64,000 nt of DNA from an uncultured Eubacterium sp. (GTDB lineage: Bacteria; Bacillota; Clostridia; Lachnospirales; Lachnospiraceae), in contig CAJTRZ010000011.1 in the NCBI GenBank assembly GCA_910578975.1, forward strand, positions 8,252-72,251. Reading direction: 5' to 3'. Shown here piece by piece: positions 1-64,000 of this stretch. The notes beneath the pieces were generated by a model, which worked only from the letters and a program-made list of their open reading frames with translations, did no database searches and was not told the origin of the DNA. The position numbers and the translations under genes were made by a program. Positions within the stretch are counted from its first letter, which is position 1, and each line of letters begins with the position of its first letter.

Positions 1-433
1 CATATCTCTGATTATATACTTTTCCATCACGCTTTACATTGACTTCCAGCCACAATGATAATGCATTTACCACAGATGAACCAACACCATGCAGTCCACC
101 GGAGATTTTATAATTTCCATCTCCAAATTTTCCTCCTGCGTGCAAAGTCGTAAACACAACCTCAACTGCCGGGCGTCCGGTCTGCTCATTGATATCTACT
201 GGAATACCTCTACCGTTATCTTTAATCGTTGCAGAACCGTCTTTCTCCAACGTTACTGTAATTTCTGAACAATGCCCTGCCAGATGTTCATCTACAGAAT
301 TATCCACGATTTCGTATATCAGATGGTTCAGTCCTTTCGTCCCCACACTTCCAATATACATTCCCGGACGTTTCCTGACCGGTTCTAGTCCCTCTAATAC
401 GGAAATACTATTTCCATCATAATTATTTGCCAT
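1..433 (-). CDS. Type IIA DNA topoisomerase subunit B (GyrB/ParE), N-terminal fragment running off the window edge
   Basis: Absent from the ORF track because there is no stop in the window. My translation from the ATG at 431-433 (minus) reads [53 protein letters not shown]...DNGRGIPVD...LHAGGKFG, the GHKL ATPase signature of GyrB/ParE. RBS GGAGTGAGG lies 6 nt upstream. Confidence 0.85.
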
Positions 434-511
434 TTCTAACCTCACTCCATATAACCTATTATAATTATAACTTGTTTACATTTTGTATCTTTCCTTAGAT
501 ATAATCTTATT

Positions 512-1180
512 TTACTTAACCTTTTTCACTTGGAAGAATCCGTTTCCAAAATGTTTTCTCATCAAATAATCCTTCCCTTCAAAATGTGCAAAATCATTAA
601 ATCTCTCAATATGAAATGTCTCCATTTTTTCATCATACATGATATGGGTAATACTGCAGTTTTCAATCTGTCTTCCAAAAGTAAGCCATTTCGCATAATC
701 TGCTCCCACAATCCCTGTGAGCAATGCTCTAAGAACTCCTCCATGGGTCACCACACACACATCTTCATAAGGCTGCCTTGTCAAATCTTTCAATGCTGTA
801 AATGCACGGTTAAATACCATCTGACAATTTTCTCCCCCATCAGGATAAGGAATATCCTCTGTCATAGTTGCTCTCTTTGCCAGAAACCCACCATACTTTT
901 GCTTCATTTCCTCATTGGACAGTCCTGTCATCCCTCCAAAGTCTGCCTCCTGCCATCTTTCATCAATAAATCTTTGCCTGCCCAAATATTTATTGATAAT
1001 ATCTGCTGTCTCTTCCGCGCGCAGTAATTGACTGGAATAAACTGCTTCAATCCCATACGTTTTCAACCGCTCTCCTGTCAGTTCTGCCTGCTCTCTTCCC
1101 TCTTTTGAAAGTTCCACATCCACATTACACAACCTGCTGTTCTGTCTGCCATGCCGTATTAAATAAATATTCATCTGCAA
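512..1180 (-). CDS. Histidine phosphatase family protein (phosphoglycerate mutase-like)
   Basis: N-terminal IYLIRHGR (RHG catalytic motif) and a later VVTHGG motif. 222 aa. Confidence 0.85.
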   Translation of the reverse strand: MQMNIYLIRHGRQNSRLCNVDVELSKEGREQAELTGERLKTYGIEAVYSSQLLRAEETADIINKYLGRQRFIDERWQEADFGGMTGLSNEEMKQKYGGFLAKRATMTEDIPYPDGGENCQMVFNRAFTALKDLTRQPYEDVCVVTHGGVLRALLTGIVGADYAKWLTFGRQIENCSITHIMYDEKMETFHIERFNDFAHFEGKDYLMRKHFGNGFFQVKKVK

Positions 1181-1183
1181 CCT

Positions 1184-1597
1184 CTATTCAATATACATAA
1201 TCATCCCAGGCCCCAGTTTTTCTGTTGGTCTGGCTATAAACCCATATTTTTTATAAAATTCTTCCCGTCCAACTGCACACATTAAATCAAGCATGATCTC
1301 TGTATCCGGTAATTTCATTCCCTTTACATAGTCAATAAGGTGTTCCATGATTTGCTGTCCGATACCACTCCCCTGATACTCCGGAATAACAATCAAGTCC
1401 TGGATATAACAAATTACTGCGCCATCGCCTACAATTCTTCCCATACCAACAGCTTGTCTATCATCAAAAGCAACAACTGTAAACAGACTTCCCTGTATGG
1501 CTCTCTCTGCCTGCTCTCTGGTCAGTGTTTTCCAATTCACAGCCTTACGTAACTTTAAATATGTATCTATATCTAATCTGTTCTTTTCTAAAAGCAT
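1184..1597 (-). CDS. GNAT family N-acetyltransferase
   Basis: 137 aa with acetyl-CoA binding motif A, YQGSGIGQQIM. Lies 3 nt upstream of the next gene. Confidence 0.85.
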   Translation of the reverse strand: MLLEKNRLDIDTYLKLRKAVNWKTLTREQAERAIQGSLFTVVAFDDRQAVGMGRIVGDGAVICYIQDLIVIPEYQGSGIGQQIMEHLIDYVKGMKLPDTEIMLDLMCAVGREEFYKKYGFIARPTEKLGPGMIMYIE

Positions 1598-1805
1598 ATC
1601 TTCTCATTTCCACTTATGTAAATTAATATAAAGTACTAGAGCAGAATACACCCACTCTAACTAATATAGTATACAATATCTTGGGTCTTTCTTCAAGATT
1701 TATCCCAAAACTTGTGGTTCTTATTTGCATATGTTTTTAAAAAAAGAAATTTTTTACAACTATTTATTTCACTTCTTTGGAAATAATAAAAGTGGGAGTT
1801 TTGAT

Positions 1806-2483
1806 ATGAAACAGAGATTTGAGTTAATTTATCGTATTACATTTATCATAATTTGTGCCACAGGAATTTTTATTCATTTGGACTTAAACGACAGAAATAT
1901 AAATGCCCACGAACTTAGTTTCTTCACTTTATGGAGCAATATTTTCTGTCTTGTTTTTATGATTATTTTATTGATAAAACATTTTCTTGGAAAAGATACC
2001 CGTTCCAGACTATTAACATACTTTAAAGGAATGGCTTTATCTTCTATTATCTGTACATTTTTAGTTTATCATTTTTCAGAAAATAAAATTATATTATCCT
2101 ATGATACGATAACATCCTTGGGGCTGCCTTTAGAAAGCATACTTGCACATTATGTCGTTCCTTTTATGTTTATACTGGACTGGATAATATTCCAGCCAAA
2201 GGGATTATTTGAATGGAAACAGATTATTACTTGGCTGGCTTTTCCTCTGGTTTACATTATTTGTTTCTTTACCAGATGTCATTGTAACAGACCGGAAGAA
2301 TTTATTGATGTTCCAAAATATCCTTATTTTTTCTTAGATTATGATTGTATTGGTATTGGAAAATGTTGTTTATATATTGTATTCCTAATGATAGTTTTCC
2401 TAATAGTAAATCTCGTAATTATTCTTATGGATAAATCTTTATACGATAAACAACGTGCAAAAAAGCAGAATAAAAAACAGTGA
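1806..2483 (+). CDS. Polytopic membrane protein (possibly Pr6Pr / FAR-17a-AIG1-like family)
   Basis: About 6 hydrophobic segments and an FFTLWSN motif. I prefer the ATG at 1806 (RBS GTGGGAG 7 nt upstream) over the TTG at 1725. The family name is from memory only. Confidence 0.55.
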   Translation: MKQRFELIYRITFIIICATGIFIHLDLNDRNINAHELSFFTLWSNIFCLVFMIILLIKHFLGKDTRSRLLTYFKGMALSSIICTFLVYHFSENKIILSYDTITSLGLPLESILAHYVVPFMFILDWIIFQPKGLFEWKQIITWLAFPLVYIICFFTRCHCNRPEEFIDVPKYPYFFLDYDCIGIGKCCLYIVFLMIVFLIVNLVIILMDKSLYDKQRAKKQNKKQ

Positions 2484-2526
2484 ACAATCTCCTGATTCAT
2501 AATCAGGTTATCGTTCACTTTTTTTA
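2479..2526. terminator. Bidirectional rho-independent terminator
   Basis: Long hairpin gtgaacaatctcctgatt / aatcaggttatcgttcac followed by a T-run. It sits between convergent genes. Confidence 0.7.
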
Positions 2527-3222
2527 TTCCTGTTCTTTCTTAATTACCTCTTCTATCTCGTCCAAACTGTGAATGATATAGTCAATGCACATAGATTTTG
2601 GACACTCATTTTTGTTGGGATTATACCAGCAGGTTTTAATACCAGCATTGATTCCTCCCTGTATATCAGAGCTAAGACTGTCACCTATTATAATAGTCTC
2701 TTCTTTTTTCACATCACCAATCTCCGAAAAACATCTCTCAAAAAATCTTATATTCGGTTTATTTACTCCTATCTTTTGAGAAATAAATATTTTTTCAAAA
2801 TATTTTTCCAGTTTTGCACCTGCAATTCTTCTATCCTGCACTGTTGCAGTTCCGTTGGATACAATATATAAGCGATACTTTCCATATAATTTTTCAAGTA
2901 AATCCAATGCTCCTTCCACTAAAAAATACTGATTTCCGAGCAACTCCTCATATGTCTTCCATGCCAACTCACTGGAACATTCTGCTCCTATTTCTTCAAA
3001 CAAAACTTCAAACCTGCCTAGCAGCACCTGAGCTCTGGTCAGTTCTCCCTTCTCCAGCCTCTTCCAGTGCATATCATTAATTACACTATAACGATCCAAT
3101 ATTTTTTCTGTATGTTCAACACCTATCATTTTAAATGTTTCTGTCAGCGCTGTCCTTTCACATTTATGAAAATCTAAAATCGTATCGTCTAAGTCAAATA
3201 ATATGTTTTTTATCATTTGCAA
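2524..3222 (-). CDS. HAD-IA family hydrolase, YjjG-like nucleotidase
   Basis: HAD motifs FDLDDTILDF, SNG and GDSLSSDIQGG. Confidence 0.8.
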   Translation of the reverse strand: MQMIKNILFDLDDTILDFHKCERTALTETFKMIGVEHTEKILDRYSVINDMHWKRLEKGELTRAQVLLGRFEVLFEEIGAECSSELAWKTYEELLGNQYFLVEGALDLLEKLYGKYRLYIVSNGTATVQDRRIAGAKLEKYFEKIFISQKIGVNKPNIRFFERCFSEIGDVKKEETIIIGDSLSSDIQGGINAGIKTCWYNPNKNECPKSMCIDYIIHSLDEIEEVIKKEQE

Positions 3223-3232
3223 CTCCCTCCTT

Positions 3233-3270
3233 CAAAAAAAGAACTTCCGCATTGTCCTTGGAAGTTCTTT
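3233..3270 (-). terminator. trpS terminator
   Basis: 11-bp stem aaagaacttcc / ggaagttcttt, followed on the minus strand by TTTTTTT. Confidence 0.75.
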
Positions 3271-3277
3271 CTTGTTT

Positions 3278-4282
3278 TTATCTGATTCTTTCTGTAAGAC
3301 CTACTTTTTTCTGAACCTTTCTAAGTGTCTTATTTGCAAAATATGCTGCCTTCTCATCATTCTCCTTAATTACTCCATTCAGATAAGTCTTGTCTTTTTG
3401 AAGTTCATAGAATCTGTCCTGTAATGGCTTTAATCTGTCTGCTACTGTCTCTCCCACAGCCATCTTAAAGTCTCCATATCCCTTACCATCAAACTCTTTT
3501 TCTACATCTTCAACCGTCTTTCCTGTAATGCAGGAATAAATATTTATTAAATTCTGAATACCCGGTTTCTCATCAGAGTAACGAATCTCCATATCAGAGT
3601 CTGTAACTGCTCTCTTGAATTTTCTTATAATCGTGTCAGAATCATCCATCAGTAAAATGCTTGCATTTGGATTCTCATCTGACTTAGACATCTTTCTTGA
3701 TGGATCCTGAAGGCTCATAATCTTCGCAGTGGATTTTCCAATCAAAGGTTCCGGTATCGTAAATACATCTCCGTAAATACCATTAAATCTATTTGCAATA
3801 TCACGGGCCAATTCCAAATGCTGCTTTTGATCAAGACCTACCGGTACCACATCTGCCTGATACAAAAGAATGTCTGCAGCCATCAGCGCCGGATATGTAA
3901 ACAGACCTGCATTAATATTATCAGCATGTTTTGCAGCCTTATCTTTAAACTGCGTCATTCTGTTTAACTCTCCCATATATGTAAAACAATTCAATATCCA
4001 TGCAAGCTCTGCATGTGCCGATACATGTGACTGAAAATAAATACAATTCTTCTCCGGATCAAGTCCTGCTGCCACGTATAATGTATATAAATCTCTGGCT
4101 CTTTTTCTCAATTCTGCCGGATTCTGCCTTATTGTCAGAGAATGTAAATCTGCAATTGCATAAAAGCATTCGTATTCTTCCTGCATTTTCAGCCAGTTGT
4201 CAAGAGCTCCTAAATAATTTCCCAGTGTAAGTGTGCCTGTTGACTGCATGGCACTATATGATACTTTCTTATCTCCTAACAT
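3278..4282 (-). CDS. trpS: Tryptophan--tRNA ligase
   Basis: Class I aaRS motifs TLGNYLGA (HIGH-like) and KMSKS. 334 aa, the typical TrpRS length. Confidence 0.95.
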   Translation of the reverse strand: MLGDKKVSYSAMQSTGTLTLGNYLGALDNWLKMQEEYECFYAIADLHSLTIRQNPAELRKRARDLYTLYVAAGLDPEKNCIYFQSHVSAHAELAWILNCFTYMGELNRMTQFKDKAAKHADNINAGLFTYPALMAADILLYQADVVPVGLDQKQHLELARDIANRFNGIYGDVFTIPEPLIGKSTAKIMSLQDPSRKMSKSDENPNASILLMDDSDTIIRKFKRAVTDSDMEIRYSDEKPGIQNLINIYSCITGKTVEDVEKEFDGKGYGDFKMAVGETVADRLKPLQDRFYELQKDKTYLNGVIKENDEKAAYFANKTLRKVQKKVGLTERIR

Positions 4283-4370
4283 AACTTCTCTCCTTTATTT
4301 CTACATACTTTAACATCATACCACTTTTTTATTAAAAAGTGTACTAAAATATACATTTGCTTATATACTA

Positions 4371-5012
4371 TCATTCCAACAGTTCTTCTACATTACACCC
4401 TAATGCTTTTGCCAGATTTATGACAGATGTCACATTTGCCTTACCGATATCTTTTTGTAACTGTTCATACATCTGAATCGAACGAAGAGATACTCCTGAA
4501 TGTTTTGACAATTCTATCTGTGTGATTCCATAGTCCATCCGAAACTCTTTTAATTTCGACTTTATAGGTTTCTTCTCAATATAACTATTGATAGTCTCTA
4601 CAAATTTTTCTTCCGGTGCTTCATGCAGCGGATAATACATTCTTTTAATCTCTTCCATAGAAATATGAGACATGATATTTTTATAACTTCTGCCTGTTAT
4701 AATTTGATAATATGCCAGAATCCATCCGCTCCAGTATTCTTTTGTCTTTTCTCCTACGATATCCGTAGAATGTACGTGATGATTTTCTATTCCTATTTTT
4801 TCAAACACTTCCCACACCAATTCAGGTCCTGACATTCCAACAACATATCTTGGATTTTTATTTTCATATTCTTTTGCAACTCCCGAAACAATAAACCAAT
4901 CCATAAATTCATCTAAATTCATATGACAGTCATAAACAATATAGTCAAAGGCATCTCCCAGATTATTCATCGCTTCATCCATTGCCAGATTTTCGTAAGC
5001 ATTCATCTCCAT
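4371..5012 (-). CDS. Two-domain protein: uncharacterised N-terminal domain plus C-terminal XRE-type helix-turn-helix
   Basis: C-terminal ITQIELSKHSGVSLRSIQMYEQ...NLAKALGCNVEEL is an XRE/Cro-like HTH. The 5' end overlaps the stop of the DUF3990 gene. Confidence 0.75.
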   Translation of the reverse strand: MEMNAYENLAMDEAMNNLGDAFDYIVYDCHMNLDEFMDWFIVSGVAKEYENKNPRYVVGMSGPELVWEVFEKIGIENHHVHSTDIVGEKTKEYWSGWILAYYQIITGRSYKNIMSHISMEEIKRMYYPLHEAPEEKFVETINSYIEKKPIKSKLKEFRMDYGITQIELSKHSGVSLRSIQMYEQLQKDIGKANVTSVINLAKALGCNVEELLE

Positions 5013-5670
5013 CCTTCATTCCCTTTCTAATAATATCTATCATATGCATCCCATAGATATCTGCATCATTCAATAATTTCACAAATTCACTATTAGCGTC
5101 TAAATTGCGTTTCATTCTCTTATGATAGTATTTGTTACTCTGTGCCTTTTCATAACCTAAAAATTTTAATTGTGCAAAGGCTTTCTGTGACTTTATTACA
5201 ATCTGTTCGCCAAGTTTTCCTAACCTCATTGCTTTTTCTAAATCACTAATATTAATCTGATTATTTATAAATGCCCTTGCAAACGCAAAATAAGAATCAT
5301 CTGCCCTGTAACCTTTTATCAAGTCATACTGTTTGATATCAATCAGAAAATTTCTAATCAGATATTCTTTTCCATCCTTTGCAATCGGCAGGGTCGTTTT
5401 AAAGTCTCTATTATCTGCCAGCACAGCAAGCCAGTTTAAAACATGATATTTTTTGTCTGATAAGTCCAATATGTTCAATCCATTCGTATTTAGAGTATAA
5501 CTGTTCGCAAATCCGTCTATTCCTATATCTTTGCACGCCCATTCTTTTGCCAATTCTAAACTCTCTGTACAATAAAATCCCATTCCATAATCATTGTGTC
5601 CTTTTCCTTTTCCATATGTAGGATTTTTTATAATCTTTTCAGAACCATGCCAAATCGTAATTTCATTCAT
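4975..5670 (-). CDS. DUF3990-like protein with PARP/ART-like H-Y-E style motifs
   Basis: ITIWHGS ... DYGMGFYCTES ... GEQIVIKS. I prefer the ATG at 5668-5670 (RBS GAAAGGAAG) over the ATG at 5691. Confidence 0.7.
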   Translation of the reverse strand: MNEITIWHGSEKIIKNPTYGKGKGHNDYGMGFYCTESLELAKEWACKDIGIDGFANSYTLNTNGLNILDLSDKKYHVLNWLAVLADNRDFKTTLPIAKDGKEYLIRNFLIDIKQYDLIKGYRADDSYFAFARAFINNQINISDLEKAMRLGKLGEQIVIKSQKAFAQLKFLGYEKAQSNKYYHKRMKRNLDANSEFVKLLNDADIYGMHMIDIIRKGMKDGDECLRKSGNG

Positions 5671-5752
5671 ACTGCTTCCTTTCAATTCCATTGCACACCC
5701 TCATATAAATATAATCGTAATATTCTGCTATGTCATATGATATGCTCATACA

Positions 5753-5785
5753 CAAAAAACTATCACTATAGTGATAGTTTTATTT
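5753..5785 (-). terminator. Terminator after the RsmH-like gene
   Basis: Perfect palindrome aaaactatcactatagtgatagtttt, followed on the minus strand by a T-run. Confidence 0.75.
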
Positions 5786-5816
5786 TAGCATATATTCATC
5801 TATTTTCAATAAATTC

Positions 5817-6923
5817 CTATAAACTTTTTACTGCCCATCGCATTTTTGTAGACTTTGCTCTTGGATTTCTGATACATTCTTCTCTTCCGGGTCTGATGAC
5901 CTCCCTTGCCACCTCACTGTACACACCTGAACCTTTTAACGATTTGAAGGACTTTTTCACTAACCTGTCTTCTCCCGAATGAAAGGTTAAAACTGCCACT
6001 CTTCCTCCTGGCGCCAGCACATCTGGAAGTTTTTCCAGAAATTCATACAATACTTCAAACTCATTATTTACATCAATTCGAAGTGCCTGAAAAACTCTGG
6101 CACAGCACTTCTTCATCAATTCCTCTTTATCCTTTTTAGACATATTCCTTGTTTCTTTTGATTGTGAAACTGCTTTTTCTACTATATTCTTTAATTCTAG
6201 TGTTGTCTCTATTTTCTTTTTTCTCCGCTCTTCAATAACTTTTTTCGCAATATCGTAAGCATATGGTTCATCAGAATTTTCTATGAGCATCCCTTCCAAC
6301 TCCTCTAATGATATTCTGTTTAAACGTTCTGCCGCCGAAATACCCTGATTCGGATTCAAACGTAAATCTAAAGGTCCTTCACACTTATATGTAAATCCAC
6401 GTTCCGGATTATCTATCTGCATAGAGGAAACACCCAAGTCTGCCAAAACAAAATTAAACGGTCCATATTCTTCCGCCACTTTATCTATATCTTTAAAATT
6501 TATATTTACCGCCGTAAATAGTTCACTGCCAAATCCTTTATCCGATAACCTCTTTTTCGTTTTGTCTATCTCTATAGGATCGATATCAAGTCCATACACA
6601 TGTCCTTTTCCTTCTAGTTTTTCCAACATTCTGCTCGTATGTCCACCATAACCCAATGTTGCATCCAGTCCTTTTTGCCCCGGCTGTATTTCCAGAAAAT
6701 CCAATATTTCATCTACCATAATAGATATGTGCATCCCTGCCGGTGTACTTCCCTTACTGATAACCTTTTCTATCGTGTCCTTATATTTATCAGGATTATG
6801 TTCTTTATACTTTTCAGCATAAGTTCTGGGATGTGTCCCCTTGTACCTTACACGTCTCTTGTGAGGCTTACTCTGTTCTAAATCACAATTATTATTTGTT
6901 GTATTATCCATGTTACTGCTCAT
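5817..6923 (-). CDS. RsmH/MraW-family SAM-dependent methyltransferase paralog (N4-cytosine rRNA methyltransferase-like)
   Basis: LDATLGYGGHT, GLDIDP, ADLGVSSMQID, FHSGEDR and the C-terminal NPRAKSTKMR match RsmH motifs. It carries an extra basic N-terminal extension of about 60 aa and is not in a division/cell-wall gene context. Confidence 0.75.
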   Translation of the reverse strand: MSSNMDNTTNNNCDLEQSKPHKRRVRYKGTHPRTYAEKYKEHNPDKYKDTIEKVISKGSTPAGMHISIMVDEILDFLEIQPGQKGLDATLGYGGHTSRMLEKLEGKGHVYGLDIDPIEIDKTKKRLSDKGFGSELFTAVNINFKDIDKVAEEYGPFNFVLADLGVSSMQIDNPERGFTYKCEGPLDLRLNPNQGISAAERLNRISLEELEGMLIENSDEPYAYDIAKKVIEERRKKKIETTLELKNIVEKAVSQSKETRNMSKKDKEELMKKCCARVFQALRIDVNNEFEVLYEFLEKLPDVLAPGGRVAVLTFHSGEDRLVKKSFKSLKGSGVYSEVAREVIRPGREECIRNPRAKSTKMRWAVKSL

Positions 6924-7049
6924 TTATCCTTTCTTCTACGATTCCAACTTTCATCCATTATATATTTTTATCTTTATAAAAACAACCAGCCCCTTGATTT
7001 TTGATGTGCAATTCATTAAGATTATTGTAGAAATTTTTCGGAGGTAAAT

Positions 7050-7529
7050 ATGAACAAAATTACAAGTTTTACAATTGACCATTTAAAATTATTACCCGGA
7101 CTGTACGTTTCCAGAAAGGACAAAGCCGGAGCCGAAGTCATTACCACATTTGACATTCGGATGACCAGACCGAATTTTGAACCTGTTATGAACACCGCAG
7201 AAGTTCATACAATAGAACATCTGGGGGCTACTTTTTTAAGAAATGATGAAGAGTTTAAAGATAAAGTAATTTATTTCGGTCCTATGGGATGCCGCACTGG
7301 TTTTTACATGGTACTGGCAGGAGACTATTCTTCCAAAGATGTTCTTCCCCTCGTCACAAGAATGTATGAATTCATGAAAGATTTCAATGATGTTGTCCCT
7401 GGCGCCTGTGCCAAAGACTGCGGAAACTATCTGGATATGAATCTAAACATGGCAAAATATATATGTTCGAAATACTATGATGAAGTATTGACAGATATCG
7501 CAGAAGAAAGACTCATATATCCGCAGTAA
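7050..7529 (+). CDS. luxS: S-ribosylhomocysteine lyase
   Basis: HTIEH metal-binding motif and GCRTGFY. 159 aa. RBS GGAGG upstream. Confidence 0.95.
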   Translation: MNKITSFTIDHLKLLPGLYVSRKDKAGAEVITTFDIRMTRPNFEPVMNTAEVHTIEHLGATFLRNDEEFKDKVIYFGPMGCRTGFYMVLAGDYSSKDVLPLVTRMYEFMKDFNDVVPGACAKDCGNYLDMNLNMAKYICSKYYDEVLTDIAEERLIYPQ

Positions 7530-7539
7530 ACGAAATAAC

Positions 7540-7580
7540 AATTCCCAGGTTATGTATCATCCATAGCCTGGGAATTTTAT
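7540..7580. terminator. Bidirectional terminator between luxS and the GH26-like gene
   Basis: Stem aattcccaggttatg / catagcctgggaatt followed by TTTTAT. Confidence 0.7.
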
Positions 7581-7593
7581 TCTTATACAAATT

Positions 7594-9180
7594 CTATTTT
7601 GTTTTCACACTTTTCACTTTACTCCAATTAGAATAATACCTTTTGTTCTTCACCAACTTAAACGTTCTGATTCTAACATAGTATTTCTTTTTCGATTTTA
7701 AATTTTTTATTTTTTTTGAAGTAATCCTTCTCTTCTTTATCGTCACTTTTTTTACTTTAGATTTAAAGTTCTTCTTAGTACTATACTGAATTACATATCC
7801 ATTTGTACCTTTTGTTCGTTTTTTCCATAAAATCTTAAAAGATTTTCTACCACTCTTTAACTTCGTAATTTTTACACCTTTAGGGTTCGAAATCTTTTGT
7901 ATTTTCTGTGTTGTCTGCTCTTGTGCTTTATCCTTTTCTGTAGTTGTTCCGTTCTGCTCATTATTCTTAGGAATAAAATGAATATAGGAGTATAAATCTT
8001 TTGAACTTGTCAAATATCTGGATTCGCCAATCTTTCTTAACCATTTTTCAAAGATTTCTTTGCTGTTCTGTACTCGGGAATCTCCCCAGCCACCTTGAAG
8101 TTCCCACATTTTCTGTGCATTCCAGTCCTGGTTAATATAGCATAATGCCTTAATATCATTTTTTTCTATATACTCAAACATAGGCTGATACCAGTTCGTC
8201 CATGAATCTCCCTCATGAATGGTTCCTTCTTCGCCTAAGATGCAGACTTTGCCATTGTCACAACAATTTTTTGTTGGATTCTGTGGCTGCCATATTTCCT
8301 TTGGTGCAGCCTCTGCAATCATAACCGGCTTGCTGTGTTCTTTTGCAAAATCCACAGCTTCATCTCTCCTTATGCCTGCCGCTTTTTCCTGATATTCATG
8401 CTCCCACGCAAACCAGCTAATCCCTACCCAGTCCACATACTCATCACCAGGATACCAATTTTCTAATGTCATATATGGGTTATTAAGATAACTATCTATC
8501 TGTTCTTTATCATAACCACTCTGCCCTGTAACATCAGGCCAGATATTATTTTCACCCAGTCGGAAAAATGCCGCAGAATGCCATACAAAAGATATATTAT
8601 CATCTACACCATTTTGCAATTTTCCGTTAGGAGTTGTATCGCGGACAACATCAACGAAATGCTTATATGCAGATTTATATAGCCCTGGTGCATATGCATT
8701 CCACGGACCATCAAACTCGTAACCGAAACGAACATATACAGGCTTTTTAGAATCCTTAATATAGTATGCAAGTTTTTTTATATTTTCATCATACTTTCCA
8801 TTTGCAATTCCTAAGAGCATAGTACTATCTGACGCCCAGATTCCAAGATTCAATACGGTATTGTCATATCGTCTTGCCCAATCCTGAAAATCCATTCGTC
8901 CTGCCTGATTGGATCCGGTACCTTGATAAGAAGATGTCATTGCGGACAAATCCCCTAAATTTGTATAAATCATCATTCCTGCAGGAACGATTTTGCTGCT
9001 TTCTATATAATCCGCTGTTTCATCATCATCCTGACCAATAAACAGCAGTGTTTTACCATCAGGCGGAACAAATTTATTTTTATAAGATAATATATTATTC
9101 TCATCCGCCTTTATTCCATAGGTACTAAATAGCTGTGTCATTATCACTAAGACAATCATTGTAGAAATAAATTTTTTCAT
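7594..9180 (-). CDS. Secreted GH26-like glycoside hydrolase with a lysine-rich FN3-like C-terminal module
   Basis: Signal peptide MKKFISTMIVLVIMTQLF. RFGYEFDGPW (acid/base region), YPGDEYVDWVGISW and MIAEAAP resemble GH26 motifs. 31 of the last 96 aa are Lys. Confidence 0.65.
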   Translation of the reverse strand: MKKFISTMIVLVIMTQLFSTYGIKADENNILSYKNKFVPPDGKTLLFIGQDDDETADYIESSKIVPAGMMIYTNLGDLSAMTSSYQGTGSNQAGRMDFQDWARRYDNTVLNLGIWASDSTMLLGIANGKYDENIKKLAYYIKDSKKPVYVRFGYEFDGPWNAYAPGLYKSAYKHFVDVVRDTTPNGKLQNGVDDNISFVWHSAAFFRLGENNIWPDVTGQSGYDKEQIDSYLNNPYMTLENWYPGDEYVDWVGISWFAWEHEYQEKAAGIRRDEAVDFAKEHSKPVMIAEAAPKEIWQPQNPTKNCCDNGKVCILGEEGTIHEGDSWTNWYQPMFEYIEKNDIKALCYINQDWNAQKMWELQGGWGDSRVQNSKEIFEKWLRKIGESRYLTSSKDLYSYIHFIPKNNEQNGTTTEKDKAQEQTTQKIQKISNPKGVKITKLKSGRKSFKILWKKRTKGTNGYVIQYSTKKNFKSKVKKVTIKKRRITSKKIKNLKSKKKYYVRIRTFKLVKNKRYYSNWSKVKSVKTK

Positions 9181-9290
9181 TTGTAATTCCTCCTTATGAA
9201 GAATCCCCCGAACATATCATATTCGAGGGATATAACTTTCTTATATTTTACCTTGTCTTAACAGATTAAACAACTATTTATTCAATTATT

Positions 9291-11213
9291 TTAATTTACC
9301 ATTTCAAACTTCCACTGCTGATTTGGCTGTGCAAAATAATCCCACTGTATCGCATTTCCACCGGCCTCTGTTGACCAGCCTCCAACTTCAAGACACTTAT
9401 TGCTATGTTTGTTAATCAAGAAGGAATATCCACCATCTACAGGTGTAATATACCATCTCTGGTTATCAGTATTGTTATTGTCCCAGATAATAGCATTTCC
9501 ACCATTATCTTTGGACCAGCCTCCCATGTCAACTGCCTTTCCATGAATTGCACTTGTCAAAACATATGTAGAATCTTCTTTGTTAAATGACACTTCCCAC
9601 GTCTGTGCCAATGAATCATTTCCTGTCCACTGCTGAACATTTGTACCACTTGCAGTATTAGAACCGGAAACATCAAGACAAAGACCACTATGGCGATTAA
9701 CAATTCGGTAACGTGCTTTTTCAACTTTAATGGAAGAAACCTGATCATTCCAATCACTTCCTACAAAAGCAGTATCTGCTGTGATAACTTTAGCTGCTCC
9801 TCTAAAATTATCGTCTGCGTACATAGTCACTTTATAGCCCCATGGACATTTAATAGATGACAAATCATCATTCTTAAAACCTTTTGCCTGTAATGACGCT
9901 AAATTAAAGTTTCCTAAACCAAGGGATGCTGAACGTCCGCCATAATTTGCATCCTGATAAATAACTACATCTCCGGATGCCGGATTAATACTTGGCTGAT
10001 TTCCTGTATTTCCCTGATTTCCTGATGAACCACTTCCATTATGATTATATGTGTAGCTTTCTGTATCTTTCACATATCCGGATGTATTGCAGTAAGTAAA
10101 CCAGTATTTTACAATATCACCTGATTTTAATCCATTGATAGTGTATGTAGCTTTGGAACCTGACTGTGTCATTCTCACATTCTGCTGTGCTCCACCATTT
10201 ACAGAATAATGAATATCTGTCCACGAAGAATCATTTACATACGCTGTTGCCGAACCTGCTCCTGCTGAATTCATTCCCATACCACTTGCAGGTGTATTGC
10301 CTGTATTTCCAGTATTACCTGTATTTCCAGCATTTCCAGTATTACCACTTCCTGTATTATGATCCACATTACTTGATGATGAACTATTGAATGATGGATT
10401 TTCCTGATATACACGAATATAATCCACTTTCATTTCCTGAGGGAATGCACTATCATCCACTGCAAATCCCGGCCAGTTTCCACCTACTGCTACATTTAAC
10501 AATAAGTAGAATGGTCTGTGAAATTCTTCTGTACCACCAGCATTATTTTCAATATACATTTCGTAAATTTTATTTCCATCTACAAACATTCTTATATACT
10601 GACTATCCCACTGTAATCCATATGTATGATATTGTGTAATATCGAAATTTCCTGTATTCTTTCCGTAATCCGAATGTCCATTGCAATCCCAATGACACGT
10701 AGCATATGTTCGATTTTCTGCGTTGATTGCTTCCATAATATCAATTTCACCACATGCAGGCCATCCTACGCTTCCAATATTTGCTCCCAACATCCAGAAT
10801 GCAGGCCAGATTCCCTGACTGGATGGCAATGCCAAACGTGCCTCAACATATCCATATTTAAAAGTAAATTTTCCATTTGTATTCAACCTAGCCGATGTAT
10901 AATTTTTTCCACCATAAGATTCCCTTTTTGCCCTGATGTGCAATGCTCCGCCGGAAACATATGCATTATCTGTTCTATTGGTATAATATTGAAGTTCATT
11001 ATTTCCCCATCCACTTGCTCCGGTTCCTATTTCATAACCCCATTTTGAAGTATCTAAAGATGAACCATTAAACTCATCGCTCCACACTAATTGTGAACTT
11101 GTCGTTGGTGCTGCTTTTACTTTCTGCTGTGGCATTGTAAACGTTATAGCTGTTACTGCCATTGCCGTAGAAAGTACAAATGTTACTGCCTTTTTCATTA
11201 ACTTTGATATCAT
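9291..11213 (-). CDS. Secreted GH16 beta-glucanase (laminarinase-like) with a CBM-like domain, a beta/gamma-crystallin domain and a ricin-B lectin domain
   Basis: GH16 catalytic motif GEIDIMEA. An NTG-repeat linker. Two Greek-key motifs, YQDANYGG..SSIK and YADDNFRG..SSIKV. Three QxW motifs (QTW, QRW, QQW). Start at MISKLMKK with RBS AAGGAGG and a signal peptide. Confidence 0.9.
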   Translation of the reverse strand: MISKLMKKAVTFVLSTAMAVTAITFTMPQQKVKAAPTTSSQLVWSDEFNGSSLDTSKWGYEIGTGASGWGNNELQYYTNRTDNAYVSGGALHIRAKRESYGGKNYTSARLNTNGKFTFKYGYVEARLALPSSQGIWPAFWMLGANIGSVGWPACGEIDIMEAINAENRTYATCHWDCNGHSDYGKNTGNFDITQYHTYGLQWDSQYIRMFVDGNKIYEMYIENNAGGTEEFHRPFYLLLNVAVGGNWPGFAVDDSAFPQEMKVDYIRVYQENPSFNSSSSSNVDHNTGSGNTGNAGNTGNTGNTGNTPASGMGMNSAGAGSATAYVNDSSWTDIHYSVNGGAQQNVRMTQSGSKATYTINGLKSGDIVKYWFTYCNTSGYVKDTESYTYNHNGSGSSGNQGNTGNQPSINPASGDVVIYQDANYGGRSASLGLGNFNLASLQAKGFKNDDLSSIKCPWGYKVTMYADDNFRGAAKVITADTAFVGSDWNDQVSSIKVEKARYRIVNRHSGLCLDVSGSNTASGTNVQQWTGNDSLAQTWEVSFNKEDSTYVLTSAIHGKAVDMGGWSKDNGGNAIIWDNNNTDNQRWYITPVDGGYSFLINKHSNKCLEVGGWSTEAGGNAIQWDYFAQPNQQWKFEMVN

Positions 11214-11370
11214 AACATACCTCCTTATATCTCTATTCCGTTTCAAAGTTAACTTTAGTATAAAGGAAATAAAAAACATAAAAAGGTTTCAAATTATAGA
11301 AAAAGGGTGCCATTTTATTAAAAGTATTTTTAGAACTGTAAATATTAAAATTATTTGTACTATTTAACTG

Positions 11371-12252
11371 TTATTTACTGTTGTCAATGATATACTTTTC
11401 TTTCCCACTGAAAATCTTACCATTGGCTTCTTTCTCATCCCTTATAATCTCCTTCACATCAGGCACATATATATGACCTGATAATGGATTTTTAATGCTT
11501 ATAACCGGTGTAGTAATTTTCGCCTCGACTTCAGACTTTTCAAAACATAAATCTGTATCTATCATCTCACAGTCCATTAATTTTAGACCTTTACAATAGC
11601 ACAGTGGTTGTGTACCAATAATTTTACAATTCTCAAACGTAACATTTTCACAATACCATGCCAGATACTCTCCCTTTATAACACTGTTGCGCACTGTCAC
11701 ATTTTTTGCATGCCAGAAAGCATCCTTGGTATTAAAGACACAGTATTCAAATAACGAATCTTCTATATATTGAAAAGAATACTTTCCTCTCATTTTTACG
11801 TTTTTAAATTTTATGTTTTTTGAACGCATCATAAAATATTCACTTTCAGCCGTACAATCTGTCATATCAATATTTTGCACTGACCAGCCAAATTCTGGTG
11901 AAATAATATCACATCCGATAATTTTTACATTGCTGCATTCGCGCAATGCCTTGATGCCATACATTTTTGTTTTTAATATCTCAACCTCTGCAGAATACCA
12001 CAAAGCTGCCCGACATGCATCGGTCATCTTTGAGTTCGTAATCCTCAATTTTTTATCATGCCAAAAGGGATAACGCAGATTAAAATAACAATCCTCTACT
12101 ATAATATTTTCTCCTTCCTTAAATGCACTCTCTCCATCTGCAGGACCATCAAACTCACAGTTTTTAACATGAATATCTTTCACACCATACAAAGCCCTTT
12201 CTTCGTCATACTTTTGATTCTGAATTATATTTATACTACTATCTTTTTTCAT
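11371..12252 (-). CDS. DUF3737-like right-handed beta-helix protein
   Basis: Periodic repeats of about 22 aa (N..I.NC.F...). The N-terminus ERALYGVKDIHVKNCEFDGPADGESAFKE matches my recollection of the DUF3737 family. Confidence 0.6.
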   Translation of the reverse strand: MKKDSSINIIQNQKYDEERALYGVKDIHVKNCEFDGPADGESAFKEGENIIVEDCYFNLRYPFWHDKKLRITNSKMTDACRAALWYSAEVEILKTKMYGIKALRECSNVKIIGCDIISPEFGWSVQNIDMTDCTAESEYFMMRSKNIKFKNVKMRGKYSFQYIEDSLFEYCVFNTKDAFWHAKNVTVRNSVIKGEYLAWYCENVTFENCKIIGTQPLCYCKGLKLMDCEMIDTDLCFEKSEVEAKITTPVISIKNPLSGHIYVPDVKEIIRDEKEANGKIFSGKEKYIIDNSK

Positions 12253-12362
12253 ATACAGACTCCTTTGTATTCTTCCTCTTCATTTTTATAGTTTATCAGC
12301 TATTTCCTACAATAGCCAATACCTATATTGAATGCCAAAATATGCTTTACATCTATATCAAT

Positions 12363-12397
12363 ATAAAAATCCGATAGTAACCTGTACTATCGGATTG
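12363..12397 (-). terminator. Terminator after the TraX-family gene
   Basis: 12-bp stem aatccgatagta / tactatcggatt, followed on the minus strand by TTTTTAT. Confidence 0.75.
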
Positions 12398-12410
12398 AAA
12401 TGATTTCTTT

Positions 12411-13235
12411 CTAAAAAAACTTTAATTGTATAAATCTAACTACCACCAATATCAAAATATGTATCGGATAGAATACATAAAAGAAATACTTCCATTTGTA
12501 TTTACCTGGTTTCTCATTATAAAAAGCAATTGGCAAAATACTAAACACTCCGAGGCATTGAATACTGTAGCCAAACATACCCATATTAAAAACAATATTT
12601 GATACTGCCCTGCCAATATGATGTTTTCGAAATACATAAAAGCATAATATCAGCATAATTCCCGCATAAGAATAAGAGCATTTCATAAAATATGCAATAA
12701 TAAATCCCAGCAACATTACAAAAAGTTCAAGAACAGTATTCATTCTTCCTGCTCCGACTTTTTTTAACAGATTATCTGAATAATTCACTCTGTACATAGA
12801 TATCGAATCTAATGCCCATATCATCATATATCCTATGAACAATGTGAAAATCACATTCTGATTTCCCAGATAAAAAAACCTGCCATACATCATGTTGTAT
12901 GGTATTTCCGAAATGATTGCAAAAACACCTAATATAATTCCATGCTTTACTCTGTTACTGGTATAATAAAATCCTTCCACAAGAATAAAAGCAAAAATCG
13001 GAAAACTGATTCTTCCTATTCCTCTTGCAATCATATAAGCTGTATGATGATTATCTAAAAACAATATTGCAAAGTGGTCTATAAACATAGTGACAACCGC
13101 GATAATTTTTAAAGTGAAACTGCTCAATCCCCACTTATCCAAATCTATAAATTTTCTTATACCGTTTTCATTTAATTCTTCCAAACCTCTACACTCCATT
13201 TTGTCATATTCTGACAGTCTATAATTTTTCTTCAC
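12411..13235 (-). CDS. TraX family membrane protein
   Basis: LKIIAVVTMFIDHFA motif and multiple TM segments. Overlaps the upstream GlgX-like gene by 17 nt. Confidence 0.7.
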   Translation of the reverse strand: MKKNYRLSEYDKMECRGLEELNENGIRKFIDLDKWGLSSFTLKIIAVVTMFIDHFAILFLDNHHTAYMIARGIGRISFPIFAFILVEGFYYTSNRVKHGIILGVFAIISEIPYNMMYGRFFYLGNQNVIFTLFIGYMMIWALDSISMYRVNYSDNLLKKVGAGRMNTVLELFVMLLGFIIAYFMKCSYSYAGIMLILCFYVFRKHHIGRAVSNIVFNMGMFGYSIQCLGVFSILPIAFYNEKPGKYKWKYFFYVFYPIHILILVVVRFIQLKFF

Positions 13236-15054
13236 TAATCAGTACCGTTACACTTCTTCCCGGCACTGTCAGCGTCCTTCCAATTTCTTTTTCAGCCTGC
13301 TCGTGACTGGTAGAAAATGCTACTCTCCATTTCCGTTTATTTCTAGCCGACGGTACGCCAAACTTCTGCTCTTCCCAATACATATTGTAAGCAATATACA
13401 TATCCTGCTCATCATTTCCTGTAACATCCATTGCATACTTTCCACAATACATCATTGAAAAATGCCTGTTAAAATGACTGAAATCTGCATACCACGCTTT
13501 CGTTCCATGATAAGACAAATCCGGAAGTCCATAGGACTTATAATCCATCTGTCTGGTCTCGTCTTTTAAATGCAGTACTTTATGCTCTTTTCGGAAACGA
13601 ATCAGACTTTTTGTAAATTCCAAAATTTCTTTTGCCATAGCTGTCATATTCCAATTTGTCCATGAAATCTCATTATCAAGACAGTAAGGATTATTGTTTC
13701 CTTTTTGTGAGTTACACATCTCATCACCTGCATATATCATTGGAATCCCCTGACTCAAGAACACGAGACAAAGTGCATTCTTTATCTGCTTCTTTCGGAC
13801 ATCCATTACCTTACGTTTTCTTGTAGCACCTTCTGCTCCACAATTCCAACTGTAATTATAAACGGCTCCATCTTTATTATTTTCTCCATTTAATTCGTTA
13901 TATTTTCTGTCATAAGATACCGAATCATATAATGTAAATGTATTATGATTTGCCATATAATTAACCACTGCTGCTCCTGGTGGATTAGCCTTTACTTTAT
14001 AAGATATCGTGTTCAGCATATCCTCATCACCCTTAATAAACCTTCTGGCAGCAATCATAAAATCATCATTGAAATTTGCCAGATTTCTCGCACTGGAACT
14101 ACAGTGATAAAAATCTGTATCCAATGCGAAACTATATGTAAAAATCTTTGTAGCTGAAAGTAAATCATCTGTCTGAATCATACGCATTACTGCCTCTTCA
14201 CAATTTACATGAACTCCATCAATATGATACTCCATTACCCAATAATGCAGACAGTCTAAGATTTCCTTTGGGTTTGTTCCCTGAGTAAAGTAAAATTCCA
14301 TAGATAACTCAATGCCATTTTTATGAAGTTCTCTTACCATATATTTAAACTCTTCTACTTCCCCTCCTGTCTTACTAGAAAAAGCATACGATGCTTTTGG
14401 GGCAAAAGTATATCCATCTGTATATCCCCAATAATTCAATTTTGAATCTTCAATCTGAAACTGCCCTCGCATGGATGTAACCTGTTCTGTTTTAATTTCA
14501 TGAAACTCATACGCCGGCATCAGTTCAATCATAGTGATACCCAATTCCTTTAAATATGGAATCTTATCAACAATTCCTAAATATGTACCTTTATGTCTGA
14601 CCTTGGAACTGCTGTGTTTCGTAAATCCCCTTACATGTAATCTGTAAAGTATTGTATCTTCGAAAGGCACGCATAAAGGTGCATCAGCCTCCCACTGAAA
14701 ATTATCTGCCACAATACTTGCTTTTATATTAGCACTGTCAGTTCCCCACTGTTTCTTACCAACTAATGCCTTTGCATATTTATCTACAGCAACTTTACCA
14801 TTAATGCAAAAATTATAATCGTACTCCTTATAGTCAAATCCCGATACAATCATAGCATACACATTTCCGATAACCTGAGCATTTTCAAAAGGTATTCTAA
14901 AACTCTCCTGTTCCTCTCCCTTTTTATACAAAATCACTTCGCATTTACTTCCTGCTTTTGCAGTAATTGCAAAATTAATGCTGTCTCCAATCACTGTAGC
15001 TCCCATAATTAATGGATTTCCTCTGTATACCTTCATTTGTTTTAAATTATTCAT
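13219..15054 (-). CDS. GlgX/isoamylase-like GH13 protein with substituted catalytic residues (probable pseudoenzyme)
   Basis: Strong GlgX-like blocks: YWGY, NGENNKDG..NYSWNCG, LSQGIPMIYAGDE, GNNNPYCLDNEISW. The GH13 regions read EFYFTQG (I), DGVHVN (II), KIFTYSF (III) and ANHN (IV). Start at ATG 15052-15054; an upstream ATG at 15090 is also possible. Confidence 0.8.
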   Translation of the reverse strand: MNNLKQMKVYRGNPLIMGATVIGDSINFAITAKAGSKCEVILYKKGEEQESFRIPFENAQVIGNVYAMIVSGFDYKEYDYNFCINGKVAVDKYAKALVGKKQWGTDSANIKASIVADNFQWEADAPLCVPFEDTILYRLHVRGFTKHSSSKVRHKGTYLGIVDKIPYLKELGITMIELMPAYEFHEIKTEQVTSMRGQFQIEDSKLNYWGYTDGYTFAPKASYAFSSKTGGEVEEFKYMVRELHKNGIELSMEFYFTQGTNPKEILDCLHYWVMEYHIDGVHVNCEEAVMRMIQTDDLLSATKIFTYSFALDTDFYHCSSSARNLANFNDDFMIAARRFIKGDEDMLNTISYKVKANPPGAAVVNYMANHNTFTLYDSVSYDRKYNELNGENNKDGAVYNYSWNCGAEGATRKRKVMDVRKKQIKNALCLVFLSQGIPMIYAGDEMCNSQKGNNNPYCLDNEISWTNWNMTAMAKEILEFTKSLIRFRKEHKVLHLKDETRQMDYKSYGLPDLSYHGTKAWYADFSHFNRHFSMMYCGKYAMDVTGNDEQDMYIAYNMYWEEQKFGVPSARNKRKWRVAFSTSHEQAEKEIGRTLTVPGRSVTVLISEEKL

Positions 15055-15321
15055 ATGTCTTTCCTTTCTAGTCCCACTATCCACAATCATCTGTTAAACT
15101 CCAGCTTTGCCTCTGTAGATGTTTCTACTTATCCCTCTACCTTATTTTTATAATGTACTATACAAATAATCATATCATATTTATCTTCTTTTTTAATGGC
15201 TTATTTTAAAAAAATTCTTATTTTTGCCCGAATCGCCCATATTTCCCTTATAACATTGCTTTAATCAATAAAAACTGATATACTTTGATGAGCAAATAGT
15301 ATAGAATAAGGAGATTTTGAA

Positions 15322-16956
15322 ATGATAAGTACAAGTAATATTTCTTTACGTTTCGGAAAAAAAGCATTATTTGAAGAAGTTAATATAAAATTTGTTCCAG
15401 GTCATTGTTATGGACTCATTGGTGCAAACGGAGCAGGAAAATCAACTTTCCTGAAAATTTTAACAGGAGAAATTGAGCCTACCAGTGGCGAAGTAATCAT
15501 TACTCCCGGTGAACGTCTGTCATTCTTAAAACAGGATCATTTCCAGTATGATGACCAGACTGTCCTTGATACAGTAATTATGGGAAACCAGCGTCTGTAT
15601 GATATTATGAAGGAAAAAGACGCTATTTATATGAAAGAAGATTTTACGGACGAAGATGGTATTAAAGCATCCGAATTAGAGGCTGAGTTTGCAGAGATGG
15701 ATGGATGGAATGCCGAGGCAGATGCTGCTACTCTTTTAAATGGGTTAGGCGTAGACACAGAACACCACTACAGTCTTATGAAAGATTTGAATGGTACATT
15801 AAAAGTCAAGGTTTTATTGGCACAGGCGTTATTTGGTAATCCGGATATCTTACTTTTGGATGAGCCTACCAACCATTTAGATTTAGATGCTATTGCATGG
15901 TTAGAAGAGTTTTTGATTAACTTTGAGAATACAGTTATCGTAGTATCTCATGACAGATACTTCTTAAACAAAGTATGTACACAGATTGCTGATATTGATT
16001 ATGCAAAGATTCAGCTTTATGCCGGAAACTATGACTTCTGGTATGAATCAAGTCAGTTAATTGTAAAGCAGATGAAAGAAGCCAACAGAAAGAAAGAAGA
16101 AAAGATTAAGGAGTTACAGGACTTTATTCAAAGGTTCAGTGCCAATGCTTCTAAGTCCAAACAGGCTACTTCCAGAAAACGTGCATTAGAAAAAATCGAA
16201 CTGGATGATATTAAACCTTCCAGCCGTAAATATCCATATATTGACTTCAGACCTGACAGAGAAATTGGAAACGAAGTTCTGACTGTAGAACATCTTTCCA
16301 AAACGATTGACGGCGTAAAAGTTTTAGATGATATTTCTTTTACTATCGGGCGTGAAGATAAGGTTGCTTTTGTGGGTTCTAACGGTCTGGCAAAGACCAC
16401 ATTATTCCAGATTCTTATGGGACAGATGGAACCGGACGAGGGAGATTACAAATGGGGTATTACAACCAGTCAGTCTTATTTCCCAAAAGATAACACAAAG
16501 GACTTTGACTGTGATGATGTAATTGTTGACTGGCTGACACAATACTCAGAAATAAAAGATGCTACTTATGTACGTGGTTTCCTTGGACGTATGCTTTTCG
16601 CAGGTGATGACGGTGTCAAGAAAGTTCGTGTTCTTTCCGGTGGTGAAAAAGTCCGTGTTATGCTGTCAAAACTGATGATAAGCGGTGCAAATGTTTTAGT
16701 AATTGATGAACCTACAGACCATTTAGATATGGAAAGTATTACAGCACTCAACACTGGTCTGATTAAGTTTCCTGGTGTACTTCTTTTCTCATCAAGAGAC
16801 CATCAGGTAGTCCAGACGACTGCAAACCGTATTATGGAAATTGTGAACGGCAAGTTAATTGATAAGATTACAACATATGATGAATATCTTGAAAACGATG
16901 AAATGGCAAGAAAGAGAACTGTTTACACAACAGAAGGAATGGATATTGAAGATTAA
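15322..16956 (+). CDS. ABC-F family ATPase (tandem ABC domains, no TM domain)
   Basis: Two Walker A motifs (GANGAGKST, GSNGLAKTT), two signature/Walker B sets and a charged interdomain linker. 544 aa. Confidence 0.9.
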   Translation: MISTSNISLRFGKKALFEEVNIKFVPGHCYGLIGANGAGKSTFLKILTGEIEPTSGEVIITPGERLSFLKQDHFQYDDQTVLDTVIMGNQRLYDIMKEKDAIYMKEDFTDEDGIKASELEAEFAEMDGWNAEADAATLLNGLGVDTEHHYSLMKDLNGTLKVKVLLAQALFGNPDILLLDEPTNHLDLDAIAWLEEFLINFENTVIVVSHDRYFLNKVCTQIADIDYAKIQLYAGNYDFWYESSQLIVKQMKEANRKKEEKIKELQDFIQRFSANASKSKQATSRKRALEKIELDDIKPSSRKYPYIDFRPDREIGNEVLTVEHLSKTIDGVKVLDDISFTIGREDKVAFVGSNGLAKTTLFQILMGQMEPDEGDYKWGITTSQSYFPKDNTKDFDCDDVIVDWLTQYSEIKDATYVRGFLGRMLFAGDDGVKKVRVLSGGEKVRVMLSKLMISGANVLVIDEPTDHLDMESITALNTGLIKFPGVLLFSSRDHQVVQTTANRIMEIVNGKLIDKITTYDEYLENDEMARKRTVYTTEGMDIED

Positions 16957-16979
16957 CATTTTACAAGTGAGGTAAATTT

Positions 16980-17873
16980 ATGAGACCTAGTACAATCACT
17001 TATCCACCGGACGGGATGAAGCCTATCGGTATTATAGAATTTGTTCATGGCATGTGCGAAAAAAGACAGCGCTACGAAAAGACAATGAAGTTCTTTAATC
17101 AAAAAGGATTTATCTGTGCTATCGCAGATATCAAAGGACACGGAGAAAACATTCTCACTGAAGATGACCTTGGTTACTTTGGCGAAAAGGGATACAAAGG
17201 TTTAGTTGATGATGTACACGAATTCACAATGTTTTTAAAAAGAGAATATCCGGGTCTTCCATTAGTTTTGATCGGACACAGTATGGGCTCATTGATTTCC
17301 AGAGCATATCTAAAAAAACATTCCAGAGAAATTGATGCTTTGGTCATTAGCGGTTCACCTTCTCATAACCCGTTGGCTGGTTTGGGTAAAAGTCTAATTC
17401 GTTTTCTTGCTTTATTCCGTGGCTGGCATTATAGAAGCCCTATGATTCAGCATATGATTAATGGTCCTTTTGAAAAGCCTTTTGAAAAAGAAGGTATTCT
17501 TAACGCCTGGCTTTCTTCTGACAGAAGTGTCGTAGAAGATTACAATAAAGATCCTCTCTGTGGTGTCCCATTTACTTTAAATGGATATTACGCACTGACA
17601 AACCTCGACCAAACCGTTTACAGCAAATTAGGCTGGACCAGCAAGAACACTTCTCTGCCTGTAATGTTTGTGTCTGGGGCGAAGGATCCTTGCAGACGAA
17701 ATGATAAGGCTTTCAAAAAAGCTGTTTCCCACTTAAAGAACTGTGGATATCCAAATACTTTTTCTAAATTATATGATGATATGCGTCACGAATTATTCAA
17801 TGAAAAGAATTGTAAGGAAGTATATAATGACATATTGAAGTTTTTGGAAATAAAAGCTGGTATTGATATATAA
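16980..17873 (+). CDS. Alpha/beta hydrolase (lysophospholipase / monoacylglycerol lipase-like)
   Basis: GHSMG nucleophile elbow and HG oxyanion region. RBS GTGAGG upstream. Confidence 0.85.
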   Translation: MRPSTITYPPDGMKPIGIIEFVHGMCEKRQRYEKTMKFFNQKGFICAIADIKGHGENILTEDDLGYFGEKGYKGLVDDVHEFTMFLKREYPGLPLVLIGHSMGSLISRAYLKKHSREIDALVISGSPSHNPLAGLGKSLIRFLALFRGWHYRSPMIQHMINGPFEKPFEKEGILNAWLSSDRSVVEDYNKDPLCGVPFTLNGYYALTNLDQTVYSKLGWTSKNTSLPVMFVSGAKDPCRRNDKAFKKAVSHLKNCGYPNTFSKLYDDMRHELFNEKNCKEVYNDILKFLEIKAGIDI

Positions 17874-17905
17874 AAAAGGGGCTGTATAAAAGCCCCTTTT
17901 TTATA
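17873..17905. terminator. Bidirectional terminator
   Basis: aaaaggggc / gcccctttt stem flanked by an A-run and a T-run, between convergent genes. Confidence 0.8.
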
Positions 17906-17953
17906 TATATTCACTGTTGTTTAAATCAACTTTTAAACTTGATTACTGCAATC

Positions 17954-19081
17954 TTAATAGTTTCCAAGAATCTTCATATTCAGTGATTCTGCATTAATTC
18001 CACTTAAAGCGTTGATAACTCCTGCCTGATGTGCCTTTCCTTCAAATTCCACATAAAATCGATATTCCCACTTCTTTTCCGGTACTGGTCTGGACTCAAT
18101 TTTTGTCATATTAAGATCATTATAAATAATATGGGACAACATCTGATATAAAGAACCACTTGCATGAGGCAGCTGGAAACTAATACATATCAGCCCTGCA
18201 TTTCGTCTTGCAATCTTATGTCTGCTGACAATAATAAATTTTGTCGTATTCGTAGTATTGAAATTCGTTCCCTTATACAAAATATCCAATCCATAGATTT
18301 CTGCGGCATGGGCACTACAGATACATGCTCTTGATTTATCAGTCTGCTCAGATATATATCTGGCACTAATTGCTGTATTTGCCAGACTAACCTTCTCCCA
18401 TCCATGTTCTTCAATAAATGCATTACTCTGCATAAATGCCTGCGGGTGAGAATATACCTCTTTCACATCCTCAATTTTCGCTCCCTCTACACCACATAAA
18501 CAATGATCTATTTTAATGTCAAAAGTATCTACCACATAATTAGAAAACTCTACCAGCAAATCGTAGACATCTGTAACAATCCCTGCAGATGAATTTGCTA
18601 CTGGAAGCACTGCATAATCTGTCTTGCCATCTCTCACACACTTCATTGCCTCCCTGAATGTCGGCACATTTATGTATTTGGCATTGTCACCAAAATATTC
18701 TGTTGCTGCCTGCTGACCGTAAGCACCCGGAAGTCCCTGGTAAGCTACCTTTACATCCTCCATATCCAGTTCATCAACAATATCGAAACCGATATCATTA
18801 TTTACACCCTCTTCTGTAAGCATTTTATACTGCATCTTTCTGCTCATCGCCATAATCTGTTCAAACAGCTCTTCCACACCATGGGCATAAAAATCATTGC
18901 TCGCCTTATCCTTCAAAGTCACAATCTTGTCAACTTCCCTTTGTCTGTCAAGCACTGCCTTTCCCGTACTTAACTTATATTCTGCAACATCTTTACATAC
19001 ATCCATTCTTCTCTCAAAGAGTTTTACAATTTCATTATCAATATCGTCAATTTCTTTTCTGCTTTCCTGTAAATCCTTCAT
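17954..19081 (-). CDS. pheA: Bifunctional chorismate mutase / prephenate dehydratase
   Basis: N-terminal CM type 2 (IDDIDNEIVKLFERR), a PDT domain (VAYQGLPGAYG) and a C-terminal ACT-like region (ESRP). Confidence 0.9.
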   Translation of the reverse strand: MKDLQESRKEIDDIDNEIVKLFERRMDVCKDVAEYKLSTGKAVLDRQREVDKIVTLKDKASNDFYAHGVEELFEQIMAMSRKMQYKMLTEEGVNNDIGFDIVDELDMEDVKVAYQGLPGAYGQQAATEYFGDNAKYINVPTFREAMKCVRDGKTDYAVLPVANSSAGIVTDVYDLLVEFSNYVVDTFDIKIDHCLCGVEGAKIEDVKEVYSHPQAFMQSNAFIEEHGWEKVSLANTAISARYISEQTDKSRACICSAHAAEIYGLDILYKGTNFNTTNTTKFIIVSRHKIARRNAGLICISFQLPHASGSLYQMLSHIIYNDLNMTKIESRPVPEKKWEYRFYVEFEGKAHQAGVINALSGINAESLNMKILGNY

Positions 19082-19154
19082 CTATTACTACTCCACTGTT
19101 TCTATTTATTATTTTACCTAAAGTTATTATTTTCTACTCAAACACATCTGAATT

Positions 19155-20015
19155 CTATTCGGTCTTTGCCTTACAGCCACTGCATCCTTCACATTTACCT
19201 GACGGCTTTAATTCCTCCAGTATCTGACCGACTGTGCGGTTTAATACCGGGTGCTTCCAATACGGTGCAATCTGTTCTAATGGTTCTAATACAAACAACC
19301 TTTTATGCATTTCCACATGTGGTATCTTTAAATCCGGCTCATCAATAATTTCATCTTCATAGAAAATAATATCAATGTCCAAAGTCCTTGGACCCCAGCG
19401 AATATCCCGTATTCTTCCTGACTCCGCCTCTATCTGGTTCACTTTTTCCAATAATTCTTTTGGCGAATACAATGTTTCTATCTCAATGCATCCGTTTAAA
19501 AAATTATCCTGTTCTACCGGTCCATAGGGCTCTGTTTCTATATAATTTGATACAGCATTCACTCTGCAGTTTCCATCATCATACAGGCTGTCCACCGCAC
19601 TATTTAAATACACTTCTTTATCACCGATATTAGAACCTATAGACAATATTGCTTTATTCCATTTTCTGCTGATAGAAACAGCCACATTGCCAAATGGCAG
19701 TCCAATCGGAGCATCCGGTTTATAAATCGAAAAATCTACTGCTCTAAGTCTTGGAAACTCTCTAAGTAACGCTCTTGAAGTCTGCTCTGTTGCTGCTTCA
19801 ATCAGGTTAAATCTATTCTCTGTCATAAACTTTGTAATAAACCCACAGACCTTTGCATAATTCATCGTATCATTTAAATCATCACTAACACCGGAAACTC
19901 TGATATCAGTATACAAGTTTGCATCTATATAAAATTTCTGTCCATTTATTTTTTCAAATTCTTCACAGCCATGGTATGCAAATACCTCTAACTGCATAAT
20001 TTTTATACAATCCAT
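19155..20015 (-). CDS. folBK: Bifunctional dihydroneopterin aldolase / hydroxymethyldihydropterin pyrophosphokinase
   Basis: N-terminal FolB-like LEVFAYHG. C-terminal HPPK motifs (GSNIGD, RWGPRTLDIDI, PHVEMHKR). Confidence 0.9.
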   Translation of the reverse strand: MDCIKIMQLEVFAYHGCEEFEKINGQKFYIDANLYTDIRVSGVSDDLNDTMNYAKVCGFITKFMTENRFNLIEAATEQTSRALLREFPRLRAVDFSIYKPDAPIGLPFGNVAVSISRKWNKAILSIGSNIGDKEVYLNSAVDSLYDDGNCRVNAVSNYIETEPYGPVEQDNFLNGCIEIETLYSPKELLEKVNQIEAESGRIRDIRWGPRTLDIDIIFYEDEIIDEPDLKIPHVEMHKRLFVLEPLEQIAPYWKHPVLNRTVGQILEELKPSGKCEGCSGCKAKTE

Positions 20016-20082
20016 AAATATGCTCCATAATTTTATTTCATATAATAACCAACAGCTTTTATTTTACTCTACAGCACATTTT

Positions 20083-20901
20083 TTATAATAAACCAGATTC
20101 CATAACCGCCTTCGTCATCATCACTGCCTGATAATTTTCTTTTACATCATGAACTCTAAAGATACGGCATCCTCTCTCATATCCCATAACTGTAGTTGCC
20201 GCAGTTCCTGCCATCCGCTCATCCTTGTCCACATCTAATGTCAGTCCAATTACAGATTTTCGCGATGTTCCAAGAAGAATCGGATATCCCAGTTGTTTCA
20301 ATCTGTCCACCTGATGAATTATCATAAGATTCTGCTGATAATCTTTTCCAAATCCCACCCCCGGGTCTAAAATAATCTGAGAATCCTGTACTCCTGCCAT
20401 ATGTGCCATCTCAATTGATTCCTTTAAATCAGACACAACCTCTTCCACGTAAGAATCATATACTGTATTATCTCTATTATGCATCACACACACAGCTACA
20501 CCTGTCTTTGCAACAAGTTCTGCCATATCCTGTGCTCCCCATTTTAATCCCCACACGTCATTTACCATGTCAATGCCTGCATCAATTCCAGCTCTTGCCA
20601 CATTTGTCTTATACGTGTCAAGGGATACACAGACATCAAATCTTTTCTTTATCTCTTCAATCACAGGTACTACTCTGCAAATTTCTTCCTCATCTGAAAT
20701 CAGAGTGTAACCTGGCCTGGTAGACTCTCCACCCACATCAATAATCTTTGCACCATCTGTCATCATCTGTTCTGTATGCTTTAGTGCTGCATCTATATTA
20801 TTCCATTTTCCTCCATCAGAGAATGAATCCGGTGTTACATTTAAAATTCCCATAATTACCGGTTCACTTTCCAAATCAAAGAAATACTTTCCAATCTCCA
20901 T
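20083..20901 (-). CDS. folP: Dihydropteroate synthase
   Basis: GILNVTPDSFSDGG, GGESTRPG, DPGVGFGK. Confidence 0.93.
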   Translation of the reverse strand: MEIGKYFFDLESEPVIMGILNVTPDSFSDGGKWNNIDAALKHTEQMMTDGAKIIDVGGESTRPGYTLISDEEEICRVVPVIEEIKKRFDVCVSLDTYKTNVARAGIDAGIDMVNDVWGLKWGAQDMAELVAKTGVAVCVMHNRDNTVYDSYVEEVVSDLKESIEMAHMAGVQDSQIILDPGVGFGKDYQQNLMIIHQVDRLKQLGYPILLGTSRKSVIGLTLDVDKDERMAGTAATTVMGYERGCRIFRVHDVKENYQAVMMTKAVMESGLL

Positions 20902-20925
20902 TCTGCCTCCTGTTCGTGCCTTTAA

Positions 20926-21480
20926 CTACTTGAATAATGAAATCGTCTCGTTTCTCAACAAAATATTTTCTTCAAACTCTCCTTTTGCCGCAAAAGTAAT
21001 TGTTCTGCTTCCCGGTTTTTTTATTCCTCTGGCAGACATGCACATATGCTCTGCCTCCACCATGACCAGTACTCCTTTTGCGCCCAGACACTCTTCGATA
21101 GCTGCCGCTATCTGATTCGTCATCTGTTCCTGAATCTGAAGCCGTCTTGCATACACTTCAACAGTTCTTGCCAGCTTGCTGATTCCAACTACCTTTCCAT
21201 TCGGAATATAGGCAATATGTGCTTTACCATAAAAAGGCATCAAGTGATGCTCGCACATAGAGTAAAATGTAATATCCTTTTCAATTACTACATTATCATT
21301 GTCGCACGTAAATGTTTTTGACAAATGCTCTACAGGACTCTGGCTCATTCCTGCACACAGTTCTTCATACATCCGTGCGACTCTGTCAGGAGTATCTTTT
21401 AACCCCTCCCTATCTGCATCTTCACCGATACCTTCTAATAATAATTTAATTCCTTGTTCAATTTTTTTCTTATCAAACAT
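20926..21480 (-). CDS. folE: GTP cyclohydrolase I
   Basis: CEHHLMPF and VEAEHMCM motifs. 184 aa. Confidence 0.95.
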
Positions 21481-21483
21481 CAG

Positions 21484-22809
21484 TCAATCTCTCCTTTCGG
21501 CTTTAACTGCTTGCTTTATATCCTTTAGATGTGATAATGACCCAAAAGCCAAAATCATATCAGTTTGTCCTCTTTTCGCATAATCCATAGCAAATGCAAC
21601 TGCTTTGCTGATATTATCCATATACTGAACATTTTTATGATATACAGACAATGTCTCTGCAAGTTTCTTTCCATCTAAGGCTCTGCTATTATCCGGAGTC
21701 ACAGTTATAATATTTTCTGCTCTGTCGGCAATAAGTTCTGTCTCCTGTGCAAAATCCTTATCAGCCAACACTCCCATTATAAAGGTTATTCTCTTATTTG
21801 TAAAATACAAATCCATACTATTTCGCAATTCTTCCACAGCCCCGGGATTATGTGCACCATCTATAATAAATAAAGGCTTCTCTGAAATAATCTCCATTCT
21901 TCCATTCCACACTGCTTTTGACAATCCCTGCTCTATATACTCTTCTAACTGATAACCATAGCTCTCTAAACAAAGAAGCGTTTCGATAGCGGTGGCTGCA
22001 TTCACACTCTGGTATGTTCCAAGCATCTGTATATTGGTTTGATATTTCTTTCCATTCATTGCTCTGTAAATAATACGATTTTTTACACCCTTCATATCTG
22101 CCGGATTAATCTGGGCTTCTAATTGCGCCTTTCCTGCCTGAATAAATTCCGCTTTTTTTTCTTTTGCTATATTTTTTATTATATTGACTGCACCCTGACT
22201 TTGTTTTGCTATAACTACCGGACAATATGGCTTTATAACACCTGCTTTTACTTGTGCGATTTCTTCTATGGTCTCTCCTAAAAATGCCGTATGATCGAGA
22301 GATATACTTGTTATTACACTGCACAAAACCTGATCAAATACATTCGTAGCATCACTGGCTCCTCCCATACCACATTCTACCAAAACAATGTCACATTTCT
22401 TTCTTTTAAAATACTCAAATGCCATGGCTGTCTCTATTTCAAATGGTGTAGGATGGAAACCATACTTCTCTAAAATCATATCCGCTTTCTCTCGGATTAG
22501 CGTAACAATATCTGCCAGCTCTTGTTTTTCAATATTTTTTCCATTTATCTGAATTATCTCATCATAATCAAACACTGCCGGTGAACTATACCGCCCTGCC
22601 TGATACCCTGCTTTTTCAAGGACACTCTGCAAAAATGCCAGCGTTGAACCTTTTCCATTGGTTCCTGCGATATGAACTACCTTCAATTCCTTTTGGGGAT
22701 TTCCTAATGTATCCAGTAATGTTGTGATACTTTTTAATCCCAGCACACTTCCATACTTATTTACTTCTTTTAAATATCTTCTTGCCTCTGTATAATTCAT
22801 CGCTGTCAC
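21484..22809 (-). CDS. folC: Folylpolyglutamate synthase / dihydrofolate synthase
   Basis: Mur-ligase P-loop HIAGTNGKGST. 441 aa. First gene of the fol operon. Confidence 0.9.
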   Translation of the reverse strand: MTAMNYTEARRYLKEVNKYGSVLGLKSITTLLDTLGNPQKELKVVHIAGTNGKGSTLAFLQSVLEKAGYQAGRYSSPAVFDYDEIIQINGKNIEKQELADIVTLIREKADMILEKYGFHPTPFEIETAMAFEYFKRKKCDIVLVECGMGGASDATNVFDQVLCSVITSISLDHTAFLGETIEEIAQVKAGVIKPYCPVVIAKQSQGAVNIIKNIAKEKKAEFIQAGKAQLEAQINPADMKGVKNRIIYRAMNGKKYQTNIQMLGTYQSVNAATAIETLLCLESYGYQLEEYIEQGLSKAVWNGRMEIISEKPLFIIDGAHNPGAVEELRNSMDLYFTNKRITFIMGVLADKDFAQETELIADRAENIITVTPDNSRALDGKKLAETLSVYHKNVQYMDNISKAVAFAMDYAKRGQTDMILAFGSLSHLKDIKQAVKAERRD

Positions 22810-22833
22810 CTGATATTTATCCTTCCATCAACA

Positions 22834-22872
22834 TTCTAAAATGGCAATGTGCATTTCCTGCACACTGCCATT
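22834..22872 (-). terminator. Terminator after the SH3-domain gene
   Basis: 14-bp stem aatggcaatgtgca / tgcacactgccatt (one mismatch), followed on the minus strand by TTTTAG. Confidence 0.65.
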
Positions 22873-22887
22873 CATTATTTACTCTTT

Positions 22888-23448
22888 TTACTGTTCATTT
22901 TTTAAATATTCTGAGGAAATATATCCCTTAATATCTCCCCATTTAACATAAGTCCACTTGCCTTTTACACCAAGAACTTCCACCTTCTCATTCTTTTCCA
23001 GTACTTCTAGTATCTCTGAATCACCATCAGCCTTTCTGCGGATATTTACTGCATCCTTTGTATACTGAATACCACTGGTACTGCCTGTAACTGCCGGACT
23101 GGTTGTCTCTCCCTGTCCTGTTACCGATGTAGCACTTTCATTATTACTAACTGATTCCTGCTGATTCGTTGTACTGCTTTCAATGACGCTGGTACTTTCA
23201 GAAATCATAGTTTCCTCTGCTGTAGTCACTCCTAAAACAGAAGTCTCCTTCTTCGGATTTGTCTCCACCTCAGTATCCTTCTTAGCCGAACAGGAAGCTG
23301 CAATAATGATAATTACAACAAGCAATGCGATAACACCGCCCAAACCTGCCAATGTCATTTTTCTCTTTTTCATCTGCTGTTCTTTCCTGTATTCAGCATT
23401 CTTCTTTCTCGTTTCTATTAATCTTCTAGTTTCTTCATCGTATGGCAT
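22888..23448 (-). CDS. Membrane-anchored protein with a Ser/Thr-rich linker and a C-terminal bacterial SH3 domain
   Basis: Single TM segment (LAGLGGVIALLVVIIIIAA), a low-complexity S/T/E region, and a C-terminal SH3b-like KGKWTYVKWGDIKGYISSEYL. Confidence 0.7.
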   Translation of the reverse strand: MPYDEETRRLIETRKKNAEYRKEQQMKKRKMTLAGLGGVIALLVVIIIIAASCSAKKDTEVETNPKKETSVLGVTTAEETMISESTSVIESSTTNQQESVSNNESATSVTGQGETTSPAVTGSTSGIQYTKDAVNIRRKADGDSEILEVLEKNEKVEVLGVKGKWTYVKWGDIKGYISSEYLKNEQ

Positions 23449-23459
23449 CTCTCTAACCT

Positions 23460-23780
23460 CTAATGTAAATTCTCTTCCTCATCAATTATCTCATCATACT
23501 CACCGGCTTCTACTAATTCATCGAACGCCTGTGAAGCTAAGAAAAACTCTGCTTCTGTCTCAATGTTATCCAATCCTGGTTCTCCGTCTTCATCTTCGAA
23601 ATATCTATAAATAAATACTTCTCCCTCTTCATTCTCCGGTCCTTCTGTAGGGAGTAATGCAATATAGTCTTTTCCCTCTGCTTCAAATATGCTTACTACA
23701 AGGCAGTCAACCTCGCTGTCATCCTCTAATGTAAGTGTTACAAATAAATCTTCATCCTCTTCAAACTGATTATTTCCCAT
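23460..23780 (-). CDS. DUF1292 family protein
   Basis: Acidic 106-aa protein whose core FVTLTLEDDSEVDC...GKDYIALLP is typical of DUF1292. Confidence 0.75.
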   Translation of the reverse strand: MGNNQFEEDEDLFVTLTLEDDSEVDCLVVSIFEAEGKDYIALLPTEGPENEEGEVFIYRYFEDEDGEPGLDNIETEAEFFLASQAFDELVEAGEYDEIIDEEENLH

Positions 23781-23877
23781 TTTTTCCTCTTTCTGTGCTT
23801 GCGCACTTTTTAATAAGTATAACTTTATCAGAAGTACTGTAAAAATGCAATAATTCGCAGAATATTTAACGAAATAT

Positions 23878-25719
23878 TCACAATATATTTATCACCTCAT
23901 TTAAAAACATTGACGGTTCTACTCTGCACCCCAGATTTTCTGTAACTGCATACACACCAAGTATTTTCTTTGCTCTGGTAACTGCCACATAAAATACCCT
24001 GCGTTCTTCTTCATAATCCCTGTTTCTTACAGCCTTAGATGTCGGTATAATCCCCTGATTGACATCCACAATGAATACGGCATCAAACTCTAATCCTTTT
24101 GCACTGTGCATTGTCATAATTTTTATATTATCTGATTCTACATTTTCCTCATCTGTTTCCTCAATGCTATTAATCCAATCATCCAAAGTATGGTATCTAC
24201 AGCAATCATTTTTAATTTCCTCTAACTGTTTCCTTAAAACAGAAATGCTGATATGTTTTTCTTTAGCATAATCTCTTAAATACTTTTCATATCCAATACC
24301 CTTTTCAATATACAAAACTGCTGCCATAGGTTTTAAATTTGACAGCATTTGTAAATCAAATTCTAGTTTTTCTATATTTTTCTTTATTTCCATACTTTGT
24401 CCATACATTTCTTTTAATTTATGAAAATTCATATTTTCCTGTGCCAATATGTGCCTGCTAATATAGCGAACCGGTTTATTTAATACATATATCAAATCCT
24501 GATTATTACGAAAGTTTGTATTCTGATAACTTAATGATGCCTTCACGTAAGCGATGATGTCTTTTGCCACAACACTCTCGTATATAAACTTTTTACTTTC
24601 TCTTCCATTTGCTATTATCTCTCTGTTATATAAAAATTTCTGTATCTCCGGAATCTGACTATTATTTCTTACAAGAATTGCAATCTCACTTTCAGCAATC
24701 CACACACACTTTAACTTTTTTATTTTCTGAACAATATACTCTAATTCTTCGTATTGTGTTTTAAACAGCTTAATTTCCGGCTCTACATCTCCAACAAAAT
24801 CTGACCGCATATTTTTAATAAACCGATTGCTGTTATTACAAATTAACCTTTCTGATATTTTTACAATCTTTTCACTAGAGCGATAATTTCTATTTAACAT
24901 AATTTTCTCATAACCTACAAAATCTTTTTCAAATTGAAACATTAATTCAGGACATGCTCCTCGAAATCCATAAATAGACTGGTCGTCATCTCCCACAACA
25001 AATATATTATTTTGTGGAAATGCCAGCATCTTTATAATTTCGTACTGCACATAATTAATATCCTGAAATTCATCAATCAAAATATACTCAAAAATCTGCT
25101 GCCATTTCTCAAGTATTTTTGGCTGCTCCTGAAATAACTCATAACATTTTAATAGCATATCATCAAAATCAATTTTATGCTCATATGACAATACTCTTTG
25201 ATATTCTTCAAAAACACCTTGAGATATCTCCTTATTACAGCACTGTGATTCAAAAGAATTTATATCTGTCATTTTACTCTTAATCTTACTAATTTCACTA
25301 GCAAGATTATGAATAAAATCGTTCATGTTACTTGCTTCTATCTTTTTTCTAAGAACAATCTCTCTTAATATCTGAAACTTTACATTCTCTCCTAAAATCT
25401 TTTCTCCTCCATAATTTTTTGTATGTTTCAAAATTCTAAAAAAGATACTATGAAAGGTACCAAAAGAAACCGGATAACTTCCCCTTATCCAGTTCTCTCC
25501 CTGCATAATATGAAAAAACTTTTTTTGCATATGGATTGCAGCTGCTTTTGTAAAAGTAACTACCAAAATTTTTTCTGGTGGCACTCCGCTCTCTATTAAA
25601 TTTTTAATTCTATGGGTAATAACGGTGGTTTTACCTGAACCAGGCCCGGCAAGAACCATCGCCGGACCTTTCTTGTGGCTAACTGCCTTGATTTGATTTT
25701 CATTAAAATTCATATACAC
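23878..25719 (-). CDS. UvrD/Rep/PcrA-family (SF1) ATP-dependent DNA helicase
   Basis: Walker A GPGSGKTT, DEFQD, VGDDDQSIYGFRGA, the C-terminal TMHSAKGLEF and VAVTRAK. Confidence 0.85.
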   Translation of the reverse strand: MYMNFNENQIKAVSHKKGPAMVLAGPGSGKTTVITHRIKNLIESGVPPEKILVVTFTKAAAIHMQKKFFHIMQGENWIRGSYPVSFGTFHSIFFRILKHTKNYGGEKILGENVKFQILREIVLRKKIEASNMNDFIHNLASEISKIKSKMTDINSFESQCCNKEISQGVFEEYQRVLSYEHKIDFDDMLLKCYELFQEQPKILEKWQQIFEYILIDEFQDINYVQYEIIKMLAFPQNNIFVVGDDDQSIYGFRGACPELMFQFEKDFVGYEKIMLNRNYRSSEKIVKISERLICNNSNRFIKNMRSDFVGDVEPEIKLFKTQYEELEYIVQKIKKLKCVWIAESEIAILVRNNSQIPEIQKFLYNREIIANGRESKKFIYESVVAKDIIAYVKASLSYQNTNFRNNQDLIYVLNKPVRYISRHILAQENMNFHKLKEMYGQSMEIKKNIEKLEFDLQMLSNLKPMAAVLYIEKGIGYEKYLRDYAKEKHISISVLRKQLEEIKNDCCRYHTLDDWINSIEETDEENVESDNIKIMTMHSAKGLEFDAVFIVDVNQGIIPTSKAVRNRDYEEERRVFYVAVTRAKKILGVYAVTENLGCRVEPSMFLNEVINIL

Positions 25720-25821
25720 AACCTTTCCGGTTGTGGTCTCTCCATTTTCAGATTAGCACATATTGATTGTAAAGTAAATAGTTCAAATTTGTAATTGGCT
25801 TTCATTAACTACGAAAGATTT

Positions 25822-26595
25822 TTATCTTTGTATATGTATCGTTGCACTAATTGGATAATGATCCGATAAGAATACACCATCTTTCTGGTCTTTCCATAAC
25901 TCCAATTTTTCCAATCGGATATTTTTACTTACGGCAATATAATCTATTTTAGCCGGTTTATCCATTTTACCGAAGTTATGATATGTTCCTGATATTTCCT
26001 CTGTAATATCACATATAATACCACTGTGATTCATTTGTTCAATCTCCGGTGACTCTGGATGAGCATTCATGTCACCACACAATATAATAGGCAGTTTTCC
26101 TATTGCCTTCCATTGTATCAGCGTCTGATGTATCTTATCTAAAACACATTCCATTCCCTGAACTCTTGCTTTACTGCTCTTATGATCTAAATGTGTATTA
26201 ACAATTAAGTATACATCGTTCGTTTCCGTTTCCTTTAACAAAAGTTGTGTTGCAGTTCTTGGATATTTACTCTGCTCCTCGTAACGGCTCCCTGGTAAAT
26301 AAGGCGTATTTGAAAGCCAGTAAGTATCCATACTGACTATCTCAAATCTGTCTTTTCTATATGCTATAGTCATCTGTTCTCCTGTCAAATCTCTCTCTCT
26401 GCCACAACCTACAAGCTGATAGTCTTTTAGCACCTCACTCAGCCACAAAGCCATATGCGGCAGCATCTCCTGAAAACAGACGATATCCGGATTCTTTTCC
26501 AAAAGACATTTTTGAATTATCGGTTTGCGATATTCAAAATTATTTCTTCCGTCCTGCTTATGGTCACATCGAATATTATAAGTAACTATATTCAT
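25822..26595 (-). CDS. Endonuclease/exonuclease/phosphatase (EEP) family protein
   Basis: NIVTYNIR, CFQE, GDMN and SDHYP motifs. I prefer the ATG at 26595 (RBS AAAGG) over 26616. Confidence 0.8.
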   Translation of the reverse strand: MNIVTYNIRCDHKQDGRNNFEYRKPIIQKCLLEKNPDIVCFQEMLPHMALWLSEVLKDYQLVGCGRERDLTGEQMTIAYRKDRFEIVSMDTYWLSNTPYLPGSRYEEQSKYPRTATQLLLKETETNDVYLIVNTHLDHKSSKARVQGMECVLDKIHQTLIQWKAIGKLPIILCGDMNAHPESPEIEQMNHSGIICDITEEISGTYHNFGKMDKPAKIDYIAVSKNIRLEKLELWKDQKDGVFLSDHYPISATIHIQR

Positions 26596-26632
26596 TTTCT
26601 TTACCTTTTCAAACAATATATACTAATATATA

Positions 26633-28090
26633 TTACTCGGACAATAATTCAATTCCTTTTCTGATACGTAAAAGACTTTCTTCCTTTCCAAGTACTTCCA
26701 TAATCTCAAAAGCTCCCGCCGGTGTCATCTGCTTTCCTGATACTGCTGTACGAAGCGGCCATAATGCCTGACCATTTTTGCACTCTTTCTTTGCAATATA
26801 CTCAAATACCACATCATGCAGTGCCTCTGAAGAATAGTCCTCTGTTCCCTCCAATATTGGAAGAAGTTCCTGTAACACTTCCAAAGAATTTTCCGAATTG
26901 GTCTTCATTTTCTTATGAGTATACATTTCCGGACTGTATTCCGGAAGTTCCTCAAAGAAATCTATCATATCGCCAATCTCTGGAAAAATTTCAATACGTG
27001 TTTTTACCATATCCATAATTGTGTTTAAATCTAAATCCTTGTTAATTACTTTACGGACATATGGTTCTGCCATCTCATAAAATTTTGCATTTTCCATTGC
27101 TTTAATATATTCGCCATTCATCCATTTTAACTTCTGAATATCAAATACAGATGGACTTTTATTCACCTTATGATAATCAAAATTTTCTATTAACTCGTCT
27201 AATGAAAATATTTCCTGATTGTCCTCCGGACTCCAGCCAAGAAGTGCAATATAGTTTACAATCGCTTCCGGCAGAAATCCCTGCTCAACCAAATCCTCAT
27301 AAGAAGAATGACCAGAGCGCTTACTTAACTTTTTATGATTTTCGTCTGTAATCAGTGGAAGATGCACATATTTTGGTGAATCCCATCCAAAAGCCTCGTA
27401 AAGTCTCTGATATTTTGGAGATGATGAAATGTACTCATTTCCTCTTACTACATGGGTAATTCCCTGCAAATGGTCATCAATAACATTTGCAAAATTATAT
27501 GTCGGATATCCATCGGACTTAATCAAAATCATATCATCCAGTTCTTTGTTCTCAACTGTAATCTCTCCATATAACTCATCAATAAATGTAGTCGTTCCCT
27601 CTGTCGGCATATTAATACGGATAACATATGGTTTTCCGGCATCCAGATTTGCCTGGATTTCTTCTTTTGACAAATTCAGACAATGCTTATCATAAACTGT
27701 AATTTCTTTCCCATCTTCACCTACAGATGTCTTCAATGAATCCAGTCTCTCCTTATCACAGAAACAGTAATATGCATTTCCACTTTCAATCAACTGTTTC
27801 GCATATTCTAAATAAAGACCCGATGCCTGACGTTCACTCTGAATATAAGGTCCAAATCCTTTATCCTTATCTGGTCCCTCATCATGAATCAGTCCTGTAG
27901 CTTCCAGCGTTCTATAAATTATATCAACTGCACCTTCTACATAACGTTCTCTGTCAGTGTCCTCTATTCTTAAAATAAAATCTCCACCTGCATGTTTCGC
28001 AATTAAAAACTCATAAAGTGCTGTTCTCAAATTTCCTACATGCATTTTTCCTGTAGGGCTTGGTGCAAATCTTGTTCTTACATTTGACAT
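26633..28090 (-). CDS. gltX: Glutamate--tRNA ligase
   Basis: [20 protein letters not shown] (HIGH region) and KLSKR (KMSKS region). 485 aa. Confidence 0.95.
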
Positions 28091-28178
28091 TTTCTGTCTC
28101 CTCTCCTTCTATTTAACTGTTTAACCATCTTGATCTACATTCAATGATGTATTTCTTTTAGCGACAAAATTCCTATTT

Positions 28179-28207
28179 ATTATAATTCTTTTTAATGGTA
28201 TTCGCAA
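28179..28207 (-). promoter_or_regulatory. Putative sigma-A promoter of gltX
   Basis: On the minus strand: TTGCGA, a 17-nt spacer, then TATAAT, about 90 nt upstream of the start codon. Confidence 0.5.
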
Positions 28208-28231
28208 GTATTGGAATAAGTCGATATACAA

Positions 28232-28268
28232 TAAAAATACCAGCGTGAACACACAACTGGTATTTTTG
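28232..28268 (-). terminator. Terminator after the small XRE gene
   Basis: Perfect 10-bp stem aaaataccag / ctggtatttt with a trailing T-run. Confidence 0.8.
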
Positions 28269-28288
28269 TTTATATAGATATTTAACTC

Positions 28289-28519
28289 TCATTCCTCTTC
28301 ACAAATTTCGAAACATTCATCCTGAAAAAATTCCATCAAATTCATTTCTAATCCATTACATATCTTATTCAATGTCGATATCGTAGGATTTGTTCCATTC
28401 ATAATATTCATCAGTGTTGATTTCGGAATCGCAGACCGATACGCAAGGGCATAGTATGACATTCTTTTTTCGAAACATAAATCTTTAATTCTTTTAATAA
28501 CTGCTTCGCTGGAATTCAT
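28289..28519 (-). CDS. Small XRE-family HTH transcriptional regulator (copy A)
   Basis: 76 aa. MSYYALAYRSAIPKSTLMNIMNG..TISTLNKICNGL is an XRE-type HTH. A close paralog lies at 63110..63340. Confidence 0.85.
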   Translation of the reverse strand: MNSSEAVIKRIKDLCFEKRMSYYALAYRSAIPKSTLMNIMNGTNPTISTLNKICNGLEMNLMEFFQDECFEICEEE

Positions 28520-28529
28520 TACGCTCTCC

Positions 28530-28591
28530 TATATATGGTACTAAGGTTATTTTACTAATAAAATTCACTACCTAGGACTATATATGGTACT
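28530..28591 (-). promoter_or_regulatory. Pair of 13-bp direct repeats (TATATATGGTACT) in the XRE copy A promoter region; candidate operator
   Basis: Identical 13-mers at 28530-28542 and 28579-28591, 49 bp apart. The same arrangement and spacing occur upstream of copy B. Confidence 0.5.
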
Positions 28592-28675
28592 TATAAGGCT
28601 ATTATTTTCAAAAATACGTAATTCATCCAAATAAAAAAGACAAAAGTGAATAACTATTCACTTCTGTCTCTACGC

Positions 28676-29251
28676 CTATTTTAAATTATTTAAATATTCC
28701 TTTGCTTCTTCTATTGATTTCTTAAAAGAATCATCTGTTGAGTTATCAAACAGGAATAAATTCTTAATTCCATCTGGAATTGTAAAATTCTGTTTGCTAA
28801 TGTATTCATCCCAGTTTTCTAATTTCCATGTATCTCTGTCTGAGTTACGGTGAATCATTCTCTGCCTGCAAACTTCCTTATCACACTGAACCCACACAAC
28901 TACCAATTCAGCGCCCTTCTTCTTAAGAAGCTCCTGTCTGAGATTTTCCATATAACCAGGTGTTCTCACCTCTCTCGTATATGGTGCATTAATAAATACG
29001 GTATCATTATATTCTAACGCTTCCATCGCTAATTCCATAACACAATCGTATTCTGGATTTCTGATTTCTGCTTCAAAGAAATCTGAACTTCTGTTATATT
29101 CTTGATTTGCTACAACAAAAATCTGTTTTGATAACGTAATTAATGTATCCTTGTCTAAGTATACGCAGTTTGGCATAGCCTTTGCTAATTTTCTTGTGAC
29201 AAATGTCTTTCCACATGCCGGTGGTGATGTTACCAAAATTAATTTCTTCAT
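28676..29251 (-). CDS. P-loop NTPase / small-molecule or nucleotide kinase-like protein
   Basis: Walker A SPPACGKTF near the N-terminus. 191 aa. Resembles zeta-toxin / AAA_33-type kinases; the family is not firmly recognised. Confidence 0.6.
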   Translation of the reverse strand: MKKLILVTSPPACGKTFVTRKLAKAMPNCVYLDKDTLITLSKQIFVVANQEYNRSSDFFEAEIRNPEYDCVMELAMEALEYNDTVFINAPYTREVRTPGYMENLRQELLKKKGAELVVVWVQCDKEVCRQRMIHRNSDRDTWKLENWDEYISKQNFTIPDGIKNLFLFDNSTDDSFKKSIEEAKEYLNNLK

Positions 29252-29816
29252 AATATACCTCCTAATGCCTCTTACAGAAGTGTAAATGTGCCTGTTTAAA
29301 GCACACTCTTTCGTTAAAATATATTTTAACTTTCACCTCATATATCTATTATAGAATTGTTTTCAAATTTAACCCAATTTCTCTATATAATACCACTTTA
29401 TACTATTTTTAGTCAACTAAATAAAAGCAATTATTTTACTTTTATTTTAATTTATTTTTATCGGAATTTTGTTAAACTAATTTTTTAAATTTGTACCTTA
29501 GAAAAAATAGAAAACATACTTTGTATATAAAACAGGAATGGCGTTTCAGAATACTCCGAAACGCCACAAAATTGAAAGGGTTTAGATTATTATGTTACCT
29601 AAAAATCTAATACACTTATAGTTTAAAAATTAAAAATGTTTTTTGCAATAAGACGCAATTACAATTAATTTTTTTGTTAATTTTGTATACTTTCCTGCTT
29701 TAATTTCTTAATTTCATAATTTCATTTAATAACTTTTGCACAATTTTTTTATATAATCACTTTTTTTGCTTTTTTGTATTTTCTAAAAAAAGTAAAAAAA
29801 TGTTTTTATTGGCGGT

Positions 29817-30233
29817 TCAGCTATAATACTGATCATTATCTGAATCCTTATCTCCTGACATTTTTATATTAGAATCATCCATTTTAACCTTTGGAATTAC
29901 AACCGGAGGCAATCCGGCATTGACTAATATCGTTGTTATTAATGCTCTCACATGAGGATATATTTCATCATAAGCCTTTTTATGTATTTCTTTTTTATCC
30001 ATACCCTTTTCACAATCTAAAAAGGCTGTAGCACTTAATTTAAAGTTAAAGTCCATTGGAGCGTTCTTTTCCATCATATCAATGGTAAGGTTTGCTGCAC
30101 AATGCAAATTATCATTTGTATATTTTACATTAAACGAAGCTCTCTGATTAATATCAAGCTGCACCTGTCCCTCAAGCTTATTCGTCAAATCAATTTCTTC
30201 AACCTTTATTCCTTTAAATATTAGTTCTCCCAT
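29817..30233 (-). CDS. SecB-like chaperone family protein
   Basis: 138 aa. The C-terminal IYPHVRALITTILVNAGLPPVVIPKVKM parallels the E. coli SecB segment [28 protein letters not shown]. It also has an N-terminal beta-strand pattern and an acidic tail. RBS GGGAGG upstream. Confidence 0.55.
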   Translation of the reverse strand: MGELIFKGIKVEEIDLTNKLEGQVQLDINQRASFNVKYTNDNLHCAANLTIDMMEKNAPMDFNFKLSATAFLDCEKGMDKKEIHKKAYDEIYPHVRALITTILVNAGLPPVVIPKVKMDDSNIKMSGDKDSDNDQYYS

Positions 30234-30300
30234 ATTGCACCTCCCAAATTCCGGTTATTATACAGGCAATTAATATAAACTCCTTTCATTAACTGCCATT

Positions 30301-33300
30301 TTATTTTTTTACTGTCACTTTCTTTACTTTACTCCAAGCTCCATAATAAGTCTTTTTATCAACTACCTTATAGGCTCTGACCTGAATAAAATATTTTTTC
30401 TTCTTCAACTTCTTAATTGTATATGATATTTTATTCTTTTTAATTTTCTTAATTTTAGCTTTCTTTAACTTCTTTTTACTCAAAGCATAACGTATATTAT
30501 ATCCGGCAACCCCCGAAACTTTCTTCCATGAAATTTTGACTTTCTTTCCTTTCTTATTAACAGCCTTCTTTATCGTCGCCTTCTTCACACTAACTTTCTT
30601 TGGTGCTGCTGTTGTCGTCGGAACTGGTCTATTTGGATTGTCTTCTGCCTCAATAACTTTTACAATACTTCCTTCACAACTACTACCAATTCCTGTGAGC
30701 GTAATTGTAATTTTTCCTGTTTCGTCTGTCACAGTTGTATAAGTGTAATCTATATCTTTTTCTAAAGTTCTTCCATTATCCGGAACATTTACAGTTACAA
30801 CTAATTGATTATTTTCAAATTTTGTCTTTATGCTTACATTTGACATCAATCTTTTACTAATTGTAAATGTCTTTGTAATAGTACCAGTATAATTACCAAT
30901 TCCACGAAGGGTAATTGTTGCTATTCCCGGATTCAAATTATTAATATACTCCACTTCAAAATCTTTCATTGAAGACAGATTATAATCACCTTGCTTCATT
31001 TTAACAATTGGTTGAATTTCCATTTTCTTATACTCATACTGTGTATCAACCTTTGAAAAGTCTTTCATTACAATATCTGATTCAATATCAACTGTACCAA
31101 TTTTAAACTCTCCAACTAGCTGTCCTTCGTATGTACCGATACCTGTTACAATTAATGTAGCTGTTCCAGCATCAATATTATCCTTATATGATACTGTAAA
31201 GTCTACATCTTCTTCTAACTGTGTCTCACCGTCTGTTACTGTAAATGGAACAGTCTGCTCTTCTCCATTGAAAGCAAGATTAACTTCTTCCATATTCAAG
31301 GTGCATTTTGTCAGATCTTTTCCTTGAATTTCAACATCAATCGTTACTCCATCAGAAACTTTATCTCCACGTTTTGCAACAACCTTAAATACATGACCTC
31401 CCGCTGATAATCCATAATATTCATATGTTCCAGCATTTTGATTTTCTGCCAATAATACATCATCACAATAGATGTCATATGTCTGCTCAAAACCTTCTAA
31501 TAAATCCGGCTCTTCAAATGATACTTTCACATTGCCAACACCTATACATTCTGCTGACAGATTCTTTACTTCACTAAGCGGCATATCATCCATATCAATT
31601 GTTTTCGATACAGAACCGCCGTATTCTCCTACACCGGTTACAGTCACTTCTATCTTGCTTCCCGCATGACTGATAGAGTAAGTATAGTCACTGTTCTTTA
31701 CTAATAACTTGTTGTTATATTTTACCTCTACAACCACTTCGCCATCATCATCTAATATTACCTCTACCTGTGCATTTGCAATATCTGTTTTTTTAAGAAC
31801 TGCAACTTCATATATCTGGAATCCATATGTAGCATGTCCATTCATGTTAACTTTCAGATATCTTATCATATCTGACTCTACATCACTTATATCTGTTACC
31901 ACATAGCCATTTACATCTGCATTCTTCTGCATAATTTCCCATGAAACTGCTTTTGTCTTTCCTATTTCATAAAATCCATTACCAGGATTCTCCTCATCAA
32001 ATGTCTTTGATACCTGAATTGTATAATCACCACAGAATGTATTATCTGATTTGTAATTCACCAAAACTCTTCCAATTAATGAAGCATCTATCTCTTCTCC
32101 CAGATCAATCACTACCCAGTCTGATGTTCTCTTGCTATCCCAATCAGATGACCAGTATTTGTCCTTCTTTCCATCTGTAAGAACTGCCTTGTCTTTCCCC
32201 TCATTTGCATATGTGGAAGAAACATAAACCGGTTTGTTTAATGCTAAGTTCTTTTCTACAGATGCTACATTTGCTGTCTGATCCGCTATCTCCGGATATT
32301 CAACAGGATTTACGCCAATAATGGCAAATTCTTTAATCTGGTAACCATATCCTGTATTTCCGTTCGTGAAGTGTAATTTTACATATCTGAATCTGTCCAA
32401 TGTTACATCAGACAAATCTACATCAAAATGCTCCTGGTCAACTTCTACATCACTATATGTTCCAATGGTCTCATAATTTTCACCATCTAATGATATGGAA
32501 ACATCCCAATGTGTAACGTTTGTTAATCCATTCTGATTATACAGCAACAGAAAATCAATATTGTTTACTTTCTGTATTTTTGACTTACCTAAATCAATTA
32601 CAAATGTCTGCTCTTTCGCACTACTGCTTCTTTCTGTATTAACAAATCCACCGGAAGTTTTTCCATCTGTTAAAGCCCCTGCTTTATTCTCGTTACCTTC
32701 AGAACTTTGTGTATAATCAGCCGCATAAATCAAGTTATAATCTGTATTCAAATATTCTGACTCATCTATAGGAGCCCCACCTTCTACAGTACTTGCACTG
32801 CCAGCCATATTTGGTGTACTGTTTCTCTCATATCCAATGGCTGCCAGTTCACGAATCTGAAAACCGTAATCTTTAGCGCCATCTAACATATTGAGTCTGA
32901 CATACTGATACTGCGTCAACTGAATACCACTCGTGTCAACTGTCAACTCACGATTTTTGTAGGAGTAATCTGCCTTAGATGTATAAATTGTCTCAAAATT
33001 CTCACCATCCAACGACAACTGAATATTAAACTTTTTGCTTGCTGTAATATCGCTTACATAATATAACATAAACGATTTCAGATTACTTACATCCTGAACA
33101 CCATCCAATGTGACAGTCACTCTCTGATCAGTCTTCGCACCCCACTTTGTATTACAGAACGTTCCTGTAGAAAGACCATCTGTCAATGCAGTATCTGTAT
33201 TTTCTGTCCCTTTGCTACTATATGTGTATGCGGCACCTTTCAAAAGATTAAAATCTGATTTTAATAATTGAAGTTCTGTCATATCCTCAGCATCTAAATA

Positions 33301-34890
33301 ACTGTCTCCCGTGATGGCTGAAGTTGACTCTGTGTAATCAGCATTTTTAATTGGTTCATACTGAGAATTATTTCCTGTTGGAACAATATATGTCGCATAT
33401 GCTTCGTACTGTTCATTTTGAAAATCAATATTATTATAAACAGTGCAATCCTCATATGTTGTTACTGTTGAGCCCTCTGATGCATAACCATTCAGACTGG
33501 TTCTGTTTGCATCTTCATCGGCAATATATCTTGGCTCTGTAACACTGGATAAATGAATCATTGTTCCGCCGTTTCCATTTGCCAGACGTCCGAAGTTGAT
33601 TCCTTTATTTAGCTCCTGCATGGAATACTGCCAATGTGAATGTCCTGTAACCAATGTAGCATTTTTATATTGTGTCAACAAAGACTGCAGATTTTTTCCA
33701 CTTGTTGTCTTTACTACATCTTTAAAATCTAAATCATAGGAATAATTACCTGTATTTTTCAGATCTCCAGTACAATTATTATAATCGACTGCATCATTCT
33801 CTAATGTATTGACACCCAAATAGTAATGCTGGTATAAAAATACATTTTTATCTTTGTAATTTTCCAGCTGTTCTTCTAACCAGTCCATTTGACCTGTTGT
33901 AACTAGTTTGTCCGTGTCATAAACCTCACCAGTCTTTGCAATATTATTAAAGAATATAAAGATATTCCCCCCTGCTTCAGTTACAAAATCTAGTCCTGGA
34001 ACTGTCGTATCTATCTCCTCACCATCTTCTGTCTCCTTGTAAACGGTAGCGATAGGGTTTATCAATGCATCATTTGCAAGAATTTCATGTCCGTTTAATT
34101 TATTGTGAACTATTCCATCTTCATCTACTGTGAAATATGTACTTGTAATTGAGTTATACCATCTGCTGACAGATGTATCTAATAATGATTTATTACTGGT
34201 AGATAATGTTGTTCTGGAATCATGATTACCAATAGCAGTCAGAACTGTCATATCGGGATGCTTCGCAAGTGCCTCATTAAATCTGTCAAATGCCAGTTGC
34301 TCACCTGCCTGCGATAAATCACCTGACATTGCTACAAACCTGATTCCTTCATTATCTAAAAACTCTAACGCCTTATCCATGGCTGGTACCGCATCATCTT
34401 CTGCTACAGAACTATATCTTGTAAAATGCGGATCCGATAAAGATCCAAATGTATAAGACTTCTCGCTGGCTTTAAACTGCTTATCTGCCGGAATATTATA
34501 TGTGTATACCTGTTCACCCTGCTTATATACTACAACTGTTTTGGCGCCTTCCGGAATGGCAGTATAGTCATTGATAATATTAAATGCTCCCGCGCCATCT
34601 TTAACAACGACTCTTGCCAAATATGAATATTCATAGTTACCTCTTTTTAATTTGTTTCCATTCTCGTCTCCCCAGAATACTTTGTATACACCATCTTCAT
34701 TTGCGTTTATGTATATTGTACCATCTGCATATCCCGGGGTACTATACGCATAATCATATCTGAATGCTGTTACTAAGTTTTCATCTGCCTTAACTACCTT
34801 CTGAAAATCTGCCGGTCCAAATGTCTGTACACTCAGTGCCATAGCCAGACTCAGAACGATACTTAAGCTCTTTTTCATGTTCTTTCTCAT
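30301..34890 (-). CDS. Giant secreted multidomain protein: calcineurin-like metallophosphoesterase, three F5/8 type C (discoidin/CBM32-like) domains, Ig/FN3-like repeats and a lysine-rich FN3-like C-terminus
   Basis: Start MRKNMKK with RBS AGGAGG and a signal peptide. Phosphoesterase motifs DPHF, GDLSQAG, GNHDS, GHSH. Three (A/V)LTDG discoidin-like domains. Four repeats ending in G(I/V)G.Y.G. 38 of the last 100 aa are Lys. Confidence 0.85.
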   Translation of the reverse strand: MRKNMKKSLSIVLSLAMALSVQTFGPADFQKVVKADENLVTAFRYDYAYSTPGYADGTIYINANEDGVYKVFWGDENGNKLKRGNYEYSYLARVVVKDGAGAFNIINDYTAIPEGAKTVVVYKQGEQVYTYNIPADKQFKASEKSYTFGSLSDPHFTRYSSVAEDDAVPAMDKALEFLDNEGIRFVAMSGDLSQAGEQLAFDRFNEALAKHPDMTVLTAIGNHDSRTTLSTSNKSLLDTSVSRWYNSITSTYFTVDEDGIVHNKLNGHEILANDALINPIATVYKETEDGEEIDTTVPGLDFVTEAGGNIFIFFNNIAKTGEVYDTDKLVTTGQMDWLEEQLENYKDKNVFLYQHYYLGVNTLENDAVDYNNCTGDLKNTGNYSYDLDFKDVVKTTSGKNLQSLLTQYKNATLVTGHSHWQYSMQELNKGINFGRLANGNGGTMIHLSSVTEPRYIADEDANRTSLNGYASEGSTVTTYEDCTVYNNIDFQNEQYEAYATYIVPTGNNSQYEPIKNADYTESTSAITGDSYLDAEDMTELQLLKSDFNLLKGAAYTYSSKGTENTDTALTDGLSTGTFCNTKWGAKTDQRVTVTLDGVQDVSNLKSFMLYYVSDITASKKFNIQLSLDGENFETIYTSKADYSYKNRELTVDTSGIQLTQYQYVRLNMLDGAKDYGFQIRELAAIGYERNSTPNMAGSASTVEGGAPIDESEYLNTDYNLIYAADYTQSSEGNENKAGALTDGKTSGGFVNTERSSSAKEQTFVIDLGKSKIQKVNNIDFLLLYNQNGLTNVTHWDVSISLDGENYETIGTYSDVEVDQEHFDVDLSDVTLDRFRYVKLHFTNGNTGYGYQIKEFAIIGVNPVEYPEIADQTANVASVEKNLALNKPVYVSSTYANEGKDKAVLTDGKKDKYWSSDWDSKRTSDWVVIDLGEEIDASLIGRVLVNYKSDNTFCGDYTIQVSKTFDEENPGNGFYEIGKTKAVSWEIMQKNADVNGYVVTDISDVESDMIRYLKVNMNGHATYGFQIYEVAVLKKTDIANAQVEVILDDDGEVVVEVKYNNKLLVKNSDYTYSISHAGSKIEVTVTGVGEYGGSVSKTIDMDDMPLSEVKNLSAECIGVGNVKVSFEEPDLLEGFEQTYDIYCDDVLLAENQNAGTYEYYGLSAGGHVFKVVAKRGDKVSDGVTIDVEIQGKDLTKCTLNMEEVNLAFNGEEQTVPFTVTDGETQLEEDVDFTVSYKDNIDAGTATLIVTGIGTYEGQLVGEFKIGTVDIESDIVMKDFSKVDTQYEYKKMEIQPIVKMKQGDYNLSSMKDFEVEYINNLNPGIATITLRGIGNYTGTITKTFTISKRLMSNVSIKTKFENNQLVVTVNVPDNGRTLEKDIDYTYTTVTDETGKITITLTGIGSSCEGSIVKVIEAEDNPNRPVPTTTAAPKKVSVKKATIKKAVNKKGKKVKISWKKVSGVAGYNIRYALSKKKLKKAKIKKIKKNKISYTIKKLKKKKYFIQVRAYKVVDKKTYYGAWSKVKKVTVKK

Positions 34891-35059
34891 AAAGAATCCT
34901 CCTAATACTACTCTCCCCTTTTCAATCTTGTCCATAGAATTTTATTTTATCATAACCCTATTGATGGCTCAACCTTTTACTTCTATTCCGTTCAAAAAAA
35001 GAAACTCCCTTGTTTACAAAGGAGTTTCTATAATTAATTCATTTGCCATTCACTATATG

Positions 35060-35656
35060 TTAATTACTTTTCGCATCTACATATTTTATAATAACATCTG
35101 TTACTTTATCTAAAGGAATATTTCCCGTACGAATACACAAATCGTATCCCCTAGAATCCCCCCACTTATTTTCACAATAAAAATTATGATAGGTTTTTCT
35201 CACCTTATCCATCTTTTTCATCTTTGCCAGTGCTGCCTTTTCGTCGATATCCTCTCGTTCCATAACCCTTTTCATTTTACTCTTTTTGTCTGATGTAACA
35301 AAAACGCTAGTCATATTCTCATTGTCTGCTAATATTTCGTCAGCACATCTTCCGACCACTACAAAAGATTCTTTTTCTTCATTTGCTTTTTTTCTTAAAA
35401 ACTCAAACTGCTTAATCGCTACATCCTGTTCAATAGATATAGCAGAACCTACGATTGGCATAGGCATAAAGGACAAGCTGATAGGTCTTTCATCATATCT
35501 CTCTATCATCTCTTCGCTATACCCTCCATCCTTTGCCACCTGACTTAATAATTCCTTATGATATAAAGGTATATTATAGTGTTCTGCCAGTTTTTGTGCA
35601 ATGACATGCCCCCCGCTGCCAAACTCTCTTCCAATTGCAATAATTACCTGTTTCAT
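35060..35656 (-). CDS. Cytidylate kinase-like family protein
   Basis: IIAIGREFGSGGHVIAQKLAEHYNIPLY is typical of the cytidylate-kinase-like (AAA_17/PF13189-type) family. Confidence 0.75.
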   Translation of the reverse strand: MKQVIIAIGREFGSGGHVIAQKLAEHYNIPLYHKELLSQVAKDGGYSEEMIERYDERPISLSFMPMPIVGSAISIEQDVAIKQFEFLRKKANEEKESFVVVGRCADEILADNENMTSVFVTSDKKSKMKRVMEREDIDEKAALAKMKKMDKVRKTYHNFYCENKWGDSRGYDLCIRTGNIPLDKVTDVIIKYVDAKSN

Positions 35657-35768
35657 TGTTATCCCCTCCTACTCATTATATTCTGAATATTCAGTATTTA
35701 TTTCTAATCCGTACTTACTATTCTTATATAAAATTATATCATAAAATTGTCTCAATATAAACTAGAAA

Positions 35769-36093
35769 TTATTTCAGAAACCGGACACTGCCCTTAACAA
35801 TTAACTTGTCAAAAACAATAAACATTGCAGGCAGAATACATATTACACATAACATACTGACAACCGCTCCTCTTGCCATAAGGAGACACAAAGAACTAAT
35901 CAGAAGCTATAAATGGTAGCACTGCTCCTTTATAATAAGGAATTCCCATATTTGTAAAAATAGCAAACTCAATAACTGAAACCAATATTACAGATAATGT
36001 AATAGATTTAAAAACCAGCGAAATAATTAAAAATATCAGGAAGATAGATACAAAACTTATTGTGGCAAAATCTTTGTTTGTAATCTTAATCAA
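35769..36093 (-). pseudogene. Decayed remnant of an MMPL transporter C-terminus (partial duplicate of the adjacent gene)
   Basis: The ORF 35896..36093 (DLIKITNKDFATISFVSIFLIFLIISLVFKSITLSVILVSVIEFAIFTNMG..FIAS) aligns with residues KDLITITDEDFKRVSTVSIGAIFLIILLVFKSLSIPAVLVMVIEFAIFVNMG..FIAS of the 36182..38266 protein. A second frame at 35769..35890 reads SSLCLLMARGAVVSMLCVICILPAMFIVFDKLI and matches LCSLLSRGAIISMFVVILVLPTMLMLFDKVI. There is an internal deletion and an in-frame stop. Confidence 0.75.
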
Positions 36094-36181
36094 ATCCTAG
36101 TGTAAAATTTATAAAACAAAGTTCTATAAATCTGGCTACTATAGTAATAGCTCTTCCATAAGAATATCCTCATCTCCTGCT

Positions 36182-38266
36182 CTAAAAATGTTTATGTTTT
36201 TTGCGAAAGCCCATACTTGTCAAACAAATCACTTTGTCGAACAACATTAGCATGGTCGGTAGCACCAGTATTACTACAAACATACTGATAATTGCGCCTC
36301 TCGATAATAGACTGCAAAGCTGGCTGACCATATCAATATTAGAGTAAACTCCCACGCCAAAGGTCGCAGCAAAAAAACAGAGCGCACTTACAATAATCGA
36401 CATCATGGAATCCCCCAGTGCCTTGGCGATTGCAGGCTGCTTCTCCATCCCCTCCAATCGGTTTCTCTTGTATTTGTTTGTCATAAGTATTGCATAATCC
36501 ACCGTAGCACCTAACTGGATGGTACCGATTACAACGCTGGCTATAAAGGGAATTACCGTTCCTGTATAAGACGTAAGCCCCATGTTGACAAAGATTGCAA
36601 ACTCAATAACCATGACAAGCACAGCTGGGATTGACAGTGACTTAAAAACCAAGAGGATAATCAAAAAGATAGCTCCAATGGATACGGTACTTACCCGCTT
36701 GAAGTCCTCGTCTGTAATTGTAATCAAATCCTTTGTGCAGGGAGCCTCCCCTATGAGCATAGCCTTTTTGTTATACATATGCACAATTTTATTGATTTCA
36801 TCTACCTGCGTATTAACCTCATCAGATGCTGTGTTATATTCAGAGGAAATAATCATCATCTGATATTTCCCGTTCTTAAAAACCCCTTCTAAACCTTCCG
36901 GGACAAACTCCTTTGGAATGGTCGGATCAAGTATAGAATCAAAAGACATAGCAATCTTAATGCCGTCCAGTTTCTCAATATCCGCAATCATGTTTCGGCT
37001 ATTCTTTGCCGTCATATCGCTTGGCGCAAGTATGATGTGGGTTGCCCCCATATGATACTGCTCAGACAGTTTGTCATTTGCCTGTTTGCTAAACGAACTT
37101 TCTGGCATTGTGGAGGCCAAATCATAATATACATTTGTATGCGTATAACCATAAACGGCTGGTACTAAAATGAGGATAAACAGAACAAGAACCACTCGAT
37201 AATACTTTGTAATTCCATTCGAAATTTTTAGGGTATTTGGCATCAGAACCTTATGCTTCGTTTTCTCGATTGTCTTGTCGAATACAAGCAGCATGGAAGG
37301 AAGAATCGTTACACAGCCAATAACCCCAATCACAACACCCTTTGCCATAACAATTCCCAGATCAAGTCCTAGCGTAAACGTCATAAAACACAGTGCCAGA
37401 AATCCTGCAACTGTTGTAACAGAGCTTCCAGTTACGGATACCAACGTATGGGAAATTGCATGCGCCATCGCTCTTTTTTTATCCCCGTCAAACCTTAAAA
37501 TCTGCTCCTGATAGCTATGCCACAAGAAAATAGAATAATCCAAAGTAACTGCGAGTTGCAATACTGCCGTCAATGCCATTGTCAAATAAGAGATTTCCCC
37601 TTGTATAAAATTTGTTCCAAGATTATAGATAATAGACATTCCAATGCTGAGCAAAAATAACAAGGGCGCCACAATAGATTCCATGGTAAATGCCATTACC
37701 CCAAAGCAAAGCAATACCGCAATCCCTATATAAATTGGTGTTTGCTGCATAATCATATTCTTAGTGTCCGTATTCACCGCACCCATACCACTGACAAAGC
37801 AATGATCCTCTACCATCTTGTTCATCTGGTCGATTGCATTCATAGTCTCATCTGCGCCCATAGTATCGGAAAAAATTACCACCATCAGCTGGCTGTCCGC
37901 ATCCGAATTATTAAAGAAGTCATAGAGTTTATCCGGGAGAATTTCCCTCGGGATGCTAAGATCCGCAACAGAACCATACCAGAGAGTATCCTTCACTCCC
38001 TCCAATCCACTGATTTCGCTCTCCAAAACTTTTACATCCTGATTCTCCATATGCTCAAGAATTATAAAGGATAGCGCCCCAGAGCCAAATTCATCCACCA
38101 TAATATCCTGGCCTTTCATCGTTTCGATATTGCCCGGAAGATAGGAAAGAATATCATAATTAATCCTTGTATTTATAAAACTGATTGCTGATGGTATCAG
38201 AAGTACGAATGCAAGAATCAGTATAGGAATTCTTAACCTCACAATCCCTTTTCCAAATTTAATCAT
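36182..38266 (-). CDS. MMPL/RND-superfamily membrane transporter
   Basis: 694 aa with two 6-TM bundles, each preceded by a large loop. Internally duplicated motifs (LSFIIL.., ..FIASVVIGTIQLGATVDYAIL). Confidence 0.88.
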   Translation of the reverse strand: MIKFGKGIVRLRIPILILAFVLLIPSAISFINTRINYDILSYLPGNIETMKGQDIMVDEFGSGALSFIILEHMENQDVKVLESEISGLEGVKDTLWYGSVADLSIPREILPDKLYDFFNNSDADSQLMVVIFSDTMGADETMNAIDQMNKMVEDHCFVSGMGAVNTDTKNMIMQQTPIYIGIAVLLCFGVMAFTMESIVAPLLFLLSIGMSIIYNLGTNFIQGEISYLTMALTAVLQLAVTLDYSIFLWHSYQEQILRFDGDKKRAMAHAISHTLVSVTGSSVTTVAGFLALCFMTFTLGLDLGIVMAKGVVIGVIGCVTILPSMLLVFDKTIEKTKHKVLMPNTLKISNGITKYYRVVLVLFILILVPAVYGYTHTNVYYDLASTMPESSFSKQANDKLSEQYHMGATHIILAPSDMTAKNSRNMIADIEKLDGIKIAMSFDSILDPTIPKEFVPEGLEGVFKNGKYQMMIISSEYNTASDEVNTQVDEINKIVHMYNKKAMLIGEAPCTKDLITITDEDFKRVSTVSIGAIFLIILLVFKSLSIPAVLVMVIEFAIFVNMGLTSYTGTVIPFIASVVIGTIQLGATVDYAILMTNKYKRNRLEGMEKQPAIAKALGDSMMSIIVSALCFFAATFGVGVYSNIDMVSQLCSLLSRGAIISMFVVILVLPTMLMLFDKVICLTSMGFRKKHKHF

Positions 38267-38751
38267 TTTACCTACTTGATATATTGTAATAGACTCATCT
38301 ATTAGTCATTACAAGTATACCTTCTCCTTTCTATCAACCTTTTATAACCGTGGTTGATTACGGTGATTTATCTTTGTATTATTTTGATTCTAGTCGGATT
38401 TGACATTAGTAAATCAAAACACTTTTTTATCATCATTGATAAAGATATCTAAGAAATTGTTTCAAAATTTACTATTATTAATAAGAAGAATATTTTTTAA
38501 AACTGTGTATCCGCAAGCTACAACATTATTCTAAAACAGATATTCTCATTAGTATGGAAGATACCGGTCTTTTCATTTTGCCCTATTTAAATATCTTCTC
38601 GATAATAAATACACTATTGCACTTATTAACCCCACTACTACAGACCCTACCAGAAAAACTCAAGAGCATCTCTAAAAATGCTAAAGATAAATACTGTTAC
38701 TATCTGTGATATATTAGCTTTTCCTAACTTTTTCATATACTACCAACTACT

Positions 38752-41037
38752 TTACTTGTCTGCCTTAATTTCTGCTGTTTTGAAAACAAACTTTACACTG
38801 CCTGTCATATTTTCATTTATTCCTGAAAATGATTGATACGATTTTCCGTTATTTAAAATCTCTTCTACCGCATCAATAACATCCTTTGTATCATTACCGA
38901 AAATATCTGCAATCTTGCTGATACCATCTTTGTTCAGCTTTATCACACCATTTTTTAATGTCTTTGTTCCATCAAATAAATTTGCAATTCCAGAACCAAG
39001 AGTTCCTGTTCCCTTAGCCAAAGTCTTTGCACCTTCACTAATTTTTCCTGCTCCTGAATCTACTGTTCGAATACCGGCTTTAACTTGTGGACTGGCTTTA
39101 CCAAGTTTTTTATTCATTTCACGTGTTCCGTCAGTTAAAGATTTCATTCCGTCATTTAATGTATCTGCTCCTGCCTTTAATTTTCCTGTTCCATCTGACA
39201 ATGATTTTGCACCACCAGATAAGTTCTTTGTTCCCTCTGCCATCTGTCCTGTACCAGAAACTAATGTTCCTGCTCCTGTATTTAATGTTTTTATTCCTGC
39301 ATAAAGCGTTCCAATACCTGTATTCAGACTTGAAGTTCCATTTTCCAAAGCTGTCATTCCCTCTAACAGCGCTTTCATTTCTGCTTCCTTGCCTGCAATC
39401 TGTGTCTCAAAAGCAGCTTTTACATTTTCTAACGTCTGAACGCTATAATATGCCTGCACCAACTGATAATACACTTTTGTATTTAACCCCTTTGCCTGGA
39501 GAACAGCACTCAGTTCCATGCCATTATTAACTGCTGCGTTGATTCCCTCTACTGTCTGATTTAATGCGTTCTTACTTGATATAGCTCCACCAGTGGCACT
39601 TCCAACCTGTTTGATAACATCATTCATCTGTGCATGTATTGAATCCGGTGTCCCCTGTAATGTTCCAGCCAGTTCCTTTACGCCTGCATTTGCCGCTTTT
39701 GCCCCCTGCACCAATGCCTTTGCACCGTTATTAAGTCCCTGGCTTTTCACGTTTCCATTACTATCTTTTACATCTTCAAACGCAGCCTGAGCTGTTTTTA
39801 ATCCTGTAGATAAAGAACCGGCGCCTTCATTTATCTTTGCTGCTGCACTGTTTAACTCTTTTGCTCCACTGTTTAAACTTTTTGCTCCACTATCCAACTG
39901 TTTTGATGCTGATTTTACATTCTGTGTACCTTTATATAACTTCTGTGCACCTTTATCTGCTGACTGTACGCCATTTATTAATGCTTTGTTAAATGTTTCA
40001 TAACTGCCTAATAATTTAGTCGTTCCTAAATATAAATCTGCTGTATATTTTGCAATATCTTTTGCACCATCATTGATTTTTATAGAACCACTCTTTAATT
40101 CTCCTGCACCGTTCTGAAGGTCTCCTGCACCTTTTTCTAATTGGTTCGTCCCATCTGTTAATTCAGCCATCTTACCTTCTATATCTGAAAAATCTAACGC
40201 CTCTTCTAAATTCATATCACCGATTTCTGATGTTGCAATCGTAAGTGCCATATTCATTTCAAAATCTTTGACATCTGCTGTAATTGTAAAAGATTCTGGA
40301 ATATCTATATCTTTCATTAACTCTCCTGCTTTACTCGCCTTTGCAGTCAGACTATCTTTAAATCCCGGAGCTCCATATCCTATGACAATAGATGAATCAT
40401 CGTAATCAATCACTTTTCCATTTTCTACTTTTACATTTGTAAAGTTATCGCTAAGAACGATTCCTGTCAGTGCAATAAACGGAACAAACCCGCCCTCACT
40501 AGCTGAATTGTTCATATAATCATAGACAATTTTTACTGTCCCGCTTTTTCCTGCCATCTGCTCCGGTGCAGTCTCTTCTCCGTCAAGATAATAACTTACA
40601 TTAATCTTAACAGGAGTTTCTTTAGATGTTGTTCCCTGATAAGAAATATCCTCTCCACGGTTTTCCCATATTAGCTTTCCATTGTCAAAAGTAAACTTTT
40701 CATCACCCTTTAAATTTTTTATATTGTCAAGATCTGACACATCACTAATATTATCTTTATCTGAAACTTTTAACACATTGCTGACCGTTGTCTTTGCCAC
40801 TGTTCCATCTGCATTCATTTCAACAAATACAGTTTCTTTCTTTTCTGTATCTACACCATCTCCAATTTTACTATTCAACAACGCTTCCATCCTGTTTACA
40901 CTTACTGTCGCCTCTGCTGCTTCCTTTTTGCCAAAGTTCTTTTTCTCTGTATAAGAACTTTCACAGCCAGCCAGACACCATGCTGACATTGTCATTACTA
41001 AAACTAAACTGATTCCCTTATGAACATATTTCTTCAT
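38752..41037 (-). CDS. Lipoprotein with X-X-X-Leu-X-X-Gly heptad repeats (YhgE/Pip-like ectodomain)
   Basis: Lipobox LAGC after a signal peptide. Long arrays of the form GAxxLxxGAxxLxxG (for example LEKGAGDLQNGAGELKSGS, LDSGAKSLNSGAKELNSAA). No C-terminal TM domain. Confidence 0.7.
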   Translation of the reverse strand: MKKYVHKGISLVLVMTMSAWCLAGCESSYTEKKNFGKKEAAEATVSVNRMEALLNSKIGDGVDTEKKETVFVEMNADGTVAKTTVSNVLKVSDKDNISDVSDLDNIKNLKGDEKFTFDNGKLIWENRGEDISYQGTTSKETPVKINVSYYLDGEETAPEQMAGKSGTVKIVYDYMNNSASEGGFVPFIALTGIVLSDNFTNVKVENGKVIDYDDSSIVIGYGAPGFKDSLTAKASKAGELMKDIDIPESFTITADVKDFEMNMALTIATSEIGDMNLEEALDFSDIEGKMAELTDGTNQLEKGAGDLQNGAGELKSGSIKINDGAKDIAKYTADLYLGTTKLLGSYETFNKALINGVQSADKGAQKLYKGTQNVKSASKQLDSGAKSLNSGAKELNSAAAKINEGAGSLSTGLKTAQAAFEDVKDSNGNVKSQGLNNGAKALVQGAKAANAGVKELAGTLQGTPDSIHAQMNDVIKQVGSATGGAISSKNALNQTVEGINAAVNNGMELSAVLQAKGLNTKVYYQLVQAYYSVQTLENVKAAFETQIAGKEAEMKALLEGMTALENGTSSLNTGIGTLYAGIKTLNTGAGTLVSGTGQMAEGTKNLSGGAKSLSDGTGKLKAGADTLNDGMKSLTDGTREMNKKLGKASPQVKAGIRTVDSGAGKISEGAKTLAKGTGTLGSGIANLFDGTKTLKNGVIKLNKDGISKIADIFGNDTKDVIDAVEEILNNGKSYQSFSGINENMTGSVKFVFKTAEIKADK

Positions 41038-41095
41038 AACAAAATAATCTCCTTTTATTTTTTTCTACAATACAGTATACATTAGTAATAAAAAA

Positions 41096-41160
41096 AAGCA
41101 TTATACATTTTTATACAAGGGCTTGTTTTTTTTACACTTGTATAAAATTGTATAATGCTT
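41096..41160. other. Near-perfect 24-bp inverted repeat (17-nt spacer) between the TetR gene and the lipoprotein gene: terminator and/or operator
   Basis: aagcattatacatttttatacaag (41096-41119) against cttgtataaaattgtataatgctt (41137-41160), 23 of 24 complementary. On the minus strand it is followed by T8. Confidence 0.7.
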
Positions 41161-41254
41161 TTCTATTTTGTATGACATTTATATGTTTTCTTTGTTTGTA
41201 CAAAAAACATATATTTTCCAATAAAAGTATTCTTTTCAAACACTTGGCTGTATT

Positions 41255-41833
41255 TTACTTTTGTCCTTCTTTTTTACGGTGCATATAGATTTCGTATCCC
41301 AGTTCTTCATTTTTGAGAATAATATGTTGAAGCAATATTGCCAGTTCCTCTTCCTTCTCTTTCATACCTTTCAATGCCCAGTCAACAATCATACCTGTCA
41401 GACCATATGCAAAAAATCCAGCATAAATATCCTGCTCTTTTTCGCTTAAACGACTATATAATTCCAAATCTGCAATGGCTTTTTTAAACAACTTTGCAAA
41501 TATTTTATTGCTGTATTCAGCAAAAAAGTTATTTGAAGATTTAATTGTATTCATAAAAAAAGATTTCTGCTGTTTCATATATTTAAACAACTCTACTAAC
41601 TTTTCAACCCAGTTTTCAAACGTTAAGTCTTCCGTAAGCGGAATAAATAAATCCTGATTATAAATCCAGCTAAGTAACTCATATTTATCATTAAAATGAT
41701 AATAGAAAGTCTGTCTGTTCACACCGCAATAATCTGTTATATCAGCTACAGTAATTTTATCTAGTATTTTTATAGCACCTAATTCTTTTAAACTTTGTGC
41801 CAACGCTTTTTTTGTTATATTGGAATTAGCCAT
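41255..41833 (-). CDS. TetR/AcrR family transcriptional regulator
   Basis: N-terminal HTH KITVADITDYCGVNRQTFYYHFNDKYELL. 192 aa. RBS AGGAGG upstream. Confidence 0.9.
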   Translation of the reverse strand: MANSNITKKALAQSLKELGAIKILDKITVADITDYCGVNRQTFYYHFNDKYELLSWIYNQDLFIPLTEDLTFENWVEKLVELFKYMKQQKSFFMNTIKSSNNFFAEYSNKIFAKLFKKAIADLELYSRLSEKEQDIYAGFFAYGLTGMIVDWALKGMKEKEEELAILLQHIILKNEELGYEIYMHRKKEGQK

Positions 41834-41982
41834 AATATCCTCCTGCTACGAATATTCATTTTGTTTACATTAGTTATATTTTTTTACATTTGTATAAATA
41901 TCGTATAGGTGTAATATAACAAAAACTTATTTTAAAATCAACAAAAATATAGCAGAGTTTCTGAACCCTGCCATATTTTCAT

Positions 41983-42786
41983 TTACAATATGTATTTTTC
42001 AATTACCTTGGCGATACCATCTTCATTATTCGACAATGTTATATAATCGGCTGCGCTTTTTACTGCATCTACTGCATTTGCCATTGCCACACCAACCCCT
42101 GCATACTGAATCATTGACAAATCATTAAATCCATCACCGCAGGCTATAATATTTTCTCTGGAAATTCCTAATTTGGATGTTAAAACCTTAATAGATGCCG
42201 CTTTATCAATCCCTTTAGGAACCACTTCTATAAAATAATCACAAGAACGGTAAATTCCAAGTTCATGTCCAAACTTATCTGCTAAAATTTTCTCATGATA
42301 TTCTGATAGTTCCGGTTCAACGGTAAAAAGACATTTGTTCGGATTATAGTTTACATATTTCACTACATCTGTCATATATGCAGGAATTTTATTGATAAAC
42401 ATAGCCTCCATTGCAATATATTTATCCATTCTTGTAGCTACTAAAGCATGATTTGCATCATAAGTTATCAATCCTAAATTATTCTGTCTGGCATATCTAA
42501 GTAGTTCCGGAATATATTTTCTATCCATTACATTTTCAAAAACCGTTTCCTTTGTTTTCCAGTTAATAATCTTACCACCATTAAAAGACAATATGTATCC
42601 ACCATACTTTTCTAATTCCAGTTCTTTTGCCACAGGCAACATTCCCGGCGTCGGACGTCCTGATGCCAAAGCTACAATATGTCCCTGTTTCTGAATTTCC
42701 ATCAAAGCCTCCTTCGTCTTTGGTGTTATCTTTTTTTCATCATTGGTAAGTGTTCCATCTAAGTCTAAAAAAATTATTTTCTGCAT
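41983..42786 (-). CDS. Cof-type HAD-IIB family hydrolase (sugar phosphatase-like)
   Basis: IIFLDLDGTL, SGRP, GDGFNDLSM. Confidence 0.9.
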   Translation of the reverse strand: MQKIIFLDLDGTLTNDEKKITPKTKEALMEIQKQGHIVALASGRPTPGMLPVAKELELEKYGGYILSFNGGKIINWKTKETVFENVMDRKYIPELLRYARQNNLGLITYDANHALVATRMDKYIAMEAMFINKIPAYMTDVVKYVNYNPNKCLFTVEPELSEYHEKILADKFGHELGIYRSCDYFIEVVPKGIDKAASIKVLTSKLGISRENIIACGDGFNDLSMIQYAGVGVAMANAVDAVKSAADYITLSNNEDGIAKVIEKYIL

Positions 42787-42798
42787 ATGTATTTCCTT

Positions 42799-43209
42799 TT
42801 ATTTTTCCTTTGTATTGATTTCTTTTCCAAATACGATAAATCGATCATATAGATATTCTGTAACAAAATTAAGCAACATATTAAACACTGTTACCAAATA
42901 ATCATTCCATCCTAATGTTTCTACAAGATAACTCCCACCGATAGTTGTCACCGGTGTAAATATCAGATAAAAAACCGCCACTTTCATCATTGCTATTGGA
43001 ATGTTGTTTGCTGCCTTAAAAGTAAATTCACGATTTAATGTAAAATTCCACAAAATTGACAATACCAGTGCAGTCAAATATCGTGGCCAGTACGGCAGTG
43101 ATGTCAATTCTGTAAGCAGAGTAAATGCTAAAATCTGTATTACTCCTGCTGAAATAGAGAATAATGTAAATTTAATTACCCTTATTGTTTCTTCTTTCTT
43201 TGCTGTCAT
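42799..43209 (-). CDS. GtrA family membrane protein
   Basis: 136 aa, 4 TM segments, KFTLFS..GVIQ and NREFTF motifs typical of GtrA-like proteins. Confidence 0.8.
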   Translation of the reverse strand: MTAKKEETIRVIKFTLFSISAGVIQILAFTLLTELTSLPYWPRYLTALVLSILWNFTLNREFTFKAANNIPIAMMKVAVFYLIFTPVTTIGGSYLVETLGWNDYLVTVFNMLLNFVTEYLYDRFIVFGKEINTKEK

Positions 43210-43257
43210 TTGTTCCTCCTCTAAAATTATTAATGTATATTTTATCCATGTATCAAG

Positions 43258-43830
43258 TTAAGTATGAAACCGGCGACGCAGTTCCCTCACAAAGTCATTG
43301 CCAAGTGTCACTACACATGCTGATAATAAAAGTAGTGCGCTACCTCCCATCACAGCCAATGCCCATCTACTTTCTTCATGCCATACACAAAGACCAATAG
43401 CAGCTCCCACTATGGCAAAAATAATCAACAATAACATTGGCAGCATGTTCTGCTTCTGCCTTTCAATATCTGTAAAAAACATCAATCCCGAAACGACAAG
43501 TCCACAAAAACACACTATAGGAACTACTTCAATTGCCCAGCCGGGTGCAAGAAAAACATCAATCAATGTTAAAAGTATGCTTGTACATATTATGGTTTTA
43601 ATAAACTGACTAATGCGGTTATACTCTACCAGATCAGGAGATAAAATTAACGTCCATACTGTATATAGCGACATTAAAACAACGATACTCCATGCACTTC
43701 CACCTGTTACTATATTCACAATAGGACAAATAACCGTCGCAACAAAAAACAACCACCTTATCGTACTGAAGAACTTCTGACGTTTTAATTTTCGTTTTTC
43801 TACATATGGATATGTTATTTTAATTTTCAT
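43258..43830 (-). CDS. Polytopic membrane protein of unknown function
   Basis: 5-6 hydrophobic segments. The start overlaps the stop of the upstream acyltransferase-like gene by 11 nt. Confidence 0.6.
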   Translation of the reverse strand: MKIKITYPYVEKRKLKRQKFFSTIRWLFFVATVICPIVNIVTGGSAWSIVVLMSLYTVWTLILSPDLVEYNRISQFIKTIICTSILLTLIDVFLAPGWAIEVVPIVCFCGLVVSGLMFFTDIERQKQNMLPMLLLIIFAIVGAAIGLCVWHEESRWALAVMGGSALLLLSACVVTLGNDFVRELRRRFHT

Positions 43831-45316
43831 AGTTCTCGCTCCCTTCTACCGTCACTTCCACTCCGTCAGCCTGCAGTAAATCATACATTTTCTCTTCAAA
43901 AGAAGGATCTACTGTCATCTTTGCGATAGAGAAAGTCGTTATACTATCAAAAGTTACCACAGAACATCCGGCACGATTAGTGATAGCTGTACCTAAAATA
44001 AAATCCATACTTTCAATGTGTTTTGAAATAGAAGAAGGCATTTCGACACCCCCCAAATTAGAAAGCGTATTCGTAAATATTTTGTCTCCCAAAAATCCGT
44101 AAATTACTTTTGCAACAGGCTGCTTCACTACAAGTGGAACATATTTCAACATATTCACCATTTTTTCAGTTGATGTAAGCATCTCATTCATTGCTTCTTT
44201 CGATGCTTTTTTATGTAACTGCTCATTAATTTCATCTATCATAGACGGAGCATCACCAATTTTGTTTATTGGTATCCGAATTCCACAATACATTGAAAAG
44301 TTACGAACAGTTTTTGATGGATAAAACTTGCGCATATTGACCGGAACCTGAATATTCATATCTCCTGATAACTCATCCGTTGCAGCTTTTCCTGCAAGAA
44401 ACATAATCATCAATAAATAACCGGTAACTGTTGTATTGTATTTTTTTGCCACACCTTTTAGTTCCAATGTATTCATTTTCAGATGTACAATACGGCAAGG
44501 TGTGTTTACTGCAAGCCTGCCACTCATCTGCACCGCAGATTTATCAATAAATCCGGAAGTTGTATCACTTTGCGGAACTTTGGCAAAAGTATTTTCAAAC
44601 TCTTCTACAGTTGGAGTATCGTTTGCCTCCCAAAGTGTATCATCTAACACAATCTCTGTCTCTGCCAACTTTAAATATTCTGCTACCAAAGTTTTCAGAA
44701 AAGTCATTCCGCCTGTTCCGTCCGTCAGCACATGAAAAAATTCTACACTGATACGATTGTTGTAATATAAAACACGAAATGACTGCGAACCACTGTATGA
44801 AACCTGAATCGGCTGACATGGAATATCATTTTCCTGTTCAATACAAAATCGTCTTTTTGCCGTATCCAGATAATGCCAGAAAAACCCTTTTTTCAACGTC
44901 GTCGCAAAACTTGGGAAGCGCTTTATTGTAAAGTTTAAAGCCATTTGTAACAGCTCTGGAACAACATCTTTTTTTAAATAAACTGACATCCGAAACATCG
45001 GCATCCTGCCGTGTTTCATTGACATTGGATAAATCTTTGCCGCATCATCAAGTGCAAACCACAATATGGGCGGCCTTGCATAAAATCCACCAAGAAATTT
45101 AATATCTAACCGTTCTAACGCCTTTTCCAAGGGTATCCCCACCGTCTCGTAATATAAAATTGCCTTTTCAAAATCCTCACGCAATGCCTTCTTTTCAGTA
45201 TTTTTCAAAAGACAATGCGTGTTAAATTCCTGAAAAAACTCTTTTAACATTACTATATTTTCATCTGACTGTTTTTCTATATATTGTTCAAAATAATTAT
45301 CCTGATTTTTTTTCAT
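43820..45316 (-). CDS. Condensation-domain / alcohol acyltransferase-like protein (HxxxDG superfamily)
   Basis: FFHVLTDGTGG matches the HHxxxDG active-site motif of the condensation / WS-DGAT / PapA5 acyltransferases. 498 aa, no carrier or adenylation domain. Confidence 0.65.
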   Translation of the reverse strand: MKKNQDNYFEQYIEKQSDENIVMLKEFFQEFNTHCLLKNTEKKALREDFEKAILYYETVGIPLEKALERLDIKFLGGFYARPPILWFALDDAAKIYPMSMKHGRMPMFRMSVYLKKDVVPELLQMALNFTIKRFPSFATTLKKGFFWHYLDTAKRRFCIEQENDIPCQPIQVSYSGSQSFRVLYYNNRISVEFFHVLTDGTGGMTFLKTLVAEYLKLAETEIVLDDTLWEANDTPTVEEFENTFAKVPQSDTTSGFIDKSAVQMSGRLAVNTPCRIVHLKMNTLELKGVAKKYNTTVTGYLLMIMFLAGKAATDELSGDMNIQVPVNMRKFYPSKTVRNFSMYCGIRIPINKIGDAPSMIDEINEQLHKKASKEAMNEMLTSTEKMVNMLKYVPLVVKQPVAKVIYGFLGDKIFTNTLSNLGGVEMPSSISKHIESMDFILGTAITNRAGCSVVTFDSITTFSIAKMTVDPSFEEKMYDLLQADGVEVTVEGSENYEN

Positions 45317-45341
45317 ATACTTATCCCTGAATTTTTTTATT

Positions 45342-46094
45342 TTAGTCCCACTCTAACTCAACAGGACAATGATCTGACCCTAATATTTCTGTGTGTATCG
45401 CTGCATCTTTCATTCTATCCTTAATATTTTCGGATACAATAAAATAGTCGATACGCCAACCTGCATTTTTTTCACGTGCCTTAAATCGGTATGACCACCA
45501 ACTATAAACACTTTCTGTATCTGGATAAAAATAACGAAAACTATCCACAAAACCACTGTTTAAAAGTTCTGTCATTTTCTCTCGTTCCTCGTCTGTAAAC
45601 CCTGCATTCTTTCTATTCGTCTTAGGATTCTTAAGATCTATTTCCTTATGTGCCACATTCATATCACCGCAGACAATGACCCCTTTCTTTTGCGCCAGAT
45701 GATTCAGATATTTTCGAAAATCATCCTCCCACTCCATACGATAATCCAGCCTTGCCAGTTCATTTTGGGAATTTGGAGTGTAAACCGTAATGAGGTAATA
45801 ATCTTCATATTCCAGTGTAATTACACGTCCCTCCTGATCATGCTTTTCAATTCCCATTCCATAGCTTACAGATATTGGTTTATGTTTTGTAAATATTGCT
45901 GTTCCAGAATATCCTTTTTTCACTGCATAATTCCAATACTGAGAATATCCGGGCAAATCCAACTCAATCTGACCTTCCTGTAACTTTGTCTCCTGTAAAC
46001 AAAAAAAATCAGCATCTAATTTTTCAAAATCTTCTAAGAAGTTTTTTCCTACGCAGGCACGTAGTCCATTCACATTCCATGATATAAATTTCAT
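45342..46094 (-). CDS. xth: Exodeoxyribonuclease III
   Basis: [32 protein letters not shown]. Confidence 0.95.
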
Positions 46095-46096
46095 TC

Positions 46097-46858
46097 TTAA
46101 TCTCCATTCACTTTAATTTGTTCTATCATTTCTTCTGCAAAATCCAATAATATTTCTTTATTTTCATTTATTATTTCGTCTGTTTCATAGCATTGTAATG
46201 TACTCAAAATTAACCTTTTATACTTTTGATTCACATTTCTAATTGCCCATTTCCCGCCTTCCACTTTAGACAGACATAACCTTTCTTCCAAAAATGCTGC
46301 CACCCTGCACAAATTAAGTATAACATATACCGGGCTTATAAGAATATCTTCTTTCGCATTTTTTACATCTTCCCATATACTGTCTATATAGCATTCGTCC
46401 TGTACTTTTCCAAACACTTCTGCAATCTCTTTCCCATATAATACAATGCCATATTGATTTATTATCATAAAGTGCGCAGCAAGATCCTTATCGATTCCAT
46501 TCATCTTTTCTATGTACTCGTAAGGATTGTTTTTAAACCTTTGTAAATGTGCAATAGAAAAATGCAATTCAAATCTCGTAGGATACACAAAAGGCTTGCA
46601 GAATTCTTTCTTTACGATGCTGACTTCTATTCCTTTTGGAGGTGCCTGTTCATTCAACTTCACTACACTGTTCATAAAACTCATCTTCTGCTTTTCTGTC
46701 ATCTCATTTTCTATTACAACAATGATATCTATATCACTTTTATTAGGATTAAAACAGCCCATAGCCAGAGAGCCGTGGAGATACACACCTGTTAAATCAT
46801 CTGAAAATATATCCTTACACATATTTGTAAAATCATTTATTACATCTTGGTATAACAT
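46097..46858 (-). CDS. Aminoglycoside nucleotidyltransferase-like protein (ANT(3'')/ANT(9)-like fold)
   Basis: [28 protein letters not shown] parallels the AadA motif (GS..(x)n DxD). About 250 aa with a helical C-terminal domain. Confidence 0.7.
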
Positions 46859-46897
46859 GAGTTTTCTTCCTTTTTTCCTATTTTTTGTTTATTAAAA

Positions 46898-47260
46898 TCA
46901 CATCGGTGTGCCAACTTCTATTAAATTTCCATCCGGGTCATAAAAGCGGACTACTTTCTGTCCCCATGAATGCTTCATCAAATGATTCACATAACAAATT
47001 GGTTCATCATAGTTTTCTAATTTTTCTACAAATCCTTCTATATCTTTCTCTTCAAAATAAAGTTCTGTAGAATTATTTTCCGGTATGACTTCCCTTTGTA
47101 TAAATTCTTGCCATATAGAAGCATCCTGCAATACCAACCCTTCTGTCAAAATCACGTTACCGTCATTATCTAAAATAACATCCAGTCCAAACAGGTCTTT
47201 ATAGAATTTCTTTGACTTCTCAATATCTTTTACGACAATTAACACATTTCTTAATTTCAT
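46898..47260 (-). CDS. VOC (glyoxalase/bleomycin-resistance/dioxygenase) family protein
   Basis: 120 aa. VKDIEKSKKFYKDLFGL and the C-terminal DPDGNLIEV are typical of the family. Confidence 0.8.
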   Translation of the reverse strand: MKLRNVLIVVKDIEKSKKFYKDLFGLDVILDNDGNVILTEGLVLQDASIWQEFIQREVIPENNSTELYFEEKDIEGFVEKLENYDEPICYVNHLMKHSWGQKVVRFYDPDGNLIEVGTPM

Positions 47261-47283
47261 TCTGTTCTCCTAATTATCCCTTT

Positions 47284-48768
47284 TTATGATCCTATCTCGA
47301 TAACACGTGTAGCAATATTTTTTACAAATGTTGAATCATGCTCTACAAAAATTAATGTAGGTTCATACTCCATAATCAACCGTTCTATTTGTATTTTTGA
47401 CAAAACGTCTATATAATTTAATGGTTCATCCCAGATATAAATATGTGCCTGTTTTCCTAAACTTGCAGCAAGCAGCACTTTCTTTTTCTGTCCTTCACTA
47501 TAGTTCTCTATCCTTTTATCAAACTGGTCTCTAGGAAAATCCAATTTCCTTAATATTGTCATAAATAACGTTTCATCAACCATACTTTCTCTGGCATATT
47601 CATGTAAAGTACCTGCAAGCCCCTCTGTAGACTGTGGAACAACTGAAATAATCAAACCTCCTGCATGAAAGATTTCTCCTGTATATTTTATATTTTCTCC
47701 ACAAATCAATTTTAGTACCGAGGATTTACCACATCCATTTTTACCCGTTAAAGCAATTCTTTCGTTCTGCATGACAGCAAAATTTACATCTTTGCAAACC
47801 TCTTTATCATCATAGGAGATTGCAATATTCGACAACTCTAGCAGCCTACTGCTATGATGATGTATCGGGCGCAATTCTAAATCAGAACAAACTTCAATAT
47901 CTTTTAGCAGCTTTGATTTTTCACGAATAGCCATCTGTTGACGTGACTCCAGACTCTTAGAGCGCTTCATCATCTTTGCAGCTTTATGACCTACATATCC
48001 CCTGTCTATTTTTGAACCAGAGTTCGTTGTTCCTTTTTTTGATTTTTCAACTCTGCCTGACCATTCTCCATTTTGCTTTGATGCCTCTGATAACCTCTTG
48101 ATATCTTTATTTAATTTTTCATTCTGCGCCAGTTCAAAATTATCCTGCTGCTCTTTATTTTGAAACCATGATGAAAAATTTCCTTTTTGAATCTCTATAT
48201 TCGTTTTATTAATTGACAAAACATGATCAATACATTCATCCAATAAAACTCTGTCATGTGATACAAGAATAAATCCTTTTTTCCTCTTTAAATACTTTTT
48301 TACAGAGTCACGGGCTACATAATCAAGATGATTCGTAGGCTCATCAATAAGTAAAAATGCATTTGAGGCTAAAAACAAAGCAGCAAGCAATACTTTTGTC
48401 TGCTCACCATTAGATAATGTTTCAAAAGGTCTGTACAGCACTTCATCCTCAACATCTAATTGCGCTAATTCACATGATATTTCCCATTCCATAACCTCTG
48501 GACATATTTCCCTGAGAATTTCCAAGGTTTCTCTGCTTTTATCATCCACATGATATGGAAAATATTCAAAATTCACACTAGAGTGGATTTTACCCTTATA
48601 TTCATATTTTCCTAATAACAAATTAAGAAATGTTGTTTTTCCACGTCCATTTCTTCCTATAAAACCAAGTTTCCAATTCGTATCAATTTGAAAACTGACA
48701 TCCTCAAAAACCATATCATAACTTCCATCATATCCAAATGATAATTTATTAACATCTATCAACGACAT
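47284..48768 (-). CDS. ABC-F ATPase resembling the Lsa-type ribosomal protection (ARE) subgroup
   Basis: 494 aa. It appears collinear, by eye, with my memory of Lsa(A): LSFGYD, DTNWKLGFIGRNGRGKTT, IDEPTNHLD, GFILVSHDR, FELAQNEKL, AKMMKRSKS, IYIWDEPLNYIDV. Confidence 0.8.
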   Translation of the reverse strand: MSLIDVNKLSFGYDGSYDMVFEDVSFQIDTNWKLGFIGRNGRGKTTFLNLLLGKYEYKGKIHSSVNFEYFPYHVDDKSRETLEILREICPEVMEWEISCELAQLDVEDEVLYRPFETLSNGEQTKVLLAALFLASNAFLLIDEPTNHLDYVARDSVKKYLKRKKGFILVSHDRVLLDECIDHVLSINKTNIEIQKGNFSSWFQNKEQQDNFELAQNEKLNKDIKRLSEASKQNGEWSGRVEKSKKGTTNSGSKIDRGYVGHKAAKMMKRSKSLESRQQMAIREKSKLLKDIEVCSDLELRPIHHHSSRLLELSNIAISYDDKEVCKDVNFAVMQNERIALTGKNGCGKSSVLKLICGENIKYTGEIFHAGGLIISVVPQSTEGLAGTLHEYARESMVDETLFMTILRKLDFPRDQFDKRIENYSEGQKKKVLLAASLGKQAHIYIWDEPLNYIDVLSKIQIERLIMEYEPTLIFVEHDSTFVKNIATRVIEIGS

Positions 48769-48780
48769 ATTATTTTCCTC

Positions 48781-49257
48781 CTAAAATCCTTCTCTTTTCC
48801 TTTGAATCCTAAGTTCTTTTCTTCGTTTTGCTGCTTCCCACTCAGCTTCTTCCCCTTCATTTTCCAATATAATTCCAGGTATCTGCATCGGTTCACCATT
48901 CTCACCAATCGCAACCAAGGTTAAGTAAGCACGGTTAATCGGTCTGCGCATACCATTTAAATCTTCTACGTAAGTATCCACACGAATTTCCATAGATGTG
49001 TTTCCCACATAAGAAACTTTTCCAATCAAAACGAGCAAATCATTCTGATAAGCACCTCTGATAAATCTTAAATTATCTACAGACGCTGTAACAACATTTG
49101 TCTGTGTATGCCTTATGGCAACTAAACCTGCAATTTCATCTATCCACTCCATCAGTTTTCCACCAAAAAGTCTTCCGGCACCGTTTAAATGCTCTGGTCT
49201 TACCTGATAAACCTGCTCTATCATGGAATCTGATACTTTTTTCATTTTTCGCTCCAT
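48781..49257 (-). CDS. Acyl-CoA thioesterase (hotdog fold, YciA/BFIT-like)
   Basis: NGAGRLFGGKLMEWIDE and SMEIRVD motifs. Lies 12 nt upstream of the ABC-F gene. Confidence 0.85.
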   Translation of the reverse strand: MERKMKKVSDSMIEQVYQVRPEHLNGAGRLFGGKLMEWIDEIAGLVAIRHTQTNVVTASVDNLRFIRGAYQNDLLVLIGKVSYVGNTSMEIRVDTYVEDLNGMRRPINRAYLTLVAIGENGEPMQIPGIILENEGEEAEWEAAKRRKELRIQRKREGF

Positions 49258-49370
49258 TTTTCCTGCCTTTCTATTATAAAAACCAATTTTTGTAAAACGA
49301 TTTTTCTTTATTCTTTCATACTTTTATAGTATTGTCTATTCTTTTTTATTTTTGTTAATAAAATCGGGCT

Positions 49371-49403
49371 ATAAAAAAGGAAGGGATAGTTTTCTATCTC
49401 CTT
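49371..49403 (-). terminator. Terminator-like hairpin with U-tract inside the 5' region of the thioesterase/ABC-F operon
   Basis: Minus-strand RNA AAGGAGAUAG-AAAA-CUAUCCCUU followed by CCUUUUUU. It lies about 115 nt upstream of the thioesterase start. Confidence 0.5.
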
Positions 49404-49422
49404 ACATAAGACATAATTTAAA

Positions 49423-49718
49423 TTTACATATATAAAGTATTATTTTTTGAATTTTCAGATGTATTTTAAACATTCTATTTCAAGTAATCAGACTAATTTA
49501 CATATATAACTCTTTTATTTTTCATATTGATATGTAATATATTTTCATTTTTCATGAATATTTAAACACTTTTACATATATGTTTTGTGGTTAGACAATA
49601 AAATATATGTAAATTATTCCCATTTTTTATAACTTTTTAATACTTTTACATATGTATCTTGTGTTCTGGCAAATAAATATATGTAATGTATATTTATATG
49701 ACAAAAATTTAGCAAATC
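49423..49718. repeat. Four degenerate tandem units with exact 74-bp periodicity, each headed by TTTACATAT(A/G)T
   Basis: The 11-mer starts at 49423, 49497, 49571 and 49645. Units 2-4 carry an inverted partner ATATGTAA at 49530, 49605 and 49679. Confidence 0.8.
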
Positions 49719-49740
49719 GACTAAGAGCAATTTATAACAT

Positions 49741-49768
49741 AAAAAAGGGACTCTTTTACAGCCCCTTC
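49741..49768 (-). terminator. Terminator after the DUF305 gene
   Basis: Minus strand: GGGGCUGUAAAAGAGUCCC followed by UUUUUUAU. Confidence 0.6.
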
Positions 49769-49797
49769 TACCTTCTATACTGATTTTTTTATTTATT

Positions 49798-50367
49798 CTA
49801 ATATCTGATACTTCGCAGTAACTGTTCCATTTGTTGTACGCCTCTCTCTTGAGAAGTAATAATTTCCTCTAAAATAGGGATGAGCCCAGGACAAATATCA
49901 TAACATAAAGCATTATGACTCAATGCAATAGCCCCCTCATGATGAGGAATCATTTCCTGCATGAAATTAGCATTAATCCGATTCGTACTTGGTGCACTTT
50001 CCATTCCACAAAACATTGTATTCATAATGTTATTTCCCTTACATTGGTATGACTCCACTGCCGAAATATCATTTATCAATTCAGAACAATAACACAAAAT
50101 TTCCTGCATATTTTCTATGCTCTTTGTCTGTTCTTCAATTATTTGCAAAGCGATATTCTGTAGCGGTATACATGTTGTATATTGTAAAAGATTTTCAGAC
50201 ATTTCAATGGCAGCTCTGTGGTGTGGTATCATCTGAACAATAAAATTATAGGAAATGCTGTCACTTAACTGTACTTCTGTCATCTCATCTATCATTGTAT
50301 TCAAAATACAATAAAATTTATTTAGGTAAGCTTTTGCCACATTGCTTAATTCACATCTGCAATTCAT
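49798..50367 (-). CDS. DUF305 family protein (two ferritin-like four-helix repeats)
   Basis: Duplicated motif MIPHHRAAIEMS / MIPHHEGAIALS. Confidence 0.75.
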   Translation of the reverse strand: MNCRCELSNVAKAYLNKFYCILNTMIDEMTEVQLSDSISYNFIVQMIPHHRAAIEMSENLLQYTTCIPLQNIALQIIEEQTKSIENMQEILCYCSELINDISAVESYQCKGNNIMNTMFCGMESAPSTNRINANFMQEMIPHHEGAIALSHNALCYDICPGLIPILEEIITSQERGVQQMEQLLRSIRY

Positions 50368-50451
50368 AAAGTGTCCCTGAATATTTTTATTTTATAATAT
50401 TCATAAATTAAAGGTTGGTTCGCTTACTTTTTTATGTGACATCGTCTACAA

Positions 50452-51087
50452 TTACTTATTCTTCCTAACCGGATGCCTAACCACTGTCCTCAACTTAGAC
50501 ACATCGCACCTTCTTGGATCACTCAAATATATTTCATGATGATAACGCTCTGGTGTAATATCAATTTCATACCCCTCTTCTTTGGCAAAACTGTCCATTG
50601 ACACAATCGTAGCCGGCTCATCATCATACGAACCAATATGCATACACTGTACACACTTTCCTTCATCATAAGTAAAGTATTCTACTTTCGAAAAGTCCAT
50701 TTTCTTTTTTCTTTCAGCCTCTTCAACTGCCCAATCAAAATCCTCTTTACTTACAAAATCCGGCAGACGTATCATGGAAATCCAATGAAATTCATCTTTT
50801 TTCGAATAATCAATTCCCTTTGTATTTTCCTGCCACCACAAGCCTTCAAGAGGTGGTACAACATATTGAAAATATCCCTCAATTTGATGCGTCCCCTTAT
50901 AACTCATTTTTATAGTAAAAGCAATCGCATACAACAATCCTATTGCTTTTTTATAATCTCCCTCTTCATCGTTGGGATTCCCTATTCCTCTCACTGCGAT
51001 ATAATTCATCTTTGGAATATCAACAATTACCGGCTTCTTGGGAGGCAAATAAAACTCCTTATATTCTTTTTTATAATCAAAAGCCAT
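50452..51087 (-). CDS. GyrI-like small-molecule-binding domain protein
   Basis: MAFDYKKEYKEFYLPPKKP..IVDIPKMNYIAVRGIGNPN is typical of the GyrI-like/SOUL family. Start chosen at the ATG preceded by GGAGGAAAGGGAA. Confidence 0.75.
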   Translation of the reverse strand: MAFDYKKEYKEFYLPPKKPVIVDIPKMNYIAVRGIGNPNDEEGDYKKAIGLLYAIAFTIKMSYKGTHQIEGYFQYVVPPLEGLWWQENTKGIDYSKKDEFHWISMIRLPDFVSKEDFDWAVEEAERKKKMDFSKVEYFTYDEGKCVQCMHIGSYDDEPATIVSMDSFAKEEGYEIDITPERYHHEIYLSDPRRCDVSKLRTVVRHPVRKNK

Positions 51088-51215
51088 TTCCCTTTCCTCC
51101 AATCACTTTTCTATTCTTTTTGTTATCTATATTTATATCTTACATAAAATCTTTTTTCAATCTTTAGGTATCTATATCATATATTTTATTAATGAATAAA
51201 TATGGAGAAAACTAT

Positions 51216-52205
51216 ATGAAACGTTGTGTTCCATTAGAACCAGCAGCAGAGAATGTCTGCAATCAAAGTTCCATTCCACCACTCATCTTTCAATTACCCC
51301 CAAAGCAGGGGCGTATGGTATTGGAGAAAGCCCAGGATGCTCCTGTCTACAAATATCCTGCAGATGTCTGTGAAACAAAAGTTGAAACAACCTGGGGACA
51401 AATTCCTATCTATTTTGTCACTCCCAAAACGTGTGATCCTATTCAAAATGTAATCTTTTATATCCATGGTGCCGGCTGGGTGTTCGGCAGTTTCCATACA
51501 CACGAAAAACTTGTTAGAGAACTTGCAGCGCGTACCAACTCACTTGTTGTATTTCCTGAATATACCCGTTCACCAGAAGCCAAATATCCCATAGCCATTG
51601 AGCAATGTTATTTTGTTCTGTCACATATCTGGGAAATTACAAGCGGACAATATGCCAACTGCAAATTGAACACCAAATGCACAAATCGTAACACACTTAC
51701 CGTCGCTGGTGACAGCGTCGGTGGAAATATGGCGATTGCCATGTGTCTTATGGCAAAAATGCGTTGTGGTCCCCAAATACAAAAACTGCTTTTATATTAC
51801 CCTGTAACAAATGCTTGTTTTGATACTCCATCATATTGCCAGTTTGCTACAAACTATTATCTTTATCGAGAAGGAATGCAGTGGTTCTGGAATCAGTACA
51901 CCACCAATCCCGCTGATAGAAACCAGATTACTGCCTCACCACTGTGTGCAGATACAGAATGTCTAAAAAATTTCCCTGAAACCATGATTATTAATGGTCA
52001 GGCAGATGTTTTACGCAGTGAGGGGGAAGCTTTTGGCGAGAAACTTCGCTGTGCGGGAGTGGATGTTACTGCTTTACGTATTCAAGGTACTATTCATGAC
52101 TTTGTAATGCTAAATTCTCTCGACCAGACCAGCGCCTGCCGGATTGCAATGGATGCTTCTACAGAATGGATTAATCGAAACAGACAATGTACGAATAATA
52201 AGTAG
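51216..52205 (+). CDS. Alpha/beta hydrolase, hormone-sensitive-lipase-like esterase
   Basis: IHGAGW (HGGG-type oxyanion motif), GDSVGG (GDSAG nucleophile motif) and a C-terminal HDF. Start at 51216 with RBS GGAGAAA. Confidence 0.85.
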   Translation: MKRCVPLEPAAENVCNQSSIPPLIFQLPPKQGRMVLEKAQDAPVYKYPADVCETKVETTWGQIPIYFVTPKTCDPIQNVIFYIHGAGWVFGSFHTHEKLVRELAARTNSLVVFPEYTRSPEAKYPIAIEQCYFVLSHIWEITSGQYANCKLNTKCTNRNTLTVAGDSVGGNMAIAMCLMAKMRCGPQIQKLLLYYPVTNACFDTPSYCQFATNYYLYREGMQWFWNQYTTNPADRNQITASPLCADTECLKNFPETMIINGQADVLRSEGEAFGEKLRCAGVDVTALRIQGTIHDFVMLNSLDQTSACRIAMDASTEWINRNRQCTNNK

Positions 52206-52321
52206 TCTTCTACGATTTATATAATATTGTTTCTTGATATTTATTGATTAGATATGTCCGATTCATTCGTTGCACGTTCTATTATGTCCCGCATATTATA
52301 AAGAAAAAAAGGAGAGTTTTT

Positions 52322-52558
52322 ATGTCGAATAATTTTAGATGCTCATGCAATGGCAGTCATCAAAGCCATAATCATGCCCCTTGTCACACATGCCACAACG
52401 ACCACCATCACGGCAATGATTGGCGTGATGAGCGTAGAGATGACTGGCGTGACGAGCGTAGAGATGACTGGCGTGACGAACAGAGAGATGATAGACACCA
52501 TGAACACAGGAATAACAGATGCAACTGGTGCAATAATAATTTCTGGCCTTGGAGATAA
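52322..52558 (+). CDS. Small His/Cys-rich protein with three DWRDE(R/Q)RD repeats
   Basis: Strong RBS AAAGGAGAG 7 nt upstream of the ATG, a putative promoter (TTGCAC, 18 nt, TATTAT) and a GC-rich terminator downstream. 78 aa: MSNNFRCSCNGSHQSHNHAPCHTCHNDHHHGN...RCNWCNNNFWPWR. Confidence 0.5.
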   Translation: MSNNFRCSCNGSHQSHNHAPCHTCHNDHHHGNDWRDERRDDWRDERRDDWRDEQRDDRHHEHRNNRCNWCNNNFWPWR

Positions 52559-52575
52559 TTCCAGAATTTAATTTT

Positions 52576-52612
52576 TTACCCCGGCTTTAGCCGGGGTATC
52601 TCTTTTCTTTTA
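52576..52612 (+). terminator. Terminator after the His/Cys-rich ORF
   Basis: accccggc / gccggggt stem followed by a T-rich tract. Confidence 0.75.
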
Positions 52613-52663
52613 CTATGTTATTCTTTCAGACTATCAAAGCTTTCGTCTATATTTTCATTATTA

Positions 52664-52966
52664 CTATACCTCGAAATCAATGCAGACTCTATTTTTTGTA
52701 AATGGTCGTACTTTACCATCAGCCACTTTCACATGTTCAGGATGTACTGCATATTCTTTCAAAGACTGTTCTTTATCAAACGTAGAATCCAGCATTAAAT
52801 CCGCATTTGACGAATCCAGACCATAAATATTCACTTTAATATCCAATAATCCGGAAATTTTTCCTTGAAGGCTTTCAAGCCCCTCCTTGATCTCTTTCTT
52901 TATTTCCATCTTCTCCTCTTCTGAAAATTCATCCTTTAACTGCCATAAAATAATATGTTTAACCAT
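52664..52966 (-). CDS. Dabb (stress-responsive alpha/beta barrel) family protein
   Basis: 100 aa. The MVKHIILWQLKD start and overall pattern are typical of Dabb domains. Confidence 0.8.
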   Translation of the reverse strand: MVKHIILWQLKDEFSEEEKMEIKKEIKEGLESLQGKISGLLDIKVNIYGLDSSNADLMLDSTFDKEQSLKEYAVHPEHVKVADGKVRPFTKNRVCIDFEV

Positions 52967-53007
52967 ATTTTTCTCCTTCCCTGTAGACCTACTCTTATAT
53001 TTATTGA

Positions 53008-53538
53008 TTACAATTCACACTCTAACTGACAATCATATGGTTCTTCTTCCACATGCTTTTGATGATATACCTGTGCTTGGGTACATCCCAATGATTTATA
53101 AAACGCCTGACTCTCCACTGCAGAATGTGCAGATATATATAACTTTTTTGCGCCTCTTTCCTTCGCCCATTCTTTCGCTGCAAGAAAAAGTGCCTTTCCA
53201 AGCCCCTGACCACGCATATCTTCTGATATATGAATACTAGACAAATCGAGATATTTTTGCTCACCACCAAACAAGCCCGATTCAACTGAAACAAAACCTT
53301 TTAATACATCATCACAAAATGCTGCATACACAAAACCACCTGTATTAACAGTATTTTTCAAACATGCGATTAACACTTCATAATCTTTTTCTGTCCAATC
53401 ATCAATAAACGGATCACTTCGAATAACCCATTTATCATTTTCTTTTCGCCAGCAGTCTGTAACAATCTGATGACGTATAAATTTTGTAAATAACTTCCTG
53501 CATATTTCTTCTTCTCTCAAATTTCTATATTCAATCAT
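53008..53538 (-). CDS. GNAT family N-acetyltransferase
   Basis: Motif A MRGQGLGKALF. 176 aa. Confidence 0.85.
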   Translation of the reverse strand: MIEYRNLREEEICRKLFTKFIRHQIVTDCWRKENDKWVIRSDPFIDDWTEKDYEVLIACLKNTVNTGGFVYAAFCDDVLKGFVSVESGLFGGEQKYLDLSSIHISEDMRGQGLGKALFLAAKEWAKERGAKKLYISAHSAVESQAFYKSLGCTQAQVYHQKHVEEEPYDCQLECEL

Positions 53539-53619
53539 TTACTATTATTCCTTCTTTTTAACAAACTTTGCATATTTCTTTTTATTATGAACATCCTATT
53601 TATGAAAGGATGGTGCTAT

Positions 53620-53784
53620 ATGAATAACAAAAATAAATCAACAAACGCCTACGACGACGGAAACATTCCTGAAATAGACCTACCTAAAGATAGCTATTCC
53701 AATAAGCCAGATTATAATGTTGAACCTTTGCCAGAATCATCGCGCCCTAGAAAGGACGGTCCTGGTGGAGACTGCGGAGAATAA
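53620..53784 (+). CDS. Hypothetical small hydrophilic protein
   Basis: 54-aa ORF (MNNKNKSTNAYDDG...PGGDCGE) with a weak RBS (AAAGGA). No recognisable family. Confidence 0.3.
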   Translation: MNNKNKSTNAYDDGNIPEIDLPKDSYSNKPDYNVEPLPESSRPRKDGPGGDCGE

Positions 53785-53822
53785 TTCTCCGCTATTACAT
53801 AATAATAGGCATTATTAATATA

Positions 53823-54440
53823 TTAGAATAAATGTTTCTTTAACAGAATTGAATCATCTTCCGTAATTTTACGTATTACTTTACACGGATTTCCTGCTGC
53901 AAGAACTCCTTCTGGTATATCCTTTGTCACAACACTTCCAGCTCCAATAATTGTATCTTTTCCAATAGTTACACTACCACATATGGTTACATTTGATGCA
54001 ATCCAGCAACCATCCTCTATTACAATAGGGCTGGCATATTCTAAATCATATGCGGTTCCATCTTCTTTAAATCGAATTCTACGTTCCTCTTTTAAAAATG
54101 GGTGAATTGGTGTCACCAGTGTACAATTTGGTCCAAAGAACACATCATCTCCTATCGTAATGGGACAGCAGTCCAAAACAACAAAATTAAAATTCACAAA
54201 GCAATTTTTGCCGATCTTCGTATTTATTCCGTAATCAAATTGAATTGGTCCCTGAATATATGTTCCCTCTCCCAAATCCGGTAAAAGTTTTTGTAAAATC
54301 TCTGCCCGCTTTTCCTCTTCATTCTCGTATGTATCATTATAATCCTTTGACCATCTATGTGCATTTACTCGTTTTTTTGCCAGATTTTCATCTGATGTAT
54401 CATAAATCTTTCCATTTAACATTTTCTCTTCTTCAGTCAT
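53823..54440 (-). CDS. Sugar O-acetyltransferase (maltose/galactoside acetyltransferase family, left-handed beta-helix)
   Basis: N-terminal MTEEEKMLNGKIYD (Mac domain) and hexapeptide repeats (IGKNCFVNFN, IGDDVFFGPN, IGAGSVV). Start with RBS GGGAGG. Confidence 0.9.
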   Translation of the reverse strand: MTEEEKMLNGKIYDTSDENLAKKRVNAHRWSKDYNDTYENEEEKRAEILQKLLPDLGEGTYIQGPIQFDYGINTKIGKNCFVNFNFVVLDCCPITIGDDVFFGPNCTLVTPIHPFLKEERRIRFKEDGTAYDLEYASPIVIEDGCWIASNVTICGSVTIGKDTIIGAGSVVTKDIPEGVLAAGNPCKVIRKITEDDSILLKKHLF

Positions 54441-54462
54441 TTTTCCTCCCAAAATATCTCCT

Positions 54463-54921
54463 CTAATAATCCTCAACTGCACTTTCCACTAATGTATCAC
54501 CTTCATATACAACTTTCAATGTGAAAAAATTATTCTCTTCTATTAATTTCTTTAAAAAGATCCTATCACCTTCCCAAATGTTTAATTTTAATATGTCCTT
54601 CTTATCTACCCATTTCAATTCTCCCTCATCACACTCACTTAACTCACCTGAAAACTCACTCGCAGTAAATAAATACATATATTCTGTCTTCCATTCATTT
54701 GATATAAATGTAATCACTGCCCGTAGCCTGTACTTTGTCAATGTAAGACCTGTCTCTTCAAATACTTCTCGTAAAAGACATTCTTCAGGTGTTTCGTCTT
54801 TTTCGAATTTTCCTCCTACCCCAATCCATTTCCCTTCATTTAAGTCATTTTCTTTCTTCGTTCTATGAAGCATTAAGTATTTATCATTCTTTTCTATATA
54901 ACAAAGCGTTGTATTAATCAT
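54463..54921 (-). CDS. NUDIX hydrolase (MutT-like)
   Basis: Nudix box GVGGKFEKDETPEECLLREVFEETGL. Start at the ATG at 54919-54921 with RBS AAAGGAA. Confidence 0.85.
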   Translation of the reverse strand: MINTTLCYIEKNDKYLMLHRTKKENDLNEGKWIGVGGKFEKDETPEECLLREVFEETGLTLTKYRLRAVITFISNEWKTEYMYLFTASEFSGELSECDEGELKWVDKKDILKLNIWEGDRIFLKKLIEENNFFTLKVVYEGDTLVESAVEDY

Positions 54922-54979
54922 TGTAATTCCTTTCAGAGTTTTTATAACGTTTATTTTATCACATATCTTTACTAAATTA

Positions 54980-55018
54980 AATAAAAGCATGATGCATATA
55001 AACATCATGCTTTTATAA
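54980..55018 (-). terminator. Second of two tandem terminators downstream of the LytTR-box promoter
   Basis: 11-bp stem aaagcatgatg / catcatgcttt, followed on the minus strand by TTTTATTT. Confidence 0.7.
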
Positions 55019-55031
55019 AAACTCTTAACTT

Positions 55032-55068
55032 CAACAAAAGCACTAGTCCAAACAGCCTAGTGCTTTCA
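55032..55068 (-). terminator. First tandem terminator downstream of the LytTR-box promoter
   Basis: Stem agcactag / ctagtgct, followed on the minus strand by TTTTGTTG. Confidence 0.65.
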
Positions 55069-55160
55069 TCGCCCCCCATTTTTCCATATCAATTTTTCTT
55101 TTCATTATGATATGGTAATTATAAAATCCATACTCCTTTGAATAGTAATTTAACTATCCA
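55032..55160 (-). ncRNA. Candidate LytTR-activated short transcript (regulatory RNA and/or micropeptide mRNA)
   Basis: Bounded by a predicted promoter (boxes, TTGACT, 17 nt, TATTTT) and a terminator. Contains only tiny ORFs: an 8-aa ORF MDFIITIS whose AGGAG lies 1 nt from the ATG, and a 20-aa ORF MKRKIDMEKWGAMKALGCLD (55043..55105) with no SD. Confidence 0.3.
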
Positions 55161-55165
55161 CCCCT

Positions 55166-55237
55166 AAAATAATAATATTCAACAAATGAGTCAATAGAAT
55201 CTGCACGAACGATAGTGATTTTTGCATAAACGATAGT
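55166..55237 (-). promoter_or_regulatory. LytTR-type operator (two 9-bp direct repeats 21 bp apart) plus putative -35/-10, copy 1
   Basis: AACGATAGT at 55208-55216 and 55229-55237 (minus strand: ACTATCGTTTATGCA / ACTATCGTTCGTGCA). -35 TTGACT (55189-55194) and -10 TATTTT (55166-55171) on the minus strand. Confidence 0.6.
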
Positions 55238-55301
55238 ATTTTTTATAGTACCAGTGTGTTATTATGTAATTTTACTTCTTATTAACATATTTAATTCCAA
55301 T

Positions 55302-55325
55302 AAAAAAAGCCACTTTCGTGACTCT
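55302..55325 (-). terminator. Terminator after the kinase/regulator operon
   Basis: Minus strand: AGUCAC-GAAA-GUGGCU followed by UUUUUUU, immediately after the stop at 55326. Confidence 0.6.
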
Positions 55326-56026
55326 TTATGCATTTCCGCAATCATATATTCTCTTTAAATATACTCTTTTAAATTCCCAAAGTTTTCTCTGTGCAACATC
55401 CAAGTCACTTCCATCTTTCATGTACACAATCAAATTCTCTAACCTCTCAACCTCATCTAAGTTCACAATAAAAGACTTGTGACACCTGAAAAACCATTTA
55501 TCACACAACTCCTTTTCAAACTCTTTCATGCTGGTATTACACCTTTTATTTCATGCTTCATGTGAACAATGACATTGTGACTGGCTCCTTCCACATAACT
55601 AATATCTTTTAATGTAATTTCCCGTACTCCTTCTCCAACAATATTTACTTTAATTCTCTTATTTCTTTCTAAAAGAGTTTCTGCAGATTCTAATGCTTCG
55701 ATGATTAACTCTTCCATCCTTTCTTTGTTAATATATCTAAAAGCATTTACTAAATATCCTCTATCACACATTTCAGTATGTGTTGTAAGAATCATGTATA
55801 CACTTTCCGGATATCTCTTCCTTGCCTTCTTTATCGTTTCAAAGCCATCTATGCCATTCATCTCTATATCAATAAAAGAGATATCGTACTCGATTTCACT
55901 TTCCAGATACTCTTCACCACTTTCATAAAAGTCTATATTAATAATCTCATTTCTATAATAATTTATAATACAACTCTTTGCCCTGTCGCGATATAACTGT
56001 AAATCATCTACTACTGCAATTTTCAA
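55326..56026 (-). pseudogene. LytTR-family response regulator interrupted by a frameshift (ORFs 55526..56026 and 55326..55529)
   Basis: The upstream ORF holds the receiver domain (VVDD, FIDIEMNG) plus the first half of the LytTR domain (ITLKDISYVEG..VIVHMKHEIKG). The downstream ORF holds the second half (FFRCHKSFIVNLDEV). The two frames join between 55530 and 55552. Confidence 0.75.
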
Positions 56027-57321
56027 CTCTCTACCTCCTGATTCGCGAGCATCACCGTAACAGAGTAAATGTTTTTCTCAATGTCAATATCTATCATTCC
56101 ATGATTCCGCATGACAGCATCTTTTATATTTTCTACTCCGAATCCATGATACTCTATATCTTTTTTCGTCGTTATGATTTTACTATGACGGAATTGCCCT
56201 TCGTCTTTGAATGTATTCTTTGTTATAATGATAATACTTTCTTTTGTATATCTACATTCCATAGAAATTCTTTTTTCTACAGACTTTTCTGCAGCCTCTA
56301 ATGCGTTGCTTAATAGATTAGAGAATATCGTACATAAATCATATGCTGAAATCTTACAGATTTTCGGAAACATTCCTTTTATCTCAATGTTAATGCCTTT
56401 TTGTGCGGCCTCAGAATAGTATTTATTCACAATCGCATCTACGATACCATTATTTACTGTAATAACATTTCCAAAACTGTCTATTTTAATATTGATATCT
56501 TTCATGTATTCATCAAAGTTCGAATACATATCATTCTTTGCCATACTAGACAAAACCTGCATATGACTTTTAATATCATGCCGAAACTTCTTTGTATCTT
56601 TTTCTCTCTGTTCCAAATATTTGTAATGCTTTATTTGTTCATTCAAATATTTCCCTGTCATTTCTTCTTTTTCCTTGTATGTATCTCTAGAAATAATTAA
56701 TAAAATAACAGCAGCTAACTGTATGAAAATTCCAATGATTGTAATTAAAAATAAACTTAAGAATAATACTTTGTGACTTCCTTTATAATCATCGACCAAT
56801 ATTGTTCCTAAACTCATAATAACAAAGGCATCTGCTGTAGCAAGAATTGTAAATAAAAATAATTTTAAAAATCCAATATTTTTAATTCCAATCTTATATT
56901 TTCTTTTATATATTTGACCTATCAATAACATGAAAAGCAATGAAACGGCTGAAGCCGTCAATTCTCCCACCCGTTCATTAGAATATTTTAACATATCAAA
57001 TAATACAGTTACCATTTCCGTGAACAACAAATCCAGCATTGACGTCAAAAATATTATCCAAATACCAGAAATAATTAATTCATATATTTTCTCATCATAA
57101 ATCAAGCAGATATATAAACATAATGCCATGAAAAAAGAAGCAAATGTAATCATGTCATTATTATAAATATGCAATAACAATGAGAAAATAAGCATTACAA
57201 CTGTAGAAACAACAGTTATATATTTTCTTTTTCTCTTTCGAAACATAAATATTAAATCACATAAAATAATAATTTTTAACAAATGCAATGCATCTGTTAA
57301 TACATACATAATCCGCTCCAT
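56023..57321 (-). CDS. AgrC-like (HPK10-type) membrane sensor histidine kinase
   Basis: About 6 N-terminal TM segments, H-box FRHDIKSH, N-box SNLLSNALEA, G-box HGFGVENI. Start MERIMYV with RBS GGAGGAA. Overlaps the regulator gene by 4 nt. Confidence 0.85.
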   Translation of the reverse strand: MERIMYVLTDALHLLKIIILCDLIFMFRKRKRKYITVVSTVVMLIFSLLLHIYNNDMITFASFFMALCLYICLIYDEKIYELIISGIWIIFLTSMLDLLFTEMVTVLFDMLKYSNERVGELTASAVSLLFMLLIGQIYKRKYKIGIKNIGFLKLFLFTILATADAFVIMSLGTILVDDYKGSHKVLFLSLFLITIIGIFIQLAAVILLIISRDTYKEKEEMTGKYLNEQIKHYKYLEQREKDTKKFRHDIKSHMQVLSSMAKNDMYSNFDEYMKDINIKIDSFGNVITVNNGIVDAIVNKYYSEAAQKGINIEIKGMFPKICKISAYDLCTIFSNLLSNALEAAEKSVEKRISMECRYTKESIIIITKNTFKDEGQFRHSKIITTKKDIEYHGFGVENIKDAVMRNHGMIDIDIEKNIYSVTVMLANQEVES

Positions 57322-57502
57322 AAAATTCCTCCGTAATCCCAACTATTAATATAATTATAACAAAAAATTGGGAAATACGGAAGAATTTAACATTTTACTT
57401 GCTTTATCGACAACTAAAACCAACGTCTCATAAAGTGCCAAAAACTATTAAACAACACATAATCCTTTCCGTATATACTTATGTATTGTCCGGACAAGGA
57501 TT

Positions 57503-57573
57503 AGCATAATTTATTTAATTTTTTTGTAAATACAATCTGCACGAACGATAGTGATTTCTGCGTAAACGATAGT
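57503..57573 (-). promoter_or_regulatory. LytTR-type operator plus putative -35/-10, copy 2 (upstream of the kinase operon)
   Basis: AACGATAGT at 57544-57552 and 57565-57573. The block 57535-57576 differs from 55199-55240 at 2 positions across the first 40 bp (through the second AACGATAGT box and the following A); the last 2 bp also differ. -35 TTTACA (57525-57530) and -10 TATGCT (57503-57508) on the minus strand, at the same offset as in copy 1. Confidence 0.6.
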
Positions 57574-57742
57574 AAATTTATTAAAAAAACACAACATTTA
57601 TATAAAATACAAACGTTGTGCTAATGTTATTTTTATTTAATAAAAACATACTCACTATCAGATGATTGTTCTAAACCATACTTATAATCTAACCTGTCAA
57701 ACTTCTCTAACCTCTCATAATTCTTCCCCTAGTTCTTTTTTA

Positions 57743-58789
57743 TTATAAACATTTTCGAAATGCAGTCGGCAATGGTACTGTGTTGTTCAACTCTTCTTTT
57801 GAAACCCATTTAAAAGAATCATTCATTTCTTTGCAGACAATATGGTAACAGTTCATTTGCCATTCCAAATGCGTAAAAATATGTTTTGTGTTTTTATGCT
57901 TCTCTATCTGAATTATTTCAATCCCCTGTTGTTCTAACCACTTACCAATCTCTTCTTCAGTCAACTTCCTATCTATATTAGGAAATTCCCATAAACCGGC
58001 TAAAAGCCCCTGTTCGCCTCTTTGCCTTACAGCAATTTTGTCTCCCGCCGATATAATAAGTACTGTTTTATTTATCTTTTTGCGCTGTGGTTTCATTTGT
58101 TTTACAGGATACTTGTGCCATGTATTATTTTTGTATGCACTACATCCACTCTTCAATGGGCACTCTTCACATTTTGGTTCTCCGTTTGGAACACAGACAG
58201 TAGCTCCTAGTTCCATTAAACTTTGTGTAAATTCACTGCAATAACCTATTGGGTAAATCTCTTCCAGCCTTTCACCAATCTGTTTCTTAAATTTTTCATT
58301 TTTAATATCTGCATTATTTTCTTCTAATCTGGTTATTACACGAAGCACATTTCCATCGACTGCGGAACAAGGCTGTCCAAATGCAATTGAACTGATAGCC
58401 CCTGCTGTATATTTTCCAATCCCCGGAAGTTTCAATATCTCCGAATACTCCCCAGGAAACTTTCCTCTGTACTGTTCACACATAACCTCTGCCGCTTTTT
58501 TTAGATTTCTTGCCCGAGAGTAATATCCTAATCCTTCCCACAATTTCATAACCTTTTCTTCTGGTGCCTCTGCCAGTGTTGCAATATTCGGGAAGTTCTC
58601 CATAAATCTCTGATAATAAGATATTACTGCCTCAACTCTGGTCTGCTGCAACATTATTTCTGAAACCCATACACGATATGGATCACTGTTTTCTCTCCAT
58701 GGAAGTACCCTTGCCTGCTCCTCGTACCATTGAAGCAATGGATCTACGATCCACTGTAGTGATTTTTTATCTTCCTTTATATTTAACAT
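57743..58789 (-). CDS. mutY: A/G-specific adenine DNA glycosylase
   Basis: LPWR..DPYRVWVSEIMLQQT, HhH-GPD (LPGIGKYTAGAI), 4Fe-4S Cys cluster (C..C..C..C) and a C-terminal NUDIX-like domain. The start is uncertain (58789 to 58894); 58789 avoids overlap with the upstream gene. Confidence 0.88.
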   Translation of the reverse strand: MLNIKEDKKSLQWIVDPLLQWYEEQARVLPWRENSDPYRVWVSEIMLQQTRVEAVISYYQRFMENFPNIATLAEAPEEKVMKLWEGLGYYSRARNLKKAAEVMCEQYRGKFPGEYSEILKLPGIGKYTAGAISSIAFGQPCSAVDGNVLRVITRLEENNADIKNEKFKKQIGERLEEIYPIGYCSEFTQSLMELGATVCVPNGEPKCEECPLKSGCSAYKNNTWHKYPVKQMKPQRKKINKTVLIISAGDKIAVRQRGEQGLLAGLWEFPNIDRKLTEEEIGKWLEQQGIEIIQIEKHKNTKHIFTHLEWQMNCYHIVCKEMNDSFKWVSKEELNNTVPLPTAFRKCL

Positions 58790-58796
58790 ATCTTTA

Positions 58797-59417
58797 TCAT
58801 TCATATCTTTTTTCATACTTTCTCTTTGCTTCTTCCGTATATTTTTTAATAAATTCTGTTTTTGCATTTGTATAACCATCTCGATTATGCTCATACTTCT
58901 TCCATAGCTTCAATTTCAACTCTTCATACTGTCTTGCTACATCGTAATATTCTTTTAAATAATCTCTAAAATATAATTCATCATTATCTCCTGCATATCT
59001 CAAATGTAGATGAAACACTCTCTCTGCAAAACCATTTTCAGTATAACCTTTATTAAAAGACATTCTATTCGTAGTCTGACTCATACAAATATAGTCATTA
59101 CAAACTAATTGTTTCTTTATTTCTTCCATATCGTATACTTCCGGTATTTCCACCAAAATATCAATAATAGGTTTTGCCCAAATTGTATCAACAGCAGTAC
59201 TTCCAATATGGCTGATTTTGTACGTTATATCTGATTTTAATATCTTTTCTATATTGTCTTTCTCATCACAAAACCATTTTTTCCAGTAGACCTGATGCTC
59301 TGTAAGAGATATTGGAAAAAGTTCCCACAGTTCCTTCATACTCATTTCTGATAAACCTTTTCTTTTCTCAGAACAAACTCTCTTCTCCATTTCATCATAT
59401 TTTTTTATGTATCCCAC
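58797..59417 (-). CDS. GrpB/UPF0157 family protein
   Basis: ISHIGSTAV..AKPIIDILV and HLHL motifs. The track start is a GTG; the ATG at 59345 (MSMKEL) is more plausible. Confidence 0.75.
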   Translation of the reverse strand: MGYIKKYDEMEKRVCSEKRKGLSEMSMKELWELFPISLTEHQVYWKKWFCDEKDNIEKILKSDITYKISHIGSTAVDTIWAKPIIDILVEIPEVYDMEEIKKQLVCNDYICMSQTTNRMSFNKGYTENGFAERVFHLHLRYAGDNDELYFRDYLKEYYDVARQYEELKLKLWKKYEHNRDGYTNAKTEFIKKYTEEAKRKYEKRYE

Positions 59418-59419
59418 TC

Positions 59420-59782
59420 TTATTCCCCCAAAATTTCACGTTGTTTTTTCTTGCTAAATCCAACCAGAATCAACTCATAGGATTCATCTAATAAATGTTT
59501 CATCAAATCATCCGGTACTACACCATCCGGATTTATAGAATTCCAATGAACTTTATTTGAGTAATATCCCGGAATGATATCCTCATACTGTTCACGCAGG
59601 TAAATACTTTCCTGCGGGTCTGTCTTTACGTTAATATAATATGGTTTATCTTCATCGTCGAGACAAATTGCTACAAACATCTTATCTTCAATACAGTATC
59701 TTATCCAGTTCCAATCTGCCTGAAGATTTTTTGTAACCCCTTTTTTCTCTAATAAATAATCATCTATCCAATTGTATTTCAT
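59420..59782 (-). CDS. MmcQ/YjbR family DNA-binding protein
   Basis: 120 aa. The pattern of N-terminal WIDDYLLEKKGV and C-terminal KHLLDESYE recalls the YjbR family. Confidence 0.7.
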   Translation of the reverse strand: MKYNWIDDYLLEKKGVTKNLQADWNWIRYCIEDKMFVAICLDDEDKPYYINVKTDPQESIYLREQYEDIIPGYYSNKVHWNSINPDGVVPDDLMKHLLDESYELILVGFSKKKQREILGE

Positions 59783-59877
59783 AAATTCATCTCCTTTTCA
59801 TATATTACTTATCATATGCCATTGAAAATTTACCCCCTATCATATCTTTTACCACTAACATCGCTTTAATATTGTCT

Positions 59878-60360
59878 CTAATCCAAAGTTCTTATAACCT
59901 TCCATGCTTCAATTAACCTTTCTAAGTTCCATGCCGCATTTGCCGGACTGGTAGACGGCAGGCATATTGCTTCTATATTTGTTTGTTGTTTTGTATACTT
60001 GTTATACAGCGAAAACGCTTTCTTCCCATTTACAAAGATATGTTTTATATCTGCTGTGTTAAGTATTTCCATCAAATCATTTACTATTACATCTTTGATA
60101 CTGCTGTCTGAGGAACCTGTAATCTCACAGGAATGAATTACATCCCATACTGCAATTTTATTTCTCAATAAAAATTTCTTCTTCTCCTGAATTGTATGTG
60201 GTGTACTCTCATTAAATACTGCTGATGTTACTTTCCAGAATCTATTTTGGGGGTGTCCATAAAAAAAGCCTTCTTCTCTTGATTTCACGGATGGAAAGCT
60301 TCCAAGAATCAGAATCTCAGATTTTTTATTATATATTGGTTCTATTGGATGTATTATCAT
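59878..60360 (-). CDS. Uracil-DNA glycosylase superfamily protein, hypoxanthine (deoxyinosine) DNA glycosylase-like
   Basis: ILILGSFPS...FYGHPQNRFW and PSTSPAN motifs. Confidence 0.75.
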   Translation of the reverse strand: MIIHPIEPIYNKKSEILILGSFPSVKSREEGFFYGHPQNRFWKVTSAVFNESTPHTIQEKKKFLLRNKIAVWDVIHSCEITGSSDSSIKDVIVNDLMEILNTADIKHIFVNGKKAFSLYNKYTKQQTNIEAICLPSTSPANAAWNLERLIEAWKVIRTLD

Positions 60361-60390
60361 AATGTTTCCTTTCTATTATCATTTAATTTT

Positions 60391-60711
60391 TTAATCTATC
60401 CATGGTGTTTCCCATTGGAATTCTGACATTATAACATGTCCGTCCTCAAAACATACACCTTCTGCCTTGAGTAATTCTATCTGTCTGTTTCCACCACCAA
60501 AGGCAAATGCCTCTGATACATTTCCCTCTTTGGTAACAACTCTATAACATGGTATGCCATCCGGATCGGGATTTACATGAAGTGCATATCCAACCACTCT
60601 TGCCCATCTTTTGTTTCCTGCAAGTACTGCAACTTGTCCATACGTTGCAACCCTTCCTTTAGGAATTTGTTTTACAACATCATAAATTCTCTCAAAAGTA
60701 TTCTTTTCCAT
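60391..60711 (-). CDS. MGMT-family (methylated-DNA--protein-cysteine methyltransferase DNA-binding domain) protein
   Basis: IPKGRVATYGQVA and IPCYRVV (a PCHR-type motif with Tyr in place of His). 106 aa, no N-terminal domain. Confidence 0.8.
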   Translation of the reverse strand: MEKNTFERIYDVVKQIPKGRVATYGQVAVLAGNKRWARVVGYALHVNPDPDGIPCYRVVTKEGNVSEAFAFGGGNRQIELLKAEGVCFEDGHVIMSEFQWETPWID

Positions 60712-60753
60712 TGGTGTTTACTCCTTAAAATGTGTCTATCTTTATTCTACCAC

Positions 60754-60800
60754 AACAAAAAAGGTAATGAAACATAAACCTCCAGTTGCTTCATTACCTT
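60754..60800 (-). terminator. Terminator after the thioredoxin-domain gene
   Basis: 11-bp stem aaggtaatgaa / ttcattacctt, followed on the minus strand by TTTTTTG. Confidence 0.7.
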
Positions 60801-60838
60801 AAAAATCCGTTAATCATATTTTATTATCTACTATTAGA

Positions 60839-62797
60839 TTATTCCATGAATGACATAAATTTATTGTCCAATTCATTTACCGGTGGCTGACAAGTACGCC
60901 CACGACAAATATAGAACGTCGTTTTATCATTTTTCAGCGGATATTCTTTTGTCGGATCTTTCACAACATATACCACACTATTCAGAGGAATTCTCCATGA
61001 CAAATTGACTAAATCCTGTCTATCTTTTACTACAATCGTTATCTTCTCCTGTGGCTCAATGTAATCTGATAAAGCTATAAGAAACATTGCATATCCCGTA
61101 GGATAATGTTCAGCCTCAGCACTCATAAACTTAATCTGGCATTCTGCCAATTCACCATACTTTTTCTCACCTGTGATAAGATATAATCGTACAAGATTAT
61201 ATGCCATTGCCGAATTTCCACTAAAGACGGCACCATCGTATGTTTCCTTTGGACGCAAAATCAGTTGTTCATTTTCTGTTCCATAGAGAAAAAAGCCACC
61301 TCGCTCATTATCATAAAAGTCAGAAATTACCTTATTACAGAATCGCCTTGCTTTTTCAAGATAAATGCTCTCCAAAGTTGCTTCATATAAAGTCAACAAT
61401 GCAAAAATCTCATTTGCATAGTCATCTAATAAACCTTTTCCATTATGCTGTCCCTCTCGCCAGCTGATATATAATGTATTTCCTTCACATAAATTCTTTT
61501 GAATAAATTCCTGTGCTTTTACTGCCACATTCAGATAAATTTCCTTTCTACTGACACGATACAAATGGCACATTGCTGCAATCATAAGTGTATTCCATGA
61601 TGTCAATATTTTATCGTCTAAGTGCAGTGAATATCGTTTTTTGCGATATTCATAAACTTCGGGCAGAAAAGCATCAAATTCTTTTCCTACAAATTCACTT
61701 TTTAAAAGATTTGGAATATTTTTTTCCTCAAAATTTCCTCTATCAGTAATGTCAAAATATTGATTAAACTCTTTTCCCTTCTTTTCTCCAAGAAGTCCCA
61801 TGATTTCATCCGGCTCCAACAGATAGTATTTCCCCTCTACTCCTTCGCTATCTGCATCTTGTGCACTATAAAATCCCCCCTCAGGAGAAGTCATCTCACG
61901 CAATATATATGCAGCAGTCTTTTCTGCAACATCACAATAGATTTGCTTTTGAGTAATTTGGTATGCCCTGCAATATGCAAGAATCAAGAGCGCATTATCA
62001 TACAACATTTTTTCAAAATGCGGCACCAGAAAATAGCGGTCCGTAGAATACCTGCTAAAACCACCACCAATATGATCAAACATTCCTCCCCTATACATTT
62101 GCAGCAATGTCTTTTCCACCATCTTCAACGCATCTTCATTTTCATTCTTTTCATAGTACTGCATTAAAAACAACAGATTATGAGGTGCAGGAAATTTGGG
62201 GGCTTCTCCAAATCCTCCAAATTTATAATCAAATATACTTTTGTAAATCTCAAAAGCAGAATCCATAAGCTGCATATTCATGCTATCTCCAACTTTTGTT
62301 TTCTGATTTAAAAACGTAATGATTTCATTTGCGGATTCCGACAACTTTTCTCGATCTGCTTTCCATTGTTCATAAACAGCCAAAAGCAGTTCTTTTAATC
62401 CTATTTGTCCATATCTGGCTGTTTTCGGAAAATAAGTTCCGGCAAAAAAAGGCTTCTGTTCCGGTGTCATAATAATCGTTGTAGGCCAGCCTCCACTTCC
62501 TGTAAACGCCTGACATACTGACATATATATACTGTCAATGTCCGGACGTTCCTCCTTGTCTACCTTAATTGCTATATAATATTGATTTAAAATCTCTGCA
62601 ATTTCTTTATCTTCGAAACTCTCATGAGCCATCACATGGCACCAATGGCATGTACTATAGCCAATACTCAAAAATACAGGCTTGTCCTCTGCCCTTGCAC
62701 GCTCAAAAGCTTCTTCACACCATGGATACCAGTTTACCGGATTATCTGCGTGTTGTAATAAATATGGACTTGTTTGATTTTTTAAATAATTTTTCAT
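60839..62797 (-). CDS. Thioredoxin-domain (DUF255) protein fused to an alpha/alpha-toroid domain (YyaL/SSP411-like)
   Basis: [26 protein letters not shown] (CxxC), followed by a long six-hairpin-like region. Start MKNYLKN with RBS GAGGGG. Confidence 0.85.
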
Positions 62798-62907
62798 ACT
62801 TCCCCTCATCGACATCTGCTTCGCAGATGAATTTTACTCATATATACGTGTTCTGTTCATAAAAATATTAATATAAATTATTATGCTATGTTTTTTACAG
62901 ATTATAA

Positions 62908-62936
62908 AAGAAAAAAGAGTTCACTTGCGAACTCTC
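62908..62936 (-). terminator. Terminator-like hairpin downstream of XRE copy B
   Basis: Stem agagttc / gaactct, followed on the minus strand by a T-run. Confidence 0.5.
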
Positions 62937-63109
62937 TCTCGAGGCGCAGGATTGTAAGAACAAATGTATTTCCACGCCTCTGCGCTCCATAACAGAACGT
63001 TTTTATTATATAGGAAATTCAGAAGGATTTTCTATATAATAAAAAATACCAGTGTGAAACTTCACAATCGGTATTATAATATTTTCAATAAATTATCCTT
63101 ATATATAAA

Positions 63110-63340
63110 TTAATCTTCCTCACAATATTCAAAACATTCATCCTGAAAGAAATCCATCAGACTCATTTCAAATCCATTGCAGATTTTATTCAATGTAGAA
63201 ACGGTAGGATTTGTTCCATTTATAATATTCATTAATGTTGATTTTGGAATAGCAGAACGATATGCCAGGGCATAGTAAGACATTCTTTTTTCGAAACATA
63301 AATCATTAATTCTTTTAATAACTGCTTCGCTAGAATTCAT
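63110..63340 (-). CDS. Small XRE-family HTH transcriptional regulator (copy B)
   Basis: 76 aa, differing from copy A at about 9 positions and the same length. Confidence 0.85.
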   Translation of the reverse strand: MNSSEAVIKRINDLCFEKRMSYYALAYRSAIPKSTLMNIINGTNPTVSTLNKICNGFEMSLMDFFQDECFEYCEED

Positions 63341-63351
63341 TATACCCCTCC

Positions 63352-63413
63352 CATATATAGTCCTAACATAATTTTACTAACAAATTTCAGCATTTAGGGC
63401 TATATATAGTACT
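63352..63413 (-). promoter_or_regulatory. Pair of 13-bp direct repeats (CATATATAGTCCT / TATATATAGTACT) upstream of XRE copy B; candidate operator
   Basis: Same 49-bp spacing and position relative to the start codon as in copy A. Confidence 0.45.
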
Positions 63414-63462
63414 TATTGGGCTATTATTTACAAAAAAATAAATTTATTACACACCCCCCTTT

Positions 63463-63924
63463 TTATTGTTCTGCCAAACACAAATTAATCTTCTCAATAT
63501 TTTTCTTAGTAATACGATATCCTACAATAGACATAATGATATAAGTAACAACGAAACCGCATATTGTTCCAATCAACGCCTGCGGATACTTATGAAGCTG
63601 CCAGACTAAAGTAACAATCGGCACCCACACCATACTTGTTACAATGAAATACAAAATATTTTGCACAATAAACCCCAGCCTGTCTTTCTCATATATAATC
63701 GCTGCTAGCGAAAAAGCTACACCGATAATTCCATACAACAAAATATTAACCTCTACAGCAATGCTTTCCGACGGAAATAAAGCAACAAACTCTGGTGATA
63801 AAGGAAGAAAATCTTTACTACCTGTTACCGTTCGTACTACAAACTCAATCAAAAAATTCGTTATGTTTCCACATACAGCAGAAACCGCAAAACTAAAGAT
63901 ACATCTATATAAAATCTCTTTCAT
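63463..63924 (-). CDS. DUF3021 family membrane protein
   Basis: 153 aa, 4 TM segments. The N-terminus MKEILYRCIFSFAVSAV resembles DUF3021 proteins, which usually follow a LytTR-type DNA-binding gene. RBS GGAG upstream. Confidence 0.7.
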   Translation of the reverse strand: MKEILYRCIFSFAVSAVCGNITNFLIEFVVRTVTGSKDFLPLSPEFVALFPSESIAVEVNILLYGIIGVAFSLAAIIYEKDRLGFIVQNILYFIVTSMVWVPIVTLVWQLHKYPQALIGTICGFVVTYIIMSIVGYRITKKNIEKINLCLAEQ

Positions 63925-64000
63925 CTCTTTTCTCCTCTCTGACCAATTCCCAGTACCTCCTTTAACTTACTTACATTTCTTCTAGATGTATAGGTCTCTG

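Follow-up and report, generated by a model that had tools for sequence, protein, structure and literature searches.

The window (the whole stretch of DNA analysed, 64 kb) carries on its minus strand an AgrC-like kinase, a response regulator with a LytTR domain and, downstream of these, a short interval in which a LytTR-type operator, a promoter, a structured RNA module and two terminators precede a NUDIX hydrolase gene. The features are listed here in the order in which they are read on the minus strand.

57743-58894, minus strand: MutY-like glycosylase, first gene of the locus
57538-57573, minus strand: operator copy A, LytTR-type, found by exact pattern search
57530-57503, minus strand: predicted promoter A, in the same register to operator A as promoter B to operator B
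56023-57321, minus strand: AgrC-like membrane histidine kinase with a HATPase_c_5 domain (Pfam)
55326-56026, minus strand: response regulator with receiver and LytTR domains (Pfam), split into ORFs of 166 aa and 67 aa
about 55300-55325, minus strand: the response regulator's own terminator
55202-55237, minus strand: operator copy B, LytTR-type, two ACTATCGTTnnnGCA direct repeats with 9-nt cores and a 12-nt spacer
55166-55194, minus strand: predicted promoter B, -35 TTGACT (55194-55189), 17-nt spacer, -10 TATTTT (55171-55166)
55025-55162, minus strand: conserved RNA module of ~135 nt, comprising P1, a linker, P2 and the P3 terminator (covariance model R1, 133 bits)
55139-55160, minus strand: P1 hairpin at the 5' end of the RNA, GGAUAGU...ACUAUUC in the window
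55084-55115, minus strand: P2 hairpin, CCAUAUCA...UGAUAUGG, predicted by single-copy folds
55032-55071, minus strand: P3, which is terminator 1, CGAUGAAAGCACUAG...CUAGUGCUUUUGUUG (fold and 14-copy alignment)
54981-55016, minus strand: terminator 2, from the terminator scan, present in the window's clade only
54463-54921 (ATG at 54921), minus strand: NUDIX hydrolase gene (Pfam), the downstream neighbour and not part of the module
downstream of NUDIX: maltose-acetyltransferase-like gene

Based on Pfam, the kinase/regulator pair has MutY, NUDIX and acetyltransferases as neighbours in the window, and MutY and NUDIX lie on either side of the cassette as they would if it were an insertion between them. 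No AgrB-type processing enzyme is found among the genes adjoining the pair in the window; AgrB was seen only beside a more distant system (L031, kinase 48% identical). The mechanical NUDIX ORF reaches up to 55008. For comparison with relatives, 691 kinase homologues were collected at E ≤ 1e-10; the contigs compared carry homologues that are 99% to 46% identical to the window's kinase, and operators were scanned for in one genome per species. The named relatives are mouse-gut and rabbit-gut ‘Eubacterium sp.’, Eubacteriaceae and Lachnospiraceae genome bins, and their loci are designated by L numbers.

The response regulator, for which the closest solved structures are ComE and AgrA, is split near 55545 by a 1-nt deletion (CATGAAA-TAAAAGG compared to CATGGAATTAAAAGG in L029), which yields a receiver-only ORF and a partial LytTR ORF. 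Since all relatives, the one with a 99% identical kinase included, have an uninterrupted regulator gene (233 aa), the frameshift is either very recent or an assembly error. A genuine frameshift, as opposed to an assembly error, may leave promoter B, and promoter A as well, silent in this genome. The deletion adjoins an A-run, and the first-pass annotation of this DNA overlooked the frameshift.

Operators and promoters of the locus

The 36-nt operator, two direct repeats of ACTATCGTTnnnGCA at a period of 21 nt, has exactly two matches in the 64 kb, where none is expected. Its core, ACTATCGTT twice with a 12-nt spacer, fits the rule for LytTR sites, in which two direct repeats of 9-11 nt are separated by a spacer of 11-13 nt (PMC4847170). 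At both copies in the window and in all relatives the -35 element starts 7 nt past the proximal repeat unit, and operator A stands upstream of the kinase promoter in a register identical to that of operator B. The -35 and -10 hexamers alone occur at the frequency expected by chance in the window (27 sites versus 24.3 expected); thus, promoter B is credible because of its fixed register with the operator, and not because of the hexamers by themselves. Operator B is 89-97% identical in relatives, and in their alignment TTGAC and the 7-nt distance to the operator are invariant, while the -10 element reads TAYnnT in every copy. The first-pass annotation had placed a promoter of the form TTGACT-17-TATTTT beside the second of two LytTR boxes, and it is present there, 7 nt past operator B, with a predicted transcription start at about 55159-55162. 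Promoter A is the predicted autoregulatory promoter of the kinase/regulator operon.

In the genome that carries L009, the exact operator pattern matched only the kinase promoter and the RNA promoter. A scan of JGI metagenomes for the operator returned chance matches in tandem repeats nearly exclusively, together with one real locus, L024, of the L017 lineage; the plasmid and phage collections searched gave no match. The element downstream of the regulator is best read as a member of the regulon that the neighbouring AgrC/AgrA-like two-component system controls.

Fold, covariation and coding potential of the RNA module

For the 191-nt transcript region a fold of -56.7 kcal/mol is predicted (z = -7.0), and none of 200 shuffles was as stable. 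A three-hairpin architecture recurs in nearly all copies folded individually. The last hairpin, P3, is terminator 1, in which 15 pairs are followed by UUUUGUUG (-18.5 kcal/mol); a simple terminator scan missed it because of its internal loop. The same scan found four terminator-like sites in the window, compared to 0.5 expected, and terminator 2 is among them. Terminator 2 is, as had been claimed, the stronger of the two in the window (-20.8 versus -18.5 kcal/mol), and the claims of a hairpin with a U-tract at terminator 1 and of both terminators lying upstream of the NUDIX start (ATG at 54921) held equally well. The two differ in their conservation. Across the window's clade the P3 energy stays between -18.5 and -21 kcal/mol, and P3 is fully paired in all five clade members. 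Terminator 2 has an energy of -22.5 kcal/mol in L029 and is degraded in L001, L009 and L012 (-9.5 to -10.5 kcal/mol), and no homologue of it was found in loci outside the window's clade; it looks like a lineage-specific add-on.

The stem of P1 is nearly invariant (GAAUAGU...ACUAUUC), with a loop of 4-10 nt across copies, and P3 has the consensus CGAYGAAAGCAyy...rrUGCUUUUGUUG. In a 14-copy alignment, all cells of the seven P1 pairs are paired (100%) and one pair is changed on both sides; 96.7% of cells are paired in the 15 pairs of P3, four of which are changed on both sides. Together, P1 and P3 are 97.7% paired with five pairs changed on both sides, whereas control columns with slid partners reach only 33-55% pairing, and no shuffle reached the covariation score of P1 and P3. 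These counts cover P1 and P3, as the P2 region was poorly aligned by MAFFT. The P2 arms read YYCAUAUCA and UGAUAUGGRR around a terminal insert that ranges from 4 to about 45 nt across copies; P2 was predicted independently in most copies folded, and L025 has a compensatory change in it (CCACAU / AUGUGG). A conserved G-run lies in the P2 3' arm or directly 3' of P2. An alternative pairing of the linker AUGG with the CCAU of the P2 5' arm is possible, and does not involve P3.

With the covariance model R1, the window yields a single copy, and the loci compared yield none that had been overlooked. Searches of Rfam 15 with the window region and five related loci at permissive E-values gave no credible match, the only hits being mir-3012 (E = 3.7) and Atu_C9 (E = 0.74). 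Two readings of P1 as a DNA site were considered and dropped. As an operator for a dimeric repressor it would need arms at a fixed distance; the arm spacing varies between 4 and 10 nt, which suits an RNA loop but no fixed DNA site. As a third LytTR box it shares only ACTAT, and in the wrong phase (70 nt from the proximal box).

The interval also contains small ORFs. The first-pass annotation described ORFs of 8 and 20 aa and set the maximum at 20 codons; the two ORFs are as described, but a 24-aa ORF at 55005-55079 exceeds that maximum. In L001, L009 and L012 (kinases about 93% identical), loss of one G from the G-run shifts the frame of the 20-aa ORF MKRKIDMEKWGAMKALGCLD and leaves 15 or 12 aa; in the more distant copies L003, L004, L017 and L018 the ORF is absent, with no start codon. 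The 8-aa ORF, MDFIITIS, has lost its ATG in the same three loci, and the AGGAG that precedes it has become AAGAG in the relative with a 99% identical kinase. Relatives have, in the corresponding place, peptides (MKINETIS, MEFSYIMYRIISAQ, MEFPPYHKVWRQ and others) unrelated in length and sequence, and across the copies compared no ORF is conserved in frame, length or Shine-Dalgarno sequence (SD). From these comparisons, the module is predicted to be a conserved structured RNA and not a peptide, in agreement with the earlier description of a short, structured and essentially non-coding transcript from a dedicated promoter.

Conservation and downstream genes in relatives

The interval had been proposed as the output of its kinase/regulator operon, and the stretch from operator B through terminator 1 is indeed found downstream of the regulator in every examined relative with a kinase 62-99% identical to that of the window. 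Leader identity to the window is 95% in L001, 67% in L003 and 60% in L004; the -35/-10 spacer and the flank after P3 are 83-90%, 42-43% and 37-52% identical in the same three loci. Based on these figures, the RNA stretch is more constrained than those flanks and less constrained than the operator.

In several relatives the module stands in front of a secreted-protease operon. In L003/L006/L030, L004, L033 and L015b (the second locus of a rabbit-gut genome), the leader lies 60-110 nt upstream of a Big_2/S8 operon: at that distance after P3 comes the RBS of a 627-aa Big_2 protein, followed by an S8 subtilisin-like peptidase of about 835-880 aa and, in L030, by two LRR proteins. The relatives examined have no further operator in the stretch from P3 to the Big_2 start. 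The relatives with the Big_2/Peptidase_S8/LRR operon, or its remnant, behind the module have kinases 64-85% identical to the window's. The remnant is seen in L025/L027, in which the leader is followed by part of the Big_2 signal-peptide region ending in stop codons; the operon has been lost there. The subgroup L003, L025 and L033 has, between P3 and Big_2, a conserved block that contains a weak promoter-like match, and the operon may therefore not rely on read-through alone. In L008 and L013, LytTR-box promoters precede secreted-protein genes, and their short leaders keep only a P3-like terminator hairpin, which points to the terminator as the core cis element. The L030 contig ends ahead of any NUDIX gene.

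No effector gene follows the module in three lineages: the window's clade (the window with L029, L001/L002, L009 and L012), the L017/L026 clade (kinase 62% identical) and L018, from the rabbit-gut genome that also carries L015b. Searches with tblastn found no match to Big_2 or S8 anywhere in the window. In L017/L026 NUDIX comes next after the module, and the NUDIX-proximal promoter region is homologous to that of the window. L015a likewise has no gene behind its module; it is a segmental duplicate that includes even the regulator's terminator. One genome carries three full module copies, two of them gene-less. That terminator 2 might be the old terminator of a deleted Big_2/S8 operon was considered and rejected, as it has no homology outside the window's clade.

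Leader, small RNA and other readings

The module is best read as an output RNA or a leader driven by the LytTR two-component system. The explanation that we favour, at about even confidence, is that it is a leader activated by the regulator, with a terminator that gates the read-through into effector genes, and that it is orphaned in the window. An intrinsic terminator is present between the promoter and the regulated ORF in relatives, and the window is without a regulated ORF. Because the terminator lies between a putatively regulator-dependent promoter and an effector operon, we infer an attenuating leader, and because the RNA stands upstream of the Big_2/S8 operon in relatives, it would be a 5' leader or attenuator no less than a small RNA gene.

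In the proposed mechanism, the phosphorylated LytTR regulator would bind the two 9-bp direct repeats upstream of the -35 element and activate transcription from about 55160. The nascent RNA would fold P1, which is probably a stabiliser of the 5' end, then P2 and then P3, and P3 with its U-tract would stop most transcripts at about 55025-55030, leaving an RNA of ~135 nt. In relatives, P3 would act as an attenuator, with effector genes expressed from read-through transcripts only; in the window's lineage, the module would be an orphan with the short RNA as its sole product, and terminator 2 would catch read-through before the unrelated NUDIX gene. Attenuators and riboswitches similarly place a structured leader and an intrinsic terminator between promoter and operon, and here the arrangement is conserved across paralogous operons. 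The module differs from them in that no antiterminator helix, leader peptide, known aptamer or known RNA-binding-protein site was identified by ORF comparison, folds and Rfam: neither the individual folds nor reading of the sequences revealed a structure in competition with P3, and the genes nearby include no candidate antiterminator protein or RNA-binding regulator.

The intact P1, P2 and P3 in gene-less copies of three lineages argue for a function independent of the downstream gene, and make it possible, with distinctly less confidence than for the leader, that the ~135-nt RNA is itself the functional output, a trans-acting small RNA made on activation of the two-component system, the role as leader being secondary, or both roles being held, where a gene follows. 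A discrete short transcript with its own promoter (B) and terminator (P3) is predicted; the module stands by itself in the window's clade, L018, L015a and L017/L026 (with NUDIX next), and lies upstream of Big_2/S8 in L003, L004, L006, L015b and L033. Two clades share the regulator-leader-NUDIX arrangement though their kinases are only 62% identical, and the RNA is duplicated in one genome, where two of the three full copies are gene-less. The restriction of the exact operator to the kinase promoter and the RNA in the L009 genome recalls FasA of S. pyogenes, which is proposed to act only at fasX (PMC12675982), and the virT-ccp layout of C. perfringens resembles L015a followed by L015b (PMC4963840). 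However, in most lineages sampled the RNA lies 60-110 nt ahead of an operon that lacks its own operator, and no conserved single-stranded seed region is evident. Target prediction, which had been suggested for such an RNA, supported no target within the window: the best duplex with the 59 translation-initiation regions in the window has an energy of -25.6 kcal/mol, no better than shuffled leaders (mean -24.8). A complementarity between the G-run and the kinase leader (13/14) that we spotted by eye is not conserved in L003 or L004, and a role of the GGA motifs as a CsrA sponge was discarded because the linker GGAs are absent from L003, L025 and L033. The leader and the trans-acting small RNA are not mutually exclusive.

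We regard it as unlikely that the element is a relic that is decaying and no longer functions here, with the effector operon lost and the regulator frameshifted but the promoter and leader not yet eroded. The frameshifted regulator of the window and the degrading terminator 2 of sister strains would fit such a history, and the Big_2 remnant of L025/L027 shows that such deletions occur. However, every relative, the one with a 99% identical kinase among them, has an intact regulator; within the clade the leader is more strongly conserved (95%) than its flanks, and P3 is fully paired in 5/5 clade members.

Even less probable, in our estimation, is that the interval is a long regulated 5' UTR of the NUDIX gene. 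NUDIX is the next same-strand gene in both the window's clade and the L017/L026 clade, and in the latter P3 alone intervenes; in the window, however, two terminators intervene, and a promoter-like region (TTGCAT-17-TATGAT in L026) is conserved between P3 and NUDIX. Moreover, other lineages have the same leader before Big_2/S8 with NUDIX not nearby, and the cassette sits between MutY and NUDIX like an insertion.

The suggestion that the transcript encodes a micropeptide, MDFIITIS or MKRKIDMEKWGAMKALGCLD, possibly as the signal of the system, had in its favour the ATG-started ORFs, the AGGAG before the 8-aa ORF in the window and the overlap of the 8-aa stop with the 20-aa start (TAATG), but we reject it as highly improbable because both ORFs are broken even in the close relatives L001, L009 and L012 (with the longer one absent in L003, L004, L017 and L018), the SD stands 1 nt before the ATG and is changed to AAGAG in the relative with a 99% identical kinase, unrelated peptides occupy the equivalent position in relatives and the locus is without AgrB.

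The closest known systems include four LytTR-type regulons. FasX is always a stand-alone gene and has known mRNA targets; the RNA here differs in that it also leads an effector operon in relatives. The fasBCAX system is otherwise similar, with one or more kinases and a LytTR/ComE-like regulator followed by a same-strand small RNA, and with a direct-repeat site upstream of the -35 element (PMC12675982). FasX is the main effector of that system (PMC12675982), and the gene-less copies here share its layout. Neither sequence nor Rfam comparison links the module itself to a known RNA family.

The gelE/sprE proteases are a metalloprotease and a V8-like serine protease, and the fsr locus encodes its own AgrB/AgrD-type signal genes; unlike these, the proteins here are Big_2 and S8 subtilisin, which are unrelated to them, and the locus is without AgrB/AgrD-type signal genes. 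We know of no conserved terminator-containing leader described for gelE. The architecture of L003, L004, L006 and L033 is nevertheless the same as in E. faecalis, where the Agr-type fsr system is followed by the protease operon gelE/sprE with a second promoter that has a LytTR site (PMC5454873). The VirSR system differs from the one here in its box sequence and in its RNAs, which are unrelated. To our knowledge, the VirSR RNAs have not been described as terminator-gated leaders. In C. perfringens, this LytTR regulator acts at few promoters and controls several regulatory RNAs (VR-RNA, VirT and VirU), and virT lies just upstream of the co-regulated protease gene ccp (PMC4963840). The mixture of RNA genes and a protease gene in one regulon is common to both systems.

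In S. aureus agr, the regulator binds direct repeats at two promoters, one of them autoregulatory and the other (P3) leading to the RNAIII effector. The present locus is similar in having two regulator-site promoters, one predicted to be autoregulatory and one for an RNA. RNAIII is 514 nt long, is divergently transcribed and encodes delta-haemolysin, whereas the RNA here is ~135 nt, on the same strand, non-coding and without an Rfam match. Of the RNAIII-like effector proposed in the first-pass annotation, the structured RNA with its own promoter stands; the effector role is less well served, as the RNA is the leader of a Big_2/S8 operon in relatives and no trans target is supported.

We know of no description of a conserved terminator-bearing leader in LytTR regulons. 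Somewhat speculatively, and with less confidence than in either role alone, the module might represent a new class of regulatory RNA with a dual cis/trans role, dedicated to an AgrCA-like orphan system of gut Clostridia. If this were so, the cis terminator would be a second checkpoint on quorum-activated secreted-protease operons, which would need both promoter activation and an antitermination signal, and the terminated 135-nt product would be a trans effector small RNA; the trans role, if true, would account for the retention and duplication of gene-less copies.

Gut Clostridia carry many Agr-like kinase/regulator pairs that lack signal genes, and very little has been described of what these pairs control. 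For the system described here, the comparison supplies a defined operator and a small predicted regulon that consists of its own operon, the Big_2/S8/LRR secreted-protease operon, a few other secreted proteins and a conserved, unannotated RNA found with the regulated promoters. Should the RNA gate or mediate the output, commensal Clostridia would have a counterpart to the FasX, RNAIII or VR-RNA of pathogens, and the RNA would offer a handle on density-dependent protease secretion in the gut. In the window, the element is real and conserved, but is an orphan beside a frameshifted regulator.

Conserved elements upstream of the kinase

The transcript from promoter A, which precedes the AgrC-like kinase gene, begins with a stretch of DNA that is more highly conserved than the protein-coding gene itself, and we find a second conserved element between this stretch and the kinase start.

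Window ~57440-57500, minus strand: conserved start of the kinase leader, at the 5′ end of the promoter A transcript
Window ~57349-57360, minus strand: extended −10 element, TGTTATAAT, likewise conserved, ~30 nt before the kinase gene begins

The first ~55 nt of the kinase leader (CTTGTCCGGACAATACATAAGTATATACGGAAAGGATTATGTGTTGTTTAAT) are near-invariant in the window and in the related loci L001, L003, L004, L006, L017, L025-L028, L031 and L033. Indeed, this near-invariance persists in L028 and L031, despite a kinase only 46-48% identical to that of the window and differing LytTR boxes. In its predicted fold, the conserved stretch, which contains a palindrome, TTGTCCGGACAA, hides the SD-like sequence GGAAAGGA in a hairpin. 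Next comes a mini-ORF (MCCLIVFGTL*); this varies among relatives in both length and stop, and is reduced to MC* in L017. The extended −10 element reads TGATATAAT or TGCTATAAT in relatives, and is probably a second promoter, independent of the regulator, from which the kinase/regulator operon is expressed at a basal level.

Integrity of the response regulator

The response-regulator gene of the window carries a 1-nt deletion compared to all relatives (55526-55560, minus strand), which leaves two ORFs in place of the LytTR regulator: one of 166 aa with the receiver, and one of 67 aa with part of LytTR. In L029, in which the kinase is 99% identical, the regulator gene is whole and encodes 233 aa. 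Either the gene became a pseudogene very recently, or the deletion is an error of assembly beside an A-run.

Effector operon and regulon

Behind the leader RNA of promoter B, two related loci retain a remnant of Big_2, a gene of the secreted-protein effector operon, consisting of a ribosome-binding site and signal peptide (KMIVVLMIVLSTLCINSV...*; L025 7390-7500 and L027 7385-7495). The remnant shows directly that deletion of the effector operon can occur with promoter and leader retained.

Another promoter with the same operator (second unit ...ACGTA) is found in L010 (4450-4700), which shares a genome with L012. The same 7 nt separate this operator from the promoter, TTGAAA-17-TATAAT. There is no leader RNA here, and the gene downstream is lipoprotein-like and encodes 137 aa; this promoter and gene are probably another member of the regulon in the window's clade.

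Surroundings and origin of the cassette

In several clades, the kinase/regulator/leader cassette is bracketed by a MutY-like glycosylase (window 57743-58894) and a MutT-like NUDIX hydrolase (54463-54921), which gives it the look of an insertion separating two genes for oxidised-guanine repair. The MutY of L026 is fused to a GNAT domain. In L031 (6447-9311; kinase 48% identical), the homologous kinase/regulator pair adjoins another regulator and another kinase, behind which come AgrB and an AgrD-like ORF of 40 aa; this arrangement suggests that the orphan pair of the window has its origin in a full agr-type system, or listens to one.

One further ORF was also noted.

Window 52244-52558, plus strand: 104-aa ORF, from the ORF list only

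Its product has a high content of His, Cys, Asp and Arg, and contains DWRDERRD repeats (…CHTCHNDHHHGNDWRDERRDDWRDERRDDWRDEQRDD…).

Follow-up and report, generated by a model that had tools for sequence, protein, structure and literature searches.

LytTR two-component circuits have been studied thoroughly in pathogens but little in gut commensal Clostridia, in which numerous AgrC/AgrA-like pairs appear to be orphans that lack a signal gene. In the window analysed here, a stretch of 64,000 nucleotides, an AgrC-like kinase gene and a LytTR regulator gene are bracketed by two nearly identical 40-bp blocks, which raises the question of what these blocks control and whether the pair has a signal of its own. 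The locus probably encodes a two-component circuit of the LytTR family and the peptide quorum-sensing type, with two regulator-dependent promoters arranged in tandem on the minus strand (Table 1).

Table 1. Features of the locus in window coordinates, listed in the direction of transcription.
Feature	Position	Strand	Details
Upstream operator (copy B)	57538..57574	-	distal repeat 57574..57559, TACTATCGTTTACGCA; proximal repeat 57553..57538, CACTATCGTTCGTGCA; period 21 bp
Promoter 1, predicted autoinduced	57503..57530	-	-35 TTTACA 57530..57525; 16-nt spacer; -10 TATGCT 57508..57503
12-bp palindrome TTGTCCGGACAA	57486..57497	-	about the predicted transcription start
Shine-Dalgarno (SD) GGAAAGGA of micro-ORF	57463..57470	-	within the invariant stretch GTATATACGGAAAGGA; invariant alignment columns
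Micro-ORF, unannotated	57414..57455	-	TTG start, 13 codons and stop, MFNSFWHFMRRWF; candidate signal-peptide precursor
Hairpin H2	57326..57385	-	anti-SD TTCTTCCGTATTT (57385..57373) pairs with kinase SD region GATTACGGAGGAA (57338..57326)
Extended -10 TGTTATAAT	57362..57354	-	within the H2 loop; read as internal promoter
Histidine kinase, 432 aa	56023..57321	-	PF14501 GHKL domain; H-box FRHDIKSH (His248)
Response regulator, REC + LytTR, split	55326..56026	-	1-nt deletion adjoining 55551, about codon 159
Terminator-like hairpin 3' of regulator gene	55302..55323	-	AGTCACGAAAGTGGCT then T7; read from sequence
Downstream operator (copy A)	55202..55238	-	distal repeat 55238..55223; proximal repeat 55217..55202
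Promoter 2, predicted regulated	55166..55194	-	-35 TTGACT 55194..55189; 17-nt spacer; -10 TATTTT 55171..55166
Structured non-coding RNA, 133 nt, predicted	55028..55160	-	three hairpins
RNA hairpin P1	55159..55140	-	5' hairpin
RNA hairpin P2	55115..55108 with 55091..55084	-	forms in 9/9 homologues
RNA terminator stem-loop and U-tract	55071..55032	-	kept in consensus fold
Second terminator-like hairpin	54981..55016	-	3' of the RNA; insulates the NUDIX gene
NUDIX gene	54921..54463	-	own extended -10

The blocks at 55199-55240 and 57535-57576 agree in 38 of the first 40 positions, as a preliminary description of this DNA had stated, and the window contains no third site. The repeat AACGATAGT occurs exactly four times in the 64 kb (55208, 55229, 57544, and 57565), forming two pairs with a start-to-start spacing of 21 bp, and searches of the window with the 36-bp core (up to three mismatches; two sites as opposed to 0.00 expected from 100 dinucleotide-preserving shuffles) and with the relaxed pattern CTATCGTT-N13-CTATCGTT (up to three mismatches) return the same two sites only. 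The spacing given earlier for 9-bp repeats is correct, but the repeated unit is longer: on the minus strand, each module comprises two 16-bp direct repeats (yACTATCGTTyryGCA) with a period of 21 bp, followed by 7 nt (GATTsTA in both modules) and a -35/-10 promoter. The distal unit reads TACTATCGTTTAyGCA and the proximal unit is the same in both modules. Repeats of 9 bp separated by 12 bp and located upstream of a -35 element correspond to the published geometry (PMC5600425; PMC2766830), and the published LytTR consensus is [TA][AC][CA]GTTN[AG][TG] (PMC5600425). In line with the resemblance noted initially to this consensus and to AgrA/ComE/PlnC sites, ATCGTTCGT and ATCGTTTAT/C fit at every specified position except the second. 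The 7-nt offset of both copies from a -35-like hexamer (TTGACT or TTTACA) was likewise described accurately, and -10-like hexamers follow after 17 and 16 nt, respectively. The repeats of both modules thereby lie just upstream of a sigma-70-type -35 in a fixed register, and the sequence supports their assignment as LytTR-type operators of AgrA/ComE/PlnC-type promoters.

The kinase matches PF14501 with E = 1.3e-19 and exhibits the polytopic sensor, H-box, and PF14501-type GHKL domain of HPK10 (AgrC/ComD-type) kinases, its N-terminal sensor (residues 1-210) containing about six to seven transmembrane (hydrophobic) segments. The identical protein appears in 58 blocks of the assembly collection; runs containing the locus are mouse-gut samples. 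The nearest solved relatives of the proteins are ComE and the AgrA LytTR domain. In the window, the regulator is split into a 166-aa ORF encoding the REC domain (56026..55526) and a 67-aa ORF (55529..55326) covering LytTR profile positions 36-95, and no single polypeptide carries both domains intact. The frameshift is a real and common allele: the deletion is also present in run X1 and in GCA_949396955.1, 48 blocks of the assembly collection list the regulator fragment, and an intact 233-aa allele is found in the related locus L002 and in run X13. As the 1-nt deletion splits the LytTR domain, both promoters are probably silent in the window strain, whose circuit is probably inactive and would resemble an agr-defective variant. 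The terminator-like hairpin behind the regulator gene, which the automated scanner did not report, is conserved in three related loci (L003, L006, and L082).

The preliminary description had reported neither agrB/agrD nor a GG-leader peptide or transporter gene. As far as export is concerned this is upheld: AgrB is found neither among the 20 window ORFs scanned nor in the neighbour tables, a peptidase-C39 transporter is missing among the window ORFs scanned, and no exporter or processing gene is conserved beside the operon in related loci. The supposed absence of a peptide gene is probably wrong. A putative gene of 13 codons with its own SD is located between the upstream promoter, which is predicted to be autoinduced, and the kinase gene, a place that agrD or comC would occupy. 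This micro-ORF is found in 16 of 16 loci with a length of 13-16 codons, and in each of them the SD lies 6-7 nt before the start. Its W-F/Y-stop end is largely conserved and synonymous changes occur. Speaking against a peptide gene are its shortness and an excess of nonsynonymous over synonymous differences in pairwise comparisons (179 as opposed to 62). The first codons overlap a predicted RNA helix, H1, which could account for part of the conservation. An ATG-initiated uORF (MCCLIVFGTL, 57462..57430) was rejected, as its length ranges from 9 to 71 codons, its ATG is missing in L084, L087, and L088, and the overlapping TTG frame together with H1 accounts for its conserved bases.

Peptide and sensor are both hypervariable when loci that share 98-100% identity in kinase domain and regulator are compared. 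L082 and L083 share 100% identity in the kinase domain and the regulator as opposed to 44% in the sensor and 54% in the peptide; for L007 and L077, the corresponding values are 98, 99, 50, and 38%. Similarly, database alleles are 46-49% identical to the window kinase in the sensor and 93-94% in the kinase domain. At the sequence level, this is an agr/com-like pherotype pattern, and the product of the micro-ORF is likely the cognate signal peptide or a partner of the sensor domain. The signal gene of such apparent orphans may be a 13-codon ORF missed by gene callers, next to a cognate sensor with agr-like pherotype mosaics. Co-variation of peptide and sensor could also stem from shared recombination blocks, not from ligand-receptor matching. 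Candidate peptides of the MFNSFWHFMRRWF type have their ORFs directly 5' of PF14501 kinase genes in gut Lachnospiraceae/Eubacterium-like Clostridia.

The leader of the kinase operon exhibits a two-helix structure, H1 and H2, which is 94% paired as opposed to 42-53% in slid controls, and the observed values were reached by none of 500 shuffles. The consensus helix of H2 comprises 20 bp, extending a few bases past each core arm; it shows compensatory changes in 11 of the 20 pairs and appears in the minimum-energy fold of five lineages. H2 is predicted to sequester the ribosome-binding site of the kinase, one further item that the locus offers, and the extended -10 in its loop may constitute an internal constitutive promoter. 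The palindrome becomes TTGTCTAGACAA or TTATCCGGATAA in distant loci, so that the base changes are symmetric, and it is a candidate for a second protein-binding site or for part of the 5' RNA. Neither the leader nor the downstream small RNA matches an Rfam family, be it in the window or in five homologous loci. JGI metagenome scans with a leader 21-mer and with the kinase protein, as well as a plasmid search with the leader, returned no matches, and RNA-derived assemblies gave only spurious matches of 18-20 nt over the locus. Short metatranscriptome contigs of related species cover the conserved leader on the expected strand, but their 5' ends precede the start that the conserved -10 predicts by 7-10 nt and thereby fix no start site, and they may stem from DNA carry-over.

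In the proposed circuit, a dimer of the phosphorylated regulator would occupy the two repeats spaced by 21 bp, which precede each -35 by one helical period. Promoter 1 would yield a long mRNA comprising the 13-codon ORF, the 20-bp hairpin, the kinase gene, and the regulator gene, while the promoter in the H2 loop would give rise to a short, hairpin-free transcript for basal synthesis of kinase and regulator. With the hairpin-bearing and hairpin-free transcripts translated unequally, induction would raise peptide output more strongly than receptor output. It can be proposed, tentatively, that peptides of 13-16 residues, rich in Trp/Phe and devoid of both a leader and cysteine (MFNSFWHFMRRWF and its allelic forms), represent a new class of unmodified signals, sensed by AgrC-like kinases without AgrB or a GG exporter and with pherotypes diversified together with the sensor domain, and that the shared leader RNA (invariant SD, anti-SD/SD hairpin, and internal promoter) represents a new cis-regulatory device uncoupling the signal from receptor output.

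A serious though doubtful alternative holds that the 13-codon ORF does not encode a secreted signal and represents a cis leader peptide whose translation governs how the leader folds, a small MgrB-like membrane modulator of the kinase, or a PSM-type effector under AgrA control. The peptide lacks a leader sequence, a double-glycine motif, and cysteine, which would fit such a role, as would the lack of a conserved adjacent exporter and the alternative pairings of the leader, where the SD regions of the ORF (TACGGAAAGGA) and of the kinase (TTACGGAGGA) both complement the same anti-SD. However, a stalling peptide acting in cis only would be unlikely to diversify along with the sensor while kinase domain and regulator stay nearly invariant, and about 29 nt separate its stop codon from the anti-SD, a distance too great for a ribosome to occlude the latter directly. 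No result speaks against the membrane-modulator variant.

The second copy of the module was initially described as following the operon terminator and facing a second target. Its position agrees with this, but the predicted target is a structured non-coding RNA of 133 nt and not a protein gene. This RNA has a promoter, a 5' hairpin at +1, a terminator, and no conserved ORF, and its predicted fold reaches -35.9 kcal/mol (z = -5.95). All three hairpins are found in each of nine homologues, and the consensus fold retains P1 and the terminator with compensatory pairs. Promoter 2 is likewise present in 9/9 full-length homologues (TTGAC(G/T), 17 nt, then TACnTT or TATTTT), with the 5' hairpin beginning 7 nt later. 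The RNA is single-copy in the window and occurs only directly after the module; none of the RNA runs searched for it contains its sequence. Small ORFs within the RNA (MDFIITIS, MKRKIDMEKWGAMKALGCLD, and MKALGCLD) were rejected since neither frame nor start codon is conserved, the start position being occupied by AUG, UUG, GUG, or ACG.

As the RNA stands alone here and in four other lineages, it is most likely a small regulatory RNA; transcribed from promoter 2 and ending at its intrinsic terminator, the three-hairpin molecule would likely act like FasX, VR-RNA, SpoZ, and RNAIII. Whole-length duplex predictions that paired the small RNA with the kinase leader were not consistently better than those for shuffled controls and are uninformative. 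In several relatives the RNA has genes behind it and may thus be only a cis-acting leader. Taken further, the downstream module would merely drive the 5' leader or attenuator of a lost Big_2/subtilase operon, leaving the 133-nt RNA as a relic. In favour of this reading, module and RNA are located directly 5' of genes for a 625-628-aa Big_2 protein and an S8 peptidase in five loci of relatives (L003, L004, L006, the second copy in L070, and, in truncated form, L010), whereas in the window a second terminator comes after the RNA and the next gene, of the NUDIX type, is unrelated and has a promoter of its own. The reading is nevertheless unlikely, given that at least five lineages (the window, L034/L045, L007/L077, L079, and the first copy in L070) keep three intact hairpins in the stand-alone RNA, that stand-alone and leader forms coexist in the Lapin-012 genome, and that the frameshifted and intact-regulator strains share 100% identity in the RNA. 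The locus further adds an undescribed small RNA/leader family tied to genes for surface proteins and proteases.

Which protein acts on the modules is indicated by their conservation. They are present at both positions with fixed -35 spacing in all orthologous loci examined, the upstream operator being kept 5' of the kinase gene in 15 related loci and the downstream operator 3' of the regulator gene. Across 16 loci, 20 distinct module sequences retain the repeat period and a constant distance to the -35: from the start of the proximal ACTATCGTT to the start of the -35, 22 nt are counted in 20/20, a degenerate site in L075 being the sole exception among all module instances. TTTAC(A/T) and TAT(T/G)CT of promoter 1 are conserved in register as well. 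The pair is flanked by modules in orthologous loci with kinases 62-93% identical, and distant loci (42-49% identical) carry 21-bp direct repeats of altered sequence at both positions, e.g., ACACTTATCGAAAAT or TAACnnTTATGTAAAAA. Furthermore, the repeat sequence shifts in step with the divergence of the adjacent regulator. From this co-divergence and the conserved linkage we infer that the regulator binds both modules; conserved position and co-divergence also lend support to the earlier suggestion that one copy autoregulates the operon.

Additional module copies in the genomes of relatives stand in promoter geometry before genes for secreted proteins (Big_2/S8, DUF6973, and lipoproteins), L075 again being the one degenerate exception. 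Such a distribution is unlike that of a dispersed repeat, which the preliminary description had named as evidence against a regulatory module. A genome scan in which the window's own species was absent gave L034 and L045 as the nearest matches, only 89-90% identical; most of its 74 matches were discarded as chance or unrelated 21-bp tandem repeats, as in Alloprevotella tannerae. The operator defined in this way is usable for reading out regulons in related genomes.

The presence of a second LytTR-domain gene with a DUF3021 partner about 6 kb away, at the end of the window, could suggest that the modules serve this other protein, or they could be up-elements of sigma-70 promoters with no relation to the adjacent regulator. 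Both are improbable, as the modules stay beside the kinase-regulator pair though other neighbours differ, and changes in module sequence track the adjacent regulator. That the 40-bp copies are by-products of duplication or recombination bounding a mobile cassette, without a regulatory role, is highly improbable: although the direct repeats, 2,336 bp apart, bracket exactly the kinase and regulator genes and the segment that begins with the upstream module and closes with the sensor domain recombines between strains, similarity stops right after the -35, the -35 hexamers differ systematically in all loci (TTTACA as opposed to TTGAC[GT]), module copies without the cassette precede other genes, and there is no adjacent integrase or transposase.

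By analogy, the closest known layouts appear to be fasBCAX, VirSR/VR-RNA, and RgaSR/SpoZ. In Streptococcus pyogenes, the fasX small RNA depends on FasA, and a ComE-type repeat site precedes the -35 of its promoter (PMC12675982). Like the window, fasBCAX combines kinase gene(s) and a LytTR/ComE-like regulator with a small RNA gene directly downstream on the same strand under its own promoter, and its locus contains no agrB/agrD (PMC12675982). In contrast to the window, Fas has two kinase-like proteins, and neither a FasA site before the fas operon nor a peptide ORF is reported there (PMC12675982). The two RNAs share no sequence or Rfam family, and unlike fasX, the RNA type of the window doubles as the leader of an operon in relatives. 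The predicted circuit resembles VirSR/VR-RNA of Clostridium perfringens and RgaSR/SpoZ, in which clostridial LytTR regulators bind paired direct repeats and directly activate a small RNA as well as a few protein genes; RgaR of Clostridioides difficile is linked to VirR-like repeats and the SpoZ small RNA (PMC10602386). In VirSR and RgaSR, the signal-peptide genes are not adjacent (PMC10602386). Their repeats, however, are of the VirR-box type with a different sequence, the VR-RNA and SpoZ genes do not directly follow the regulator gene, and no micro-ORF or leader sequestering a ribosome-binding site is described in this literature (PMC10602386).

The systems comCDE, plnABCD, blpRH-C, and sil consist of an inducer peptide, an HPK10-type kinase, and a LytTR regulator behind a direct-repeat promoter, and in three-component pheromone systems further repeat-bearing promoters drive cargo genes (PMC2766830). 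The order of candidate peptide ORF, kinase, and regulator behind a direct-repeat promoter is the same in the window. In contrast to the comCDE type, a double-glycine leader is absent, as is a C39-peptidase ABC exporter among the ORFs scanned, so the peptide would have to be leaderless. Cargo in the distant relative L084 resembles a lactococcin-972-type set, with a small secreted protein, an ABC ATPase, and a membrane protein whose DUF1430 match is weak and below the Pfam cut-off.

In Staphylococcus aureus, the agr promoters P2 (agrBDCA) and P3 (RNAIII) depend on a LytTR regulator that acts through repeats of 9 bp, separated by 12-13 bp and located 5' of the -35 (PMC5600425). The conserved module at both positions supports the original comparison with this two-promoter logic: one LytTR-regulator promoter would serve the peptide-kinase-regulator operon and the other a predicted regulatory RNA, in tandem in the window, whereas the agr promoters are divergent. 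Further differences set the locus apart from agrBDCA, as it has no AgrB, no cysteine-containing AgrD core, and no AgrA orthologue, the regulator reaching 41 bits against NF046049 (AgrA equivalog) as opposed to a cut-off of 400 bits. With 13 residues, no cysteine, and no flanking pro-sequences, the candidate peptide cannot be a thiolactone AIP. Shared with agr are the hypervariable peptide and sensor region beside a conserved kinase domain and regulator, as well as the natural occurrence of loss-of-function regulator alleles, which are known in agr. The wide distribution of the frameshifted regulator suggests that variants blind to the signal occur commonly in mouse-gut populations, a parallel to agr-defective staphylococci.

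The operon between mutY and the NUDIX gene is bracketed by two near-identical blocks, as the preliminary description had proposed: 38 of their first 40 positions are the same. The element AACGATAGT is present in four copies in the window, confined to these two blocks as two pairs with 21 bp spacing, and the 36-bp core yields two matches at up to three mismatches (vs. 0.00 expected). A relaxed two-half-site search, again allowing up to three mismatches, found no third site within the 64 kb. Read on the minus strand, a block consists of two 16-bp direct repeats, first TACTATCGTTTAyGCA and then CACTATCGTTCGTGCA. After 7 nt comes a -35-like hexamer, which is TTTACA in the upstream and TTGACT in the downstream copy, and in both copies a -10-like hexamer lies 16 or 17 nt further on. 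The suggested likeness to LytTR-type operators is borne out by the 9+12 geometry, the GTT core and the placement upstream of the -35, all of which agree with the published consensus (PMC5600425; PMC2766830).

Features of the kinase/regulator locus and its surroundings (positions in the window)
Feature	Position	Strand	Remarks
mutY	58894..57743	minus	one flank of the operon
Upstream module copy	57535-57576		5' of the kinase gene
Palindrome	57486-57497	minus	perfect, 12 bp
Micro-ORF	57455..57414	minus	predicted product MFNSFWHFMRRWF
Extended -10	57362..57354		TGnTATAAT
Kinase	57321..56023	minus	432 aa; six or seven transmembrane segments, H-box, PF14501 GHKL domain
Regulator (split)		minus	166-aa REC ORF and 67-aa LytTR fragment
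Fragment overlap	55526-55529	minus	ATGA; REC ORF stop, LytTR fragment start
Downstream module copy	55199-55240		3' of the regulator gene
Downstream RNA	55160..55028		133 nt
NUDIX gene	54921..54463	minus	MutT-like; other flank of the operon
Kinase-regulator-RNA cassette	54463-58894		between mutY and the NUDIX gene
LytTR-domain protein, then DUF3021 membrane protein	63462-64000	minus	LytTR protein 154 aa, cut at the window end
Cys/His-rich ORF	52322-52558	plus	78 aa as called in the L001 gene table
Duplicated segment	28293-28614; about 63113-63435		about 320 bp, 85% identical

The module occupies both positions in the related loci L002–L007, L034, L045, L077, L079, L082, and L083, whose kinases are 62–93% identical to that of the window. 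Across these loci the spacing from module to -35 is constant, and the -35 differs consistently by position: the operon promoter has TTTACA, the second promoter TTGAC[GT]. More distant homologues (L084, L085, L087, and L088; kinase 42–49% identical) carry 21-bp-spaced direct repeats by a -35 at both positions as well, with a changed repeat sequence (ACACTTATCGAAAAT; TAACnnTTATGTAAAAA), a drift which is expected if operator and regulator co-evolve. Since both positions keep their repeats even here, the tandem two-promoter layout is a conserved design across a whole family of PF14501/LytTR pairs. Most related loci (L003, L004, L006, L007, L082, and L083) retain the mutY linkage, and the downstream neighbor differs between loci.

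When 185,579 species genomes were scanned for ACTATCGTT-N12-ACTATCGTT, most of the matches arose by chance or were unrelated tandem repeats. The nearest matches are labeled Eubacterium sp., Eubacteriaceae or Lachnospiraceae, and relatives of the window organism hold two to five copies of the pattern per genome. Their extra copies stand in promoter geometry ahead of genes (Big_2 plus Peptidase_S8 genes, a DUF6973 secreted protein, a small lipoprotein), the exception being a degenerate site in L075 which has no -35, so that the module reads as an operator-like promoter element rather than a dispersed repeat. A related yet distinct module, ACTATCGTTTATCGnnAAAAnACTATCGTTTATCGGTTTTCTATTGCA, with a -10 and a ribosome-binding site behind it, was seen in MAGs of Oscillospiraceae, Bacillota and Ruminococcaceae (L019, L035, and L043); it probably serves a different LytTR system as operator, one with the same ACTATCGTT half-site. 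The dispersed tandem arrays of Alloprevotella tannerae (L011, L013, L014, L018, L020, L027, and others), with the 21-bp unit AAACTATCGTTTGsyGGsAGC at many genome sites, were rejected as unrelated, their match arising by chance of period.

Genes behind the second promoter vary within the family. They comprise a structured RNA, sometimes together with Big_2/S8 genes, polysaccharide genes in L085, PP2C and Ser/Thr kinase genes in L087, and in L084 (6565-9576) a secreted protein of 141 aa, a membrane protein of 641 aa whose DUF1430 match is weak and falls below Pfam's cut-off, and an ABC ATPase. The L084 set resembles a lactococcin-972-type bacteriocin cluster, a cargo which fits a quorum-sensing role for the kinase/regulator family.

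The kinase gene is preceded by a leader of about 175 nt, whose conservation exceeds that of the coding genes; at its micro-ORF, sequence conservation stops directly past the stop codon. The invariant stretch GTATATACGGAAAGGA includes a Shine-Dalgarno sequence, and 6–7 nt beyond it a TTG or GTG start opens an ORF of 13–16 codons in 16/16 loci. Ten distinct 13-codon alleles all keep W12, F13 and the stop, and their variable columns number 5/6/9 at codon positions 1/2/3; synonymous pairs are seen (e.g., AGT/AGC, TTT/TTC, CAC/CAT, TAG/TAA). The peptide and the transmembrane sensor domain form a hypervariable block adjoining near-invariant kinase and regulator sequences, and in the pairs with identical peptides the sensor diverges no more than the rest of the protein. 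Likewise, the database alleles P0010–P0012 are 93–94% identical to the window's in the kinase domain and only 46–49% in the sensor.

Pairwise identities between loci (WIN, the window's own locus)
Pair	Kinase domain	Regulator	Sensor domain	Peptide
L082 vs. L083	100%	100%	44%	54%
L007 vs. L077	98%	99%	50%	38%
L003 vs. L006	98%	95%	51%	69%
WIN vs. L034	93%	91%	91%	100%
WIN vs. L045	94%	92%	89%	100%

The specificity groups of agr and com display the same signature of variable peptide and sensor beside conserved kinase and regulator. It is mainly due to this pherotype-like mosaicism that the micro-ORF product, an unannotated candidate signal peptide added by this locus, is proposed as the kinase's partner. 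Alternatively, peptide and sensor may co-vary because they share recombination blocks. Neither AgrB nor a C39 exporter nor any other conserved export gene turned up near the operon.

The leader, judged from its sequence, would also fold into an RBS-sequestering hairpin, a further addition. In this 20-bp helix the anti-Shine-Dalgarno TTCTTCCGTAnTT is paired with the kinase ribosome-binding site GATTACGGAGGAA, and 11/20 pairs exhibit compensatory change. In the two-helix leader consensus 94% of cells pair, as opposed to 42–53% in slid controls, and no shuffle scored as high; in L085, L087, and L088 both helix arms are wholly different in sequence while pairing is retained. The helix loop carries the conserved extended -10, a putative internal promoter, from which a transcript would lack the anti-Shine-Dalgarno arm. 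The palindrome TTGTCCGGACAA lies at about the predicted start (+1) of the operon transcript. Its symmetric change between lineages (TTGTCTAGACAA and TTATCCGGATAA in distant loci) suggests a candidate site where a second, dimeric protein would bind, more than it does an RNA hairpin. For this species, RNA-derived assemblies matched the locus only spuriously, over 18–20 nt. In metatranscriptome assemblies of other samples, contigs of 150–170 nt match the conserved leader together with the micro-ORF, and one of them ends in a Read-1 adapter in the orientation expected of minus-strand RNA. The 5' ends of these contigs lie 7–10 nt ahead of the predicted start, and the promoter is spanned by longer contigs, which makes this evidence weak.

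At the second promoter, a conserved -10 (TACnTT or TATTTT) is followed by 7 nt and a 5' hairpin, then by a second helix (P2) and a terminator hairpin whose tail is U-rich. For the window RNA, the predicted fold has -35.9 kcal/mol (z = -5.95). All nine homologues share the three-hairpin plan when folded singly, and their consensus fold retains both 5' hairpin and terminator and includes five compensatory pairs. P2 covaries between the window (CCAUAUCA/UGAUAUGG), L003 (CCAUAUCG/CGAUGUGG), L082 (CCACAUU/AAUGUGG), and L007 (CUCCAUA/UAUGGAG). Comparison of homologous loci revealed no conserved reading frame, and Rfam holds no matching family. A covariance model locates the RNA once in the window and elsewhere only directly 3' of modules. 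In L003, L004, L006, and one of the L070 copies it leads into a Big_2/S8 operon; the stand-alone form is seen in the window, L034/L045, L007/L077, L079, and a different L070 copy. In the window it is succeeded by a second terminator and then by the NUDIX gene, which is unrelated and has a promoter of its own. A relic leader is a serious rival explanation; we read the RNA as a predicted regulator-dependent small RNA able to double as a leader, and as a putative new family not described before.

This RNA occurs in a lineage with a broken regulator. The L002 contig, otherwise 99.7% identical, has one extra G (CATGGAAAT in place of CATGAAAT), so that its gene reads through as an intact REC-LytTR protein of 233 aa. 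The extra base is present in sequencing run X13, the deletion in run X1 and the GenBank assembly; the deletion site is a GG dinucleotide, with no long homopolymer, and the truncated 166-aa product is found in 48 blocks of the assembly collection (vs. 58 for the window's exact kinase allele). The frameshift is real. Because it cuts the LytTR domain in two near profile position 35, the regulator is most likely non-functional in this common lineage. The ATGA overlap of the two fragments is an arrangement permitting translational coupling.

The proposed agr P2/P3 logic in tandem holds in that agr is closest in logic and the layout is kept in relatives; the statement that no peptide gene is visible probably gives way to the candidate micro-ORF. 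In layout, fasBCAX is closest: its kinase(s), regulator and small RNA follow one another in tandem, and the fasX promoter has a ComE-type site. In gene order, comCDE and plnABCD are closest. VirSR/VR-RNA and RgaSR/SpoZ provide clostridial precedents for LytTR regulators directly activating small RNAs. The regulator is no AgrA orthologue, scoring 41 bits against the 400-bit cut-off; among solved structures, ComE and the LytTR domain of AgrA come nearest, with weak E-values. Unlike in agr, neither AgrB nor a cysteine-containing precursor was found at the locus, and the double-glycine test for the corresponding peptide systems is negative. By this comparison, the window system would work like all of these systems yet belongs to none. 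The initial reading of twin LytTR-type operators around the operon was essentially right, and the locus is of interest for quorum sensing in gut commensals, its source being an uncultured mouse-gut Clostridia bacterium (GCA_949396955.1 holds an identical contig).

Elsewhere in the window, the L001 gene table lists the stand-alone LytTR-domain protein with its DUF3021 partner, a pairing similar to the streptococcal "LytTR regulatory systems". The small Cys/His-rich ORF, with no Pfam match on record, contains three tandem DWRDERRD repeats and a histidine-rich stretch. The 63.1–63.4 kb copy of the duplicated segment covers a small HTH_26 gene (L001 gene table).
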